Assembly: GCA_965214095.1 (NCBI GenBank)
Contig: OZ243938.1
Location: forward strand, 320,001 to 384,000
DNA from: Candidatus Poribacteria bacterium
Lineage (GTDB): Bacteria > Poribacteria > WGA-4E > WGA-3G
Direction: 5' to 3'
Length of the DNA stretch: 64,000 bases
In this document: positions 1 through 64,000 of the stretch, in pieces
Numbering within the stretch: the first letter of the stretch is position 1
How the letters are laid out: every line of letters starts with the position of its first letter
Notes under the pieces: generated by a model
Seen by the model: only the letters and a program-made list of their open reading frames with translations
What the model was told of the DNA's origin: nothing
The model's database searches: none
Program-made: the position numbers and the translations under genes

Positions 1-142
1 CGGATATTGTTTAGTGCTTCATAAACATTAGAACGTCGTCTTCCAGTTTTGGCAAGACCTACTTTTGTAACATTCGTAGCCATATAGTTTCTCCCTTTAT
101 TTACAAAGGACACATCATTGATTAGAATTAAACGATTGACAG

Positions 143-1024
143 TTATCCATCTAAAATTGGTCGTAATAGTCCCCGATTTTTTTCTAAGAGTATAGTTGCA
201 TCATCTTTGTTGATTCCTTTAACCAACATTACAATTGCTATCTTTGCATTACCTTCAGCTTTATTCAAAGTCTTTCGTGCAATTGCGGTTTCTACACCTG
301 TAACAGTTTGAACAATTCTGATACACCGCTCAACTAATTTTGAATTTGTGGCATTCACATCCACCATAAGGTTATTATATACTTTTCCAATTTTCACCAT
401 TGAAACGGTTGTCAGCATATTTAGAACTAATTTTGTTGCAGTTCCGGCTTTCAAACGAGTTGACCCTGTGATTATTTCAGGACCAACAATTGGGGTGATG
501 AAGTGATCAACATACTCCTCTAATTCTTCTGCAGGTGGAACACACGACAGAAATATAGTTTTGACTCCAATTGCATGTGCTTGGTTTAATGCACCTAAAA
601 CATAAGGAGTTCTTCCACTTGTTGCTATGCCAACGAGAATGTCTTTCTCTGTCAGTTTAAAGTCAAGAATTGCATTTGCACCGCGATCTAGTTTATCCTC
701 TTCACCTTCTACTGCATTACGCAAAGCCGTATCCCCTCCTGCAATGATTCCTTGTACCATTTCTGGGTGTGTACTAAAGGTAGGTGGACATTCAGAAGCG
801 TCCAAAACACCAAGTCTCCCACTTGTCCCCGCACCAATGTAAAAGAGGCTACCTCCATTTTGAAATGTCTTGACTATCATCTCAATTGCATGTGAGATGG
901 ATTCTGATTCATCTGCAACTGCATCTATTGCCTTTTGATCTTCCTCGTGAAAAATCTGAACGATTTCTGAGATTGACCTTAAATCAATGTCAGTTGAATT
1001 TGGATTTCGTTGTTCTGTTATCAC
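143..1024 (-). CDS. murQ: N-acetylmuramic acid 6-phosphate etherase
   Basis: TEQRNP N-terminus, GAGTSGRLGVLDASECPPTF and GPEIITGSTRLKAGTATK motifs. Confidence 0.95.
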   Translation of the reverse strand: MITEQRNPNSTDIDLRSISEIVQIFHEEDQKAIDAVADESESISHAIEMIVKTFQNGGSLFYIGAGTSGRLGVLDASECPPTFSTHPEMVQGIIAGGDTALRNAVEGEEDKLDRGANAILDFKLTEKDILVGIATSGRTPYVLGALNQAHAIGVKTIFLSCVPPAEELEEYVDHFITPIVGPEIITGSTRLKAGTATKLVLNMLTTVSMVKIGKVYNNLMVDVNATNSKLVERCIRIVQTVTGVETAIARKTLNKAEGNAKIAIVMLVKGINKDDATILLEKNRGLLRPILDG

Positions 1025-1038
1025 AATCAGGTAGTATA

Positions 1039-1959
1039 CTATTCAGTTAGTTTATTATTTTCCATTGCCAATAGAACTGCACCATAAGCTGGTTCATGTA
1101 TCGGCTTAATAACATTGCTTCCAATTATTATCTTCTCAATCCATCTTTGAAGTTTATCCGCTAAAAGTGATTGATTTAATAATATTCCTCCAGTAAATAC
1201 TATATCAAACTGCTGAGTGAAATCCAATTGTACCGTCACCGTCTCAACTGCACAAGCGAGTTCACTAAATGCGTTATCTACAATTTGAATTGCTCTCTCA
1301 TCATTCATTTCTGCTGCTTCAAATACCGATCCGGACAATTGTGCGATTTCATCTCTGCTTGCAGCGTGTGTCCACCGAATCAATTCGTTTGGAGCATTCA
1401 GCTCAAGTCTCTTCAGAATCAAGTCCGTTAACAGAGTCGATTGTCCACGTTTGTCTGCTGCGCGTGTGATAGATTGTAATCCCTTTAGGGCAATATCGTA
1501 TCCACTTCCTTCATCTCCGAGTAGATAACCCCACCCACTTGCACGAACCTCTTTACCGCTCTCATTGATTCCATATACAATCGAACCTGTTCCAGAAATT
1601 ACTATCACACCTGCTTGTTTTCCTGTTCCACCAACTAATGCAATATGTGCGTCATGTGTAAGAATACGATCCTCATTTATTCCTATCTTATCGCAAATCT
1701 GTCCGATAACGATTCTATCTTCTTCTCGTCCCAATCCAGCCATACCTATGCATACTGGAATAGACTGAAACGAGGTGTTATCAATATGAGTGGATAGTTC
1801 CGTAATGATTTCAAGCAGAACTGCTTGTGTCTGTTCAATGCCAACAACGTGATAGTTTGATGGACCTGCCTGAACTTTTGCAACAATTTCACCAGTTTCT
1901 GTTGCTAAAATACTTGCTGTTTTTGTTCCTCCGCCATCAATTCCGATTACATAACTCAT
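1039..1959 (-). CDS. BadF/BadG/BcrA/BcrD-type N-acetylglucosamine/MurNAc kinase
   Basis: GIDGGGTKT, ISGTGS and GWGYLLGDEGSG motifs; directly upstream of murQ; start at MSYVIG chosen. Confidence 0.88.
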   Translation of the reverse strand: MSYVIGIDGGGTKTASILATETGEIVAKVQAGPSNYHVVGIEQTQAVLLEIITELSTHIDNTSFQSIPVCIGMAGLGREEDRIVIGQICDKIGINEDRILTHDAHIALVGGTGKQAGVIVISGTGSIVYGINESGKEVRASGWGYLLGDEGSGYDIALKGLQSITRAADKRGQSTLLTDLILKRLELNAPNELIRWTHAASRDEIAQLSGSVFEAAEMNDERAIQIVDNAFSELACAVETVTVQLDFTQQFDIVFTGGILLNQSLLADKLQRWIEKIIIGSNVIKPIHEPAYGAVLLAMENNKLTE

Positions 1960-2002
1960 AGAACACATCTATAGCACAATACTCATCAGGATAACATATT
2001 CA

Positions 2003-2031
2003 TTGACAATTCAGATTAAATCAGTTAGAGT
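2003..2031 (+). promoter_or_regulatory. putative sigma70 promoter
   Basis: TTGACA-N17-TAGAGT upstream of the GGAG RBS of the 2083 gene. Confidence 0.4.
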
Positions 2032-2082
2032 AATATAGCACAATTCATATCAAAACACAATCATTTTATCTGGAGATCTCTC

Positions 2083-3042
2083 ATGAAAACAATACAATGG
2101 TTTCTCTTTCTATCATTCACATTATTAGTTTTATCGGGTTGTTCACAGGACAGTACCCAAGTTGAGTGGAAAAAGGTAGACAGTGGAACAGAAGCACATC
2201 TCTACGGAATTCATTTTGGAGATGATAAACATGGTTGGACAGTCGGTACAAATGATACTATCCTGTCTACAACCGATGGTGGAAAAACTTGGACTGAAAC
2301 AAAAAATGAAAAAGTAACTGATACATCAACAGATACTAATTATACACATGTAAACTTCACATCTCCGAAGCATGGTTGGTTGGCAAGTATAGGTAAGGTG
2401 TCGTATACCGGAAGTGGTGGAAATTCATGGAGTGTTCAATACCAAGAACGCACAGTTGGAAAGAAACCTTCTGGGATATTAGACTTATATTTTGTCACGA
2501 AAACAGAAGGTTGGGCAGTTGGAGGACTTGGAACAATTCTCCATACACAGAACGGTGGTGGAAAATGGGAAAAGATCAAGACATTTTCTGATATACATCT
2601 GTGGGGTGTGTTTTTTGTTGACACTGACCACGGATGGATTGTTGGACAAGAAGGTGAAATCTTACATACAGAAGACGGTGGTAAACAGTGGATACGTCAA
2701 GATAGTAGAGTAGAACAACCTTTATTTGCTGTCCATTTTGTGGATACAATGAATGGTTGGATTGTGGGAACAGATGGTCTGATTTTGCATACTGCTGATG
2801 GTGGAGAAACATGGGACCGACAGACAAATCCTCTTAAACAGAGTCTACGAGATGTTGAATTTCGTAATGAAAAAGATGGGTGGGCAGTTGGAGAAGAAGG
2901 TATGATATTACATACCAATGATGGTGGTATCACATGGAACCCTTATCCATCGCCAACCACGCACAATTTACAGGATATTTTCTTCACAAAAAAATCTGGC
3001 TGGATTGTTGGGGAGAAGGGTACAATACTGATGAGGAAGTAG
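2083..3042 (+). CDS. Ycf48-like BNR/Asp-box beta-propeller lipoprotein
   Basis: Lipobox LSGC; repeated GWxVG...ILHTxDGGxTW blades. Confidence 0.88.
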   Translation: MKTIQWFLFLSFTLLVLSGCSQDSTQVEWKKVDSGTEAHLYGIHFGDDKHGWTVGTNDTILSTTDGGKTWTETKNEKVTDTSTDTNYTHVNFTSPKHGWLASIGKVSYTGSGGNSWSVQYQERTVGKKPSGILDLYFVTKTEGWAVGGLGTILHTQNGGGKWEKIKTFSDIHLWGVFFVDTDHGWIVGQEGEILHTEDGGKQWIRQDSRVEQPLFAVHFVDTMNGWIVGTDGLILHTADGGETWDRQTNPLKQSLRDVEFRNEKDGWAVGEEGMILHTNDGGITWNPYPSPTTHNLQDIFFTKKSGWIVGEKGTILMRK

Positions 3043-3084
3043 ATTGCAATATGCCTCAAATATAGTGTATTCTAATGCAATTCA

Positions 3085-3480
3085 TTATTTTGATATCAAA
3101 GACAGATAGTAATCATGAAATTTATTGATATAGTGTTGTTGGATGGCAGTTGTGACAAAACCTAATCCGAACAGTGTAAGTAGAACTGCTGTTATGGGTA
3201 AGTGCCGATGCACCTGTAAATTGTATTTATGTTCAACCCAGTTAATGCTCTGTGACATTTTGTATTCTTCAAATACTCCGTAAATTCCACATGTAAAGAA
3301 TGAAAGAAAAATCCATCGCCAAAAATAGTATTCTGTCCTACCCAACCATGCATTCAGTGTTTTCATCTGCCTGTATTGCCAATACAGTAAATAAATTCCC
3401 AAAGTAAGCAGAGATAGAATAATACTGACAGCAATGTTCTGCGTAATGCTATATGTTTGATATGGGTTTTGGATTTGCAT
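3085..3480 (-). CDS. DUF4234-like small membrane protein
   Basis: LTLGIYLLYW and FTCGIY repeated TM motifs; paralogue of 4043-4429. Confidence 0.7.
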   Translation of the reverse strand: MQIQNPYQTYSITQNIAVSIILSLLTLGIYLLYWQYRQMKTLNAWLGRTEYYFWRWIFLSFFTCGIYGVFEEYKMSQSINWVEHKYNLQVHRHLPITAVLLTLFGLGFVTTAIQQHYINKFHDYYLSLISK

Positions 3481-3490
3481 CTATATGTTA

Positions 3491-3625
3491 TACCACTTCT
3501 AATTAAAAACTACTCATTATCAAAACAGACGCTCGTAGTCGCGCAATTCATTGCGCCTCTTACATTCAGCAAATTGAGGATAAATCTACAAATTCACAAT
3601 GACACCTTATCTATTAGAATTGGTA
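3491..3625. mobile_element. putative MITE containing a GTAG REP hairpin
   Basis: TIR TACCACTTCTAAT / ATTAGAATTGGTA; internal GTAGTC-GCGCAA-TTCA-TTGCGC at 3535-3556. Confidence 0.5.
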
Positions 3626-3666
3626 TTACAATACTTTAATCTTCTAAAGAAACTTTGTCTATAGGG

Positions 3667-4062
3667 TTACCATATAATTGGCTTTAACTTCATAAACCAC
3701 ACTGAGAGACAGAAAACAATACCACAGATTGAAATAGAATTCCGTGTTCTTGTGGATAGACCGTTCCAAACATCTGTTATCTGAGATGGAAAGAGTGCGA
3801 TACCCATTGCTAAACCTATGAGGAGAAAAGAGAGTGGATGGTAATGCCACGCATCAGTGAAATGTCCGTGCGTAATGGAAAGACAAGCGCGTGTCATACC
3901 GCACCCTGGACACGGAACATCTGTCACAGTGTGAAATACACATGGTAGCAATGAGACTTCGTCTGGTGCTTTTGCAGTGACTGCTGTAAAGATCCCAATT
4001 ACTGCCAATCCTATAAGAAAAATACGAGCAATAAGAATGTGATTAACCATCAGTATGGTCAC
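3667..4062 (-). CDS. DUF2752 domain membrane protein
   Basis: CVFHTVTDVPCPGCGMTRA...HG...AWHYHP signature. Confidence 0.85.
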   Translation of the reverse strand: MTILMVNHILIARIFLIGLAVIGIFTAVTAKAPDEVSLLPCVFHTVTDVPCPGCGMTRACLSITHGHFTDAWHYHPLSFLLIGLAMGIALFPSQITDVWNGLSTRTRNSISICGIVFCLSVWFMKLKPIIW

Positions 4063-4429
4063 CGTAGAGTTTATTGATGTGATATTGTTGAATTGCTATT
4101 GAAACAATACCTACACTGAATAACGCTAACAGAACACATAGAATCGGTAAATTGATATCTACGTACATGCCTTTGTTCGTCTGAATTTCATTGATACCAG
4201 TCGCCATCTTATATTCATAGTATAATCCGAAAATACCACATGTTAGGAAAGAGAGTAAAAGCCATAAGATGAAAGAATAATCCTCTCTTCCAAGCCAAGC
4301 GTTTAGTGTTTCCATCTGTTTGTATTGCCAATATAGACTATATAGACCACAGGTTATTATTGTAAGTATGATTCCTGTTACAATATTGCGTCTTCCCTCG
4401 TACTCTGGATATGGATACTGATCTAGCAT
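4043..4429 (-). CDS. DUF4234-like small membrane protein
   Basis: IITCGLYSLYW and FLTCGIF motifs, terminal QxxIN; start after GGAG RBS. Confidence 0.75.
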   Translation of the reverse strand: MLDQYPYPEYEGRRNIVTGIILTIITCGLYSLYWQYKQMETLNAWLGREDYSFILWLLLSFLTCGIFGLYYEYKMATGINEIQTNKGMYVDINLPILCVLLALFSVGIVSIAIQQYHINKLYGDHTDG

Positions 4430-4493
4430 TATTATCTCCAATTTTTAATCTGTCAATGTTTGTTAGAATATATTACGAAACCTTCTTGCATTT

Positions 4494-5543
4494 TTATTCA
4501 CGCGGCAAAGTAATTGTGTCTGGCACGATAATTTCTCTCTTGATAATTTTTTCTTTTAACGATTCTACCTTCGTTATAATTTCTTCTGAGAGTAGTGGCA
4601 TGTTGTGTTCATCAACTGCATAATAGACACCACCGTCTTCTAATCCAAAGTAACGCACTCCCGCCATGAAATTTCCATCAATGGTCTCTTGTATGATACG
4701 TTGAACAGATACAGGGATTTCTTTTGCCATACTCGTCAAAACAAGTCCAGGGGCAAGGTCGTTCCCGTTGGAATCCACCCAAATAATAAAGTTCTGTGTT
4801 TCTTGTGCTGCTTCAAGGACTCCCTGTCCTGAACCACCCGCTGCAGTGTATATGACATCAACACCACTTGCATATTGTGCTAATGCGATCTCTTTCGCTT
4901 TCTCAGGTTGAATGAAACCTGTAGCATCTAAACTGATGTATTCAACAGTAATATCAGCCATTGGATTAATTTCACGAATACCTGCAATATATCCGGCTTC
5001 AAATTCATGGAGTAATGGAACATCAGCACCACCGATATAACCTATTTTTCCAGTTTCTGATTTTAGTGCTGCGATTGCTCCGACAAGGAAGGATCCTTCA
5101 TTTGATTTATAGTTTAAAGCAGCTACGTTTGGCATTTCAAGTACGACATCAAAGATAGCAAATTTCACATCTGGAAAATCTGGAGCAACAAGTCTGAGAA
5201 TATCTCCCATTTGATAACCCGCTGTTATTACAAGATCAGAGTTTTGGGCGGCTTCTCTCATCAACATCTCAGTTGCGTCAGGATCGTTTTCATTTCCGTT
5301 CAATTCTGTTAGCATTATCCCAAGTTCAGTGACAGCAGTTCTTACACCGATATGAAAACCATCACAGTAAGCAGCAGATCCAACGCAGTCATTGGGATAA
5401 ATCATCGTTACTTTTAACGGTGTTGAATCCAACATACTTGCATCATCGGTGTCAACCACTTTCTCAACATATTCACATCCGAATACGACTACAGACATTA
5501 ATACTATAATCATTGGTAAACAAGCATTCTTGATATATTTCAT
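4494..5543 (-). CDS. BMP family ABC transporter substrate-binding lipoprotein
   Basis: EGSFLVGAIAA, KIGYIGG and GVDVIYTAAGGSGQG motifs; lipobox VFGC; probable start MKYIK. Confidence 0.88.
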   Translation of the reverse strand: MKYIKNACLPMIIVLMSVVVFGCEYVEKVVDTDDASMLDSTPLKVTMIYPNDCVGSAAYCDGFHIGVRTAVTELGIMLTELNGNENDPDATEMLMREAAQNSDLVITAGYQMGDILRLVAPDFPDVKFAIFDVVLEMPNVAALNYKSNEGSFLVGAIAALKSETGKIGYIGGADVPLLHEFEAGYIAGIREINPMADITVEYISLDATGFIQPEKAKEIALAQYASGVDVIYTAAGGSGQGVLEAAQETQNFIIWVDSNGNDLAPGLVLTSMAKEIPVSVQRIIQETIDGNFMAGVRYFGLEDGGVYYAVDEHNMPLLSEEIITKVESLKEKIIKREIIVPDTITLPRE

Positions 5544-5611
5544 AGGTGCTCCAAATCTGTTGGGTGACTGATTAATCCTGAGACTGCAACAATGTGTTTG
5601 GGATGATTCAT
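5540..5611 (-). pseudogene. possible 23-aa remnant of a NUDIX-hydrolase-like gene
   Basis: Strong GGAGG RBS, then MNHPKHIVAVSGLISHPTDLEHL*; PKHIVAV resembles MutT/NUDIX N-termini; stop overlaps the BMP ATG. Confidence 0.35.
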
Positions 5612-5622
5612 ACAATCCTCCC

Positions 5623-5904
5623 TCACTTATTACTAAAATGACATCGCAAACGGTACCATCTTAGCTGCCAAATCAATTTACTTAACTTAATACGGTGCAT
5701 GCTTAGTTGCTTCCCATTCATTTCAAGTACTGGAATTAGCAGTTTATATTTAGAAAACAGTCCAAGATTCTTCGTAATGTCAATTTCCTCAACAGCAATA
5801 AACGGTAATTTCGCTTGGACGTTCTTCAATATTAATTTTGCCTCATCGCAAAGCGGACAATCCGACTTCGTATAGAATTTAAGTTGAAGCGGCGTGTTCT
5901 TCAT
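5623..5904 (-). CDS. glutaredoxin-like protein (DUF836 type)
   Basis: FYTKSDCPLCDEA CxxC motif and IPVL cis-Pro; start MKNTP abuts the IS left end. Confidence 0.85.
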   Translation of the reverse strand: MKNTPLQLKFYTKSDCPLCDEAKLILKNVQAKLPFIAVEEIDITKNLGLFSKYKLLIPVLEMNGKQLSMHRIKLSKLIWQLRWYRLRCHFSNK

Positions 5905-5968
5905 CAACGTTTCGGGCAGGAAACCCAATCCTTTAGGTTTCGGAGGAATGCCCGCTCCTGTCCTTTTC

Positions 5969-5997
5969 TTGACAACTCATGTCAGATCTGTTATACT
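5969..5997 (+). promoter_or_regulatory. sigma70 promoter of tnpB with an overlapping palindrome
   Basis: TTGACA-N17-TATACT with extended -10 TG; TGACA-N5-TGTCA palindrome over the -35 box. Confidence 0.75.
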
Positions 5998-6000
5998 ATT

Positions 6001-6084
6001 CTCAGCATTGTTGGTAGAGAATACTACCCTCTCCGCTTGGAGAGGTCTCTACCATGCCAGTAGTATTGGTAAATAATGCTGGAG
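6001..6084 (+). ncRNA. putative structured (pseudoknotted) 5' leader RNA of tnpB
   Basis: Four complementary stems of 7-10 bp, one crossing; begins at the predicted TSS. Confidence 0.55.
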
Positions 6085-6091
6085 AAAAACA

Positions 6092-7213
6092 ATGCGAACC
6101 TATAAATACAAGATACGCAACCATTCTAAGAACAAACGCTTGGGCAACCTGTTTGATGATCTTGCTGATGTGCACAATCACTTTCTGCGTTTAGAAATGC
6201 GTTATTATCGCAGAAACGGTAAATATGCTGGTAGATATAGGCTGCAACCGCATCTTACGAAGTTGCTCAAGACAACCAAGAAACATTGGGCTTGGATACC
6301 GCGTGACACTTTGGATGCAGCGATTATTCGCATAGATGCTGCATATCAACGTTTCTTTGCTGGTCAAGGCGGACTTCCTAAATTCAAACGTAAACATCGT
6401 TATCGTTCTGCGAAGTTCCAAACAGGCTATAAACTTGAAAATGGACGGGTGCTTATCTCTTTCAAGTCGTGGAATGTCTCCACACAATCTCTGAAATTCA
6501 ATCGTCGCTGGTTTTCTTTTCATCAGCACCGAGACTGGCACGGCACTGTCCGCTATGTTCAAATACTCCGTGATAGTGCCGGTGAATACTGGCTTTACAT
6601 TGTCACCGATGATACTTCTACCGAACCTATGCGACAAACAGGTGAGAGCGTAGGTATAGACTTCGGATTGAAAACATTTTTGACTTTGAGCAACGGTGAA
6701 AAGATACAAGCACCAGAATTCTTGAAACAATCCTTGAAACATCTTCGCAAACTGAATAAAGCTGTGAGTTGTAAAGTCAAAGGGTCTAACAATTGGTGTC
6801 GCGCTATTAGAGAACTCGCCCGGCATCATATCAAGATAGCAAACCAACGGCTTGACTGGCAATGGAAACTTGCTACAGACTTGTGCAGAAGGTTTGATAC
6901 GATTGCTGCTGAAACGTTGAACCTTGACGGTATGAAGCGATTGTGGGGACGTAAAGTCTCCGATCTCGGATTTTACCAGTTTATTCAATTGTTGGCATTC
7001 AAATGTTTCAAACATGATAAACAGTTTCTGCAAATCGGACAATGGACACCTACAACAAAACCTTGTAGCAACTGCGGAGATAAAAACAATAATCTTTCTC
7101 TCAATGATAGGCAGTGGACATGTTCACAATGTAATTCAGAACATGATAGAGATATAAACGCTGCTATCAACATATTACGGGCTGCTTATGATCCCGTTGT
7201 GGAGCAGACGTGA
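6092..7213 (+). CDS. tnpB: RNA-guided endonuclease TnpB
   Basis: RuvC motifs GIDFGLK, IAAETLN and DRDINAAINI; CxxC...CxxC zinc finger. Confidence 0.93.
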   Translation: MRTYKYKIRNHSKNKRLGNLFDDLADVHNHFLRLEMRYYRRNGKYAGRYRLQPHLTKLLKTTKKHWAWIPRDTLDAAIIRIDAAYQRFFAGQGGLPKFKRKHRYRSAKFQTGYKLENGRVLISFKSWNVSTQSLKFNRRWFSFHQHRDWHGTVRYVQILRDSAGEYWLYIVTDDTSTEPMRQTGESVGIDFGLKTFLTLSNGEKIQAPEFLKQSLKHLRKLNKAVSCKVKGSNNWCRAIRELARHHIKIANQRLDWQWKLATDLCRRFDTIAAETLNLDGMKRLWGRKVSDLGFYQFIQLLAFKCFKHDKQFLQIGQWTPTTKPCSNCGDKNNNLSLNDRQWTCSQCNSEHDRDINAAINILRAAYDPVVEQT

Positions 7214-7306
7214 GACGGGTGTTCTCTTTGGAGAACAACGCTAACTGCTACGAAGCACAAGCTCAATCCTTTAGGTTTGGGTGCTATGACATTGAAAATG
7301 TACTTC
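7140..7306 (+). ncRNA. predicted TnpB omega/reRNA (scaffold plus flanking guide)
   Basis: Hairpins after the tnpB stop (GTTCTC-TTTG-GAGAAC and the right-end hairpin); standard reRNA position; 5' boundary approximate. Confidence 0.5.
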
Positions 7307-7327
7307 TTACATAAGTGCCAACAACTC

Positions 7328-8767
7328 TTATGCTAAAATGTCTTTGACGACATGTCCATGAACATCTGTCAGTCGGAAGTCTCTACCTTGGAACCGATAA
7401 GTCAGTTTTTCATGGTCTATACCTAATAGATGAAGCATTGTTGCGTGGAAGTCGTGAACATGTACGATATTTTCAACAGCATTGTAACCAAGTTCGTCAG
7501 TATTACCGTAGCTAATTCCACCTTGAACACCACCGCCAGCCATCCACATGGAGAAGCCTTTAATGTGGTGGTCACGACCACTTCCTTGTGCCATCGGAGT
7601 CCTTCCAAACTCTCCACCCCATATAACCAAGGTTTCGTCTAACATTCCTCGTTGTTTCAGGTCATTGACGAGAGCTGCAGTTGCTTTATCTACATACCCA
7701 GCAGTTGTTTTTATTGCGTTTTGAATTCCACCGTGATGATCCCATCCTCTATGATAAAGTTGAATAAAACGAACTCCCCGTTCAGCTAATCTTCGTGCAA
7801 GTAAACAGTTGGATGCGTATGAACCATCTCCGGGTTTTGCTCCATACATATCAAGGATTTCCTGTGGCTCTTTAGATATATCGGTTAATTCAGGAACACT
7901 TGTTTGCATACGGAACGCCATCTCATATTGATTGATACGCGTTGCAATCGTTGGGTCGTCAACTGTTTCATTGAGTATACTGTTCAAACTTTGAACTGCA
8001 CCTACCACATCTTCCTGCTGGTCTTTACTTACGCCATCAGGATTTGAGACATAGTGAACTGGATCACCTTTTGAATTGAACTGAACACCTTGGAATTGTC
8101 CGGGTAGAAATCCGCTGTGCCACTGGCGCGTTGCAATCGGTTGGTCTTGTCCACCACCAGAGGAGATAAGAACAACAAAACCGGGAAGGTTTTCATTCTC
8201 GCTACCGAGACCATATAACAACCATGACCCCATACTCGGTCTTCCTGAAATTGCGGTTCCTGTGTTCATGAAGGTGTGTGCAGGGTCATGATTTATCTGT
8301 TCGGTGCGTAAAGAACGCACAATGCAGATATCATCTGCAAGGCTGCCAATGTGAGGAAATGCTGAACTCATCACCTGTCCAGAATCACCAAAATTCTGAA
8401 ATTCATGTGTTGGTCCTAAACACTTAAGTGCATTTGCCTGACCTTGTAGCTGTGCAATCGGTTGTCCTTTTGTGTAGGATCGCGGCATCGGTTTACCATG
8501 CATTTCTGCAAGTTTCGGTTTATAGTCTAATGTCTCTAAATGTGAAGGTCCTCCAGCCATGCAAAGATGTATCACACATTTTGCTTTTGGTTGCACATGA
8601 GGTTCGGTTATGATTCCTTGCCATCGCTCAATCTTTGGGGCTGCATCAACCAACGACGGTGTGAGTAGAGAAGCAAGTGCAACTGACCCGACACCACGGA
8701 CTGTTTTGCCTAAAAATGTGCGTCTTGTGAGACGTAGTTTGGTTTCTTCATTTATACCGTTTGACAT
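7328..8767 (-). CDS. DUF1501 domain protein (Tat-exported, sulfatase-like fold)
   Basis: TRRTFLG Tat motif; GGPSHLET, RPSMGSW, WDHH, GEFGRTP and GRDH motifs. Confidence 0.92.
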   Translation of the reverse strand: MSNGINEETKLRLTRRTFLGKTVRGVGSVALASLLTPSLVDAAPKIERWQGIITEPHVQPKAKCVIHLCMAGGPSHLETLDYKPKLAEMHGKPMPRSYTKGQPIAQLQGQANALKCLGPTHEFQNFGDSGQVMSSAFPHIGSLADDICIVRSLRTEQINHDPAHTFMNTGTAISGRPSMGSWLLYGLGSENENLPGFVVLISSGGGQDQPIATRQWHSGFLPGQFQGVQFNSKGDPVHYVSNPDGVSKDQQEDVVGAVQSLNSILNETVDDPTIATRINQYEMAFRMQTSVPELTDISKEPQEILDMYGAKPGDGSYASNCLLARRLAERGVRFIQLYHRGWDHHGGIQNAIKTTAGYVDKATAALVNDLKQRGMLDETLVIWGGEFGRTPMAQGSGRDHHIKGFSMWMAGGGVQGGISYGNTDELGYNAVENIVHVHDFHATMLHLLGIDHEKLTYRFQGRDFRLTDVHGHVVKDILA

Positions 8768-8854
8768 ACAACTGATTCCTCCTTTGCCTAATCAATAGTT
8801 ATCGTAAAGAATACATTCAATCTGTTATAGATTAAAGGTCTGTCGTTATTCTAA

Positions 8855-11800
8855 TTAATATCTCGTAATCGTCTCATGCAGATTTAAAATCACACGAGCA
8901 ACAGATGTCCATGATGCCAATTCAATAGGTTCAACACCTTGCGTTGCGGGAGCTTCACCTATAGCAGCTAATGTGTTTGCTACGCCTGGATTTTCGGTAT
9001 ATTCGCTTTTATGTTTCTCAAATAACTGCGTCATAATCTCAAGCTCTTTCGGTTGAGGTAGCCGTGATAACGCGTGTCGATATGCCCAATTGATTCGCTC
9101 TGTAGGAGTGCCACCACCTTCACGGATTATACGTGCCGCGAGAACACGTGCTGCCTCAACATAAGTCGGATCATTCAACAATGTCAGTGCCTGCATTGGT
9201 GTGTTAGATGTTGATCTTTCGGCAGTGCATTCCTGTCTGCTTGGTGCATCAAATGCCATCATACTCGGATGTAAGAAAGTTCGCTGCCAATGCGTATAAA
9301 GTCCGCGACGATACTGACTCTCCCCTTTATCATGAACATATCTTCGTTTTGGGAAGTTAAGGTTTGAATAGTATCCTACGGGTTGATACGGTCTAACACT
9401 TGGTCCGCCAATTTTGGAAACAAGAAGTCCACTTAACAATAATGCGTTGTCACGAACGATTTCCGCATCAAGCCGCCAACGCGATTGTCGTGCAATAAGT
9501 CTATTGTATGGGTCTTTTTCGCGCAGTACCTCATTTGGTTTTGAGGACTGACGATATGTATTTGAAGAAACAATCAGTTTCACCATCTGTTTGACATTCC
9601 ATCCACTTTCCATAAACTCAACTGCCAACCAATCAAGGAGTTCTGCATGGACTGGTGGTTCACCTTGTGCTCCAAGGTCATCAAGCACGCGAGAGATACC
9701 TGTGCCAAAATAAAGTGCCCAGAGACGATTGACAAAAGCACGTGCCGTCAAAGGATTATTCCTTGACACAACCCAATTTGCGAGATCAAGTCGTGTCGGA
9801 CGACGATTCTTTATATTGAAATCACCCATAAATTCAGGTATCATCGGTTCAACAATGTCACCAGAATCGTCTAACCAATTCCCTCTCGGTAATATTCGGG
9901 TTGTTCGAGGCTGAACTGAAATAGTTGTAAGTGAGAATGGACTTTTTGATCTGATCTCATTTTGACGTTTGTCTAAATCCGAAATCTGTGTGCGGATACC
10001 ATCAAGTGCTGGTGCTATTTGTCGGAAGTAATCTTCAATCTGTTTTCTTTGGTTGGTTGTTCGGACAAACGGATCAACTTGAATAGCATTAATAACAGCA
10101 CCGTCATGAGAATTCCTTGTCACTACACCAACTGTCGTTTCAATACCAGCGACATCCCAATAGGTAGTTCCACCAAATTGTGTGAATGCAATTCCATTCA
10201 GGACACTTCCTGCTTTCAAACCGACTAATGCCGGATCAACTTCAAGACGGACCCATTTTCCCAATTCTGGTAGATCACCCATCGGTTTATGCGCTGGTGT
10301 ATCACTTCCAATGTCTCCATACACTATTTTGTCTTCTCCCCAGAATGCACGGTGGTCCCAACTACCATCGTTCCATTGAAGCATAATTGTCTGAGGTGTG
10401 TTCTCAGGATCTAACCACACATAAGCATATAGAATATCACCTTCGGCAAGTGTGACCTTCCGATTTGCATTGTGGAACGAATGTTGAACAAGTTGATCTG
10501 GTGCAGCAGTTTGTATTCGTGACTTTTCTTTGCTAAAAACAGGTGCTTCAGTTTTATTAACAAATTTCCATGTACCTTCTGTTCTTCCTCCATTTGACTG
10601 TGCATCATCAACCCAAGCGAAATCTGCAGGTTCTGTTGAAGTGAGAAGTGAACGTATCTCTTCCTCCCACTTAGTCTGCTCTGCCTTTAAACCTGGAGAT
10701 GACAACTTAAAGACTTTTCGCAACCTTACTAATTCATCGTCAATCTGATCTAATTCATCCTGTTGCTCTTGAGACGGTAACATCACAACAGGATCCCATT
10801 TGCTTCCACCTCGATATACTCCGGGACCCTCAATATCTGCGAAGAAGGCAGCGAAACTGTAAAAATCTTTAGCTGTAAAAGGATCAAATTTGTGGTCGTG
10901 GCATTGTGCACAACCGAGTGTAGCACCTAACCAAACAGATGCTGTTGTGCGTACTCTATCAGCCGCATAGATTGTGAGATATTCTTTCGCTTGTGCGCCA
11001 CCTTCAGCAGTTGTTTGAATTAGTCTATTATATCCAGATGCTACCTTCTGTTCAGGGCTTGCATTGGGTATTTGATCCCCTGCCAGATTCTCTATTGTAA
11101 ATTGATTAAATGGCATATTCTCATTAAATGCTTTTATTACATAATCACGGTAGGGCCATACGCTCACATTTTCATCGGAATGATAACCACTTGTGTCTGC
11201 ATATCGCACTAAATCGAGCCAGTAGATTGCCATCCGTTCACCGAACTGGGGTTTAGATAGCAAACGGTTAATGAGATTCTCATAAGCATCTGGACTTTCA
11301 TCTCTTATGAACTGATCAACCTCACCGGGTGTTGGTAGTAACCCTGTTAAATCAAAATGCAAACGACGACTGAGTGTGCGTTTATCTGCTTCTGCAGCTG
11401 GTTCAAGTCCTTCTGCGTTCAATGTAGATAATATAAACTGATCAATCGGATTTTTGACCCAATCAGGATTTTCTATTTCTGGAAGTTCACCCCGTTTCGG
11501 AGGAATATATGCCCAATGTTCTTCCCATTCTGCACCTTCGGCAATCCACTGTATTAACGTATCTATCTGTTCTTGTGTTGGTTGACGATTTGAGTTCTGT
11601 GGAGGCATTCGTGTATCTATGTCTTCATGCGTTATTCTCTGAACCAATTCACTTTCTTCAGGTTTACCCGGTACAATTATGGGGTAACCACTTGGTTCAG
11701 AAAAAGCACCTTCTTTAATATCAAGACGTAGGTTCGCTTGTCGTACTGCTGGATCTGGTCCGTGACATGCATAACATTTATCAGATAAAATAGGACGAAT

Positions 11801-11941
11801 ATCACGATCAAATTGGAGTTTCTTCGCTTCAGTGAACTGGGAAAACTGTGTTAGCAACATCAAGATCACAAACAATCCAACCAGACATTTGAACAATTGT
11901 ATTGACGAAAATATCTTTGATTTTTGGTATTTCCAAAACAT
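8855..11941 (-). CDS. PSD1 / planctomycete cytochrome c domain protein (DUF1549 + DUF1553)
   Basis: FDRDIRPILSDKCYACHG, CAQCHDHKFDP, NPLTARAFVNRLW and C-terminal LNLHETIT. Confidence 0.92.
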   Translation of the reverse strand: MFWKYQKSKIFSSIQLFKCLVGLFVILMLLTQFSQFTEAKKLQFDRDIRPILSDKCYACHGPDPAVRQANLRLDIKEGAFSEPSGYPIIVPGKPEESELVQRITHEDIDTRMPPQNSNRQPTQEQIDTLIQWIAEGAEWEEHWAYIPPKRGELPEIENPDWVKNPIDQFILSTLNAEGLEPAAEADKRTLSRRLHFDLTGLLPTPGEVDQFIRDESPDAYENLINRLLSKPQFGERMAIYWLDLVRYADTSGYHSDENVSVWPYRDYVIKAFNENMPFNQFTIENLAGDQIPNASPEQKVASGYNRLIQTTAEGGAQAKEYLTIYAADRVRTTASVWLGATLGCAQCHDHKFDPFTAKDFYSFAAFFADIEGPGVYRGGSKWDPVVMLPSQEQQDELDQIDDELVRLRKVFKLSSPGLKAEQTKWEEEIRSLLTSTEPADFAWVDDAQSNGGRTEGTWKFVNKTEAPVFSKEKSRIQTAAPDQLVQHSFHNANRKVTLAEGDILYAYVWLDPENTPQTIMLQWNDGSWDHRAFWGEDKIVYGDIGSDTPAHKPMGDLPELGKWVRLEVDPALVGLKAGSVLNGIAFTQFGGTTYWDVAGIETTVGVVTRNSHDGAVINAIQVDPFVRTTNQRKQIEDYFRQIAPALDGIRTQISDLDKRQNEIRSKSPFSLTTISVQPRTTRILPRGNWLDDSGDIVEPMIPEFMGDFNIKNRRPTRLDLANWVVSRNNPLTARAFVNRLWALYFGTGISRVLDDLGAQGEPPVHAELLDWLAVEFMESGWNVKQMVKLIVSSNTYRQSSKPNEVLREKDPYNRLIARQSRWRLDAEIVRDNALLLSGLLVSKIGGPSVRPYQPVGYYSNLNFPKRRYVHDKGESQYRRGLYTHWQRTFLHPSMMAFDAPSRQECTAERSTSNTPMQALTLLNDPTYVEAARVLAARIIREGGGTPTERINWAYRHALSRLPQPKELEIMTQLFEKHKSEYTENPGVANTLAAIGEAPATQGVEPIELASWTSVARVILNLHETITRY

Positions 11942-12113
11942 TTTGGAATATCTCCTCCTCAGAAATTAGTAGAAATAATGACCATATTAACCGATGAATT
12001 TGTATGTCAAGTAATTTACCATAATATATTAATATGTGCAAATCTTATAATGAGTTTACGAATTTCGTTTGATTAATATTATAATTTAAAGTATAATACT
12101 CTAAAGTATATTA

Positions 12114-12423
12114 TAGTAAACTTTTGAATTATAGTTAAAACCATAATTATTTACACACGACGGTAGGTTCGGTTAGGAAACCGAACCATAGGCGTCAATT
12201 TAGTGTAAATTAGGCGTTTTCCCCAGGACGGTAGGTGCGGTTTCCTAACCGCACGGAACCTGTGCGAGAACCTCTATGAAGGTATTTGGCACAAAGCCGG
12301 TTCGGTTAGGAAACCAAACCTACCGGGTTTGGGTAAATGAGAATTACCCGTTTAATAAATTAATCTTCATTTAGGCATTCATCGTATGGCATTCTGCATT
12401 GGTTAGGAAACCGCATCTACCGA
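12114..12423. repeat. cluster of GTAG REP hairpins within MITE-like ends
   Basis: Four copies of GGTAGG-T(T/G)CGGTT-(AGGA/TCCT)-AACCG(A/C)AC in both orientations; homologous to 53102-53294; starts with the same TAGTAAACTTTTGAATTA as 61128. Confidence 0.75.
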
Positions 12424-12474
12424 GAAGTGCACACGTATTTTTTTATTTCACCATAATTCAAGAAAGGAGGAAAG

Positions 12475-13905
12475 GTGATGTTTATAAACAGAAAACAAGA
12501 ACTCAACAATTTAGAACAGATGTATCGTGCTAAAGGAGCAGAATTCTTTGTGTTGTATGGAAGACGAAGAATTGGCAAAACTGAACTTCTGAAGCAGTTT
12601 TGTAAAGACAAACGTAGTATCTATTTTCTTGCGAGTCAATTGAAAGAACGTGATCATCTCAATCAAATATTGGAAGTTGCTTTGCATGTAATAAAAGACC
12701 CGTTGCTACAGAATATGACATTCAACGATTGGGAATCTGTTCTTGTTTATTTTGCTCAAAAGGCTGAGGAAGAACCATTAGTCGTAGTCCTGGATGAATT
12801 CCAATATCTATGTGAAGATAATTCAGCACTACCTTCATTAGTCCAAAGGTTTTGGGATTTACATGGGAAAGATAGTAATTTATTCTTGATTCTATGTGGA
12901 TCACACGTCAGTTTCATGGAACGTGAGGTTTTAGCTGAACGTTCTCCTTTATATGGCAGGCGAACCGGTCAGCTTAAGTTGCAACCGTTATCCTACCGTG
13001 ACTGTGGAAGATTTTATCCAGAGTTTTCATCTCGTGAGAAAACACTGATATTTGGTATACTCGGAGGAGTTCCTTCATATCTGAGTCGCTTTACTCTAGA
13101 AAATACAGAACATCTACGTGAAGAATATAATCAATCTATAGAGCAGAACATGATAAATGAATTACTCACGCCTCAAGGTTACCTATTTGATGAGGTTAAT
13201 TTTTTGTTACGAACAGAACTCAGAGAACCCAGAACTTATGCGAGTATATTACAAGCGATAGCAAGTGGTATGACCCGTTTAAACGAAATATCGCAAAGAG
13301 TTGGACTTAACACGACAAGTACAAATAAATACGTGAGTGTTCTGCGAGAATTAGGTTTAGTAAAACGTGTTGTTCCGTTGACTGAACGTGCACCTGACAG
13401 AAGTAAAAAAGGACTGTATAAAATAGCAGATAACTATGTTAAATTTTGGCATAGATTTGTCTTACCTTTTCGAAGTCTTATAGAATCTGGAAATTCAGAT
13501 TTGGTATACAACCGGATGATTGCCCCTAATTTATCCCAATATATGGGAGAAATCTTTGAAGATGTTTGTCGTCAATATGTTGAACTCCATTGGGAGGAAA
13601 AGATAAGAAATGCGCCGAAACGGGTTGGTGCATATTGGGGATCAAATCTTGAAATAGACATAATGACGGAAAATTTAGATGATAGCAACTGGTTTGGTGA
13701 GTGTAAGTGGTGGAAAAGTCTTGTCGGTGAAAATGTCCTCAACAAACTCATAGAAAAAGTTGATTTACTTCCTGAACGCTGGAGAGAAAGAGCAAATTAT
13801 ATGTTGTTTTCGGCTTCCGGTTTTACTGATTCACTAAAACAAAGAGCATTCGATACTGGAGTTATACTCATTGATCTAAATGATCTATATGAAGACAGTA
13901 ATTGA
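12475..13905 (+). CDS. AAA ATPase (archaeal ATPase_2 type) with winged helix and C-terminal DUF234 nuclease-like domain
   Basis: FINRKQEL, YGRRRIGKT Walker A, VLDEFQ Walker B, EID...GECKW. Confidence 0.88.
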   Translation: MMFINRKQELNNLEQMYRAKGAEFFVLYGRRRIGKTELLKQFCKDKRSIYFLASQLKERDHLNQILEVALHVIKDPLLQNMTFNDWESVLVYFAQKAEEEPLVVVLDEFQYLCEDNSALPSLVQRFWDLHGKDSNLFLILCGSHVSFMEREVLAERSPLYGRRTGQLKLQPLSYRDCGRFYPEFSSREKTLIFGILGGVPSYLSRFTLENTEHLREEYNQSIEQNMINELLTPQGYLFDEVNFLLRTELREPRTYASILQAIASGMTRLNEISQRVGLNTTSTNKYVSVLRELGLVKRVVPLTERAPDRSKKGLYKIADNYVKFWHRFVLPFRSLIESGNSDLVYNRMIAPNLSQYMGEIFEDVCRQYVELHWEEKIRNAPKRVGAYWGSNLEIDIMTENLDDSNWFGECKWWKSLVGENVLNKLIEKVDLLPERWRERANYMLFSASGFTDSLKQRAFDTGVILIDLNDLYEDSN

Positions 13906-13921
13906 CTAAAATAGGCATAGA

Positions 13922-15340
13922 TTATTTAGGAATGCGTTGATGTGGGTCAATGAAAGTGTTCTTATTATCCTTTTTCCGAGGAGGTGGTAAAGAATCCAAT
14001 TTTGCACGAAGTTTTGAAAGAACTTCAGCATAATTGGGATTGTCTATGAGATTGTTACACTCATTGGGATCGTTGGCAAGGTCAAAGAGCTGGTCTTGCC
14101 ATCCCTTATCCTTGTCAAAGCGGAAATACTTCATATCACTATCTTTTACCATGACAGATGGACCGTTCTGTGCACGCCAGAGTTCACTATAAACAGTATC
14201 ATTCCAATTATCTGCATTTCCTTCTATCAGAGGAACAAGTGATGATCCATCAAGCTCATCAGGCATAGGGATTTCAGCTAAATCACAAAGTGTTGGAAAG
14301 AGATCTACTAATGATACATTTTGTTCTATTATCTTTGGGGAAAGTCCAAATTTCTTTGGATACCAAATTGACAACGGGACTCGGACAGAAGGTTCAAAAT
14401 AACTCTGTTTCTCCCACAGTCCTTTTGTTCCAAGCATTTCACCGTGGTCAGAAAGAAAGACAACGATGAAGTCATCAAGAACATTCAGGTGTTCCATTTT
14501 CTCAATAACTCTACCAAACTGTGCATCCATCCACTCAATCATACCGTAATATGCAGCAGTGGCGCGGTGTGCTTGACGGTAAGTAACATCCTTACCCACT
14601 TTAACACGGAAAAAGTCTGCATAATCGAACTTCTCATTAGGTTCTTCAATAATCGGTTCAACACGTTGCATGTAGTAATTGAACAGGTCAAGCGGACATT
14701 GATATGGATAATGCGGAGCAATCAGACTGACAGCAAGACACAACGGAGCTGCTTTCGGTCGGTCATAGGATGCGTTGACAAAATATTCTTCAAGAAAAAG
14801 TAAGGCACCGTCCACATTATATTGATCGTGTAGCATCCAATGTCCTATCCCTGGTTGTGCATCCCGTATCTCTTGTGCACACTTATCTCGTTTCATTCCT
14901 GTTCCGGGTTCACGTTCAATCTGTGCAGTGTGTTCATCTTTTACAGCGGGATAGGGATAGCCATTGTTACCGATAATATCACGACCAATTCGTTCATGCC
15001 ATCCGTGCATGACATCAGTTCCCACAAAATGCATTTTGCCAGCACAACATGAATAATATCCATAGTTTCCTAATTGACCTGGAATAGTTCGCACCTCTGT
15101 CGGCATAGGGTCACCGAAGTTTAGACATCCACTATTCCGTGGATAGAGTCCGGAGAGAAAACTTTGTCGTGCAGGTACACAGACTGGTGAAGGTGTATAA
15201 GCATTGCGAAAGTAGGTCCCTTCATCCATAAAGCGAGAAAGTGTGGGTGTTCGGATAGCCGTGTCACCTTCTATTGGTAATATATCTGGTCGGTGTTCAT
15301 CGTTGATGAGTAATAGAATATGCGGTTTGTTTTGTGACAT
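13922..15340 (-). CDS. sulfatase (choline-sulfatase-like)
   Basis: SPVCVPARQS (CxPxR), GKMH and SDHGEMLG motifs; start MSQNK, since the longer ORF runs into a MITE. Confidence 0.9.
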   Translation of the reverse strand: MSQNKPHILLLINDEHRPDILPIEGDTAIRTPTLSRFMDEGTYFRNAYTPSPVCVPARQSFLSGLYPRNSGCLNFGDPMPTEVRTIPGQLGNYGYYSCCAGKMHFVGTDVMHGWHERIGRDIIGNNGYPYPAVKDEHTAQIEREPGTGMKRDKCAQEIRDAQPGIGHWMLHDQYNVDGALLFLEEYFVNASYDRPKAAPLCLAVSLIAPHYPYQCPLDLFNYYMQRVEPIIEEPNEKFDYADFFRVKVGKDVTYRQAHRATAAYYGMIEWMDAQFGRVIEKMEHLNVLDDFIVVFLSDHGEMLGTKGLWEKQSYFEPSVRVPLSIWYPKKFGLSPKIIEQNVSLVDLFPTLCDLAEIPMPDELDGSSLVPLIEGNADNWNDTVYSELWRAQNGPSVMVKDSDMKYFRFDKDKGWQDQLFDLANDPNECNNLIDNPNYAEVLSKLRAKLDSLPPPRKKDNKNTFIDPHQRIPK

Positions 15341-15389
15341 AGTAGTTTCCAAAGATATGTGTAATGAATTAACATCAAAAATTACATTA

Positions 15390-15488
15390 TAGTGAATTAT
15401 GAATACAAGTTGACACTTTCGTCCCACGGTAGGCGAGGTTTCCTAACCTCGCCGATGCAGAGTGTTCAAGTATTCTTAAAATCTACTA
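15390..15488 (+). mobile_element. 99-bp MITE (TA target duplication) carrying a REP hairpin, copy 1
   Basis: TA|TAGTGAATT...AATCTACTA|TA; internal GGTAGGCGAGGTTTCCTAACCTCGCC; near-identical to 19357-19455 and 61402-61500. Confidence 0.8.
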
Positions 15489-15510
15489 TAATTGTAGTGT
15501 GTCTATTCCA

Positions 15511-16269
15511 TCAATAGGGTGCCATTAGATCTACTGCTCCAGAGAACTGTTTTCGCTCAAATTCGGGTGAAATCCATCTTTTACCTGGGTCTTTACCCGG
15601 TTTATAATATCCATAAACAACTGTCCACCTGGTATCACTTTCCTGTTTTCTTGGTGTTACTGCATGGGCTGCATGTGTCCACATCAAGACGACTGTTCTC
15701 TTTGGCACTGAAAGCGTTTGGATCTTCAAAGGTTCACCAGTCTTTGGATGCGTTTTCCCTACCAACCAACCATCCTGTAAGACTTCATCTGTTGCAGCCT
15801 GAATTTTAGGATCGCGGTAAAGATGACTTCCAGGCACTGCCTTCAAACCACCGTCATCCGCTTCAAATCCGTTGACATAGAAGAATATGCGAACATAACC
15901 GTAGTGGGGATCATCCTCTGAATAACCGTGACTATGCCATCCGATGCCGCCATTACCACCTGGACGATTGAGACTAACGCAGTGGTCATAACGTATCTCT
16001 TCACCAAGTACTTGGCGTGCAAGTTTGAGCATTTGTGGATGCGCGATAAGACTTTCGAGATAAGTATCATATTCTGCCGCAAATCTGTTCGGTTCATATC
16101 CTTTCTTACCACCTGGGATGAGTGATTCAATCCGAGTTAACGCTTCTGTCAATCGTTCCTGAGCATCGGAAGTAAGAAGTTTAGGTAGTACGTAATGACC
16201 ATCATGATCTAATTCCTTTCGTTCTTGATCTCCGAATGTATAATCCTGAAAAATTGGTTTCTGTGCCAT
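15511..16269 (-). CDS. phytanoyl-CoA dioxygenase (PhyH) family protein, HxH variant
   Basis: DGHYVL, GWHSH, LKAVPGSH, AAHA and terminal R motifs. Confidence 0.85.
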   Translation of the reverse strand: MAQKPIFQDYTFGDQERKELDHDGHYVLPKLLTSDAQERLTEALTRIESLIPGGKKGYEPNRFAAEYDTYLESLIAHPQMLKLARQVLGEEIRYDHCVSLNRPGGNGGIGWHSHGYSEDDPHYGYVRIFFYVNGFEADDGGLKAVPGSHLYRDPKIQAATDEVLQDGWLVGKTHPKTGEPLKIQTLSVPKRTVVLMWTHAAHAVTPRKQESDTRWTVVYGYYKPGKDPGKRWISPEFERKQFSGAVDLMAPY

Positions 16270-16290
16270 AAAAAACACCTAACTACTACT

Positions 16291-17049
16291 CTAATATAGA
16301 GACATTAACCCTTCTGTTCCGGGGATTGGCTTTTTCTCAAATTCGGGTGTAATCCAACGGGCATGAGAAGGTTTACCGGGGTTGCGATAGGCGTAGACAA
16401 CAGTCCACCGTGTATCGCTCTCCTGTTTTCTTGGCGTTACTGCATGTGCTGCATGTGTCCACATTAAGATGACTGTTCCTGGTGGGACTGATAAAGCCTG
16501 AACCTCTAAAGGTTCACCCGTCTCTTTATGGATTTTTCCAGCCAACCAACCTTCTCGTAATGCTGCATCAGTTCCACCATGAATTCTTCCATCTCGGTAA
16601 AGATGACTACCAGGTACTGCTTTCAAGCCACCATCATCTACTTCAAATCCATTGACATAGAAAAAGATGCGTACAAAACCGTAACTTGGGTCGTCATCTG
16701 AATATCCATGGCTATGCCAACCAATGCCACCATTACCTCCGTGTCTATTAAGACTGACGCAGTGGTCATATCGAATATCGTCACCAAGCACTTTTCGTGC
16801 AAGTTCCAGCATTTGTGGATGTGCAATTACACTCTCAAGGTAGCTATCATATTCGGCAGAAAATCGGTTGGGTTCATGTCCTTCCTTACTATTAGGTATT
16901 AGCGATTGAATCAGAGACAACGATTCTGTCAATTGCTCTTGTGCGTCATCTGTTAACAGACCTGGTAACACATAATGACCATCTCTGTCAAGAACTTTAC
17001 GTTCTTCAGCACCAAAAGTGTAATCATAAAAAATAGGACTAATGGACAT
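16291..17049 (-). CDS. phytanoyl-CoA dioxygenase (PhyH) family protein, HxH variant
   Basis: Close paralogue of 15511-16269; start MSISP after AGGAG. Confidence 0.85.
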   Translation of the reverse strand: MSISPIFYDYTFGAEERKVLDRDGHYVLPGLLTDDAQEQLTESLSLIQSLIPNSKEGHEPNRFSAEYDSYLESVIAHPQMLELARKVLGDDIRYDHCVSLNRHGGNGGIGWHSHGYSDDDPSYGFVRIFFYVNGFEVDDGGLKAVPGSHLYRDGRIHGGTDAALREGWLAGKIHKETGEPLEVQALSVPPGTVILMWTHAAHAVTPRKQESDTRWTVVYAYRNPGKPSHARWITPEFEKKPIPGTEGLMSLY

Positions 17050-17087
17050 ATTAATCTCCTGAGATACTCTTGCTGTTTTATTTGAAC

Positions 17088-17927
17088 CTATTTTAGTTCC
17101 GGACCAGGTGTTCTGTTCCACTCTATCGGTTCAATGTCACCTTGATAATTTGGGTTGAGTTCCGCTATTCTGTCCCAGTCTTCCTCCGACCAATGTATTT
17201 TCTGCCGCATTCTACCAATATGAGCTTGCATTGCTTCTGGTAGCAATGCAAAAAATGGATGATACCATAATGTAATCACTGTACGTCTCTCATCCGATTG
17301 ATTGCTGTGTGATGCGTGAAGCAATCGAGAATCACCGATAACAAGATCACCAGCATTGACAGAAATGTCAATTTCACTTGGATAGTGTTGAAAAGCAGGA
17401 TGGTCAGGATTTTCTACCCGCTGTAGATCCGCACCGTGTGCATTTGGTAAAATATCATGGAGTGGATGTCTTTTTAAGTGTGAGCCTCTGATCACACGTA
17501 GACATCCGTTATAAGGTGTTGTATCAACCAAATAATACATCAGAAAAAGTTGTTGAGGGAGTGCTGTGTAACTACAAGGATCGTTCCAACCCCACCAATC
17601 CTGATGCCAAAACAGCGGTGGACTCTTCGGTGGTTTGCTAATGACATATCCTGAAGAGAATTTAGGTCTCAGGAAGCCTAAAACATCTAATGCAAGCAGT
17701 GTTCGTGGGTAGACGACTAATTCTGAAAACAAAGAGTGCATATAAATACTGATCATACTCCCAGATGATCGGGTTGCCGCCAATTGCTCCTCTGTCTGAT
17801 CGTCCAACAGTGTATCTGTAACTGAACGAAGATGGACTATCATATCATCTTTAAGCACATTCTCAACGACACAATAACCATCTGAAATCAATTGGTCATA
17901 TTTCTCTTTAGGTTTCTCAATTTCCAT
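17088..17927 (-). CDS. phytanoyl-CoA dioxygenase (PhyH) family protein
   Basis: Canonical WHQD, NGCLRVIRGSH, AGD...LLHAS and RR motifs. Confidence 0.88.
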   Translation of the reverse strand: MEIEKPKEKYDQLISDGYCVVENVLKDDMIVHLRSVTDTLLDDQTEEQLAATRSSGSMISIYMHSLFSELVVYPRTLLALDVLGFLRPKFSSGYVISKPPKSPPLFWHQDWWGWNDPCSYTALPQQLFLMYYLVDTTPYNGCLRVIRGSHLKRHPLHDILPNAHGADLQRVENPDHPAFQHYPSEIDISVNAGDLVIGDSRLLHASHSNQSDERRTVITLWYHPFFALLPEAMQAHIGRMRQKIHWSEEDWDRIAELNPNYQGDIEPIEWNRTPGPELK

Positions 17928-17953
17928 ATTAACACTACCAGACAAAGTATTAA

Positions 17954-19327
17954 TTACTCCGCTAATTCTTTTGCTTTCTGATACTTCTGTTGCGCGAATT
18001 GTCCCCACTCTTTGATCTTCTCATTACGATAGACCTGATCTTTCCATTCTGATGCAGCCATTTTCATTGCCTCATCTTCTGTAACCGGCATTTTCACTAA
18101 TTCAGCAATTGCGAGAGTTTGTTTTTCCGCATCTTGGGAATTCGCTATTGCTTTCCATGCATCAACAAGATCGGTATGAGAGTCAATGATGAGGATACCA
18201 AATAGGTCGTTAACAATGTCCCAACGTGCGCCACCTTTATCTGCATCATAAGGAAACGGTGATATTTCCAAAGCAAAAGGATTCGTTACAACACATCGAT
18301 CCCCTAATATATCATAGAGCTCTGGGAGAACGCTTGCGCGATTAAGTCCACCCTTCCATTCTGGTCCCTCTGCATCACTATCTCGTAACATCCACAGTTT
18401 TTGTGCTTGCTCTGATAAGACAAACTCAACGAATTTCTTCGCAACCGACATGTTTGATGCACCTTTGAGTATTGCAATTGAATCTGGATTAACCACAGTT
18501 CCATCGGATGGCAATACATACTTTATTGTTTCTGTACCTAATGCTGCAATTTGACTGTACGCATAAAAGTCTATTGCCAATCCATAGAGAACTTGACCTG
18601 TACCGACATCTCTTGGAATAACGTTTGATCCTGCTGAAAACTTCTTTACATTACCACCCAATTTTGTTAGGAGTGCAAACCCGTCTTCCCATCCATGTGT
18701 TTGTAATATAATTTCATACATCATGTGTGCGCTACCGCTTTCTCTTGGATCCGCAGCACCAATTTGATTAATCAATGCTGGATTACCCAAATCCTCCCAT
18801 TTTTTCGCTTCCGGCAGCTTCTCAATCTTGCGTAACTGGTCATTATACATAATACCAAAACTTGATAAGGCTGCTCCATACCACCTATACTGTGGATCGT
18901 AGACAGGTATCCCATGATATGATTGCGGTATCTGATTAAGTTGTTCATCGGGTATTTTGTAAGATGTAAGTAAATCCATTTCAGCTAAACGGAGGTAACT
19001 GTCAGTGCCACCACCAAAGAAGATATCAATGCCAATTCCATCAGGTTTACGTTTGTACTCGTCTGCGATAAAACGATAATTAGAAGATGTACCACCGACA
19101 TCACGCCAATCTGTTTTCACAGGTCTTCCAGTCTGTTCCTCATACCATCTTTCAAAATTACTACCAAATTCAGACTCAATACTTTCTGGATGCGGAGAAA
19201 TAATGATGAGTTGATCCTGAGTCTGTTCTGTTGATTGGCAATTCCAAATTACCGTTAAACATAGCAGTAACACGAATGTTGCGAGATAGTTAAACCTAAA
19301 TGATCTAAAATTGGACATGGTTGTCAA
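17954..19327 (-). CDS. ABC transporter substrate-binding protein (Fe3+/polyamine-type cluster)
   Basis: DIFFGGG, DPRESGS and PDSIAILKGA motifs; N-terminal signal or lipoprotein peptide. Confidence 0.8.
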   Translation of the reverse strand: MTTMSNFRSFRFNYLATFVLLLCLTVIWNCQSTEQTQDQLIIISPHPESIESEFGSNFERWYEEQTGRPVKTDWRDVGGTSSNYRFIADEYKRKPDGIGIDIFFGGGTDSYLRLAEMDLLTSYKIPDEQLNQIPQSYHGIPVYDPQYRWYGAALSSFGIMYNDQLRKIEKLPEAKKWEDLGNPALINQIGAADPRESGSAHMMYEIILQTHGWEDGFALLTKLGGNVKKFSAGSNVIPRDVGTGQVLYGLAIDFYAYSQIAALGTETIKYVLPSDGTVVNPDSIAILKGASNMSVAKKFVEFVLSEQAQKLWMLRDSDAEGPEWKGGLNRASVLPELYDILGDRCVVTNPFALEISPFPYDADKGGARWDIVNDLFGILIIDSHTDLVDAWKAIANSQDAEKQTLAIAELVKMPVTEDEAMKMAASEWKDQVYRNEKIKEWGQFAQQKYQKAKELAE

Positions 19328-19356
19328 TACTCCTATTAATAGATGTAGATTATTTA

Positions 19357-19455
19357 TAGTGAATTATAAATATAAGTTGACACTTTCACCCCACGGTAGG
19401 CGAGGTTTCCTAACCTCGCCGATGCAGAGTGTTCAAGCAATTTCAAAATCTACTA
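19357..19455 (+). mobile_element. 99-bp MITE (TA target duplication) carrying a REP hairpin, copy 2
   Basis: Near-identical to 15390-15488. Confidence 0.8.
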
Positions 19456-19469
19456 TAAAAGGGATTGTC

Positions 19470-19610
19470 TTATACACCGAAAAGTGAAATAATATCTTTC
19501 ATTTTCCAAGCCAAAACCAATATACCAATGAGTAGAATTAGATACCATACAATCATTGATTTCCGGTGCTTGGCATTGAATAATGAGCGGGGTTGTCTCT
19601 TCTGTTTCAT
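19470..19610 (-). CDS. putative 46-aa single-pass membrane protein (absent from the ORF track)
   Basis: AAGGA RBS; MKQKRQPRSLFNAKHRKSMIVWYLILLIGILVLAWKMKDIISLFGV*: basic N-terminus then a TM helix. Confidence 0.55.
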   Translation of the reverse strand: MKQKRQPRSLFNAKHRKSMIVWYLILLIGILVLAWKMKDIISLFGV

Positions 19611-19779
19611 CTGTAATTCCTTCTATAGAACTTTACGAACGAAGTTTTGAAGATGATAACATATTATAGAATAGTATGTCAAAGAATATTACACGACCTA
19701 AGTGATCCTGAAGACGTGTAAAGTTTTTTGTGAATAATATTGAACAAGAATCCTAAAACTAAATAACCCATATTCCTGA

Positions 19780-19999
19780 CAGGGTTATTTAGTCTTAAGT
19801 TTTTCTTGTGTATTCTTTCACAAATGCTAAATCCCCCAAGCCGGTAGGTGCGGTTTCCTAACCGCACCGAATTTGTGCAAAAACCTTTCATAGTCATTAT
19901 TCTTGTAGGTTCCAGTGCGGTTAGGAAACCGCACCTACCGGCCTGGGATTAACTTTCAGTAATCTCTATTTTGGAAAATACCTAAAACTAAATAACCCA
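19780..19999. mobile_element. MITE with a ~9-bp TSD carrying an inverted REP pair
   Basis: TATTCCTGA|CAGGGTTATTTAGT...ACTAAATAACCCA|TATTCCTGA; REPs at ~19841-19869 and ~19916-19941; an extra TIR copy at 19752-19770. Confidence 0.7.
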
Positions 20000-20016
20000 T
20001 ATTCCTGACACTTTTG

Positions 20017-20045
20017 TTGACAACTGATAATCTATCTGATAAAAT
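20017..20045 (+). promoter_or_regulatory. putative sigma70 promoter of selA
   Basis: TTGACA-N17-TAAAAT with extended -10 TG. Confidence 0.55.
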
Positions 20046-20102
20046 GAATATCATAAGAAAAATGAGATATGGAATTTATTTTTCACATTATCGGGTGCTG
20101 AA

Positions 20103-21527
20103 TTGACAGAAAAAAAATACGATAAAAACGCGCTGCGCGAACTCCCATCAATTGAGAAACTCTTGCTGTTACCGGAGATGCAGGAGTTGATTTCATCCTA
20201 TTCACGAACTCTTGTTACGACTGCTTTAAGATCAGTTGTGTCTTCTGTCCGAGAACAAATCTTAAGCGGACAAACTATTCAACAACTTCCTTCCCCATCT
20301 GAATACGCTACATTGGCATTAAAAGAAATTGAAGAAATTACACGTTCTCCACTACGTACCGTCATTAATGCAACAGGCACTGTAACACATACAAATCTTG
20401 GACGTGCATTGCTATCTCAATCTGCATGTGATAGTCTACAAAACGCAGCTCAGAATTATGTCAATCTTGAATATGACCTTGAGACTGGTAAACGTGGACA
20501 CCGCGATAGAATAACAGAACCGCTTCTAAAACAATTAACCGGATGTGAAGCATCCACAGTTGTTAATAACAACGCTGCTGCTGTATTAATTGCCTTACAG
20601 ACAGTTGCCAAAGATAAAGAAGTAATTGTTTCGCGCGGGGAGTTAATTGAGATCGGCGGAGCATTTCGGATCCCTGACGTAATGGCAGCAAGTGGTGCCG
20701 TTTTAAGAGAGATAGGCACTACAAATAGAACACATCTCCGAGATTATGCTGAAGCCATCAACGAAAATACTGCTCTACTATTAAAGGTACATCCAAGTAA
20801 TTATAAAATTGTGGGTTTTACGTCAACACCGGAGATGCATGAATTGACCGAACTCGGCACAGAACGCGGTATTCCAACGATGGAAGATTTAGGGAGTGGT
20901 GCTTTGATTGACCTATCTCAGTATGGACTTCCGAAGGAACCGGTTGTCGCTGATAGAATCGAAAGTGGTGTTGACATCGTTACATTTAGTGGAGACAAAT
21001 TACTTGGTGGACCACAGGCGGGGATTATTGTTGGAAAAGAAAAATGGATACATCAGATTCGAAAAAACCCGCTGATGCGAGCACTAAGGGTAGATAAATT
21101 AACTATCGCTGCACTTGCAGCAACATTACAATCATATCTAAATCAAGACGCAATAGCAGACCATTTCCCAATGTTGAAACGATATACTCGGACAACTGAT
21201 GAATTAGTTATTGAGGCGGAACAATTGGTAGAGAGACTCAAAGATATTTTCAAAGATAGTGTTTCACTTGATATGTGTGAATCACAGTCAGAAATAGGAA
21301 GCGGATCTCTTCCTGTTGAGACATTACCGAGTATTGCAATAGAACTCACACCCAATACAATATCGGTAACAAAACTTTCCGAGCTCTTTAGACAAGGAAA
21401 AGTTCCGGTCATCGGTCGTATTGAAAATGATCAGTTGATATTTGATCTTCGGACCCTATATGAGTCAGAACAACAAGATTTGCTTCAAACTGCAGCGGAC
21501 ATTGCGTCAGATATTGAAAATGTTTAA
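20103..21527 (+). CDS. selA: L-seryl-tRNA(Sec) selenium transferase
   Basis: VINATGTVTHTNLGRA, VNNNAAA, SRGELIEIGGAFRIP, FSGDKLLGGPQAG (PLP lysine) and RALRVDK. Confidence 0.95.
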   Translation: MTEKKYDKNALRELPSIEKLLLLPEMQELISSYSRTLVTTALRSVVSSVREQILSGQTIQQLPSPSEYATLALKEIEEITRSPLRTVINATGTVTHTNLGRALLSQSACDSLQNAAQNYVNLEYDLETGKRGHRDRITEPLLKQLTGCEASTVVNNNAAAVLIALQTVAKDKEVIVSRGELIEIGGAFRIPDVMAASGAVLREIGTTNRTHLRDYAEAINENTALLLKVHPSNYKIVGFTSTPEMHELTELGTERGIPTMEDLGSGALIDLSQYGLPKEPVVADRIESGVDIVTFSGDKLLGGPQAGIIVGKEKWIHQIRKNPLMRALRVDKLTIAALAATLQSYLNQDAIADHFPMLKRYTRTTDELVIEAEQLVERLKDIFKDSVSLDMCESQSEIGSGSLPVETLPSIAIELTPNTISVTKLSELFRQGKVPVIGRIENDQLIFDLRTLYESEQQDLLQTAADIASDIENV

Positions 21528-22350
21528 CGAAGATAAAATGAAGTATGTTTTTATAATTTCATTTGTTCTGTTATACGCTTGTATGGATAGTACTCAAGTT
21601 TCCGATGTATCGAAGGAATTAGAAGAAAGAATCGTATCGCATATTGATGATGCAGAGATGCAGTTAATTCCATCTGGTACATTTTTAATGGGCAATTCTG
21701 ATGAAGATTTAGGGGATGCGGATGAATTACCTGTGCACGAAGTGAATATTGATGCATTCTATATTGATATTTACGAAGTCACCAATGCCAAGTACCAACA
21801 GTTTGTTGTTGCAACAGGCTATTCTTCACCACCACTTTGGCATGACCAAAAGTTCAATCAACCAGATAATCCGGTCGTTAATATAAAATGGGTTGATGCG
21901 ATGGCTTATGCGAAATGGGCAAATAAACGTCTTCCGACTGAGGCAGAATGGGAGTATGCTGCCCGAGGCAATCTGATTGGTAAAAAGTTCCCATCTGGTG
22001 ATACAATTACACGCAATGATGTGAATTTTGGTGGTGAAGAAGGTGTAGATATTTGGAGATGGACATCTCCTGTCGGTAGTTTTTCACCAAATGGATTCGG
22101 GCTATATGATATGGCAGGTAATGTTTGGGAATGGTGCTTTGACGAATACAATGCTGAATTCTATTCCGTGTCATCAAAGAATAATCCTAAATATGGAAGA
22201 GAATCTGCCCCAGAAAATGAGAATTTTCGTATATTGCGAGGCGGCGGATGGGGTGGTAGCAGTGAAGATCTACGTGTTGCTGATAGATGGTACCATCTCA
22301 CATCGGGTAGTACAATCGGATTTCGGTGTGTAAAGGATGTTGGTAAATAA
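21520..22350 (+). CDS. FGE-sulfatase (SUMF1/EgtB/PvdO-like) domain lipoprotein
   Basis: RLPTEAEWEYAARG, NGFGLYDMAGNVWEW and GFRC motifs; start at 21520 or 21538. Confidence 0.85.
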   Translation: MFNEDKMKYVFIISFVLLYACMDSTQVSDVSKELEERIVSHIDDAEMQLIPSGTFLMGNSDEDLGDADELPVHEVNIDAFYIDIYEVTNAKYQQFVVATGYSSPPLWHDQKFNQPDNPVVNIKWVDAMAYAKWANKRLPTEAEWEYAARGNLIGKKFPSGDTITRNDVNFGGEEGVDIWRWTSPVGSFSPNGFGLYDMAGNVWEWCFDEYNAEFYSVSSKNNPKYGRESAPENENFRILRGGGWGGSSEDLRVADRWYHLTSGSTIGFRCVKDVGK

Positions 22351-22381
22351 AGATATTCTGTATAGTGGGATACATTTTGTA

Positions 22382-22567
22382 TAGGGTTATTTAGTTTTCC
22401 GTTTTTCTGCTATATTTTTCACATTTCAATATAACACCTGTAGGTCGGGTAGAGGCACGAAACCCGACAAGCATTGAACGTGTCGGGTTTCGTGCCTCTA
22501 CCCGACCTACGATATAAACTCTCAGTAACGTTCATTGATTGAAAATTATTAAAACTAAATAACCCTG
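22382..22567. mobile_element. 186-bp MITE with a 9-bp TSD carrying an inverted REP doublet
   Basis: CATTTTGTA|TAGGGTTATTTAGTTTT...AAAACTAAATAACCCTG|CATTTTGTA; internal perfect 30-bp inverted repeat GTAGGTCGGGTAGAGGCACGAAACCCGACA (22440-22510). Confidence 0.85.
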
Positions 22568-22610
22568 CATTTTGTAGGAATGAAGAAAAAGTAATTTAGG
22601 TGTCACTTAT

Positions 22611-23681
22611 ATGTCAGTTAGTGTAGAGTTAAACCATATTACAAAAGCATTTGATACGACTTATGCAGTTAATGATGTTTCTTTGACGATTGAAGCGGGT
22701 GAACTATTTTTTCTCTTAGGTCCGTCAGGTTGTGGGAAATCAACGTTGCTCCGTGTGATTGCTGGGTTCTATCGTCCTGATGCAGGGCAGCTTATGTTTG
22801 ATGATTTGGATATGATCAATGTACCGCCGCATCAACGTAACACGGGCATGGTATTCCAAAATTACGCGTTGTGGCCTCACATGACAGTTAGTGAAAATAT
22901 TGAGTATGGATTGCAGCTCCGAAAACTTGAAAAAACGATACGGAATGAAAAAATAGATACTGTACTTGAAATGGTGGAAATGACAGAATTTAGAGACAGA
23001 CCGGTTAACACACTTTCTGGCGGGCAACAACAACGGATAGCATTAGCACGGGCGATGGTTATTGAGCCAAGTGTACTACTACTTGATGAACCGTTGAGTA
23101 ATTTGGATGCAGCATTACGTCAAAATCTGCGCGATGAAATCAAAGAAATCCACCGCAGAACGAAAATCACAACTATCTATGTAACCCACGATCAAGTAGA
23201 AGCAATATCAATGGCAGACCGTATGGCAATCATGAAAGATGGTGTCTTTACTCAAGTGGGTACACCAAGAGAAATTTACCAACATCCTGCTGATCCTTTC
23301 GTGGCAAGTTTTGTTGGAGAAACAAACTTTATATCTGGTAATATCAAAGAAATCTCAGATGGTAAAGCAACGATTGAAACTGAAGTCGGTGTCCTTCATG
23401 CAGAAAGTATTCACCATAATTTGACTCCTGGACAAGAAGTAAGTTGTTCTATTCGTCCAGAGACAATTCATATCAATGGAAGTCCAAGTTTGAACAGACT
23501 AACTGCCAAAGTCGGTTCAATCACATATCTGGGAAGAACTGAAGAATATGAACTGAGGATAGCAGATACACTGAAACTAAGAGCCATTATACATAACCCT
23601 GGGACAGATACCGTTAAACAAGGAGAATCCGTCAGCATATCAATGTCTCCAGAATCCGTTGTACCGTTACCAAAAAACTAA
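22611..23681 (+). CDS. ABC transporter ATP-binding protein (FbpC/PotA-like, TOBE domain)
   Basis: GPSGCGKS, LSGGQQQR, LLLDEPLSNLD and YVTHDQ motifs. Confidence 0.92.
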   Translation: MSVSVELNHITKAFDTTYAVNDVSLTIEAGELFFLLGPSGCGKSTLLRVIAGFYRPDAGQLMFDDLDMINVPPHQRNTGMVFQNYALWPHMTVSENIEYGLQLRKLEKTIRNEKIDTVLEMVEMTEFRDRPVNTLSGGQQQRIALARAMVIEPSVLLLDEPLSNLDAALRQNLRDEIKEIHRRTKITTIYVTHDQVEAISMADRMAIMKDGVFTQVGTPREIYQHPADPFVASFVGETNFISGNIKEISDGKATIETEVGVLHAESIHHNLTPGQEVSCSIRPETIHINGSPSLNRLTAKVGSITYLGRTEEYELRIADTLKLRAIIHNPGTDTVKQGESVSISMSPESVVPLPKN

Positions 23682-23697
23682 AAGCATACATTTAAGT

Positions 23698-23887
23698 GAG
23701 GAGTGTGCATAAAGAAAATCAATCTCAAATATGGTCTTAAAAGTAGTAGGCACGCTCCGCGTGCCGTCCACAAGATCAAAGCATCTCAATAGATTATACT
23801 ACCACAACGAGGACAATTCCATATAAAGAAATACTTGATGAGAGACGGAGCCAATGTTGGCACATAATATATTTATGCACACCCCTC
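23698..23887. mobile_element. 190-bp MITE with an 8-bp TSD carrying a REP hairpin
   Basis: ATTTAAGT|GAGGAGTGTGCATAAA...TTTATGCACACCCCTC|ATTTAAGT; internal GTAGTAGGCACGCTCCGCGTGCC. Confidence 0.85.
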
Positions 23888-23917
23888 ATTTAAGTCACAA
23901 CTGCGAAAAATTAATCA

Positions 23918-26900
23918 ATGAACTTAACACCGAATCAACAATTTGCATTAGATATAGATCGACACATCTGCGTAACAGCGGGGGCAGGCTCTGGTAAGAC
24001 CACCGTTCTAGTTGACCGATATCTTGAAATACTTAGGCAAGAAAACATCACACCAGAAATGGTTGTTGCGATTACTTTTACTGACAAAGCCGCTGCTGAA
24101 ATGAAAGGTAGAATTATTGAGAAATTAAATGAAGTTGATAATGCAGAGATACGGACAAGGCATATTGAGCAGATGAACAGTGCACCAATATCAACAATAC
24201 ACTCCTTTTGTGGAAATATACTCAGAGAATTTCCTTTCCAAGCAGGAGTTCCGGCAAACTTCAGTATCGTACAAGGTATTGACCAAAAACTCCTAATTAA
24301 TCAATCAATACAAGAATACTTGAGAGATATTGCCACCGATCCAAACCATATTCATCACGACGCATTACGATATTCACTCCAAAGATATGGAAATCGTACT
24401 AAATTGTTAGATCTTTTTTCAATACTGATAGATAAACGTGACATCGTTGATCAACTCTTAGTTAGTGTTTATGCAGGTAGCAGTAATGGTGAAATACCTG
24501 CAGAATGGAAAGAGGCGTTTCTTGAGGAGTTACCATCTGAAACTGATGTTGATGAATTTCTTCATGCTCTATCTGCTGTTTTACAGGTTGCAACAGGTAA
24601 AAACACCACCGAAGTTGGGATATTAGGATCTAAATTAGAAATGTTACCAGATAGAAATGCACGTTCTACTGACGTTCGGAACTTGTTGAATGAGATTGCA
24701 CCTTTGATTACCACTTCAGGAGATAACATCGCAAAAAGGGATTTCATAGGCAGTCGTGTAGATGTGTCTGAACTTCAAGAGGAAATTGACATTTTAGTAT
24801 CGGTAGCAACAAAGATTAAATCTGCTCCACAGATTGATAGTGAAGATACAGAAACAGACGATCTATTTATGTTAAAGACTACAAAACACCTGCTTTCTCT
24901 ATATAATGGAATACAAAACGAATATCAAAATAACAAACTTGCACAAGGCAAACTGGATTTCACTGATTTGCAGTTGATGACACGGGACTTACTAAAATCC
25001 AATGAGACCATCCGAAACAAATTGGTTGAACGGCATAAATATTTCATGATTGATGAATATCAAGATACAAACGAAGTGCAGTATGAATTAGTTATGTTGC
25101 TCACAAATCAACTTCAAGATGCCAATCTATTTATCGTTGGTGACCCGAAACAGAGCATTTTCGGGTTTCGTGGTGCTGATGTGCGTATCTTTGATAAAAC
25201 AAGAACGATTATTGAAGGAAACGGTGGAGAGAATATTCAACTCAAGGAAAACTTCCGATCTCTCCGAAAGCCAGTTGGATTCGTCAATCACTTTTTTAAA
25301 AGTTTAATGGGAGATGGCACACAGACCGAATACGATGTACCTTTTGAAGCATTGACAAAAGCGCGTACGGACAGCGGTGAAGGATCCGTAGAAATATTGT
25401 TAGGCAATAGTGGTGATTCACCAGTTAGTGAATATAGACTCATAGCACATCACATAAACACTATGGTTGCCGATGGAATAAACTATGAGGACATTGCAAT
25501 TTTGATCCGTAATAGATCACATCTTCCTGATCTTGAAGAGGCTTTGATTTCCGCAGGTATACCCTATCTTACCACTGGTGGCGTTGGTTTCTATCAACGA
25601 CAAGAAATATACGATATCTGGAACTACCTTCACTTTCTTAATGATCCAGACAACAATCACACCTCACTGGTCGGAATATTACGCGGTCCTGCTTTCGGTA
25701 TTTCTGATACTGAGTTGTATGAAATCTCAATTCAAAGAGGTGACAGTTTCTGGGAAAAAGTAAGAAGGTTTCAAACGCCTTCTGTGCGTTTAAGAGAAGC
25801 AATTGAGATTATCAGGAATCAGATTCAGTCCGCACACCGTATGCCAGTGAATCAACTGATTCAAACTGTTGTTAATGAAACAGGACTAATTGGAACATTG
25901 AATTTAGGTCAACAAGGACAACAAAGATATGCCAACTACCAGAAACTTTTAGACCTCGCAAGACACTATGATGGCGAAGAAAACAGTCAGACTCTTGCGG
26001 ATTTCATTAATTTTCTGGATATACTAATTACGGATGAACCTCGTGAAGGACAAGCACCCATAGAAAATACAAGTGGGTTAGTAGAAATAATGACAGTTCA
26101 TTCTGCTAAAGGTAAACAATTTCCAGTTGTGATACTCCCTTGCCTTCATCGTAGTGGACGTCCTACATCAGAACCGTTTATTGACGAAAAAGTTGGTATC
26201 GGATTTAGACCTCTTAAACCTGATGAAAACTACACAAAATCTGAACCTAAGATTGCAGAAATGATGAAGAATCGTGCTGCAAATAAAGATGAAGCAGAAA
26301 AGAAGAGATTGCTTTATGTTGCTGCAACCCGCGCAAAAGATCAACTTGTGCTTTCTGGAGCACTCAGTCACTACGGTAAGACAGGCAACTTATTGAAATG
26401 GTTGTATGAACATCTTGGTATAAACACGGAAGATGAGAATGCAAGTTTAGAAGTAGCAGTTGATGAATACGCTAATCAAACCACACTACAAAATCGTGTC
26501 CAACTTAATATACCAATTGTTAAGACAATTGATGTAACAACAATTTCTGACAAACTATCACATGAAGAACATCATGAAGATTTTCCAGAACTTTCATTAC
26601 AGTCATTGCAACAAGGTTCTATTGAATTATCCTATTCAGTTATTGAACTTGCTAACTACTCCAGATGTCCATTACGATACCAGTTGGAGCATGTGTTACG
26701 AATACCTTCATTTGATAGATTACAATCTGACAGGAATGATGAAGTATTAGATTATATTGTACGTTATATTCTTTTTCGCGCTAACCAACGTCAAGATAGA
26801 CACTACCTTCACGGTATAATTGACCGTGCTTTTGAGAACTATCATGATACAAATAATGAAACACTAACTGCTGGACAAAGGGAACGGATTATGGAACACA

Positions 26901-27349
26901 TAATGAACTATCAGAACTCTGAAATAGCAGAAATGATACATAAGTCGTCTAAAACAAGAAATAGTCGTTCCATACATGCAAATATAAATGGACAGATAAT
27001 CTCAGGTAGAATTGACAGAATGTTCAAAGATGATACAGGTCATTGGAATGGAGTCAATTTTGTTACAGATAAACAGTTTGAAGCCAGATATTATGAACCT
27101 GAAAAGGAACTTATCGGTCTTATACTACATAAATCGTATCCGGAACAACAAAGTGTTTTAGTCCATTATTTCAATACTTCTTTGAATGAGTATCATACAG
27201 TATGTTATACTGAGACTGATTTTCAGGAGATTTCGGATAAATGGACAACAATAATTACTGCAATGCAGCAAGAGAGATTTGATAAAAACCTTTCACATTG
27301 TAACTTTTGTCAATTTTCAGATATACAAGATAACTGCATTGTAGATTAA
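23918..27349 (+). CDS. UvrD/AddA-like ATP-dependent helicase with degenerate C-terminal nuclease domain
   Basis: AGAGSGKT, TFTDKAAAEM, IDEYQDT, VGDPKQSIFGFRGA, TVHSAKG and YVAATRA; C-terminal Cys cluster. Confidence 0.88.
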   Translation: MNLTPNQQFALDIDRHICVTAGAGSGKTTVLVDRYLEILRQENITPEMVVAITFTDKAAAEMKGRIIEKLNEVDNAEIRTRHIEQMNSAPISTIHSFCGNILREFPFQAGVPANFSIVQGIDQKLLINQSIQEYLRDIATDPNHIHHDALRYSLQRYGNRTKLLDLFSILIDKRDIVDQLLVSVYAGSSNGEIPAEWKEAFLEELPSETDVDEFLHALSAVLQVATGKNTTEVGILGSKLEMLPDRNARSTDVRNLLNEIAPLITTSGDNIAKRDFIGSRVDVSELQEEIDILVSVATKIKSAPQIDSEDTETDDLFMLKTTKHLLSLYNGIQNEYQNNKLAQGKLDFTDLQLMTRDLLKSNETIRNKLVERHKYFMIDEYQDTNEVQYELVMLLTNQLQDANLFIVGDPKQSIFGFRGADVRIFDKTRTIIEGNGGENIQLKENFRSLRKPVGFVNHFFKSLMGDGTQTEYDVPFEALTKARTDSGEGSVEILLGNSGDSPVSEYRLIAHHINTMVADGINYEDIAILIRNRSHLPDLEEALISAGIPYLTTGGVGFYQRQEIYDIWNYLHFLNDPDNNHTSLVGILRGPAFGISDTELYEISIQRGDSFWEKVRRFQTPSVRLREAIEIIRNQIQSAHRMPVNQLIQTVVNETGLIGTLNLGQQGQQRYANYQKLLDLARHYDGEENSQTLADFINFLDILITDEPREGQAPIENTSGLVEIMTVHSAKGKQFPVVILPCLHRSGRPTSEPFIDEKVGIGFRPLKPDENYTKSEPKIAEMMKNRAANKDEAEKKRLLYVAATRAKDQLVLSGALSHYGKTGNLLKWLYEHLGINTEDENASLEVAVDEYANQTTLQNRVQLNIPIVKTIDVTTISDKLSHEEHHEDFPELSLQSLQQGSIELSYSVIELANYSRCPLRYQLEHVLRIPSFDRLQSDRNDEVLDYIVRYILFRANQRQDRHYLHGIIDRAFENYHDTNNETLTAGQRERIMEHIMNYQNSEIAEMIHKSSKTRNSRSIHANINGQIISGRIDRMFKDDTGHWNGVNFVTDKQFEARYYEPEKELIGLILHKSYPEQQSVLVHYFNTSLNEYHTVCYTETDFQEISDKWTTIITAMQQERFDKNLSHCNFCQFSDIQDNCIVD

Positions 27350-27364
27350 ATAAAGGGAAAAATA

Positions 27365-28063
27365 ATGAAAATGGCTATTCGCTCAAAACTTTCTCTCATT
27401 CTGTTAGGTTTATCAATTCTTCTTATTTCATCAGTATTTGCAGGAACGTGGCGAGACGATTTTGAAGATAATAAAACAAATGAATGGGAAGTTTACAATG
27501 AAGATAAACAGTTAGAAAAATGGTGGATCAATGATGGAGAAGCAGTTGGGGAAATATTCATTGAAGGTTTTTGGAGTTTATGGCTTACTGGAGACATAGA
27601 TTGGGAATTCTATAGTGTATCCTGCCGTGCCATGTTGGAAGAGGATAGAGAAGAGCAATCATCCTTTGGTTTAACACTACACGATAGAGGCGATGAAGAG
27701 AGTCGGTATGTGTTTATAATTGATTATATACACAACACTGCAAGGATCATTAAAGGTGTTCCTGGAGGTGGATCGGTAGTATCTGATTTCGTTGTTGAAA
27801 AGGGAGTCTGGTATGATCTTAAGGCAATTGTAAAAGAAGATGGGACTCTTGCATTTCATATTGACGACACAGTGTTTGAAGCGATAGACCCAGCACCATT
27901 AAGTGGCGGACAAGCAGGTTTTGTTATAGGCGGTTCGCGCTCCAGATTTGATAATATTGAAATTACTGGTGATAACATACCAAATGGTGGGCCTGGAAAA
28001 CCTTTTGATGTTGCACCGAAAGATAAACTCACTACTACTTGGGGAAAACTCAAAATAAAGTGA
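27365..28063 (+). CDS. secreted concanavalin-like/DUF1080-like beta-sandwich protein with KLTTTWG tail
   Basis: Signal peptide; DDFED, G.AG and FDNIEIT motifs; C-terminal VAPKDKLTTTWGKLK. Confidence 0.65.
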   Translation: MKMAIRSKLSLILLGLSILLISSVFAGTWRDDFEDNKTNEWEVYNEDKQLEKWWINDGEAVGEIFIEGFWSLWLTGDIDWEFYSVSCRAMLEEDREEQSSFGLTLHDRGDEESRYVFIIDYIHNTARIIKGVPGGGSVVSDFVVEKGVWYDLKAIVKEDGTLAFHIDDTVFEAIDPAPLSGGQAGFVIGGSRSRFDNIEITGDNIPNGGPGKPFDVAPKDKLTTTWGKLKIK

Positions 28064-28100
28064 GTAAATCAGTAAATACTCACCTGCATACCGGTAAGAA

Positions 28101-29828
28101 ATGGAAAAAGGAAATAAAATCTGCAGTTCTGTTCATGTCAAAAACCGCGTTGATGTTTATGTCAATTCGTATATTAATTCAACAATGCAGCGTATGCTGA
28201 CATTTTGTTTCTTTGTTTATTTCTTTCTCTTGACAGTGAATATTCCAGCAGAACAACTGCCACAATTCACTGATATCACCAGAGAAGCAGGGATTACTTT
28301 CATCCACAATAACGGTGCATTCGGTAAAAAATATCTGCCAGAAACAATGGGGTCAGGATGTGCTTTCATTGACTATAATAATGATGGATGGCAGGATATT
28401 CTTCTTGTAAATGGAATGGATTGGGAGAATCAGAAAACAGGTAAATCGCAAACACCGGCACTCTATAGGAATAATCGAGATGGAACTTTCGCAGATGTTA
28501 CCACATCTTCTGGCTTGAATAATTCAATGTATGGCATGGGTGTTGCTGTTGCTGATTACGATAACGATGGAGATGATGACATATACCTGAGTTGCCTTAA
28601 CGCAGATAGATTGTTTCAAAACAGTGGGAATGGCACATTTCTGGATGTGACTGAAAAAGCAGGTATTACCAACCCCGGTTTTGGCACAAGTTGTGCTTGG
28701 CTTGATTACAATCAAGATGGACATCTTGATATATATGTGGCGAATTATGTTGAGTGGACAATTGAGACAGACCTTTTTTGCACACTTGACGGCAAAAACA
28801 AATCCTACTGTACACCCAAATCTTACAAAGGTCAGTCAAGTAAACTCTTTCGCAACCGGGGAAATGGAACATTTGTTGATGTATCCCGCCAAGCAGGAAT
28901 AAGCGACCCGTTCAGCAAATCCTTAGGGATATGTATTCTTGATTACAATCAAGATGGTCTCCCCGATATTTTTGAAGCCAACGATACACAACCCAACAAA
29001 TTATATCAGAATAATGGGGATGGAACTTTCATTGAAGTAGGTATGTTGGCAGCGGTGGCATATAACGAAAGTGGTGTAGCAACAGGGGCAATGGGTGTTG
29101 ATGCAGCTGACTATGACCGTATTGGTAGAGAAAGCCTTATCATAGGTAATTTTTCCAACGAAATGTTGAATTTATACCATAACGATGGTGGCTTCTTCAT
29201 TGACGATGCACCTGTAGCACAAATTGGTCATACGAGTCTTTTGACGCTTACATTCGGTTGCTTTTTCTTCGATTTTGACCTTGATGGACATGAGGATATT
29301 TTTACTGCAAATGGGCATGTTGAAACTGATATAAACAGTGTTCAGAGTGAAGTTACTTATGCACAGTCCCCGCATCTATTTCGTAATTTGTCAGATGGTA
29401 AGTTTGCAGATGTCTTGGACAAAGTTGGCAATGATTTAGGTAAGCCTATCGTTGGACGAGGGGCTGCTTATGCTGATATTGATAACGACGGAGACCTTGA
29501 TATACTCGTCACTACATCCAACGGTCCAGCACATTTATACCGTAATGACGGTGGAAATCGTAATAATTGGTTGAAAATAAAACTGGTTGGAAAGAAAAGT
29601 AATCGGAATGGAATTGGCTCACGTATCCGTATAACTTCTGCAACTGGCACACAGACAAAGACTGTAAAAAGTGGGTCAAGTTATTGTTCTCAAAGTGAGT
29701 TGAATGCAATTTTCGGGGTGAAGGACGATACGATAGTTGAAAAAATTGAGGTTACTTGGCAAAGTGGTACTGTGACTACACTCAAGAATAGTAAAGTGAA
29801 TCAATTAATCATAATCAATGAAGAATAA
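28101..29828 (+). CDS. CRTAC1-family protein (FG-GAP repeats + ASPIC/UnbV)
   Basis: DYNNDGWQD/DYDNDGDDD repeats; GRGAAYADIDNDGDLD; NRNGIGSRI...SYCSQS; true start may be ~28185. Confidence 0.88.
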   Translation: MEKGNKICSSVHVKNRVDVYVNSYINSTMQRMLTFCFFVYFFLLTVNIPAEQLPQFTDITREAGITFIHNNGAFGKKYLPETMGSGCAFIDYNNDGWQDILLVNGMDWENQKTGKSQTPALYRNNRDGTFADVTTSSGLNNSMYGMGVAVADYDNDGDDDIYLSCLNADRLFQNSGNGTFLDVTEKAGITNPGFGTSCAWLDYNQDGHLDIYVANYVEWTIETDLFCTLDGKNKSYCTPKSYKGQSSKLFRNRGNGTFVDVSRQAGISDPFSKSLGICILDYNQDGLPDIFEANDTQPNKLYQNNGDGTFIEVGMLAAVAYNESGVATGAMGVDAADYDRIGRESLIIGNFSNEMLNLYHNDGGFFIDDAPVAQIGHTSLLTLTFGCFFFDFDLDGHEDIFTANGHVETDINSVQSEVTYAQSPHLFRNLSDGKFADVLDKVGNDLGKPIVGRGAAYADIDNDGDLDILVTTSNGPAHLYRNDGGNRNNWLKIKLVGKKSNRNGIGSRIRITSATGTQTKTVKSGSSYCSQSELNAIFGVKDDTIVEKIEVTWQSGTVTTLKNSKVNQLIIINEE

Positions 29829-29865
29829 TCCAAAAAGTATGCCTAATATATAATACTATTGTGCA

Positions 29866-30285
29866 TTATAAATCAAATATTACTTGTGCTTCCCAATCAC
29901 CGTCTGTGTTTTGAACGACATATAATTGGTGATATGTTACTGCTTTAATTTCAGTATATACGATATGTTTGTCAAAATCTGTGGGTTCACCGTACACCTT
30001 AGCGATTAATTCTGTTGAACTGATTGATGTTATTTCAACGCTCTTGAAGAACATCTCTTCTGTTTCATGTTTGAAAATCAATTCATCTAACCATGCAACT
30101 AATAGCATTTCAACCGTATCGGATTCAAGTTTAACATCCAATGATGTAGTTTCATCAATTGAATCAATAACAGCTATCATTTCAAATAATCCTTGTGCTG
30201 CATTAGTAAAGAGAGAATGTAGAGAATCACCCCTAACAAGCATCCCCGCATCTGCAGTATGTTCTATGTATTCAAATGGTTTCAT
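29866..30285 (-). CDS. archease
   Basis: FEYIEHTAD, EIKAVTYH and terminal IFDL. Confidence 0.92.
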   Translation of the reverse strand: MKPFEYIEHTADAGMLVRGDSLHSLFTNAAQGLFEMIAVIDSIDETTSLDVKLESDTVEMLLVAWLDELIFKHETEEMFFKSVEITSISSTELIAKVYGEPTDFDKHIVYTEIKAVTYHQLYVVQNTDGDWEAQVIFDL

Positions 30286-30382
30286 AGTTATAGGAACAGA
30301 ATCATCAATTCAAGATTAAGTTTGAGATATTATAGACAAGAAACTATTTTGTGTCATCAACATTTTCTATAGGAAGCTAACA

Positions 30383-33300
30383 ATGCGTAGTTCTTTTCTT
30401 CGGCATATTAAACGAATATGTTTCTACATTCTCATAGGATTGTTCTGTCTTATAACGTGTGATTTACTTGCAGAACCTTGGAAATGTGGTACTCCGCTCT
30501 TATGTGAGAATTTTACACATGAACATAACGAAGACATTATCAATACCATTGGGATCTCTTCTTTACAAGCTGCACCCGCAGAAATAGGTCAGACCAATCG
30601 GTTCTTTGTACACATACCGGAAGCATCAATTGACGCAACATGTGTTGCGGTTGGAAAGTACTGTTATATCTTCGTTGAAGACACTTATAAAAATATGCTG
30701 ACTGAAAATCAAGCCAAAGATGTCGCTGATACTTTTGATACAGAGATATATCCCAAAGTTCACCATTGGATCGGTTCAGAAACACAACCTGGTTTAGATC
30801 GCGACAACAGAATAACCTTATTATTCCATGATGTAGGTATGAATCAGTCAGGACAAAATTATGGTGGATATTTTTCTCCTGCCGATCTTCATCCTACGCA
30901 TCCGACAAGTAACAGACGAGACATTGTTTATATGGATATATTTCAGTATAAACAACGAAGCAGACTTACCTTCAACAGTATACTTGCCCACGAATTTGCA
31001 CATCTAATCAACTGGTATCAGAACGGTGGCACATCAGACCAACGGTGGTTAGAAGAAGGAATCGCATCCTTCACTGAATGGGGGATATATGGATATGTTC
31101 ATACAATCTTTGTAGATGGATATCTTGCTGACCCAAGCATCTCTTTGACAACGGCTAACACGCTTGATTCATATTACGGAGCTGCGTTTATGTTTCTGCT
31201 ATACCTATATGAGAACCATGGCGGGATCAATTTCATTCGCAGACTTGCAGATGAAGATAAACTTGGTTTACCAGCGATTGATACATCTTTAGCAGATAGT
31301 GAGAATCTGATTTCTATCTTCCTCAATTGGGCAACTGCAAATTGGTTAAACAACTCAAAATATGGAAAGAATCTTAACTACCAAAATCTGCTAAATCGTA
31401 AAGTCACTAATCGCACACCACAGGTGATTCAGTATCCAACGACATCAGATAACATACATGTTGATAGTTGGGGCGTAAGATATATACTCTTTAGAAACCT
31501 ACCGCCAAAATTTGAATTGACCTTAACTTCAAACAAGGATGCATATCTATATGCAAATGTTGCTTATTTTTCACCAGATAGAAACCAACCATTTATCAAA
31601 TCAGTTTTACCTATATTTGATGAGAACGGAGTAGAAAGCAAACAAATCAACAAAATAGAGATAGGCAACCTAAACCACGACGGTGAGATCCTTTTAATCG
31701 TCACGTCTGAGTATCCACAAAGTTTTCAATACACTGCGAAACAAGATGACGCAATTACTACGATAGACATTGAAAAACTAATACAGACTCATCAACGGAA
31801 TTATAATCACTCTATTGAAAATTGGTTTCCACTTACAGATACATATCATCCTCAAAGCAACACACAACCGATATATTCAAACGAAAATAATGGATTCTCT
31901 TTAACCCCGACCAATCAATCTATTGAACTTGAACCTGTCTCTCAAATACATCTCTCCAGCAATTACAATGAGATTTTGATAAGAGACAATATTGCTTACG
32001 CAAGCAGTGGTTGGGGCATAGAGATATTTTCATTGACTCCTACCCCAATTCTAATCGGAGAAATTGCCACACCAGGACATGCACAAGCACTGACTCTTGA
32101 TGAAGAACATATATTTGTCGCAGACGGTAGAACAGGTGTTCTGATGATTGAGGCTGATCCTCCATCCACACCACGGATTATAAAATCATTGGGCGGATTT
32201 CATGATGCAAGGGATGTACATTTTGCTGACGAGAAACTATATGCCCTTGATGCCCTACGCGGTCTATTGATATTCAACAAGCAGGATTTAGAAAAAAACG
32301 ACAAACCACAGCCCCGCCAATCTTTTAAAACGGATGGCACTCCACTAAAGGTATCAACAAGCGATGAAGGGAAAATATATCTTAGTGATAATGCAAGGGG
32401 GCTATACATTCTGACACCTGATAACCTTGGTGGATTCACAATATCAAACACCGTTCCGTTACTTATTCCAGATTTTCATGTTCTAGGGACATTTGTCCTT
32501 GCTGCATCAGGTGATCTACAAGTTGTGAATATGGCAAATGTTTTTGATACAAATATCATTTCTCGTGCTAATACGCCTGGTAATGTGACTTCAATTAACT
32601 TCTTTCAAGGATTACTGTATTTAACCGATAGACAGTCGGGACTGCTTGTTATAAATGTGGATAACACCCAAACACCTCGTGTGATTTCATCACATCCGAG
32701 TATCGGTAATGCCGAAGATATTGCCCTCCGATATTCAGTTGAGGATAAGAAAACATACGCTCATATAGCAGATGGCATCGGTGGGATACAGACGCTTGAT
32801 GTCTCACTACCAGAAAAACCGATATGGGAAAACCATTATAATGCTAAAGGTACTGCTTATGCCCTTGATGTAATAGACAATGGAGAAAACAAAACTGTTG
32901 CTATAGCAAACGGGACTGGTGGTATAAGAATTGCGGAAATGGATGGACCATTTACGGGCAAAATTGTTAACGAAATCCGTTCTATTCCAGGTGAACAAGG
33001 AGCATTATGTATCAAAATACTCGACCAATTTGCCTATGTCGGTTCTGATAGAGGTCTGTCGGTAGTAAGTATTGTTACAGGAGAAATCCTGACACATATT
33101 CGCACGCAACATCCGGTATGGGATTTAGCATTGATCCAGAATTATGTATACCTATGTACTAGATCTCTTATTGTTGTAGACAATTCAATTCCAGAGCAGA
33201 GTCATATCGTTTCACAACGGACAGTTCCAGGTACAGCATACAGAATTACCAATGATGAATCTCATGCCTACATAGCAGCACTTGAAGGCGGTGTTCAAGT

Positions 33301-34030
33301 GTTTGATATATCTGAACCTAACCAGCCGCGCCACATAACTTCTTTCGCAACAGTTGGTTCTGCTACAAATGTAGTTATTGACAGTAAGAGACTTTTTGTA
33401 TTAGACAATCAAAATGGTGTGCTTCAGATAGATACGCAAAATCCTGACCAACTCTCATTAATTGATGAATTTAATGATACGCAATTGCCTATTGCTGCTG
33501 TAGTAAGCGATAATTATCTATATCTACTTGACATCGATACACTCCAAATTATTGACACACGGACTATGACACGTCTGACAAGATATTCACAATTTCAATC
33601 GCCTACCGACATTATATCAATGGATTCTGCCCTATATGTTACCGACAAACACCAACTCAAGATCTTTCGGATAAATACCGAACGTAATAACCTTGCAGTT
33701 GAAGAAAATCCCAAAAATTACGCAAAACAGACAACACAAATTTCGTTAATACAAAAAAATGAAGTACTACAGAACTATCCAAACCCTTTCAATCCTGAAA
33801 CCTGGATTCCCTATACACTTGCCACACCTACCGATGTGTCTCTCTCAATTTATGATTCTAATGGACATCTAATTCTACAAGAATCATTAGGATTTCACCA
33901 ATCAGGAAAAAACATCGCCTTTTGGGATGGAAATAATGCACTTGGGGAACCAGTCGCAAGTGGAATCTACTTTTACAAGTTGACTACTAAGGAGTTTTCA
34001 ACAATGAAAAAAATGGTTTTGCAACGGTAG
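30383..34030 (+). CDS. secreted zinc metallopeptidase (M30/M6-like) + LVIVD repeats + FlgD-Ig/T9SS-like C-terminal domain
   Basis: HEFAHLI...WLEEG; AYIADG/LxVIxV repeats; LQNYPNPFNPETWIPY...WDG.N..GE.VASGIYFY. Confidence 0.8.
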   Translation: MRSSFLRHIKRICFYILIGLFCLITCDLLAEPWKCGTPLLCENFTHEHNEDIINTIGISSLQAAPAEIGQTNRFFVHIPEASIDATCVAVGKYCYIFVEDTYKNMLTENQAKDVADTFDTEIYPKVHHWIGSETQPGLDRDNRITLLFHDVGMNQSGQNYGGYFSPADLHPTHPTSNRRDIVYMDIFQYKQRSRLTFNSILAHEFAHLINWYQNGGTSDQRWLEEGIASFTEWGIYGYVHTIFVDGYLADPSISLTTANTLDSYYGAAFMFLLYLYENHGGINFIRRLADEDKLGLPAIDTSLADSENLISIFLNWATANWLNNSKYGKNLNYQNLLNRKVTNRTPQVIQYPTTSDNIHVDSWGVRYILFRNLPPKFELTLTSNKDAYLYANVAYFSPDRNQPFIKSVLPIFDENGVESKQINKIEIGNLNHDGEILLIVTSEYPQSFQYTAKQDDAITTIDIEKLIQTHQRNYNHSIENWFPLTDTYHPQSNTQPIYSNENNGFSLTPTNQSIELEPVSQIHLSSNYNEILIRDNIAYASSGWGIEIFSLTPTPILIGEIATPGHAQALTLDEEHIFVADGRTGVLMIEADPPSTPRIIKSLGGFHDARDVHFADEKLYALDALRGLLIFNKQDLEKNDKPQPRQSFKTDGTPLKVSTSDEGKIYLSDNARGLYILTPDNLGGFTISNTVPLLIPDFHVLGTFVLAASGDLQVVNMANVFDTNIISRANTPGNVTSINFFQGLLYLTDRQSGLLVINVDNTQTPRVISSHPSIGNAEDIALRYSVEDKKTYAHIADGIGGIQTLDVSLPEKPIWENHYNAKGTAYALDVIDNGENKTVAIANGTGGIRIAEMDGPFTGKIVNEIRSIPGEQGALCIKILDQFAYVGSDRGLSVVSIVTGEILTHIRTQHPVWDLALIQNYVYLCTRSLIVVDNSIPEQSHIVSQRTVPGTAYRITNDESHAYIAALEGGVQVFDISEPNQPRHITSFATVGSATNVVIDSKRLFVLDNQNGVLQIDTQNPDQLSLIDEFNDTQLPIAAVVSDNYLYLLDIDTLQIIDTRTMTRLTRYSQFQSPTDIISMDSALYVTDKHQLKIFRINTERNNLAVEENPKNYAKQTTQISLIQKNEVLQNYPNPFNPETWIPYTLATPTDVSLSIYDSNGHLILQESLGFHQSGKNIAFWDGNNALGEPVASGIYFYKLTTKEFSTMKKMVLQR

Positions 34031-34374
34031 GATAGGTGAAAAGTCTACTAAGACTTAGTGTTTCAACCTATGGCATATAACCTTGTATACTGAACATCCA
34101 TGTAACCCTGTAATAATTGTAAACGTTAAAATGCATAGAATGGAATATAGTTTATTCACATAAATACTTAGTAAATTAAATGTTTCCTCAGTGCAAGTTA
34201 GACATTTTGATGTCGTTCTTACAACGTTTACATGCTATTTCTCCGAACGGAAATAATTAAAATTGGGTAGGTTAGTATTACCGTTTGTCATGGCTTTCAA
34301 TCTGTTTAATAGTTAACGCGCAGATAAGACCAATAATATATGCATAATCAGAATCTGTCAAAGGAGATAATCGG

Positions 34375-36039
34375 ATGGTAACGAACAGTGTATCGGGAAG
34401 TTTTAGAGGCATAGAGATTAATTTTATCAACAACGGACCTCATATCGTTATGAGTGTTCTAAATACAACAGATGAAGGTAAACGACTTCGTGTGATGTTT
34501 CAACAACAGCCAAGAAGTGGACGTGTTAATTGGACAACCTTTCAGTTAACAGGTCAAACCCAAGAAGTGATTGTCCCATCAGAGGTCATGCAATCGCACA
34601 AATTAGCATTTTATGTTGACGATCATGAACCGATTGCCACATATACAGATAAAATTATAGAAGAATTAAAGCAGATACAGGAAAACAGTAACTTGGAGAA
34701 TACTCCTAATGCATCTGTGCCAGAATTGGAACAGCAAACCCCTTTACTTACCAAAAATGATGGAACTGATACTCTAATTAACAACACAGATTCTCTAAAC
34801 AGTACAACTGATTCTCATGCAGATGACATCGATAATCCAATAATTGAGGCAAAAACTGATCAAACTAATTTGCACATATCTGATTCCGTTGAAACAGACC
34901 TAACAGATACAAAGGCAGATGATCTTGAGCAAAATGGAATAGCTCAGAAAGATACAGATACTTCCTCAACAACAACTGAGAATATTAACACTGCGGGTAT
35001 TTCTAATGGTTCTCAAATGAAGGAGCAGGTTGACTTAAAAGATCGGTTACTATCTGAATTGACACTTGATACATCAACAAATGGAAACCGTAAAACGAAT
35101 AGCACCAATAGACCTGTTGCTGATGTAAATACTGAACTACAATTTAGAATTAAGGTCCCATCTCTGCCTAAGAGCGCATCAAAGGAAAAACCAACATTTG
35201 TTCCAACGCAATCAGTACAACTAACAGGAACTAAACATCAGAAACAGGGATTTTTTGGAAATTTGGCTGGAGCATTCGGACTATCGTTTGCAAATAAGAA
35301 GCAATTCTATTTGGAGCAAAACAAACATTTGCACGAAAGATTTCATGCTGATTTGGAAAAAATAGAGAATGACTACAACAATGGTTATGGTATTCCACTT
35401 GAATCTTGGAATATAGAAGCGTTAAATGAACAACAAGCAGCAGTTTTTCTGTTAAATCTTATGGTCAATGAGATAAGTGATTGGAAGAAGGATGCTAAGA
35501 AAGCAAATTCAACTAAAAAAACACTCGCTATATCTCTTGAGGAGATTGAAAAGGAACTCAAACAAACCTTGAAACACACCAGAGGTATAAATGCACCTTC
35601 ACCCACACTGTTTCCAGATAGAAACGCCGCCTCTGATCAAGATTTGGAACGCATCCAAAAAGACTGTGATAGTTACATACAACGTTTCTCGGAAAAATTA
35701 TCTACACTTGAACAGAAACACGCGGAAAAAGTCAGAATTCCGGCATTCAAAAAGTTCCTATTGGAATTTGTACGTGATAGATTATTTCCCACAGTCGCAG
35801 AATTTACTACGCTTAAATCAGTACAGACAAGGTTAAGCTGGTTTCTTGATTTAGTTGACTATGAACTAATGCCGATTGAGCCGGGGGTAACCAAGTTTTC
35901 TCCAGACATCCATGAACTTAAAGATGTATGCAGCAGTGATTTTGATCCTGATACCATCGTTGAAGTTGTCACACCTGGTTTACAATTGAAGGGTGGGAAA
36001 CGGATAGTACAGAACGCCGTTGTGATTCAAGCGGAGTAA
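34375..36039 (+). CDS. large protein with C-terminal GrpE-like domain
   Basis: Helical region then PIEPG.TKFSPDIHE...TIVEVVTPGLQ...IVQNAVV; acidic/Thr-rich linker. Confidence 0.55.
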   Translation: MVTNSVSGSFRGIEINFINNGPHIVMSVLNTTDEGKRLRVMFQQQPRSGRVNWTTFQLTGQTQEVIVPSEVMQSHKLAFYVDDHEPIATYTDKIIEELKQIQENSNLENTPNASVPELEQQTPLLTKNDGTDTLINNTDSLNSTTDSHADDIDNPIIEAKTDQTNLHISDSVETDLTDTKADDLEQNGIAQKDTDTSSTTTENINTAGISNGSQMKEQVDLKDRLLSELTLDTSTNGNRKTNSTNRPVADVNTELQFRIKVPSLPKSASKEKPTFVPTQSVQLTGTKHQKQGFFGNLAGAFGLSFANKKQFYLEQNKHLHERFHADLEKIENDYNNGYGIPLESWNIEALNEQQAAVFLLNLMVNEISDWKKDAKKANSTKKTLAISLEEIEKELKQTLKHTRGINAPSPTLFPDRNAASDQDLERIQKDCDSYIQRFSEKLSTLEQKHAEKVRIPAFKKFLLEFVRDRLFPTVAEFTTLKSVQTRLSWFLDLVDYELMPIEPGVTKFSPDIHELKDVCSSDFDPDTIVEVVTPGLQLKGGKRIVQNAVVIQAE

Positions 36040-36042
36040 CAC

Positions 36043-37056
36043 GTGATTACCCGACAAGCTCTTCTACAAAGAATTGCAAAAATCCCACAAGTTGATATAG
36101 GACATTTTCCAACGCCTCTTGAGGAGTGTCCGCGTCTATCTGACGAACTTGGCGGTCCACGCATTTATATCAAGCGCGAAGACTGTTCTGGTTTGGCTAT
36201 GGGTGGAAACAAAGTCCGTCAACTGACTTTTACAATTGGAGATGCAGTTTCACAAGGTGCTGATACAATCGTTCATGGGGCAGCATCTCAATCCAATCAT
36301 TGCCGACAAGCTGCCGCAGCTTGCAATAAACTCGGATTAAATTGTTACCTACGCCTTGCACGAGATCATAAGAGTACCAACCAGGGCAACCTTCTTTTGG
36401 ATAATCTGTTTGGTGCTGATGTAGAGATCGTAGACCTTCCGTTTGGTCCTGAATTAGAAGAATCTAAACTTGAACTTGCTGAGGAGTTAAAGTCAGAAGG
36501 TTTAAAACCTTATGTCGTTACTTCACCTCGTTCAACGGCACTTGCAGCAGTTGCTTTCACTTGGTGTATCGCAGAAATACACGAGCAACAAGAACATAAG
36601 GGAATAGAGGCAGATTATCTATACACTGCATCGGTCGGTGGTACACAAGCAGGATTGGTGTTAGGATCGAAAGTTCTGGATATGAAACTAAAACCTTACG
36701 GAATTGCTCCAATCCATTGGGAGGGGAAATATGACCGTATAAGCAACGCTGCGAATTCAGCTGCATCACTATTAGAGATTGATATAAATATCTTGAATAC
36801 AGATATACAAAATAGTGATGATTATATTGGAGAAGGATACGGCTATCTCACGCCAGAGTGCATCTCGGCACTTAAATTGGTTGCAAGGACAGAAGGAATT
36901 ATTCTTGATCCAGTCTATACTGCCAAAGCGATGGCTTGTTTAATTCAACATATCAAACAGAACAAATTTGATAAAAACGATACTGTAATCTTTCTACATA
37001 CTGGAGGAACACCAGCCCTCTTTGCATATAATGATGAACTATCTGATGATGTTTAA
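36043..37056 (+). CDS. D-cysteine desulfhydrase / ACC deaminase family PLP enzyme
   Basis: KREDCSGLAMGGNKVR, QSNH, GGTQAG, LDPVYTAK and HTGG motifs. Confidence 0.9.
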   Translation: MITRQALLQRIAKIPQVDIGHFPTPLEECPRLSDELGGPRIYIKREDCSGLAMGGNKVRQLTFTIGDAVSQGADTIVHGAASQSNHCRQAAAACNKLGLNCYLRLARDHKSTNQGNLLLDNLFGADVEIVDLPFGPELEESKLELAEELKSEGLKPYVVTSPRSTALAAVAFTWCIAEIHEQQEHKGIEADYLYTASVGGTQAGLVLGSKVLDMKLKPYGIAPIHWEGKYDRISNAANSAASLLEIDINILNTDIQNSDDYIGEGYGYLTPECISALKLVARTEGIILDPVYTAKAMACLIQHIKQNKFDKNDTVIFLHTGGTPALFAYNDELSDDV

Positions 37057-37071
37057 ATTAGGTAATGAACG

Positions 37072-37854
37072 TTAAGTTCTTTTTTCATAATGAACAAATT
37101 CATCCGATTCCAATCTTACAGACTCCCCTTTCTCCAAATCCATATACCCCAATCTTAATAGTGTCATGACTTCATAGTATTCCGGAATATTAAAGTGTTT
37201 GCGTATGCTATCTCGATCCGTTTCACTTTCTAATGGAGCACTGACAAATTGCACGCCAATTCCGAGGGCTGTCGCTCCCAGAAGCATATTCTGAATCAAC
37301 ATTCCCATACTTAACCACATCCATCTGCTTGCACCTTCGCCAGGGGGTTTTCTTTGTGTATTCATCGTAATTAATATTAACAAAGGAGCTTCACGCACTT
37401 GGGTTGCTATCTCATTTGCTGGCAACTTTCCTGCACCTAAATGTCCCAATATTGTCAATGATTTGGCTCTCTTTAACAATGATTTTAAAAGACTACCAGT
37501 TAGTTTCTTTGGCGCATTCTGTAACATCTTTGGTAATGTGACATGGTCAGTTAATAGAACTCCATCCCCACGTTCTTTCCATTCCGTTTCATCTATACAC
37601 ATCCAATTACTATTATCGTCCAAAAACTGAGAATCTTTGAACTGTTCAACAATGGCTTGTTCAGTCATATTTGCAAGTACTTCTTTTCCCTTAAATTCCT
37701 TGATAATTAGTAATTCCCACGGTTGTACATTAAAGGGAGAAGGAGTCCAACGAGCTGCCTCAATTATACGATTCAAGTCAGCATCCTCAATTGGACGATC
37801 CGCGTATTCTCCACGATAACTCCTGCGTTGCATAATGGCTTCAAATACGTTCAT
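37072..37854 (-). CDS. nitroreductase family protein
   Basis: RRSYR, AARWTPSPFNVQPW and QNMLLGATALGIG motifs; start MNVFE. Confidence 0.85.
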   Translation of the reverse strand: MNVFEAIMQRRSYRGEYADRPIEDADLNRIIEAARWTPSPFNVQPWELLIIKEFKGKEVLANMTEQAIVEQFKDSQFLDDNSNWMCIDETEWKERGDGVLLTDHVTLPKMLQNAPKKLTGSLLKSLLKRAKSLTILGHLGAGKLPANEIATQVREAPLLILITMNTQRKPPGEGASRWMWLSMGMLIQNMLLGATALGIGVQFVSAPLESETDRDSIRKHFNIPEYYEVMTLLRLGYMDLEKGESVRLESDEFVHYEKRT

Positions 37855-38899
37855 TCTGATTCCTATATCTTTCCAGAATCTCATCTGGGTTGGCAACGCC
37901 AGTAGTTCCAATTTTTGTAATTGTTATTGATGCAACCAAGTTTCCAACATAAGCAGCTTCAACTGCATTCTCTTTCCCCATACTACAAAGTGTTGATACT
38001 ATTCCTGCTGAAACACTATCTCCTGCACCTACAGGATCAATCTTTTCATCAATCTCTATTCCTGGAATATGTGTAAGTTGATCGTTCTGATTGACAAGAA
38101 GTCCATTTTCACCAAGTGTTATGAATATTGTATCTTGCGTTTTCTCAGCAAGTTTTTTCGCACAAGTTTTGGCACTCATTAAATCGACATTTTTTCCATC
38201 CCAATGTGGATCAAGGGCTCGTTGTGCTTCAAAACGATTCGGTTTTATGATTACGTTCTGATATTTTCCAATACGGTTCCTTGAGTCTGCGAGAAACATC
38301 TTCTCTGGATATGATGCAGCTAACATACACAATTCTTCACGGACTCTTTCAGTGATGACACCGTAATTCTCATGTGCCATCTGATCTCCAATGATAATAC
38401 CATCTACATTTGGGATACATGCATATAATGAATTGAGTATCTCTTTTTCTACCTTTTCTGACATTGGATTTCTGTTTTCAATATCAAAACGCGGTCCTTC
38501 GTTTTCTATATCTTCATAGCCACGATGGATCGGTTTCAAATATGTCGGTGTTACACATTTAGGATCAGAAATCATATAATCTGTAATACAACCACTTTCA
38601 TTTAACTCTTTTAGTAAAGTTTGTCCAAAACCATCTTCTCCGATAACACCGAGGGTATAGACCTGTCCTACACCCAATGCCTTTAAGTTATTTGTGACAG
38701 TTCCTGCTGCCCCCGGACTATATCGTTGGTCAATCACCGGATTCGTATGCCATGGTGTTTCTAATGATAGTGTTGAACGGGTTTTGTCTATATACCAATA
38801 GGCATCCAGATAGAAATCACCGATTACAAGGATCCTTACATCTTTAAATCCTGATAATAGAGATTGTAGTTCCTCAACTGTTAGCAAATTGCACTCCAA
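37841..38899 (-). CDS. PfkB-family carbohydrate kinase (RfaE/HldE kinase domain-like)
   Basis: ILVIGDFYLD, SLE.P, PGAAG, KPNRFE, ITLGENG and DPVGAGDS motifs. Confidence 0.85.
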   Translation of the reverse strand: MECNLLTVEELQSLLSGFKDVRILVIGDFYLDAYWYIDKTRSTLSLETPWHTNPVIDQRYSPGAAGTVTNNLKALGVGQVYTLGVIGEDGFGQTLLKELNESGCITDYMISDPKCVTPTYLKPIHRGYEDIENEGPRFDIENRNPMSEKVEKEILNSLYACIPNVDGIIIGDQMAHENYGVITERVREELCMLAASYPEKMFLADSRNRIGKYQNVIIKPNRFEAQRALDPHWDGKNVDLMSAKTCAKKLAEKTQDTIFITLGENGLLVNQNDQLTHIPGIEIDEKIDPVGAGDSVSAGIVSTLCSMGKENAVEAAYVGNLVASITITKIGTTGVANPDEILERYRNQNERI

Positions 38900-39318
38900 A
38901 TCTTTGCATTCTCAATTTATCCTTTATTATATCACAATCCTTGTTCTGTTGAATGCAAAAATGCAAGGTTATTTTACGTAGGAGAGAACTCCGATTCCAG
39001 ACAGTCTACTCCTTATTCGGAGTTGCTTTTTCTGATGGATTCTGATACAATAGTTGGATAAGCGAGAACATCTGAAAAGCAACTCACTTTTTTGTCTTCA
39101 GTTAGGGGTAAATACCCCCTAACTTCTTACCAATATTATACTACATAAACTCTGTCTACACAAGGGTTAATTACACTCCTTTAAACATTTTTATTCAAGT
39201 CCAAAACAACTAATTCCGAATAGTATTTTCACAAAACACAGAAGGGTATAGGTTAACACCCTTCTATAAACAACCTGATTGCATATTGTGATCAGAAGTC
39301 CATAAAGAGGAGTTCTTA

Positions 39319-40005
39319 ATGAAAAACGTTAGATGTAAATCAAAGAAAATCGGATCGATTCTACCAATTTCTGGTTTTATTTTCCTTACTTTACTTGTCT
39401 TGTCTATATTTCCTGCTTTTGCCACTGATTTTGAGTTTGGAACACAATTCAGTATATCTCGGATTGTTCCTGAAGATGATAGTGATGATTACTCAAGCAG
39501 TATTACCTATACTCAAATACCTTCCTCACTTTTATATATTGGTTCTTCTCCAACTGCGCTTTATGCCACCTGGTTTCCGAGCACTCAGTTTGCTATTGGA
39601 CCGGAATTCAGTTTAGGAAGAATGTCGGTTTCTGCAGAGTATTTTGGAGAATCGGAAACCGAAAGCATAACAACACTCTATCTCGGTGGTCGAGCAGCGT
39701 ACTTTCTACAGAGCCATACAATGTCTAATCCTTACGTCCTTGGGCGGGTGTCAATAAATATGCTTAGTGATGAAGACGGTTTCTTTTTTGGCGAAGATAG
39801 GACCTTGACAAACTTGGGAATCGGTCTTGGTTATCAGTGGCGTATAGGACATGCTTTCGTGCTAAGGACAGAGGCGCAGTATCAACGTGTGTTCGTAGCA
39901 GATGATGTAGATGAAGATGCTAATGAATTCTCATTGATAATTGGACTTGGTACTCGGTTCGGAAATGGTAAATCCAGCACCCCTGAAGTACCAAACACAC
40001 AATAA
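39319..40005 (+). CDS. outer-membrane beta-barrel protein (8-stranded type)
   Basis: Signal peptide; amphipathic strands (PYVLGR, GIGLGYQW, LRTEAQYQR, IGLGTRF); GAGGAG RBS. Confidence 0.7.
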   Translation: MKNVRCKSKKIGSILPISGFIFLTLLVLSIFPAFATDFEFGTQFSISRIVPEDDSDDYSSSITYTQIPSSLLYIGSSPTALYATWFPSTQFAIGPEFSLGRMSVSAEYFGESETESITTLYLGGRAAYFLQSHTMSNPYVLGRVSINMLSDEDGFFFGEDRTLTNLGIGLGYQWRIGHAFVLRTEAQYQRVFVADDVDEDANEFSLIIGLGTRFGNGKSSTPEVPNTQ

Positions 40006-40040
40006 CGATTTTACTGCAACACGGAAGTAATCCTTCCACA

Positions 40041-40087
40041 GTTTATAGAAAAGTGGGTACAAGTCACTTCTCTATAAACTTTTTTTG
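40041..40087 (+). terminator. intrinsic terminator
   Basis: GTTTATAGAAAAGTG...CACTTCTCTATAAAC stem followed by a T run. Confidence 0.7.
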
Positions 40088-40304
40088 TTTAACGTAAGTT
40101 TGATAAATGTATAATCTTGCGAACCACGTTTACATTTGATGTCCTTGAAGTTGAAGAGTCAGACATTTCAATTCTTGGTTGTTATGTGGTAGATTCCAAA
40201 TCACTCCTATCCTCGCGTTGACACCAACGCCACGGTCAACCCGCACCCCACACATATAAATATTCTATTGAAAACCGTTCTATGTGCAATTGAGAACAGT
40301 CGTT

Positions 40305-40406
40305 GTAGGGGCAGGGTTACCCTGCCCGCCTGTCTTCTCAGCGAGGGAGAACCAACAGATTCACCTAAATCGTAGGGGTAGGGTTACCCTGCCCGCCTGT
40401 CTTCTC
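40305..40406 (+). repeat. two direct 35-nt GTAG REP units
   Basis: GTAGGGG(C/T)AGGGTTACCCTGCCCGCCTGTCTTCTC at 40305 and 40372. Confidence 0.75.
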
Positions 40407-40487
40407 TCAAAACGATACAGATCTCGTTAATATGATGACTGTGATGCTCCTTGTCCAGAGCACTGTTCAAACTATAGCAAAAAATAG

Positions 40488-40893
40488 AATTATAAGGTTA
40501 TTGTAGTATCATCTTCGTTTACATGGAGAGGACCAGGAGCAGTGACGTGAACACCGATCTTTTGGGCACAGTGGTGCTACACATTAATATGGACCTATGC
40601 ACAGGCCGATGTATATCCTTCTGTAGTTGACCTTCAAAGCGAAACGCGATTCTCCGTATACTCTGGATATGCCTCTGCATATGCTAGGGTTGGGGATAGG
40701 TCTGAATGTGAATCTGGTCCTATCTGGATTAGAATCACTGCATATGGAAAAGCAAATGGAACTGTGATAAACGGATCCTATGACAGTGGGGGGTATTCTG
40801 TCAGAGCGGCTGATGTAATTACTGAGGATGATGATAGAATCTCGGTAGATGCTAGCGGTTACATTTATAGGGCTTACACACCTGGAGAATAGG
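40488..40893 (+). pseudogene. start-less gene fragment with an in-frame TGA
   Basis: Open frame ...WRGPGAVT*TPIFWAQW...YRAYTPGE* beginning just after a MITE-like end (TGTTCAAACTATAG). Confidence 0.35.
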
Positions 40894-40901
40894 TATATTC
40901 T

Positions 40902-41759
40902 GTGTTTTCTGTGATTCAGAATGTTCTCTTGTCTGAATCACAGAAGGTTCAGATGTGGACATCTGATATATTTGGACTTCCACCTACCAATGACTGGCAA
41001 ACATTTAAATCTGCTTTCATTGAGAGGAAAATTTGGGAATACGAGCAATTTCGATCTGCAATACAAGCGGATTCTGAGGTAGACGGAGGGTTTTTTACCG
41101 GACCTGATAAACGGAAGTTTCTACCAGCTAAACCCGGTCGTATTTATGTCAAAAGAAAGGAAATGGCAATTGTATTAATCGGGGAAAAACTAGATGATGC
41201 ATTAGCAGACACACTTTTCTATGAAGGCATCCATCCAGAAGGATATGAAATCATCTATATTGATGATAACGGTGACCGTCTAACAGAAAATTCACTACCT
41301 ATGCTTGATGATCAGGATGCGTATGCAAAAAATTCACTGTCGTTACAAGAGAGGATTCCATTAGAAACACAGAATACCGAAGATGTTTTGCAAACTGATG
41401 GAATGGATATCGAAGAAAAGTTGGTTGTGAAACAACAAAACAAAGTAAACGAACCTACAACACTCATTGAGAAAGGCTTTCAGTTGTTTTTAGATTCACT
41501 GAGTGATAACGAACTCGTTGAATTTGAAAAGATGCTAACTGAAGAGTTCCAAGAATTTACTCGAAAAGACGAGATCTCTGATGCACAGATAGAAACTGAC
41601 TTCAATGAACTGTTTACACCGGCAAGGCTAAGCCGCGCTAAAGAAATCTTGGATCGATCTGAACCTAAAGAGGGAATTAGTATACTTCTTAGCAAGGACC
41701 CCCAATTCGTTACGCAGATGAATGAATATCTCCTACGCAGAAAAAGATCAAAAAAATGA
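40902..41759 (+). CDS. hypothetical protein (possibly 5'-truncated)
   Basis: 285-aa ORF overlapping the next start (ATGA); no recognised motif. Confidence 0.55.
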   Translation: MFSVIQNVLLSESQKVQMWTSDIFGLPPTNDWQTFKSAFIERKIWEYEQFRSAIQADSEVDGGFFTGPDKRKFLPAKPGRIYVKRKEMAIVLIGEKLDDALADTLFYEGIHPEGYEIIYIDDNGDRLTENSLPMLDDQDAYAKNSLSLQERIPLETQNTEDVLQTDGMDIEEKLVVKQQNKVNEPTTLIEKGFQLFLDSLSDNELVEFEKMLTEEFQEFTRKDEISDAQIETDFNELFTPARLSRAKEILDRSEPKEGISILLSKDPQFVTQMNEYLLRRKRSKK

Positions 41760-42610
41760 AGCAATTTTACTCACTAAGACTTTTTACCTTCTTTCTATTT
41801 ATGTGTATGTTAATATTTTTTAGTTGCACAGAAAAACAGACAGATCGATTGATAATTCGAGAGGAATCTGATGATCAGAAACGTTGGAATCACATTTATG
41901 ATGAAGAGAATGTCATCATATTGCCACTCCCTGAAGTGACACATACGAAATTATTTGCTGAACTTTCCCAACTCAGACAACAATTCCCAGGCAATCTTTT
42001 AGATGAAAACTTTCATATCCTCCGAATTCTCACTTCCTCACAAAACTATATTTCGTATTTAACTAAGACAATCACCAGAGACAAACATTTTGAGACGCTT
42101 GAAGAGTTTTGGAAATTACAACCACCCGATACCAATCAAATCCGCTTATTGTTTGATGGTCTCCTTGAAAACCCTGACGCTGAACAGATTACTTACGTAC
42201 ATTTTGGAATTCTATCTTGGCAATGCAACACATTGGACACTCTCATAAACCAAAATTTGCAGAGCAAATGTGGGATAAATCCTTTTTCTACCAATCTTAG
42301 GTTCAAACTATCTCCCGCCCTTCAAAACTCAATTTATTTTGGATATCATCAAAATCTTTGGGATTTGGCACCAGGTGAAAAATGGGGAGAACCTTGGATT
42401 GAAGATCTTCAGAATCGATATCAAAGGTATGCTGAAAAAACCGTTCACATTAATAGCAAAAAAATACGCGGTTTTTTCAGTGTATATGGTGTTAACAACG
42501 GTCTCTTATGGTTAGCAATACAGGATCCAGATCTTGTAGGTTTCGTCCTCAGCAACTTTACAAATGAAGACCTATTTCAGTGTTGGATTAATTGTTTATC
42601 AGTAGAATAA
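41756..42610 (+). CDS. hypothetical lipoprotein
   Basis: Signal peptide with FFSC lipobox. Confidence 0.6.
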   Translation: MKQFYSLRLFTFFLFMCMLIFFSCTEKQTDRLIIREESDDQKRWNHIYDEENVIILPLPEVTHTKLFAELSQLRQQFPGNLLDENFHILRILTSSQNYISYLTKTITRDKHFETLEEFWKLQPPDTNQIRLLFDGLLENPDAEQITYVHFGILSWQCNTLDTLINQNLQSKCGINPFSTNLRFKLSPALQNSIYFGYHQNLWDLAPGEKWGEPWIEDLQNRYQRYAEKTVHINSKKIRGFFSVYGVNNGLLWLAIQDPDLVGFVLSNFTNEDLFQCWINCLSVE

Positions 42611-42634
42611 TTAGATCGTAATATACACTCTAAT

Positions 42635-42886
42635 TTATCCTCTTTGTAGCGTCTCAGGAACTAACCAAAGGAAGATAATGACTGCTAAGTAGCCAATTCC
42701 ACCTAAAGCGAATCCAGAATACCCCAATCCAAAAAGCTCCGCGATATTGCCGACAACGACAGGTCCTGCTGCCCCTCCAAAATCTCCAGTGAGTCTCCAC
42801 AACCCAAGAAATTCCCCTACTCCATCAGTTAGTGCTAAATCTGCACCGAGTGTCATCATCGTTCCCGATGCAATTCCATTACCAAC
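42635..42886 (-). pseudogene. MFS transporter C-terminal fragment
   Basis: GNGIASGTMMTLGADLA...FLGLWRLTGDFG...GP...VPETL; 5' part replaced by phage-like DNA. Confidence 0.75.
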
Positions 42887-42887
42887 G

Positions 42888-43824
42888 ATGGCGATTGATG
42901 ACGTGATATTCGCAATTGGATATGAACAGGAATTAGATGAGAAGTTTCAGGATCGCAAGTTTCAGGCTTCTCTGCACGATAAGGAATTAGGATAAAGCCA
43001 TGCCAGTTGAAATTGGTTTACGCATAAAATCAGAGAATGTGACAGGTTCGGATTTTGATCAACTCATTAACGATTTGAAACGCACTGGTCAAAGCACGGA
43101 TCAGGTCAAACAGTCCGCTGATAATCTGGGAAAAGAGTTTGATACGCTTGGAAACAAAATACAAGAGACTTCCAAACTAACACTCGGTGCTAATGCCCGT
43201 TGGCAATTGGCTGAAGGGAATATACTCAATACGCAACAGGCATCCAAACGTCTGGAAACGGCTTTAGCAGCAGTGTCTGATGATCAATTGCGTCAAATTA
43301 ACGTATTTCGCGACTTGCACAGGCGAACGAACGTGTTCAACTCAAAACGTCCAGATGGGTGGCTAATGGCAACAGCTTTCCTGGATCCAGACAACATGTA
43401 TCCTACCCGTGATACTTCCGATGTCCAGATTGATGGGAATCGCAGGACTATCCAAGAATTGACAGGTGCAACCCCTTCCTTGACGGTGGTATTAGGTGCA
43501 ACTGCCCAGTTAGTCAATTGCGTCTGGTTCGGTGTCGCCAATGTAGCGAAAGCGACAATCTCACTGGACGGCACGGTGATTGTGTCCGCTGAGACATATC
43601 CTGAGAAAAAAGGATTCGCTTCTTTTCCTGAACAGCCTGTGACTGAGATAACACTTGCCGTAACGGAAAAAGAGGATAACTCTCAGCCTGTACGTATTTC
43701 TGAAGTCGTAGCGGGAAAAGTATTATTAGAATTACCCAATCAAGTGTTTCTACCGAACACCACACCGCAACCCGCTTTACGTATTCAAAAGCATATTATA
43801 GCTATAAGGATTCGTAATTATTGA
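42888..43824 (+). pseudogene. collapsed phage tail remnant (short ORF + tape-measure-like N-terminus fused to a tail-protein-like fragment)
   Basis: MPVEIGLRIKSEN...coiled-coil N-terminus typical of tape measure proteins; second half repeated at 48141-48371. Confidence 0.45.
43552..43782 (+). repeat. ~230-bp direct repeat, copy 1 (copy 2 at 48141-48371)
   Basis: About 13 mismatches by manual alignment. Confidence 0.9.
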
Positions 43825-43887
43825 GGTGGACTTAGTGTGAAGTCACTGAATCAGTTCATCACTACATTTATTGGATACATTGATTCT

Positions 43888-43927
43888 TGTCTAAACCAGG
43901 ATTTACAGCATTTGTAGATTCGCAGGA
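43888..43927 (-). repeat. AATCCTG-type short repeat element (inverted partner at 48462-48504)
   Basis: TTGTCTAAACCAGGATTTACAG vs CTGTAAATCCTGGTTCAGACAA. Confidence 0.6.
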
Positions 43928-44066
43928 AAAGAGGGGTTTGCGCAGGATAAGCTGTGTTTGCAAAGTAGTAGGCACACTCCGTGTGCCGTTCGTTACCTTG
44001 AATTTAACCAGGGCGGATATTTAGGCACGCCTCCGCAAGATGAGCTCTGTATGTCCTTCAAAATCA

Positions 44067-47000
44067 TTAGTGACCGTGTTTGAGTTGGCTCCAACTCAGC
44101 AACATTTTATCCTTCGCAGAAACCAGACCTTTCAACCGAACAGTCGAGAGTTGTTCACGAACACCCGCATGCGAGACATCTTCTATCCGATAATAATAGA
44201 CAGTGTTGGACTTTGCTGTGGTGTCCGTCCATGTATATTCAGTGCGTTCCGCCGTTGTGCCAGCTCCAGCAATCATAGTTGGGGTGACAACTTCAAACTC
44301 ACCATCTTTGGTTGGACTGCGGTAGATGTAAAAACCCGCATTGTCCAGTTCAGATTCTGTTGTCCAGTTCAGCACAACGCCTCCGGTTGTCTGTTCCGCA
44401 CGGAAACTGGACAAGGACACGGGCAAAGGCAGGTCGCTTGACGCGTCCCAGAACTTCACCTTTCCCTGACTGGCACCTGCAAGTTTCTGTCCATCGGGAC
44501 TGAACGCCAAATACAAGGCTCCCCCAGACACCTTGAGCGTTTTTCGGTGTGTGCCTGTCCTGACATCCCACAAATAGACATGAGAAAGCCCACTTGCCAA
44601 CGTCTGGCTATTGGGATGAAACGCAACGCTATTACTAACACTCCTATGTCCTATCAGTGTATGAAGGTGTCTACCGGTGTGCACATCCCATAAACGGATA
44701 GTGGTATCTGACCCCGAACTCGCAAGAATTTTGCCATCCGGACTGAACGCCAAGTCATCAACAGAGTCCTGATGCCCTGTGAGTGTGTGTCGGATTTTAC
44801 CGGTGCGCACATCAAATAAATGGATACGACCATCCCATAACCCGCTTGCAAGCGTCCGCAAATCTGGGCTGAACACTTCTCCACCCGTCAAAATCTCTAC
44901 GTCACTTTCTGATTGCACGCGCCCTGTGTACACATCCCATAAACGGATGCTCCCATGAGAACTGGTTTTTGACTGAATCGCCCCCGCGAGCGTCAGCCCA
45001 TCGGGAGAAAATGCTACGCTCCCCGCCGTTTCATTATCTGATACGGGTATGCCACGTTGGATTTCGCCCGTGTCAACATCCCATAAATAAATGCTACTCT
45101 CATCCAGCCATACCTCACATGCAATTGTCTGACTATCCGGAGAAAACGCAAAGGATACCCGTTGTCCTATCCCTGCTAATGTATGTCGAACTTTATTCGT
45201 GCGAACATCCCATAAACGGATGACGTTCTCCTCCTTACTTGCCAACGTCTGACCATCTGGACTAAACATGATCATGTCAATGCCACCCGCTGTAAAATCG
45301 TTGAATGTATGCCGCGATTCCCCTGTGTGCACATCCCATAAACAGATTTTACTGTCCTGCGTACTCAGACTTGCAAGTGCGTTTCCATCCGGGCTAAACA
45401 CCATGCCTAAGATCGAATACTTATGTCCTTCAAGTTCTTGTTGTATTTCACCTGTGCGAACATTCCATAAACGTATACTGCCCGAACCCGCGCTTGCAAG
45501 CATTTTGCCATTGGGGCTAAATTCCACGCGATGAATCCAGCTGTCATGATGAAATGTGTTCAGGATTTCACCCGTGCCAACATCCCATAAATAGATGGTG
45601 TCTTCCAACGCACTGCTTGCTAACGTCCGGCCATCAGGACTAAACGCTACACTCTCAACCCAGCCCTTATGTTCCTTGAGTGTGTGCAGGATTTCTCCCG
45701 TGTCAACATCCCATAAACGGACGGTGTCGTCCACTCCACCGCTTGCTAACGTCCGGCCATCAGGACTAAACGCTACGCTCTTGATACTCACGACACTATC
45801 TTTGAGTGTGTGACGAATTATGTTTCTGCCGAAATCCCACAAACGGATACTACCATCCGAACCCGCAATCGCAAGCAACTGACCATCGGGAGAAAACGCT
45901 AAGTCAAGCACGTAAGTCTTCCCTGAACGTGTATGTACGATGTCACCTGTGCTCAGATCCCATATATAGCTATACTTCCAATAGCCACCCGCAATGAATT
46001 GTCCATCCGGACTAAACACAATGCTACTGATGCTCCCTTCTGCTCCTTCTAATAAATCAACGGGGTGCTGGGTCTGTGCATCGTAGAACGTAATCCCATC
46101 ACCCGCAACAGCAAAATGCAATCCATCAGGAGAATACGCTATATCAGAAGCACCACCTTTCCCCAAAGACCGTGTTGTCTCGTAGAAATCGGACTCTGCC
46201 TGCAAGAAAGGTGTAATATCAATCGGAAAGTTCTGTGTACGTGTCATGACACCGGACGTATCAATCAGCTGCAGATAAACATTGCGATCTTCGGGCAACA
46301 ATGCAACCGTGACAAACTCAACAATGCTATCACGGGTTGAAACTAAGGTTTGCCCAGCAACAAAATCAGGGTATCGGCTGTTAGAATTCGCCGGTCTCAG
46401 TAATTGGGCTTGATGCAGCAGTCCATTAGAACCCGTTATTTCAAAACGAAGCCGTATCGTATTCGGAGACGCTAACGCACTCAGAGGCAACATCTCAACC
46501 GTCGGCACCTGTACCCTGTCTAAATCAATAGGAATACGTGCCGGATTGAATGCATCATGAACATCAAGCCAATGCGCAGTCCAATATGTGTTGAGCATTC
46601 GATCATGACTAAAAGAGACGACTGTTTTGTTTTCAATGTCACGACTATAAAAACCGTGATTTAAGCCAAAGGTATGTCCGAGTTCATGCGCAATCGTACC
46701 CACATCAAAACAGTCACCAGAGGCAGGCACAAGTGCCTGTCCCGCAGCGTTCCAGCCTCTGCCAAGACCACACGCTTCACCACGGTTCAGTATTTCACTG
46801 CTTATATCTATCGCCGCGAGATAGATGTCCTTTGACATGTCAAACTTTTCTTCTATTTCAGACCACATATCAAACGTGTATTGTAAATTATTATAATACG
46901 TATCTGACTGTCGTCCGTTGACATGATACACAACCGCTTTACCTGTGGTATCGGTTTCATAGAGAAAGGTTTTTCTGCCGAACCCGTGTGCCTCCATCTG

Positions 47001-47201
47001 ATTGGCAAATAATTCCTGAACTTCCTTTATTAAAGTATCAAACTTTCCATTTATGTCCGGCTGCGCTTCACGGTCGTTGGGCAAAAAGTAGATAAGCTTC
47101 ACTATAGGTCTTGGTGTCGCGTCTTGCGCAAAAGTAGCCGACACAAACAAAAACGTTACAATCGTGAGGAATATAAAAATGTAACAGAACGTCGTTTTCA
47201 T
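44067..47201 (-). CDS. secreted metzincin metallopeptidase + WD40 repeats + C-terminal sorting-like domain
   Basis: Signal peptide; HELGHTFGLNH; about 14 FSPDG...IRLWDV repeats; LPVSLSSF...WTTESE...GFYIYRS. Confidence 0.9.
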   Translation of the reverse strand: MKTTFCYIFIFLTIVTFLFVSATFAQDATPRPIVKLIYFLPNDREAQPDINGKFDTLIKEVQELFANQMEAHGFGRKTFLYETDTTGKAVVYHVNGRQSDTYYNNLQYTFDMWSEIEEKFDMSKDIYLAAIDISSEILNRGEACGLGRGWNAAGQALVPASGDCFDVGTIAHELGHTFGLNHGFYSRDIENKTVVSFSHDRMLNTYWTAHWLDVHDAFNPARIPIDLDRVQVPTVEMLPLSALASPNTIRLRFEITGSNGLLHQAQLLRPANSNSRYPDFVAGQTLVSTRDSIVEFVTVALLPEDRNVYLQLIDTSGVMTRTQNFPIDITPFLQAESDFYETTRSLGKGGASDIAYSPDGLHFAVAGDGITFYDAQTQHPVDLLEGAEGSISSIVFSPDGQFIAGGYWKYSYIWDLSTGDIVHTRSGKTYVLDLAFSPDGQLLAIAGSDGSIRLWDFGRNIIRHTLKDSVVSIKSVAFSPDGRTLASGGVDDTVRLWDVDTGEILHTLKEHKGWVESVAFSPDGRTLASSALEDTIYLWDVGTGEILNTFHHDSWIHRVEFSPNGKMLASAGSGSIRLWNVRTGEIQQELEGHKYSILGMVFSPDGNALASLSTQDSKICLWDVHTGESRHTFNDFTAGGIDMIMFSPDGQTLASKEENVIRLWDVRTNKVRHTLAGIGQRVSFAFSPDSQTIACEVWLDESSIYLWDVDTGEIQRGIPVSDNETAGSVAFSPDGLTLAGAIQSKTSSHGSIRLWDVYTGRVQSESDVEILTGGEVFSPDLRTLASGLWDGRIHLFDVRTGKIRHTLTGHQDSVDDLAFSPDGKILASSGSDTTIRLWDVHTGRHLHTLIGHRSVSNSVAFHPNSQTLASGLSHVYLWDVRTGTHRKTLKVSGGALYLAFSPDGQKLAGASQGKVKFWDASSDLPLPVSLSSFRAEQTTGGVVLNWTTESELDNAGFYIYRSPTKDGEFEVVTPTMIAGAGTTAERTEYTWTDTTAKSNTVYYYRIEDVSHAGVREQLSTVRLKGLVSAKDKMLLSWSQLKHGH

Positions 47202-47452
47202 AATAAATCGCTCCTTGTTATTATTTCTCCCCGTTTGCTATCCCAATCTGTTGTGTGATGTGATTGCAAAGCGACAACACCTTAATAGACAAAGTGTTTC
47301 CGCTAAAGTCTAAACATTTTACCTAATGTCATCATTCTTTTCAGAGGATGCATTGTGATGTTCCTGCATTGTTAAATTCACTTCTTATCATTGGTAGTGC
47401 TTATCCATCTACAAAATCAAGGACACGTTACTGAATCATAATTAACGATTTA

Positions 47453-47469
47453 AGCAATTCTCATGCCAA
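47453..47469 (-). promoter_or_regulatory. sigma54 (-24/-12) promoter
   Basis: Minus strand TTGGCATGAGAATTGCT matches the YTGGCACG-N4-TTGCW consensus with GG-N10-GC spacing. Confidence 0.65.
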
Positions 47470-47789
47470 AACAATTAAATTGGCTGAATTCTTGTGATAT
47501 AGTCGTTAATACCGAATGTCTTCTCTTACGCGAATTTTGCTACAAATACAGGTATTGATTAGGTTTATCAAGATAAGAATATTAATCAAAATATATTATG
47601 AAACATTTTTTGTATAAAATTAAACTTGATTCGGTCCCAATTCCTTATCAACCACAATTACGCAAAAAATGTAGCATGAAGATGCAAAATATGCATGGAC
47701 ATACAATTTTTGCGTGTCAGATTCTTAGTGTATTGATAGAAACAAAAATGATGAGTTACATTTATTTTTAACGAGTTGTGCTAAATAAA

Positions 47790-48063
47790 CTATAGTTTGG
47801 ACAATTTCTCTCGGTTGCATACTGATATTGCTAGCATTTTCAACATTTTGTGAGTTTTCAATAGGATAATAACTTGACGAAAATGTGTGAGAATATCAAA
47901 ATGAGCAGCCCCAGCGGGGCGAAATGTGTCCAGCACATCGTGAACAAACGATTTATAGCCCCAGCGGGGCGACAGGTGTATCATTCAAGGAATAGGTCCG
48001 ATGACTGTGATGCTCCTTGTCCAGACTATTATTCAAGTCTATAAAAAACTGTCCAAACTATAC
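47790..48063. mobile_element. putative MITE with GCCCCAGCGGGGC hairpin repeats
   Basis: TIR TATAGTTTGGACA / TGTCCAAACTATA; related ends at ~40464-40477 and ~59330-59343; 25-nt block shared with 40435-40459; no clear TSD. Confidence 0.55.
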
Positions 48064-48137
48064 TATAGTTATAAGGAGTCGTAATTATTGAGGTGGACTT
48101 ACTGTGAAGTCACTGAATCGGTTCATCACTGCATTTA

Positions 48138-48813
48138 ATGGCTACAATCTCACTGGACAGCACGGTGATTGTGTCCGCTGAAGCGTATCCTGAGAAAAAA
48201 GGATTTGCTTCTTTTCCTGAACAGCCTGTGACTGAGATAACACTTGCCGTGACAGGAAAAGAGAACAACTCTCAGCCTATACGTATTTCTGAAGTCGTAG
48301 CGGGAAAAGTATTATTAGAATTACCCGATCAAGTGTTTCTACCGAACACCACACCGCAACCCGCTTTACGTGGAGCCGGCGTGCATGATCTGAAACATCA
48401 AAGTGCCATCCAGAGAATAAACGTCAAACTGGGAATAGGAACTTTGGAGAGCCAAACTCACAATCCTGTAAATCTACTAATCCTGTAAATCCTGGTTCAG
48501 ACAAATAGAAATACAAATCCATAATAAATCTACAAATATTATGCCAACACTACAAGACGTAGTCTTTCAAAGAGACCTAACACCTTATCTACACGTCCAG
48601 CTACTTGATGTAGATATTACCGATGATCTACTATCAGAACAGCACAACGGCATAGCCGGAATAGAGAACATCCTTGATTACCCAGAATTAAACGTCTTCA
48701 AATCATCCAACATCATCTTGACACTCTCCAATGATGACGGCAGGTTCCCCCTGATAATCCCACAAACTTCTTTATTTCCAATGGCGATCCGAATGTTGTC
48801 AATTCACTTGTGA
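48138..48813 (+). pseudogene. phage tail-like gene fragments
   Basis: 48138-48488 duplicates part of the 43000 ORF; 48541-48813 (DITDDLL...LTLSNDDGRF) resembles a truncated tail protein N-terminus. Confidence 0.4.
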
Positions 48814-48867
48814 TAAGAAACGACTAAAACACCTAAAACTAAATAACCCTGTGTTATAATAAAATGT

Positions 48868-48898
48868 GTTGATATTCAACTCAATACTATAGTATAAT
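48868..48898 (+). promoter_or_regulatory. promoter with palindromic operator upstream of the XRE gene
   Basis: TTGATA-N18-TATAAT; GTTGA-TAT-TCAAC palindrome over the -35 box. Confidence 0.5.
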
Positions 48899-48919
48899 CA
48901 TTATGAATGGTGAAAAACA

Positions 48920-49264
48920 ATGGAAAACAAAACATTTGGACAAGTGCTTAAAGAAATAAGACGCAATAAAGATGTTACCCAACGTCAATTAGCAATAGCC
49001 GTCGGTGTTGATTTTTCCTACATCAGTAAGATTGAAAATGATCGTATGCCACCGCCAGCAGCAGACACTATAGTGAAGATATGTGATGTACTTAGTGTGC
49101 CTCCTGATGATTTGCTCGCAATGACTGGGAAGATGCCAACACTGATAAAGGAAGCTATTAGCGAAAAACCAGCAGCACAGCAGTTCCTACGTGAAGCACA
49201 GACCATGACATTGACAGATGACGAATGGAGTGCTCTCACACAGCAGCTTAGGAAATTGCGTTAG
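48920..49264 (+). CDS. XRE-family HTH transcriptional regulator
   Basis: FGQVLKEIR...TQRQLA..VGVDFSYISKIEN. Confidence 0.9.
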   Translation: MENKTFGQVLKEIRRNKDVTQRQLAIAVGVDFSYISKIENDRMPPPAADTIVKICDVLSVPPDDLLAMTGKMPTLIKEAISEKPAAQQFLREAQTMTLTDDEWSALTQQLRKLR

Positions 49265-49379
49265 ATGTGTGACTATTTCTGCAGAATATTAAGAGTAAGG
49301 TGAATATGAATGACAAACATTTAATTCACCACATATCTGAGGATGAAACATATTTTGATTCACTAAAAGGAGCAAGAAC

Positions 49380-49709
49380 ATGGCAGCCGCTAAAATTCTT
49401 GAGCGTGGACAGATTACTATACCGAAACAAATCCGAGAGAGTTTAGGACTTAAGAAGGGCGATATTGTAGATACAAGGATAGAAGGGGATTGTGTGGTAA
49501 TCACACCAAAAAAATCAGTCACACCAGAAGACTGGAACAAACTTTTGGAAGTGATGAGCACCGTCCACGAGCAAAATAAAGACATCAGCGAGGAAGAAGT
49601 ATATCAGGATGTCCAACGTGCAGTTGAAGAGCTGCGACATGAAGAATATGAAAATCACTTCTGTAAAAGGCAGATACATGCTCTTTTGAGTCCACAAACG
49701 TCCAATTGA
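49380..49709 (+). CDS. AbrB/MazE/SpoVT-family DNA-binding protein (orphan antitoxin-like)
   Basis: RGQITIPKQIRESLGLKKGD; AAGGAG RBS; no toxin follows. Confidence 0.85.
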   Translation: MAAAKILERGQITIPKQIRESLGLKKGDIVDTRIEGDCVVITPKKSVTPEDWNKLLEVMSTVHEQNKDISEEEVYQDVQRAVEELRHEEYENHFCKRQIHALLSPQTSN

Positions 49710-49790
49710 CACCGTCCAAGCCTACCCGCATAATTGGTAGATACCTATAATCCCAACGGCACGCACACTCACAAAATATAAAGGTTCATC

Positions 49791-60834: not shown

Positions 60835-61370
60835 TACCTCATAAGTATCACACATAGATGTGGGAACTGTGTCCTGAGGTGGCAGCTCTCTAAGTTCTGC
60901 TAATGCGGTGTTCAATATCGGTAAATGCAAGTGAATCCATTTATTTGCAAGAGGTTGAGCCATACTAAAGAGGGTGCCGAATAGAACCTGTTTCGGAGCT
61001 TCATGAAGGTAAAGTAATATAAATACCAACATATCTTCATGTGAAGCAAAACAACTATTTTTATAGGGTTTATATCTCCGTTTTTTACGCAGTTTTCCTT
61101 CAAGGATATGTGTTTGCATATAATCTATAGTAAACTTTTGAATTAATAGGACATTTCAAGATGTAGGAGGAAACTCTGATTCCCGATTATCACTGAGTTA
61201 TATCGCGATTCGGAGATCGCTCCTACAGGGACTTTGTATTATTATTTTCAATGTTCACTATAAAAAGCATTTAGAAAAAAGAGGTAATAGTTCTGTAAAC
61301 TCTTTTAAAGTATATCCAGTGAGAGATAGAAATGTATCAGGTTTGTCCTTAATATCTTCAAAAACGACAT
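60800..61370 (-). pseudogene. IS5/ISL2-like transposase N-terminal (HTH) remnant interrupted by a MITE
   Basis: FLSLTGYTLKEF...[MITE]...EDMLVFILLYL...FSMAQPLANKWIH. Confidence 0.7.
61128..61260. mobile_element. 133-bp MITE with TA TSD carrying an inverted REP pair
   Basis: TA|TAGTAAAC...GTTCACTA|TA; excision with one TA restores the transposase frame (KCFLDYMQ). Confidence 0.85.
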
Positions 61371-61401
61371 GAGATAACCTCCATCTATAAGATTGTAATT
61401 A

Positions 61402-61500
61402 TAGTTGATTTTGAAATTACTTGAACACGTTGCATAGGCGAGGTTAGGAAACCTCGCTTACCATGGGACGAAAGTGTCAACTTATATTTATAATTCACTA
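61402..61500 (-). mobile_element. 99-bp MITE (TA target duplication) carrying a REP hairpin, copy 3 (inverted)
   Basis: Reverse complement of the 15390-15488 element with a few substitutions. Confidence 0.8.
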
Positions 61501-61756
61501 TAACATAACAGAGGTTAACTAAACTTGGAACGAAATCATTATAATGTCTAATACAACATATAAAAAACCAAAATTATAAAAATGTGAATTTGAGGATGTC
61601 GCAAATAAGTAACAACATCAGATGGCGGAGTTCCGCCACATCTCTCCATATAGATAATCCGCTGTATTGCCCAATATCTGTATCTAAAATATAATTGTGT
61701 AAACAGAATTCAATGCTGCCATGCATTAGTGGTTTTTATGCGTTAATACCATTATT

Positions 61757-61951
61757 ATGAAACTCACGCCGACTGTCTCAGAACGAATCGTGACTACTGT
61801 GGAAATGTCAAATCTTCCGCTGTATCGCATCGCAGACTATTGTGGGATCACTTATCAGACACTTCGGAACTGGCTTCGGGACGGAGAAGACTATCAGAAG
61901 CAGATTGAAGATGGCAAGATATTGTTTCTTCTAAAACACCTATCGATCTAA
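61757..61951 (+). pseudogene. HTH protein fragment, phage terminase small subunit-like
   Basis: KLTP...IADYCGITYQTLRNWLRDG; appears truncated. Confidence 0.45.
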
Positions 61952-62168
61952 AAACCGATACTTATAACTTGACGGACGCGTTTTCTACGACAAACTCACG
62001 ACGAAATAGATTTGTATAATCGGGCTTATCAAAACTTATTAGAATTCTAATTCCACTCAAAACATTCGCTCATATTAACCAAGCCCGGTAATTCTCGAAT
62101 GTTGCGGTTTTACCCGTTATGTGCTAAAATGGATGCAGAACACATAACTATCATTCAGGGAGGCAATC

Positions 62169-62744
62169 ATGGCATCTGTTGCAGCCGAAAAATACATTTC
62201 ACCTGAGGAATACCTCACTGCAGAACGCAGGACAGAATATAAAAGCGAATACATCTACGGTGAGATATTCGCAAGGTCCGGGGCAAGTAACGCACATAAC
62301 ATTATCACAGTAGATATTACCACTGAACTGAACATCCAATTAAGACAGCGTGGTTGCTTCGTTTACAGCGGTGATATGCGCGTTAAAACGAAGCCGACAG
62401 GTTCTTATTTCTATCCAGATGTCGTTGTTGTGTGTGATAAACCCCGTTTTGAAGATAATGTTTTCGATACCCTCTTGAACCCCATCCTTGTCGTAGAGGT
62501 ACTTTCACCATCAACTGAGGCATTTGACAGAGGTGAAAAATTCGCACATTATCAGGAACTTGTGTCCTTGCGAGAATATATCCTTGTATCACAAGATAGG
62601 ATGCGTGTTGAACACCATCGTTTGATTGAGACGCAGTGGGTAGGAAAGACGTTTGAAGCACCGGAAGATATGCTGAAGTTCAATTCCATTGAATGCGAAT
62701 TGCCACTGCGGGATATATATACCCGCATTTCATTTTCTGATTGA
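62169..62744 (+). CDS. Uma2-family endonuclease
   Basis: SPEEYL, YFYPDVVVVC, LVVEVLSPSTEAFDRGEKF and EYILVSQ motifs. Confidence 0.92.
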   Translation: MASVAAEKYISPEEYLTAERRTEYKSEYIYGEIFARSGASNAHNIITVDITTELNIQLRQRGCFVYSGDMRVKTKPTGSYFYPDVVVVCDKPRFEDNVFDTLLNPILVVEVLSPSTEAFDRGEKFAHYQELVSLREYILVSQDRMRVEHHRLIETQWVGKTFEAPEDMLKFNSIECELPLRDIYTRISFSD

Positions 62745-62869
62745 CAATCGGAACGCCAATTCCATCCGAAACAATAACACAATAAAATGCAAACATTGGT
62801 TCACATCAAGCAAACTACCGATCTACAACTCACAGATGATGATAATGATAAATTGGAAATCGGCATTGC

Positions 62870-63151
62870 GAAGGTTCGCAAGAACATGAAACCGCACCCT
62901 TTATCAGACTTTGATGCGCTCCTGCTGAAAAAACGGATGTTGATTGAATCGGGTATAAAAGAAATAAAAACACAGACACAACTTCAACATACGTGGCATA
63001 GAAGTTTTATCAACTTCCAAGTGAACATGGTGGCTGCCTTAATTGCTTATACCTATTTGGAGAAGAAACCCTCGTTGAACTTGCCGGAATGCAAACGGGT
63101 CCCGACAGCAACGCTTTCTCTAGAACCCTAAATCTTTTTTCTAACTCACGT
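62870..63151 (+). pseudogene. IS982-family transposase C-terminal remnant with right TIR
   Basis: RKNMK...LLKKRMLIE...HRSFINF.VN..AALIAY...KKPSL followed by AACTCACGT. Confidence 0.75.
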
Positions 63152-63156
63152 TGTAT

Positions 63157-63507
63157 TTAGAATACCAAAAACTGATAGTTCTCATTTTGCGCCTTGCGTT
63201 TGGCATCCGCTAATCCACTTACTGCGTACACTGTTTCAGCTATCCAGTCTTTTTTCTTATGTGGAACAATAAATATAAGTGTTTTTCTTTCTTCATCAAA
63301 CAAAGCAGCGGGCGAACGATTTAATTCAATCAGTCTTTTACGGACACGATCTTTACGAATTTCAAGATTCCTTTCAGCAAGACGCTGCGTGCAATGATCT
63401 GATTCAAATATTCTCCCATACTTCTTTTTCAATTTATTTTCTTCTGGCGTAGCATTTTTAGTAGCTATTTCTCGGTTTCTTTGATTTATTTCTTTGTAAT
63501 TTATCAT
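63157..63507 (-). CDS. hypothetical basic protein
   Basis: AGGAG RBS; SDHCTQRLAER motif. Confidence 0.6.
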   Translation of the reverse strand: MINYKEINQRNREIATKNATPEENKLKKKYGRIFESDHCTQRLAERNLEIRKDRVRKRLIELNRSPAALFDEERKTLIFIVPHKKKDWIAETVYAVSGLADAKRKAQNENYQFLVF

Positions 63508-63627
63508 CTGAGTATCTCCTCTGATTTTTTATACCTCAATCCTTTCATAATGGTTGAAGAATGAATAGTGTTCCATAAGAATTATTTCCTTGTTTTATGT
63601 TATTTTTACTGTTAACTAACAATCTAA

Positions 63628-63851
63628 CCTACACTCCGCACTTCTGATTTGCGTTTTTCAATAATAACTTGATAAACCCGTGTGGGACCTATATTTAGCA
63701 AACAATTTCAATTTAAAATCATGAAATAGCAAGTTGGGTTTTGTCTCAAAATATAGAACTCATAATCTCCATTATTATGTGCGAATCCTTGTGTGATAGG
63801 GGTTTACACTAATTATTATAAGAATGTATTAAAACAAGTGCGGAGTGTAGG
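63628..63851. mobile_element. 224-bp MITE with a 6-bp TSD
   Basis: ATCTAA|CCTACACTCCGCACTT...AAGTGCGGAGTGTAGG|ATCTAA (perfect 16-bp TIR). Confidence 0.85.
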
Positions 63852-63853
63852 AT

Positions 63854-64000
63854 CTAAGTGCTATAATTGTCGTTTTGTTGCCATTTCTGTATGCGTTCAC
63901 TTATTGTCCTTCTGTATGGGTTTAGCTTTTGTGCCTCTTTCAAGTATTTCATAGCATCAGGCACTTTACCAGATTTATACGATACAAACGCTTTTGCTAT
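63854..64000 (-). CDS. 3' end of a gene extending beyond the window (TPR-like helix pair)
   Basis: Open frame IAKAFVSYKSGKVPDAMKYLKEAQKLNPY...NYST*. Confidence 0.45.
   Translation of the reverse strand: MAKAFVSYKSGKVPDAMKYLKEAQKLNPYRRTISERIQKWQQNDNYST

Follow-up and report, generated by a model that had tools for sequence, protein, structure and literature searches.

A small structured RNA at the 5′ end of a transposon-borne tnpB transcript in Candidatus Poribacteria probably acts as a bistable, cis-acting translational gate for TnpB; judged from sequence comparison and predicted folding, this reading has a probability of about 60%. The 5′-terminal strand of the leader has two conserved partners, which exclude each other. 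The first closes a compact pseudoknotted junction, and the second covers the tnpB start codon. The original prediction had placed a pseudoknotted leader at the tnpB transcription start and had proposed for it a cis-regulatory, catalytic or TnpB-binding role. A conserved sense-strand RNA structure starting at this point was borne out by the fold, by covariation among homologues and by the promoter spacing. Among the proposed roles, cis-regulation of the nuclease gives the best reading, as one of two exclusive conserved helices covers the start codon; catalytic, TnpB-binding and DNA-level roles found no support. The leader would also be expected to limit TnpB expression, as had been proposed.

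The analyzed window is a 64-kb stretch (G000:C1:320001-384000) of a 5.2-Mb genome. The 373-aa product of its tnpB gene matched the Pfam families OrfB_IS605 (1.9e-23) and Cas12f1-like TNB (9e-19), as well as PDB chains 8bf8, 8exa and 8h1j (“RNA-guided DNA endonuclease TnpB”; E = 3.7e-38). Its stretches GIDFG, AETLN and HDRDINAA presumably occupy the positions of the RuvC motifs. Inspection of the ORFs around the locus revealed no tnpA gene adjoining tnpB (6092–7213). According to the ORF list and Pfam, the neighbors of tnpB are a glutaredoxin-like gene upstream and a DUF1501 gene downstream, both on the minus strand. The limits of the element, determined by BLAST against its own genome and by alignment of its copies, define the following features:

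5901–5904, plus strand: TCAT flank directly 5′ of the element (TCAY in the aligned copies)
5905–5968, plus strand: left end of the IS200/IS605 type, an imperfect subterminal palindrome with outer stem 5913–5918/5949–5954
6092–7213, plus strand: tnpB, encoding 373 aa with RuvC-like motifs
7180–7290, plus strand: right end and omega-RNA-like 3′ scaffold, ending in ...CTATGAC at 7290

The left end recurs about 14 times in the same genome. In an alignment of 14 such left ends, 13 of which align across the hairpin, the sequences 5′ of TCAY are unrelated, and TCAT 5901–5904 is likely to be a target or TAM-like site. The inner stem of the left-end palindrome covaries among the copies (CCCAA/TTGGG, CCCAC/GTGGG, CCCCG/CGGGG), and the hairpin core is present again at the right end. 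Homology between the right ends of 18 elements ceases after the conserved ...CTATGAC, with a terminal hairpin that covaries, and own-genome matches stop at 7290/7291. Judged by this anatomy, the element is a tnpB-only (IS1341-like) member of the IS200/IS605 family. The same genome yielded five matches to Y1 transposases (TnpA) and 22 to the TnpB zinc-finger domain.

The element is inserted directly upstream of the glutaredoxin-like gene, and TCAT 5901–5904 is the reverse complement of the ATG of that minus-strand gene (MKNTP...); read from its listed TTG start (5928), the gene would extend into the left end. Since the element abuts this ATG, the native upstream region of the gene has been replaced by the left end of the transposon.

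Immediately behind the left end lies the promoter from which the leader would be transcribed:

5969–5997, plus strand: sigma-70-type promoter, TTGACA (5969–5974), 17-nt spacer, TATACT (5992–5997), 11/12 match to consensus

The near-consensus hexamers and the extended −10 (TG at 5989–5990) agree with the original prediction. This is the sole plus-strand site found in 5600–7600, and the promoter scan detected no promoter-like site on the minus strand opposite the leader. A promoter match of at least 9/12 precedes 65 of the 72 distinct homologous leaders, its −10 hexamer ending 6–7 nt before the first paired G (exactly 7 nt in 54 of the 65). This fixed distance implies that the RNA starts with the first paired strand or one base before it. 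The start, earlier placed at about 6003, is close to that position and, from the promoter spacing, is more probably 6004/6005. Metatranscriptome contigs from four sets comprised only fragments, mostly of relatives, with none over 6003–6053; one exact 194-nt contig covers 6150–6343 (depth 2.4), although contigs cannot show RNA ends.

Folding of 6003–6095 gave −40.2 kcal/mol, compared with −19.4±3.0 kcal/mol for shuffled sequences (z −6.96; 0 of 200 as good), and 6004–6081 alone gave −36.1 kcal/mol (z −6.61). The approximately 75 nt from the RNA start form a three-way junction of helices P1 to P4 with a 7-bp pseudoknot, followed by the initiation region:

6005–6012, plus strand: strand a (GCATTGTT), 5′-terminal strand of the RNA, common to P1 and the start-codon helix
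6005–6012/6072–6079, plus strand: P1, 8 conserved bp
6013–6020/6046–6053, plus strand: P2, within 6013–6053, enclosing a 7-nt bulge (6021–6027) and P3
6028–6034/6039–6045, plus strand: P3 hairpin with loop GCTT
6057–6059/6067–6069, plus strand: P4 hairpin, 3 bp, with a 7-nt loop (6060–6066) forming the pseudoknot 3′ strand
6021–6027/6060–6066, plus strand: pseudoknot, 7 bp, P2/P3 bulge with P4 loop
6072–6079, plus strand: strand a′1 (AATAATGC), 3′ P1 strand, nearly a copy of the start-codon region
6081–6084, plus strand: Shine-Dalgarno-like GGAG, between a′1 and a′2
6088–6095, plus strand: strand a′2 (AACAATGC), comprising ATG 6092–6094, the four bases before it and the next C; alternative partner of strand a

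Most of the helices proposed earlier were recovered, some of them trimmed. P2 (as 6013–6020/6046–6053) and P3 (CCTCTCC-GCTT-GGAGAGG) stood as described, and both covary in the homologues. P1 had been drawn with 10 bp, of which the inner 8 bp are conserved; the outer pairs 6003–6081 and 6004–6080 are unpaired in 11 and 19 of 38 leaders, respectively, and probably lie at or before the first base of the RNA. The crossing helix, described as 8 bp, is real and covarying over 7 bp, but its eighth pair (6020–6067) collides with P2 and P4. GGAG 6081–6084 is present directly 3′ of P1, which had been said to abut it, and a purine-rich GGAG, GAGG or AAGG was seen by eye at the same place in most aligned subfamily-1 leaders. 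P4 and the second pairing of strand a are additions to the earlier list of helices. The strands joining the helices are short (0–4 nt) and variable, and their unpaired positions are rarely conserved.

Two further candidates were rejected: the extended P4 hairpin of the minimum-free-energy fold, which is not kept in the homologues, and a conserved uORF starting at the ATG within a′1 (6075), whose frame and length vary and which is replaced by ATA in one lineage. The P2 3′ octamer TCTCTACC occurs again outside the element, at 7378–7385 within the DUF1501 gene, 88 nt past the right end, probably by coincidence.

A TnpB protein search of species-representative genomes identified 79 loci (41–94% aa identity), all from Candidatus or uncultured Poribacteria. 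In the regions upstream of these tnpB genes the fold is kept, while the sequence differs widely in P3, in the pseudoknot and in that half of strand a which varies. Forty-one leaders were aligned with MAFFT (A1; 38 distinct), some rows being misaligned in P4 and P2. In this alignment 94.0% of helix cells were paired, compared with 79.8% after shuffling of columns (a value reached by none of 500 shuffles) and 34–48% with slid partners; the homologues are related copies, so that shuffle controls overstate independence. In A1, the pseudoknot was 95.1% paired, with both sides changed in 6/7 pairs; P3 was 97.6% paired (6/7 changed on both sides) and P2 97.3% (4/8).

A covariance model (R1) built from the nested helices only, with the pseudoknot left out, guided a second alignment of 87 hits (A2; 72 distinct). 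In A2, 94.6% of cells were paired (71.3% when shuffled) and 32/35 pairs had changed on both sides, counts which for the nested helices lean towards the model structure: P2 was 98.1% paired (5/8 pairs changed on both sides) and P3 99.4% (7/7). The pseudoknot, though absent from the model, was 90.7% paired, and all 7 of its pairs had changes on both sides. The architecture is the same, with a′1 and a′2 in tandem, in a second subfamily distinguished by sequence (P2 GGCAGACA/TGTCTGCC); aligned alone (A3; 16 of 27 sequences), this subfamily was 94.5% paired overall, 95.5% in the pseudoknot and 100% in P3. Across A1, A2 and A3 the pseudoknot was therefore 90.7–95.5% paired, with 5–7 of 7 pairs changed on both sides. 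All helices thus covary in 72 distinct leaders, as the original prediction would require. There are also exceptions to compensation: the closest relative (L021) carries an uncompensated change in strand a, and an abundant lineage (L023 and its copies) a C.A mismatch in a′1.

In the helices, G.U-type cells outnumber A.C cells (135 versus 40), an excess which assigns the structure to the sense strand. The P2 sequence (GGTAGAGA/TCTCTACC) is kept even where the TnpBs are only about 50% identical, while P3 varies freely.

Strand a (6005–6012) is also perfectly complementary to 6088–6095, the AUG included. This second helix, a:a′2, was paired at 99.1%/88.9% in A1 and 90.7%/86.0% in A2, and the alignment scored equally well when P1 was swapped for it. 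The four non-coding bases before the AUG covary with strand a; the pair 4 nt upstream of the AUG, for example, is UA in 23 cases, AU in 19, CG in 11 and GC in 5. In 58 rows there were 38 distinct (a, a′1, a′2) triplets with 15 distinct a strands (e.g. TTGT/ACAA/ACAA, TAGT/ACTA/ACTA, TTAC/GTAA/GTAA and TCGT/ACGA/GCGA), and 56 of the 58 rows retain at least 7/8 pairs in both helices. The two 3′ copies of subfamily 2 adjoin each other in tandem; the second lies 6–7 nt before the ATG, and its 5-bp core covaries. Such three-way covariation indicates two functional and mutually exclusive pairings. A conspicuous triple change (ACGT) in locus L129 was set aside as evidence, this locus being a truncated remnant without tnpB.

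The mean difference in folding energy between the two states (ddG, B−A) was −0.3±2.7 kcal/mol over 38 leaders. The states may therefore be nearly iso-energetic, but only roughly so, since the nearest-neighbor model ignores the pseudoknot and some A1 rows are misaligned in P4 and P2. The comparison of homologues demonstrates the fold, its covariation, both helices, their fixed position relative to promoter and start codon, and the association with tnpB. The leader thus combines a conserved helix over the AUG with a conserved competing helix, as expected of a cis-acting translational leader with alternative pairing, in the manner of IS200 or hok.

A positive role of the 5′ end was also considered, in which the structure serves as a standby platform for the ribosome (S1/30S), as a cap-like stabilizer, or as both, for an mRNA with a sequestered start codon. 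The helix begins at the first or second transcribed base, so that the 5′ end is paired, the pseudoknot lies near this end and the start codon can be sequestered. In addition, the abstract of a study of tisB reports that standby translation requires a 5′ pseudoknot (PMC7708055), but tisB also needs a single-stranded standby region. Such a role would leave unexplained the presence of a′1, a near-copy of the start region that covaries with strand a, and we regard it as quite unlikely.

The distribution of the leader was examined with R1. In its own genome the model gave 6 hits, all upstream of tnpB genes, and it recognized 26 of 38 loci left out of A1 (E≤1). Of 151 genomes sampled from the phylum, 98 contained matches, about 490 in all; positive genomes were concentrated in families f1 (83/99) and f3 (14/26), with 0/25 in the other seven families, and matches occurred in 4 of 22 genera. 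A scan with an exact P2 pattern, which covers one P2 variant and for which roughly 2–3 chance hits were estimated, found 49 loci: 44 labeled Poribacteria and 3 in unlabeled MAGs with the true motif. The remaining two (Omnitrophota and Calothrix) fall inside ORFs and either fail the model or barely reach it, in line with the chance estimate.

The closest own-genome paralog, L002 (C1:1996175–1997447), retains the leader (78 bits), while its tnpB has lost about 75 nt early and its frame is broken. Four loci have a promoter and leader with no tnpB ORF behind them: L129 (the truncated remnant mentioned above), L139, and L181 and L182, found in MAGs labeled “uncultured bacterium”, where the leader is followed by ORFs of 4 and 20 codons; these remnants speak against the gate reading.

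Other copies in the genome share the left end and promoter. Four non-coding mini-elements of about 410 bp, L009/L012 (C1:781024–781434), L008/L011, L007 and L010/L013, have the same left end and promoter; about 220 nt of different sequence separate these from a right end that is homologous to 7180–7290. They are presumably guide-RNA-only derivatives. Neither alignment nor R1 detected the leader in these own-genome mini-elements. It was also absent from a tnpB gene that abuts tnpA (one of four such loci read). These absences link the leader to independent translation of tnpB and not to mobility or to the guide RNA. In a third group of five copies (L018 at C1:2163210, and C1:915856, 2068378, 3328837 and 5063026), the left end and promoter are followed by unrelated sequence; the one copy inspected, L018, contained no convincing ORF after the promoter.

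Leaders of other types follow a TTGAC-type promoter at L003/L004/L005 (382-aa tnpB), at C1:481750 and 1018921 (358-aa), and at L073. In every one of these types, the loop of a hairpin can be matched by eye to a complementary stretch further downstream, as in an H-type pseudoknot. A 5′ strand that can pair with two downstream copies is present at L073 and in the 382-aa group; the second copy covers an SD-like AGAAGG or just precedes the ATG. For L003, the minimum-free-energy fold has the SD paired (z −2.67). These observations suggest that the design is general in elements of this kind.

The same comparisons bear on the possibility that the structure operates as single-stranded DNA, as a signal for TnpA or the replication fork during transposition, and not as RNA. 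Elements of the IS200/IS605 family move as single-stranded DNA, whose top-strand hairpins are read by TnpA, and the structure does lie on this strand. A hairpin of the TnpA type is, however, found elsewhere (5913–5954), with a twin at the right end, and the mini-elements, present in multiple copies, have retained left end and promoter yet carry no leader, which therefore does not qualify as the left-end TnpA-binding hairpin. Given also that G.U-type pairs are common, that the fold sets in precisely at the predicted start of the RNA and that one helix covers the start codon, a DNA-level function is highly improbable.

A second TnpB-binding RNA, as had been suggested, was likewise not favored: by eye, the leader is unlike the 3′ omega-RNA region of the element (18 aligned elements), and the mini-elements share the left end and promoter yet lack the leader. 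An omega RNA would lie at the 3′ end, overlap the end of tnpB and be followed by the guide, whereas the leader lies at 6005–6095. The Rfam library that was searched includes the IS605-orfB-I family (RF03065), which gave no match to the leader at E≤10. Indeed, at E≤10 Rfam 15 returned four chance-level hits in 5500–7800, of which only RT-17 overlapped the leader (17.7 bits against a gathering threshold of 40.4), six diverse homologous loci gave no hits at E≤1, and the whole 64-kb window contained no family at gathering threshold. The earlier statement that this is no known riboswitch or ribozyme agrees with these searches.

Another proposal is that the 5′ end of the transcript yields a stand-alone or processed trans-acting small RNA, or is a self-cleaving ribozyme. 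The 5′ UTR of IS200 tnpA is reported, in the abstracts of PMC5435999 and PMC12594629, to be processed into a structured regulatory sRNA; solo leaders without tnpB occur, and the compact fold has the size of a small ribozyme. Against a small RNA, no terminator-like site is listed after P1 (6000–6100), and the solo copy inspected (L129) is an element remnant. Against a ribozyme, there is no match to an Rfam ribozyme family (such as hammerhead, twister, pistol or hatchet) and no conserved junction core. The motif is also bound to the ORF by its covariation with the start-codon region, and either form of this proposal is very unlikely.

A sharper version of the gate reading is a ligand- or protein-sensing switch. 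The pseudoknotted junction would bind either a small molecule, as an aptamer, or, in autoregulation, TnpB or its RNP; binding would lock P1 and free the AUG, or the reverse. The layout matches the aptamer-plus-expression-platform arrangement of translational riboswitches, with a′1 and a′2 competing for strand a, and there are two balanced states, of which only the P1 state has the compact junction. The retention of P2 at about 50% TnpB identity while P3 varies is also consistent with a sensing function. However, few unpaired nucleotides are conserved, unlike in most ligand pockets, no likeness to the omega-RNA region suggests mimicry, no Rfam riboswitch matches and nothing points to a ligand. 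A sensing junction is therefore unlikely.

In the preferred reading of the leader as a translational gate, the left-end promoter would fire and the transcript would begin at about 6004/6005 with the 5′ leader of the tnpB mRNA. Strand a would close the three-way junction, the P2–P3 arm and P4 being locked by the 7-bp bulge-loop pseudoknot. With a:a′1 formed, P1 and the compact junction would leave the SD (6081–6084) and the AUG single-stranded, permitting translation; with a:a′2 formed, the AUG would be buried in an 8-bp helix, with a′1 and the SD looped out, and translation would be off. In bacteria, a start codon held in a stable helix prevents 30S accommodation, and from this we infer that translation is on in one state and off in the other, the compact junction favoring the on state. 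The gate would set the share of transcripts that make TnpB.

With a ddG near 0, the bare equilibrium would shift translation only about two-fold, so that a real switch would need an effector or a kinetic effect. We favor the view that transcripts are partitioned by default, perhaps with a bias from some factor stabilizing the compact junction. As a guess, the balance might be tipped by folding kinetics, by a protein (TnpB or ribosomal protein S1) or by a small ligand.

TnpB is reported to make its guide RNA from its own mRNA (PMC10278001). With the guide derived from this mRNA and a sole plus-strand promoter-like site in the element, ribosomes translating the last part of the ORF would get in the way of scaffold folding. 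Untranslated transcripts might, at a guess, serve as precursors of the omega guide RNA, the scaffold of which overlaps the 3′ end of the ORF, and a leader that keeps some transcripts silent would resolve the conflict between mRNA and guide. It is conceivable, though rather doubtful, that the leader is a sensor which chooses for each transcript between TnpB translation and omega-scaffold folding or processing, set by TnpB, its RNP or a cellular signal. In that case it would be the first riboregulator found in nature for an RNA-guided nuclease, and the competing demands of mRNA and guide on a single RNA would be reconciled.

Cas12 descends from TnpB nucleases, which now serve in genome editing, and to our knowledge little is known about how the elements control them. 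The natural RNA module described here, about 90 nt long and strongly supported, appears to gate TnpB translation, and it offers a testable model of one transcript as both mRNA and guide precursor as well as a small pseudoknotted switch scaffold for engineering. It also represents a well-populated RNA family missing from Rfam (about 490 hits, in sponge-metagenome Poribacteria according to record labels). A motif named “Poribacteria-1” is reportedly among the candidate RNAs of the 2017 survey by Weinberg and colleagues, and the leader may be identical to an uncatalogued survey motif of this kind. Literature searches found no paper for “Poribacteria-1”, none combining Poribacteria and TnpB and, in titles and the opening parts of abstracts, no description of a tnpB 5′ leader; “IS605-orfB” was found only in the Rfam 15 paper. 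The TnpB study PMC10278001 used artificial 5′ UTRs.

Several known systems share parts of this architecture. The omega RNA (IS605-orfB-I, RF03065) is a structured RNA that elements of this kind encode and that shares its promoter with the leader, but it lies at the 3′ end and abuts the guide (scaffold at about 7180–7290 here), whereas the leader is at the 5′ end and has no guide.

Translational riboswitches of the THF-I type contain a three-way junction with a loop-bulge pseudoknot. As in the leader, P1 closes the pseudoknot-tied junction and its 3′ strand competes with the initiation region; the leader differs in having no conserved pocket nucleotides, no Rfam match and no indicated ligand. 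In hok mRNAs, alternative pairings of the 5′ end are said to have been demonstrated by “coupled covariations” (Gerdes laboratory). There too, a 5′-terminal strand with alternative covarying partners reportedly decides translatability, but the competing partner is said to lie at the far 3′ end, and switching to involve 3′ processing and an antisense RNA. In the leader, both partners are located within 25 nt, next to the start codon.

According to the abstract of Romilly et al. (2020, PMC7708055), the pseudoknot of the tisB +42 mRNA, which serves standby translation, favors the binding of S1/30S at a distance of about 100 nt upstream. Like the leader, it combines a pseudoknot near the mRNA 5′ end with a sequestered initiation region, and its protein is potentially harmful; the fold of the leader differs in directly bordering the Shine-Dalgarno sequence and in including a decoy of the start region. 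The 5′ UTR of IS200 tnpA, as summarized in the abstract of Ellis et al. (2015, PMC4513863), combines an RBS-sequestering structure with the art200 antisense RNA and Hfq. By analogy, both are mRNA leader structures of IS200/IS605-family elements that would repress translation initiation of a transposon gene, tnpA in IS200 and tnpB here. The IS200 abstract mentions no pseudoknot or decoy start site, both of which are present in the leader, and IS200 has art200, whereas no promoter-like site was found on the minus strand opposite the leader. The tnpB leader is accordingly a structured transposon mRNA leader, a known kind of regulatory RNA, and is new as a variant of it.
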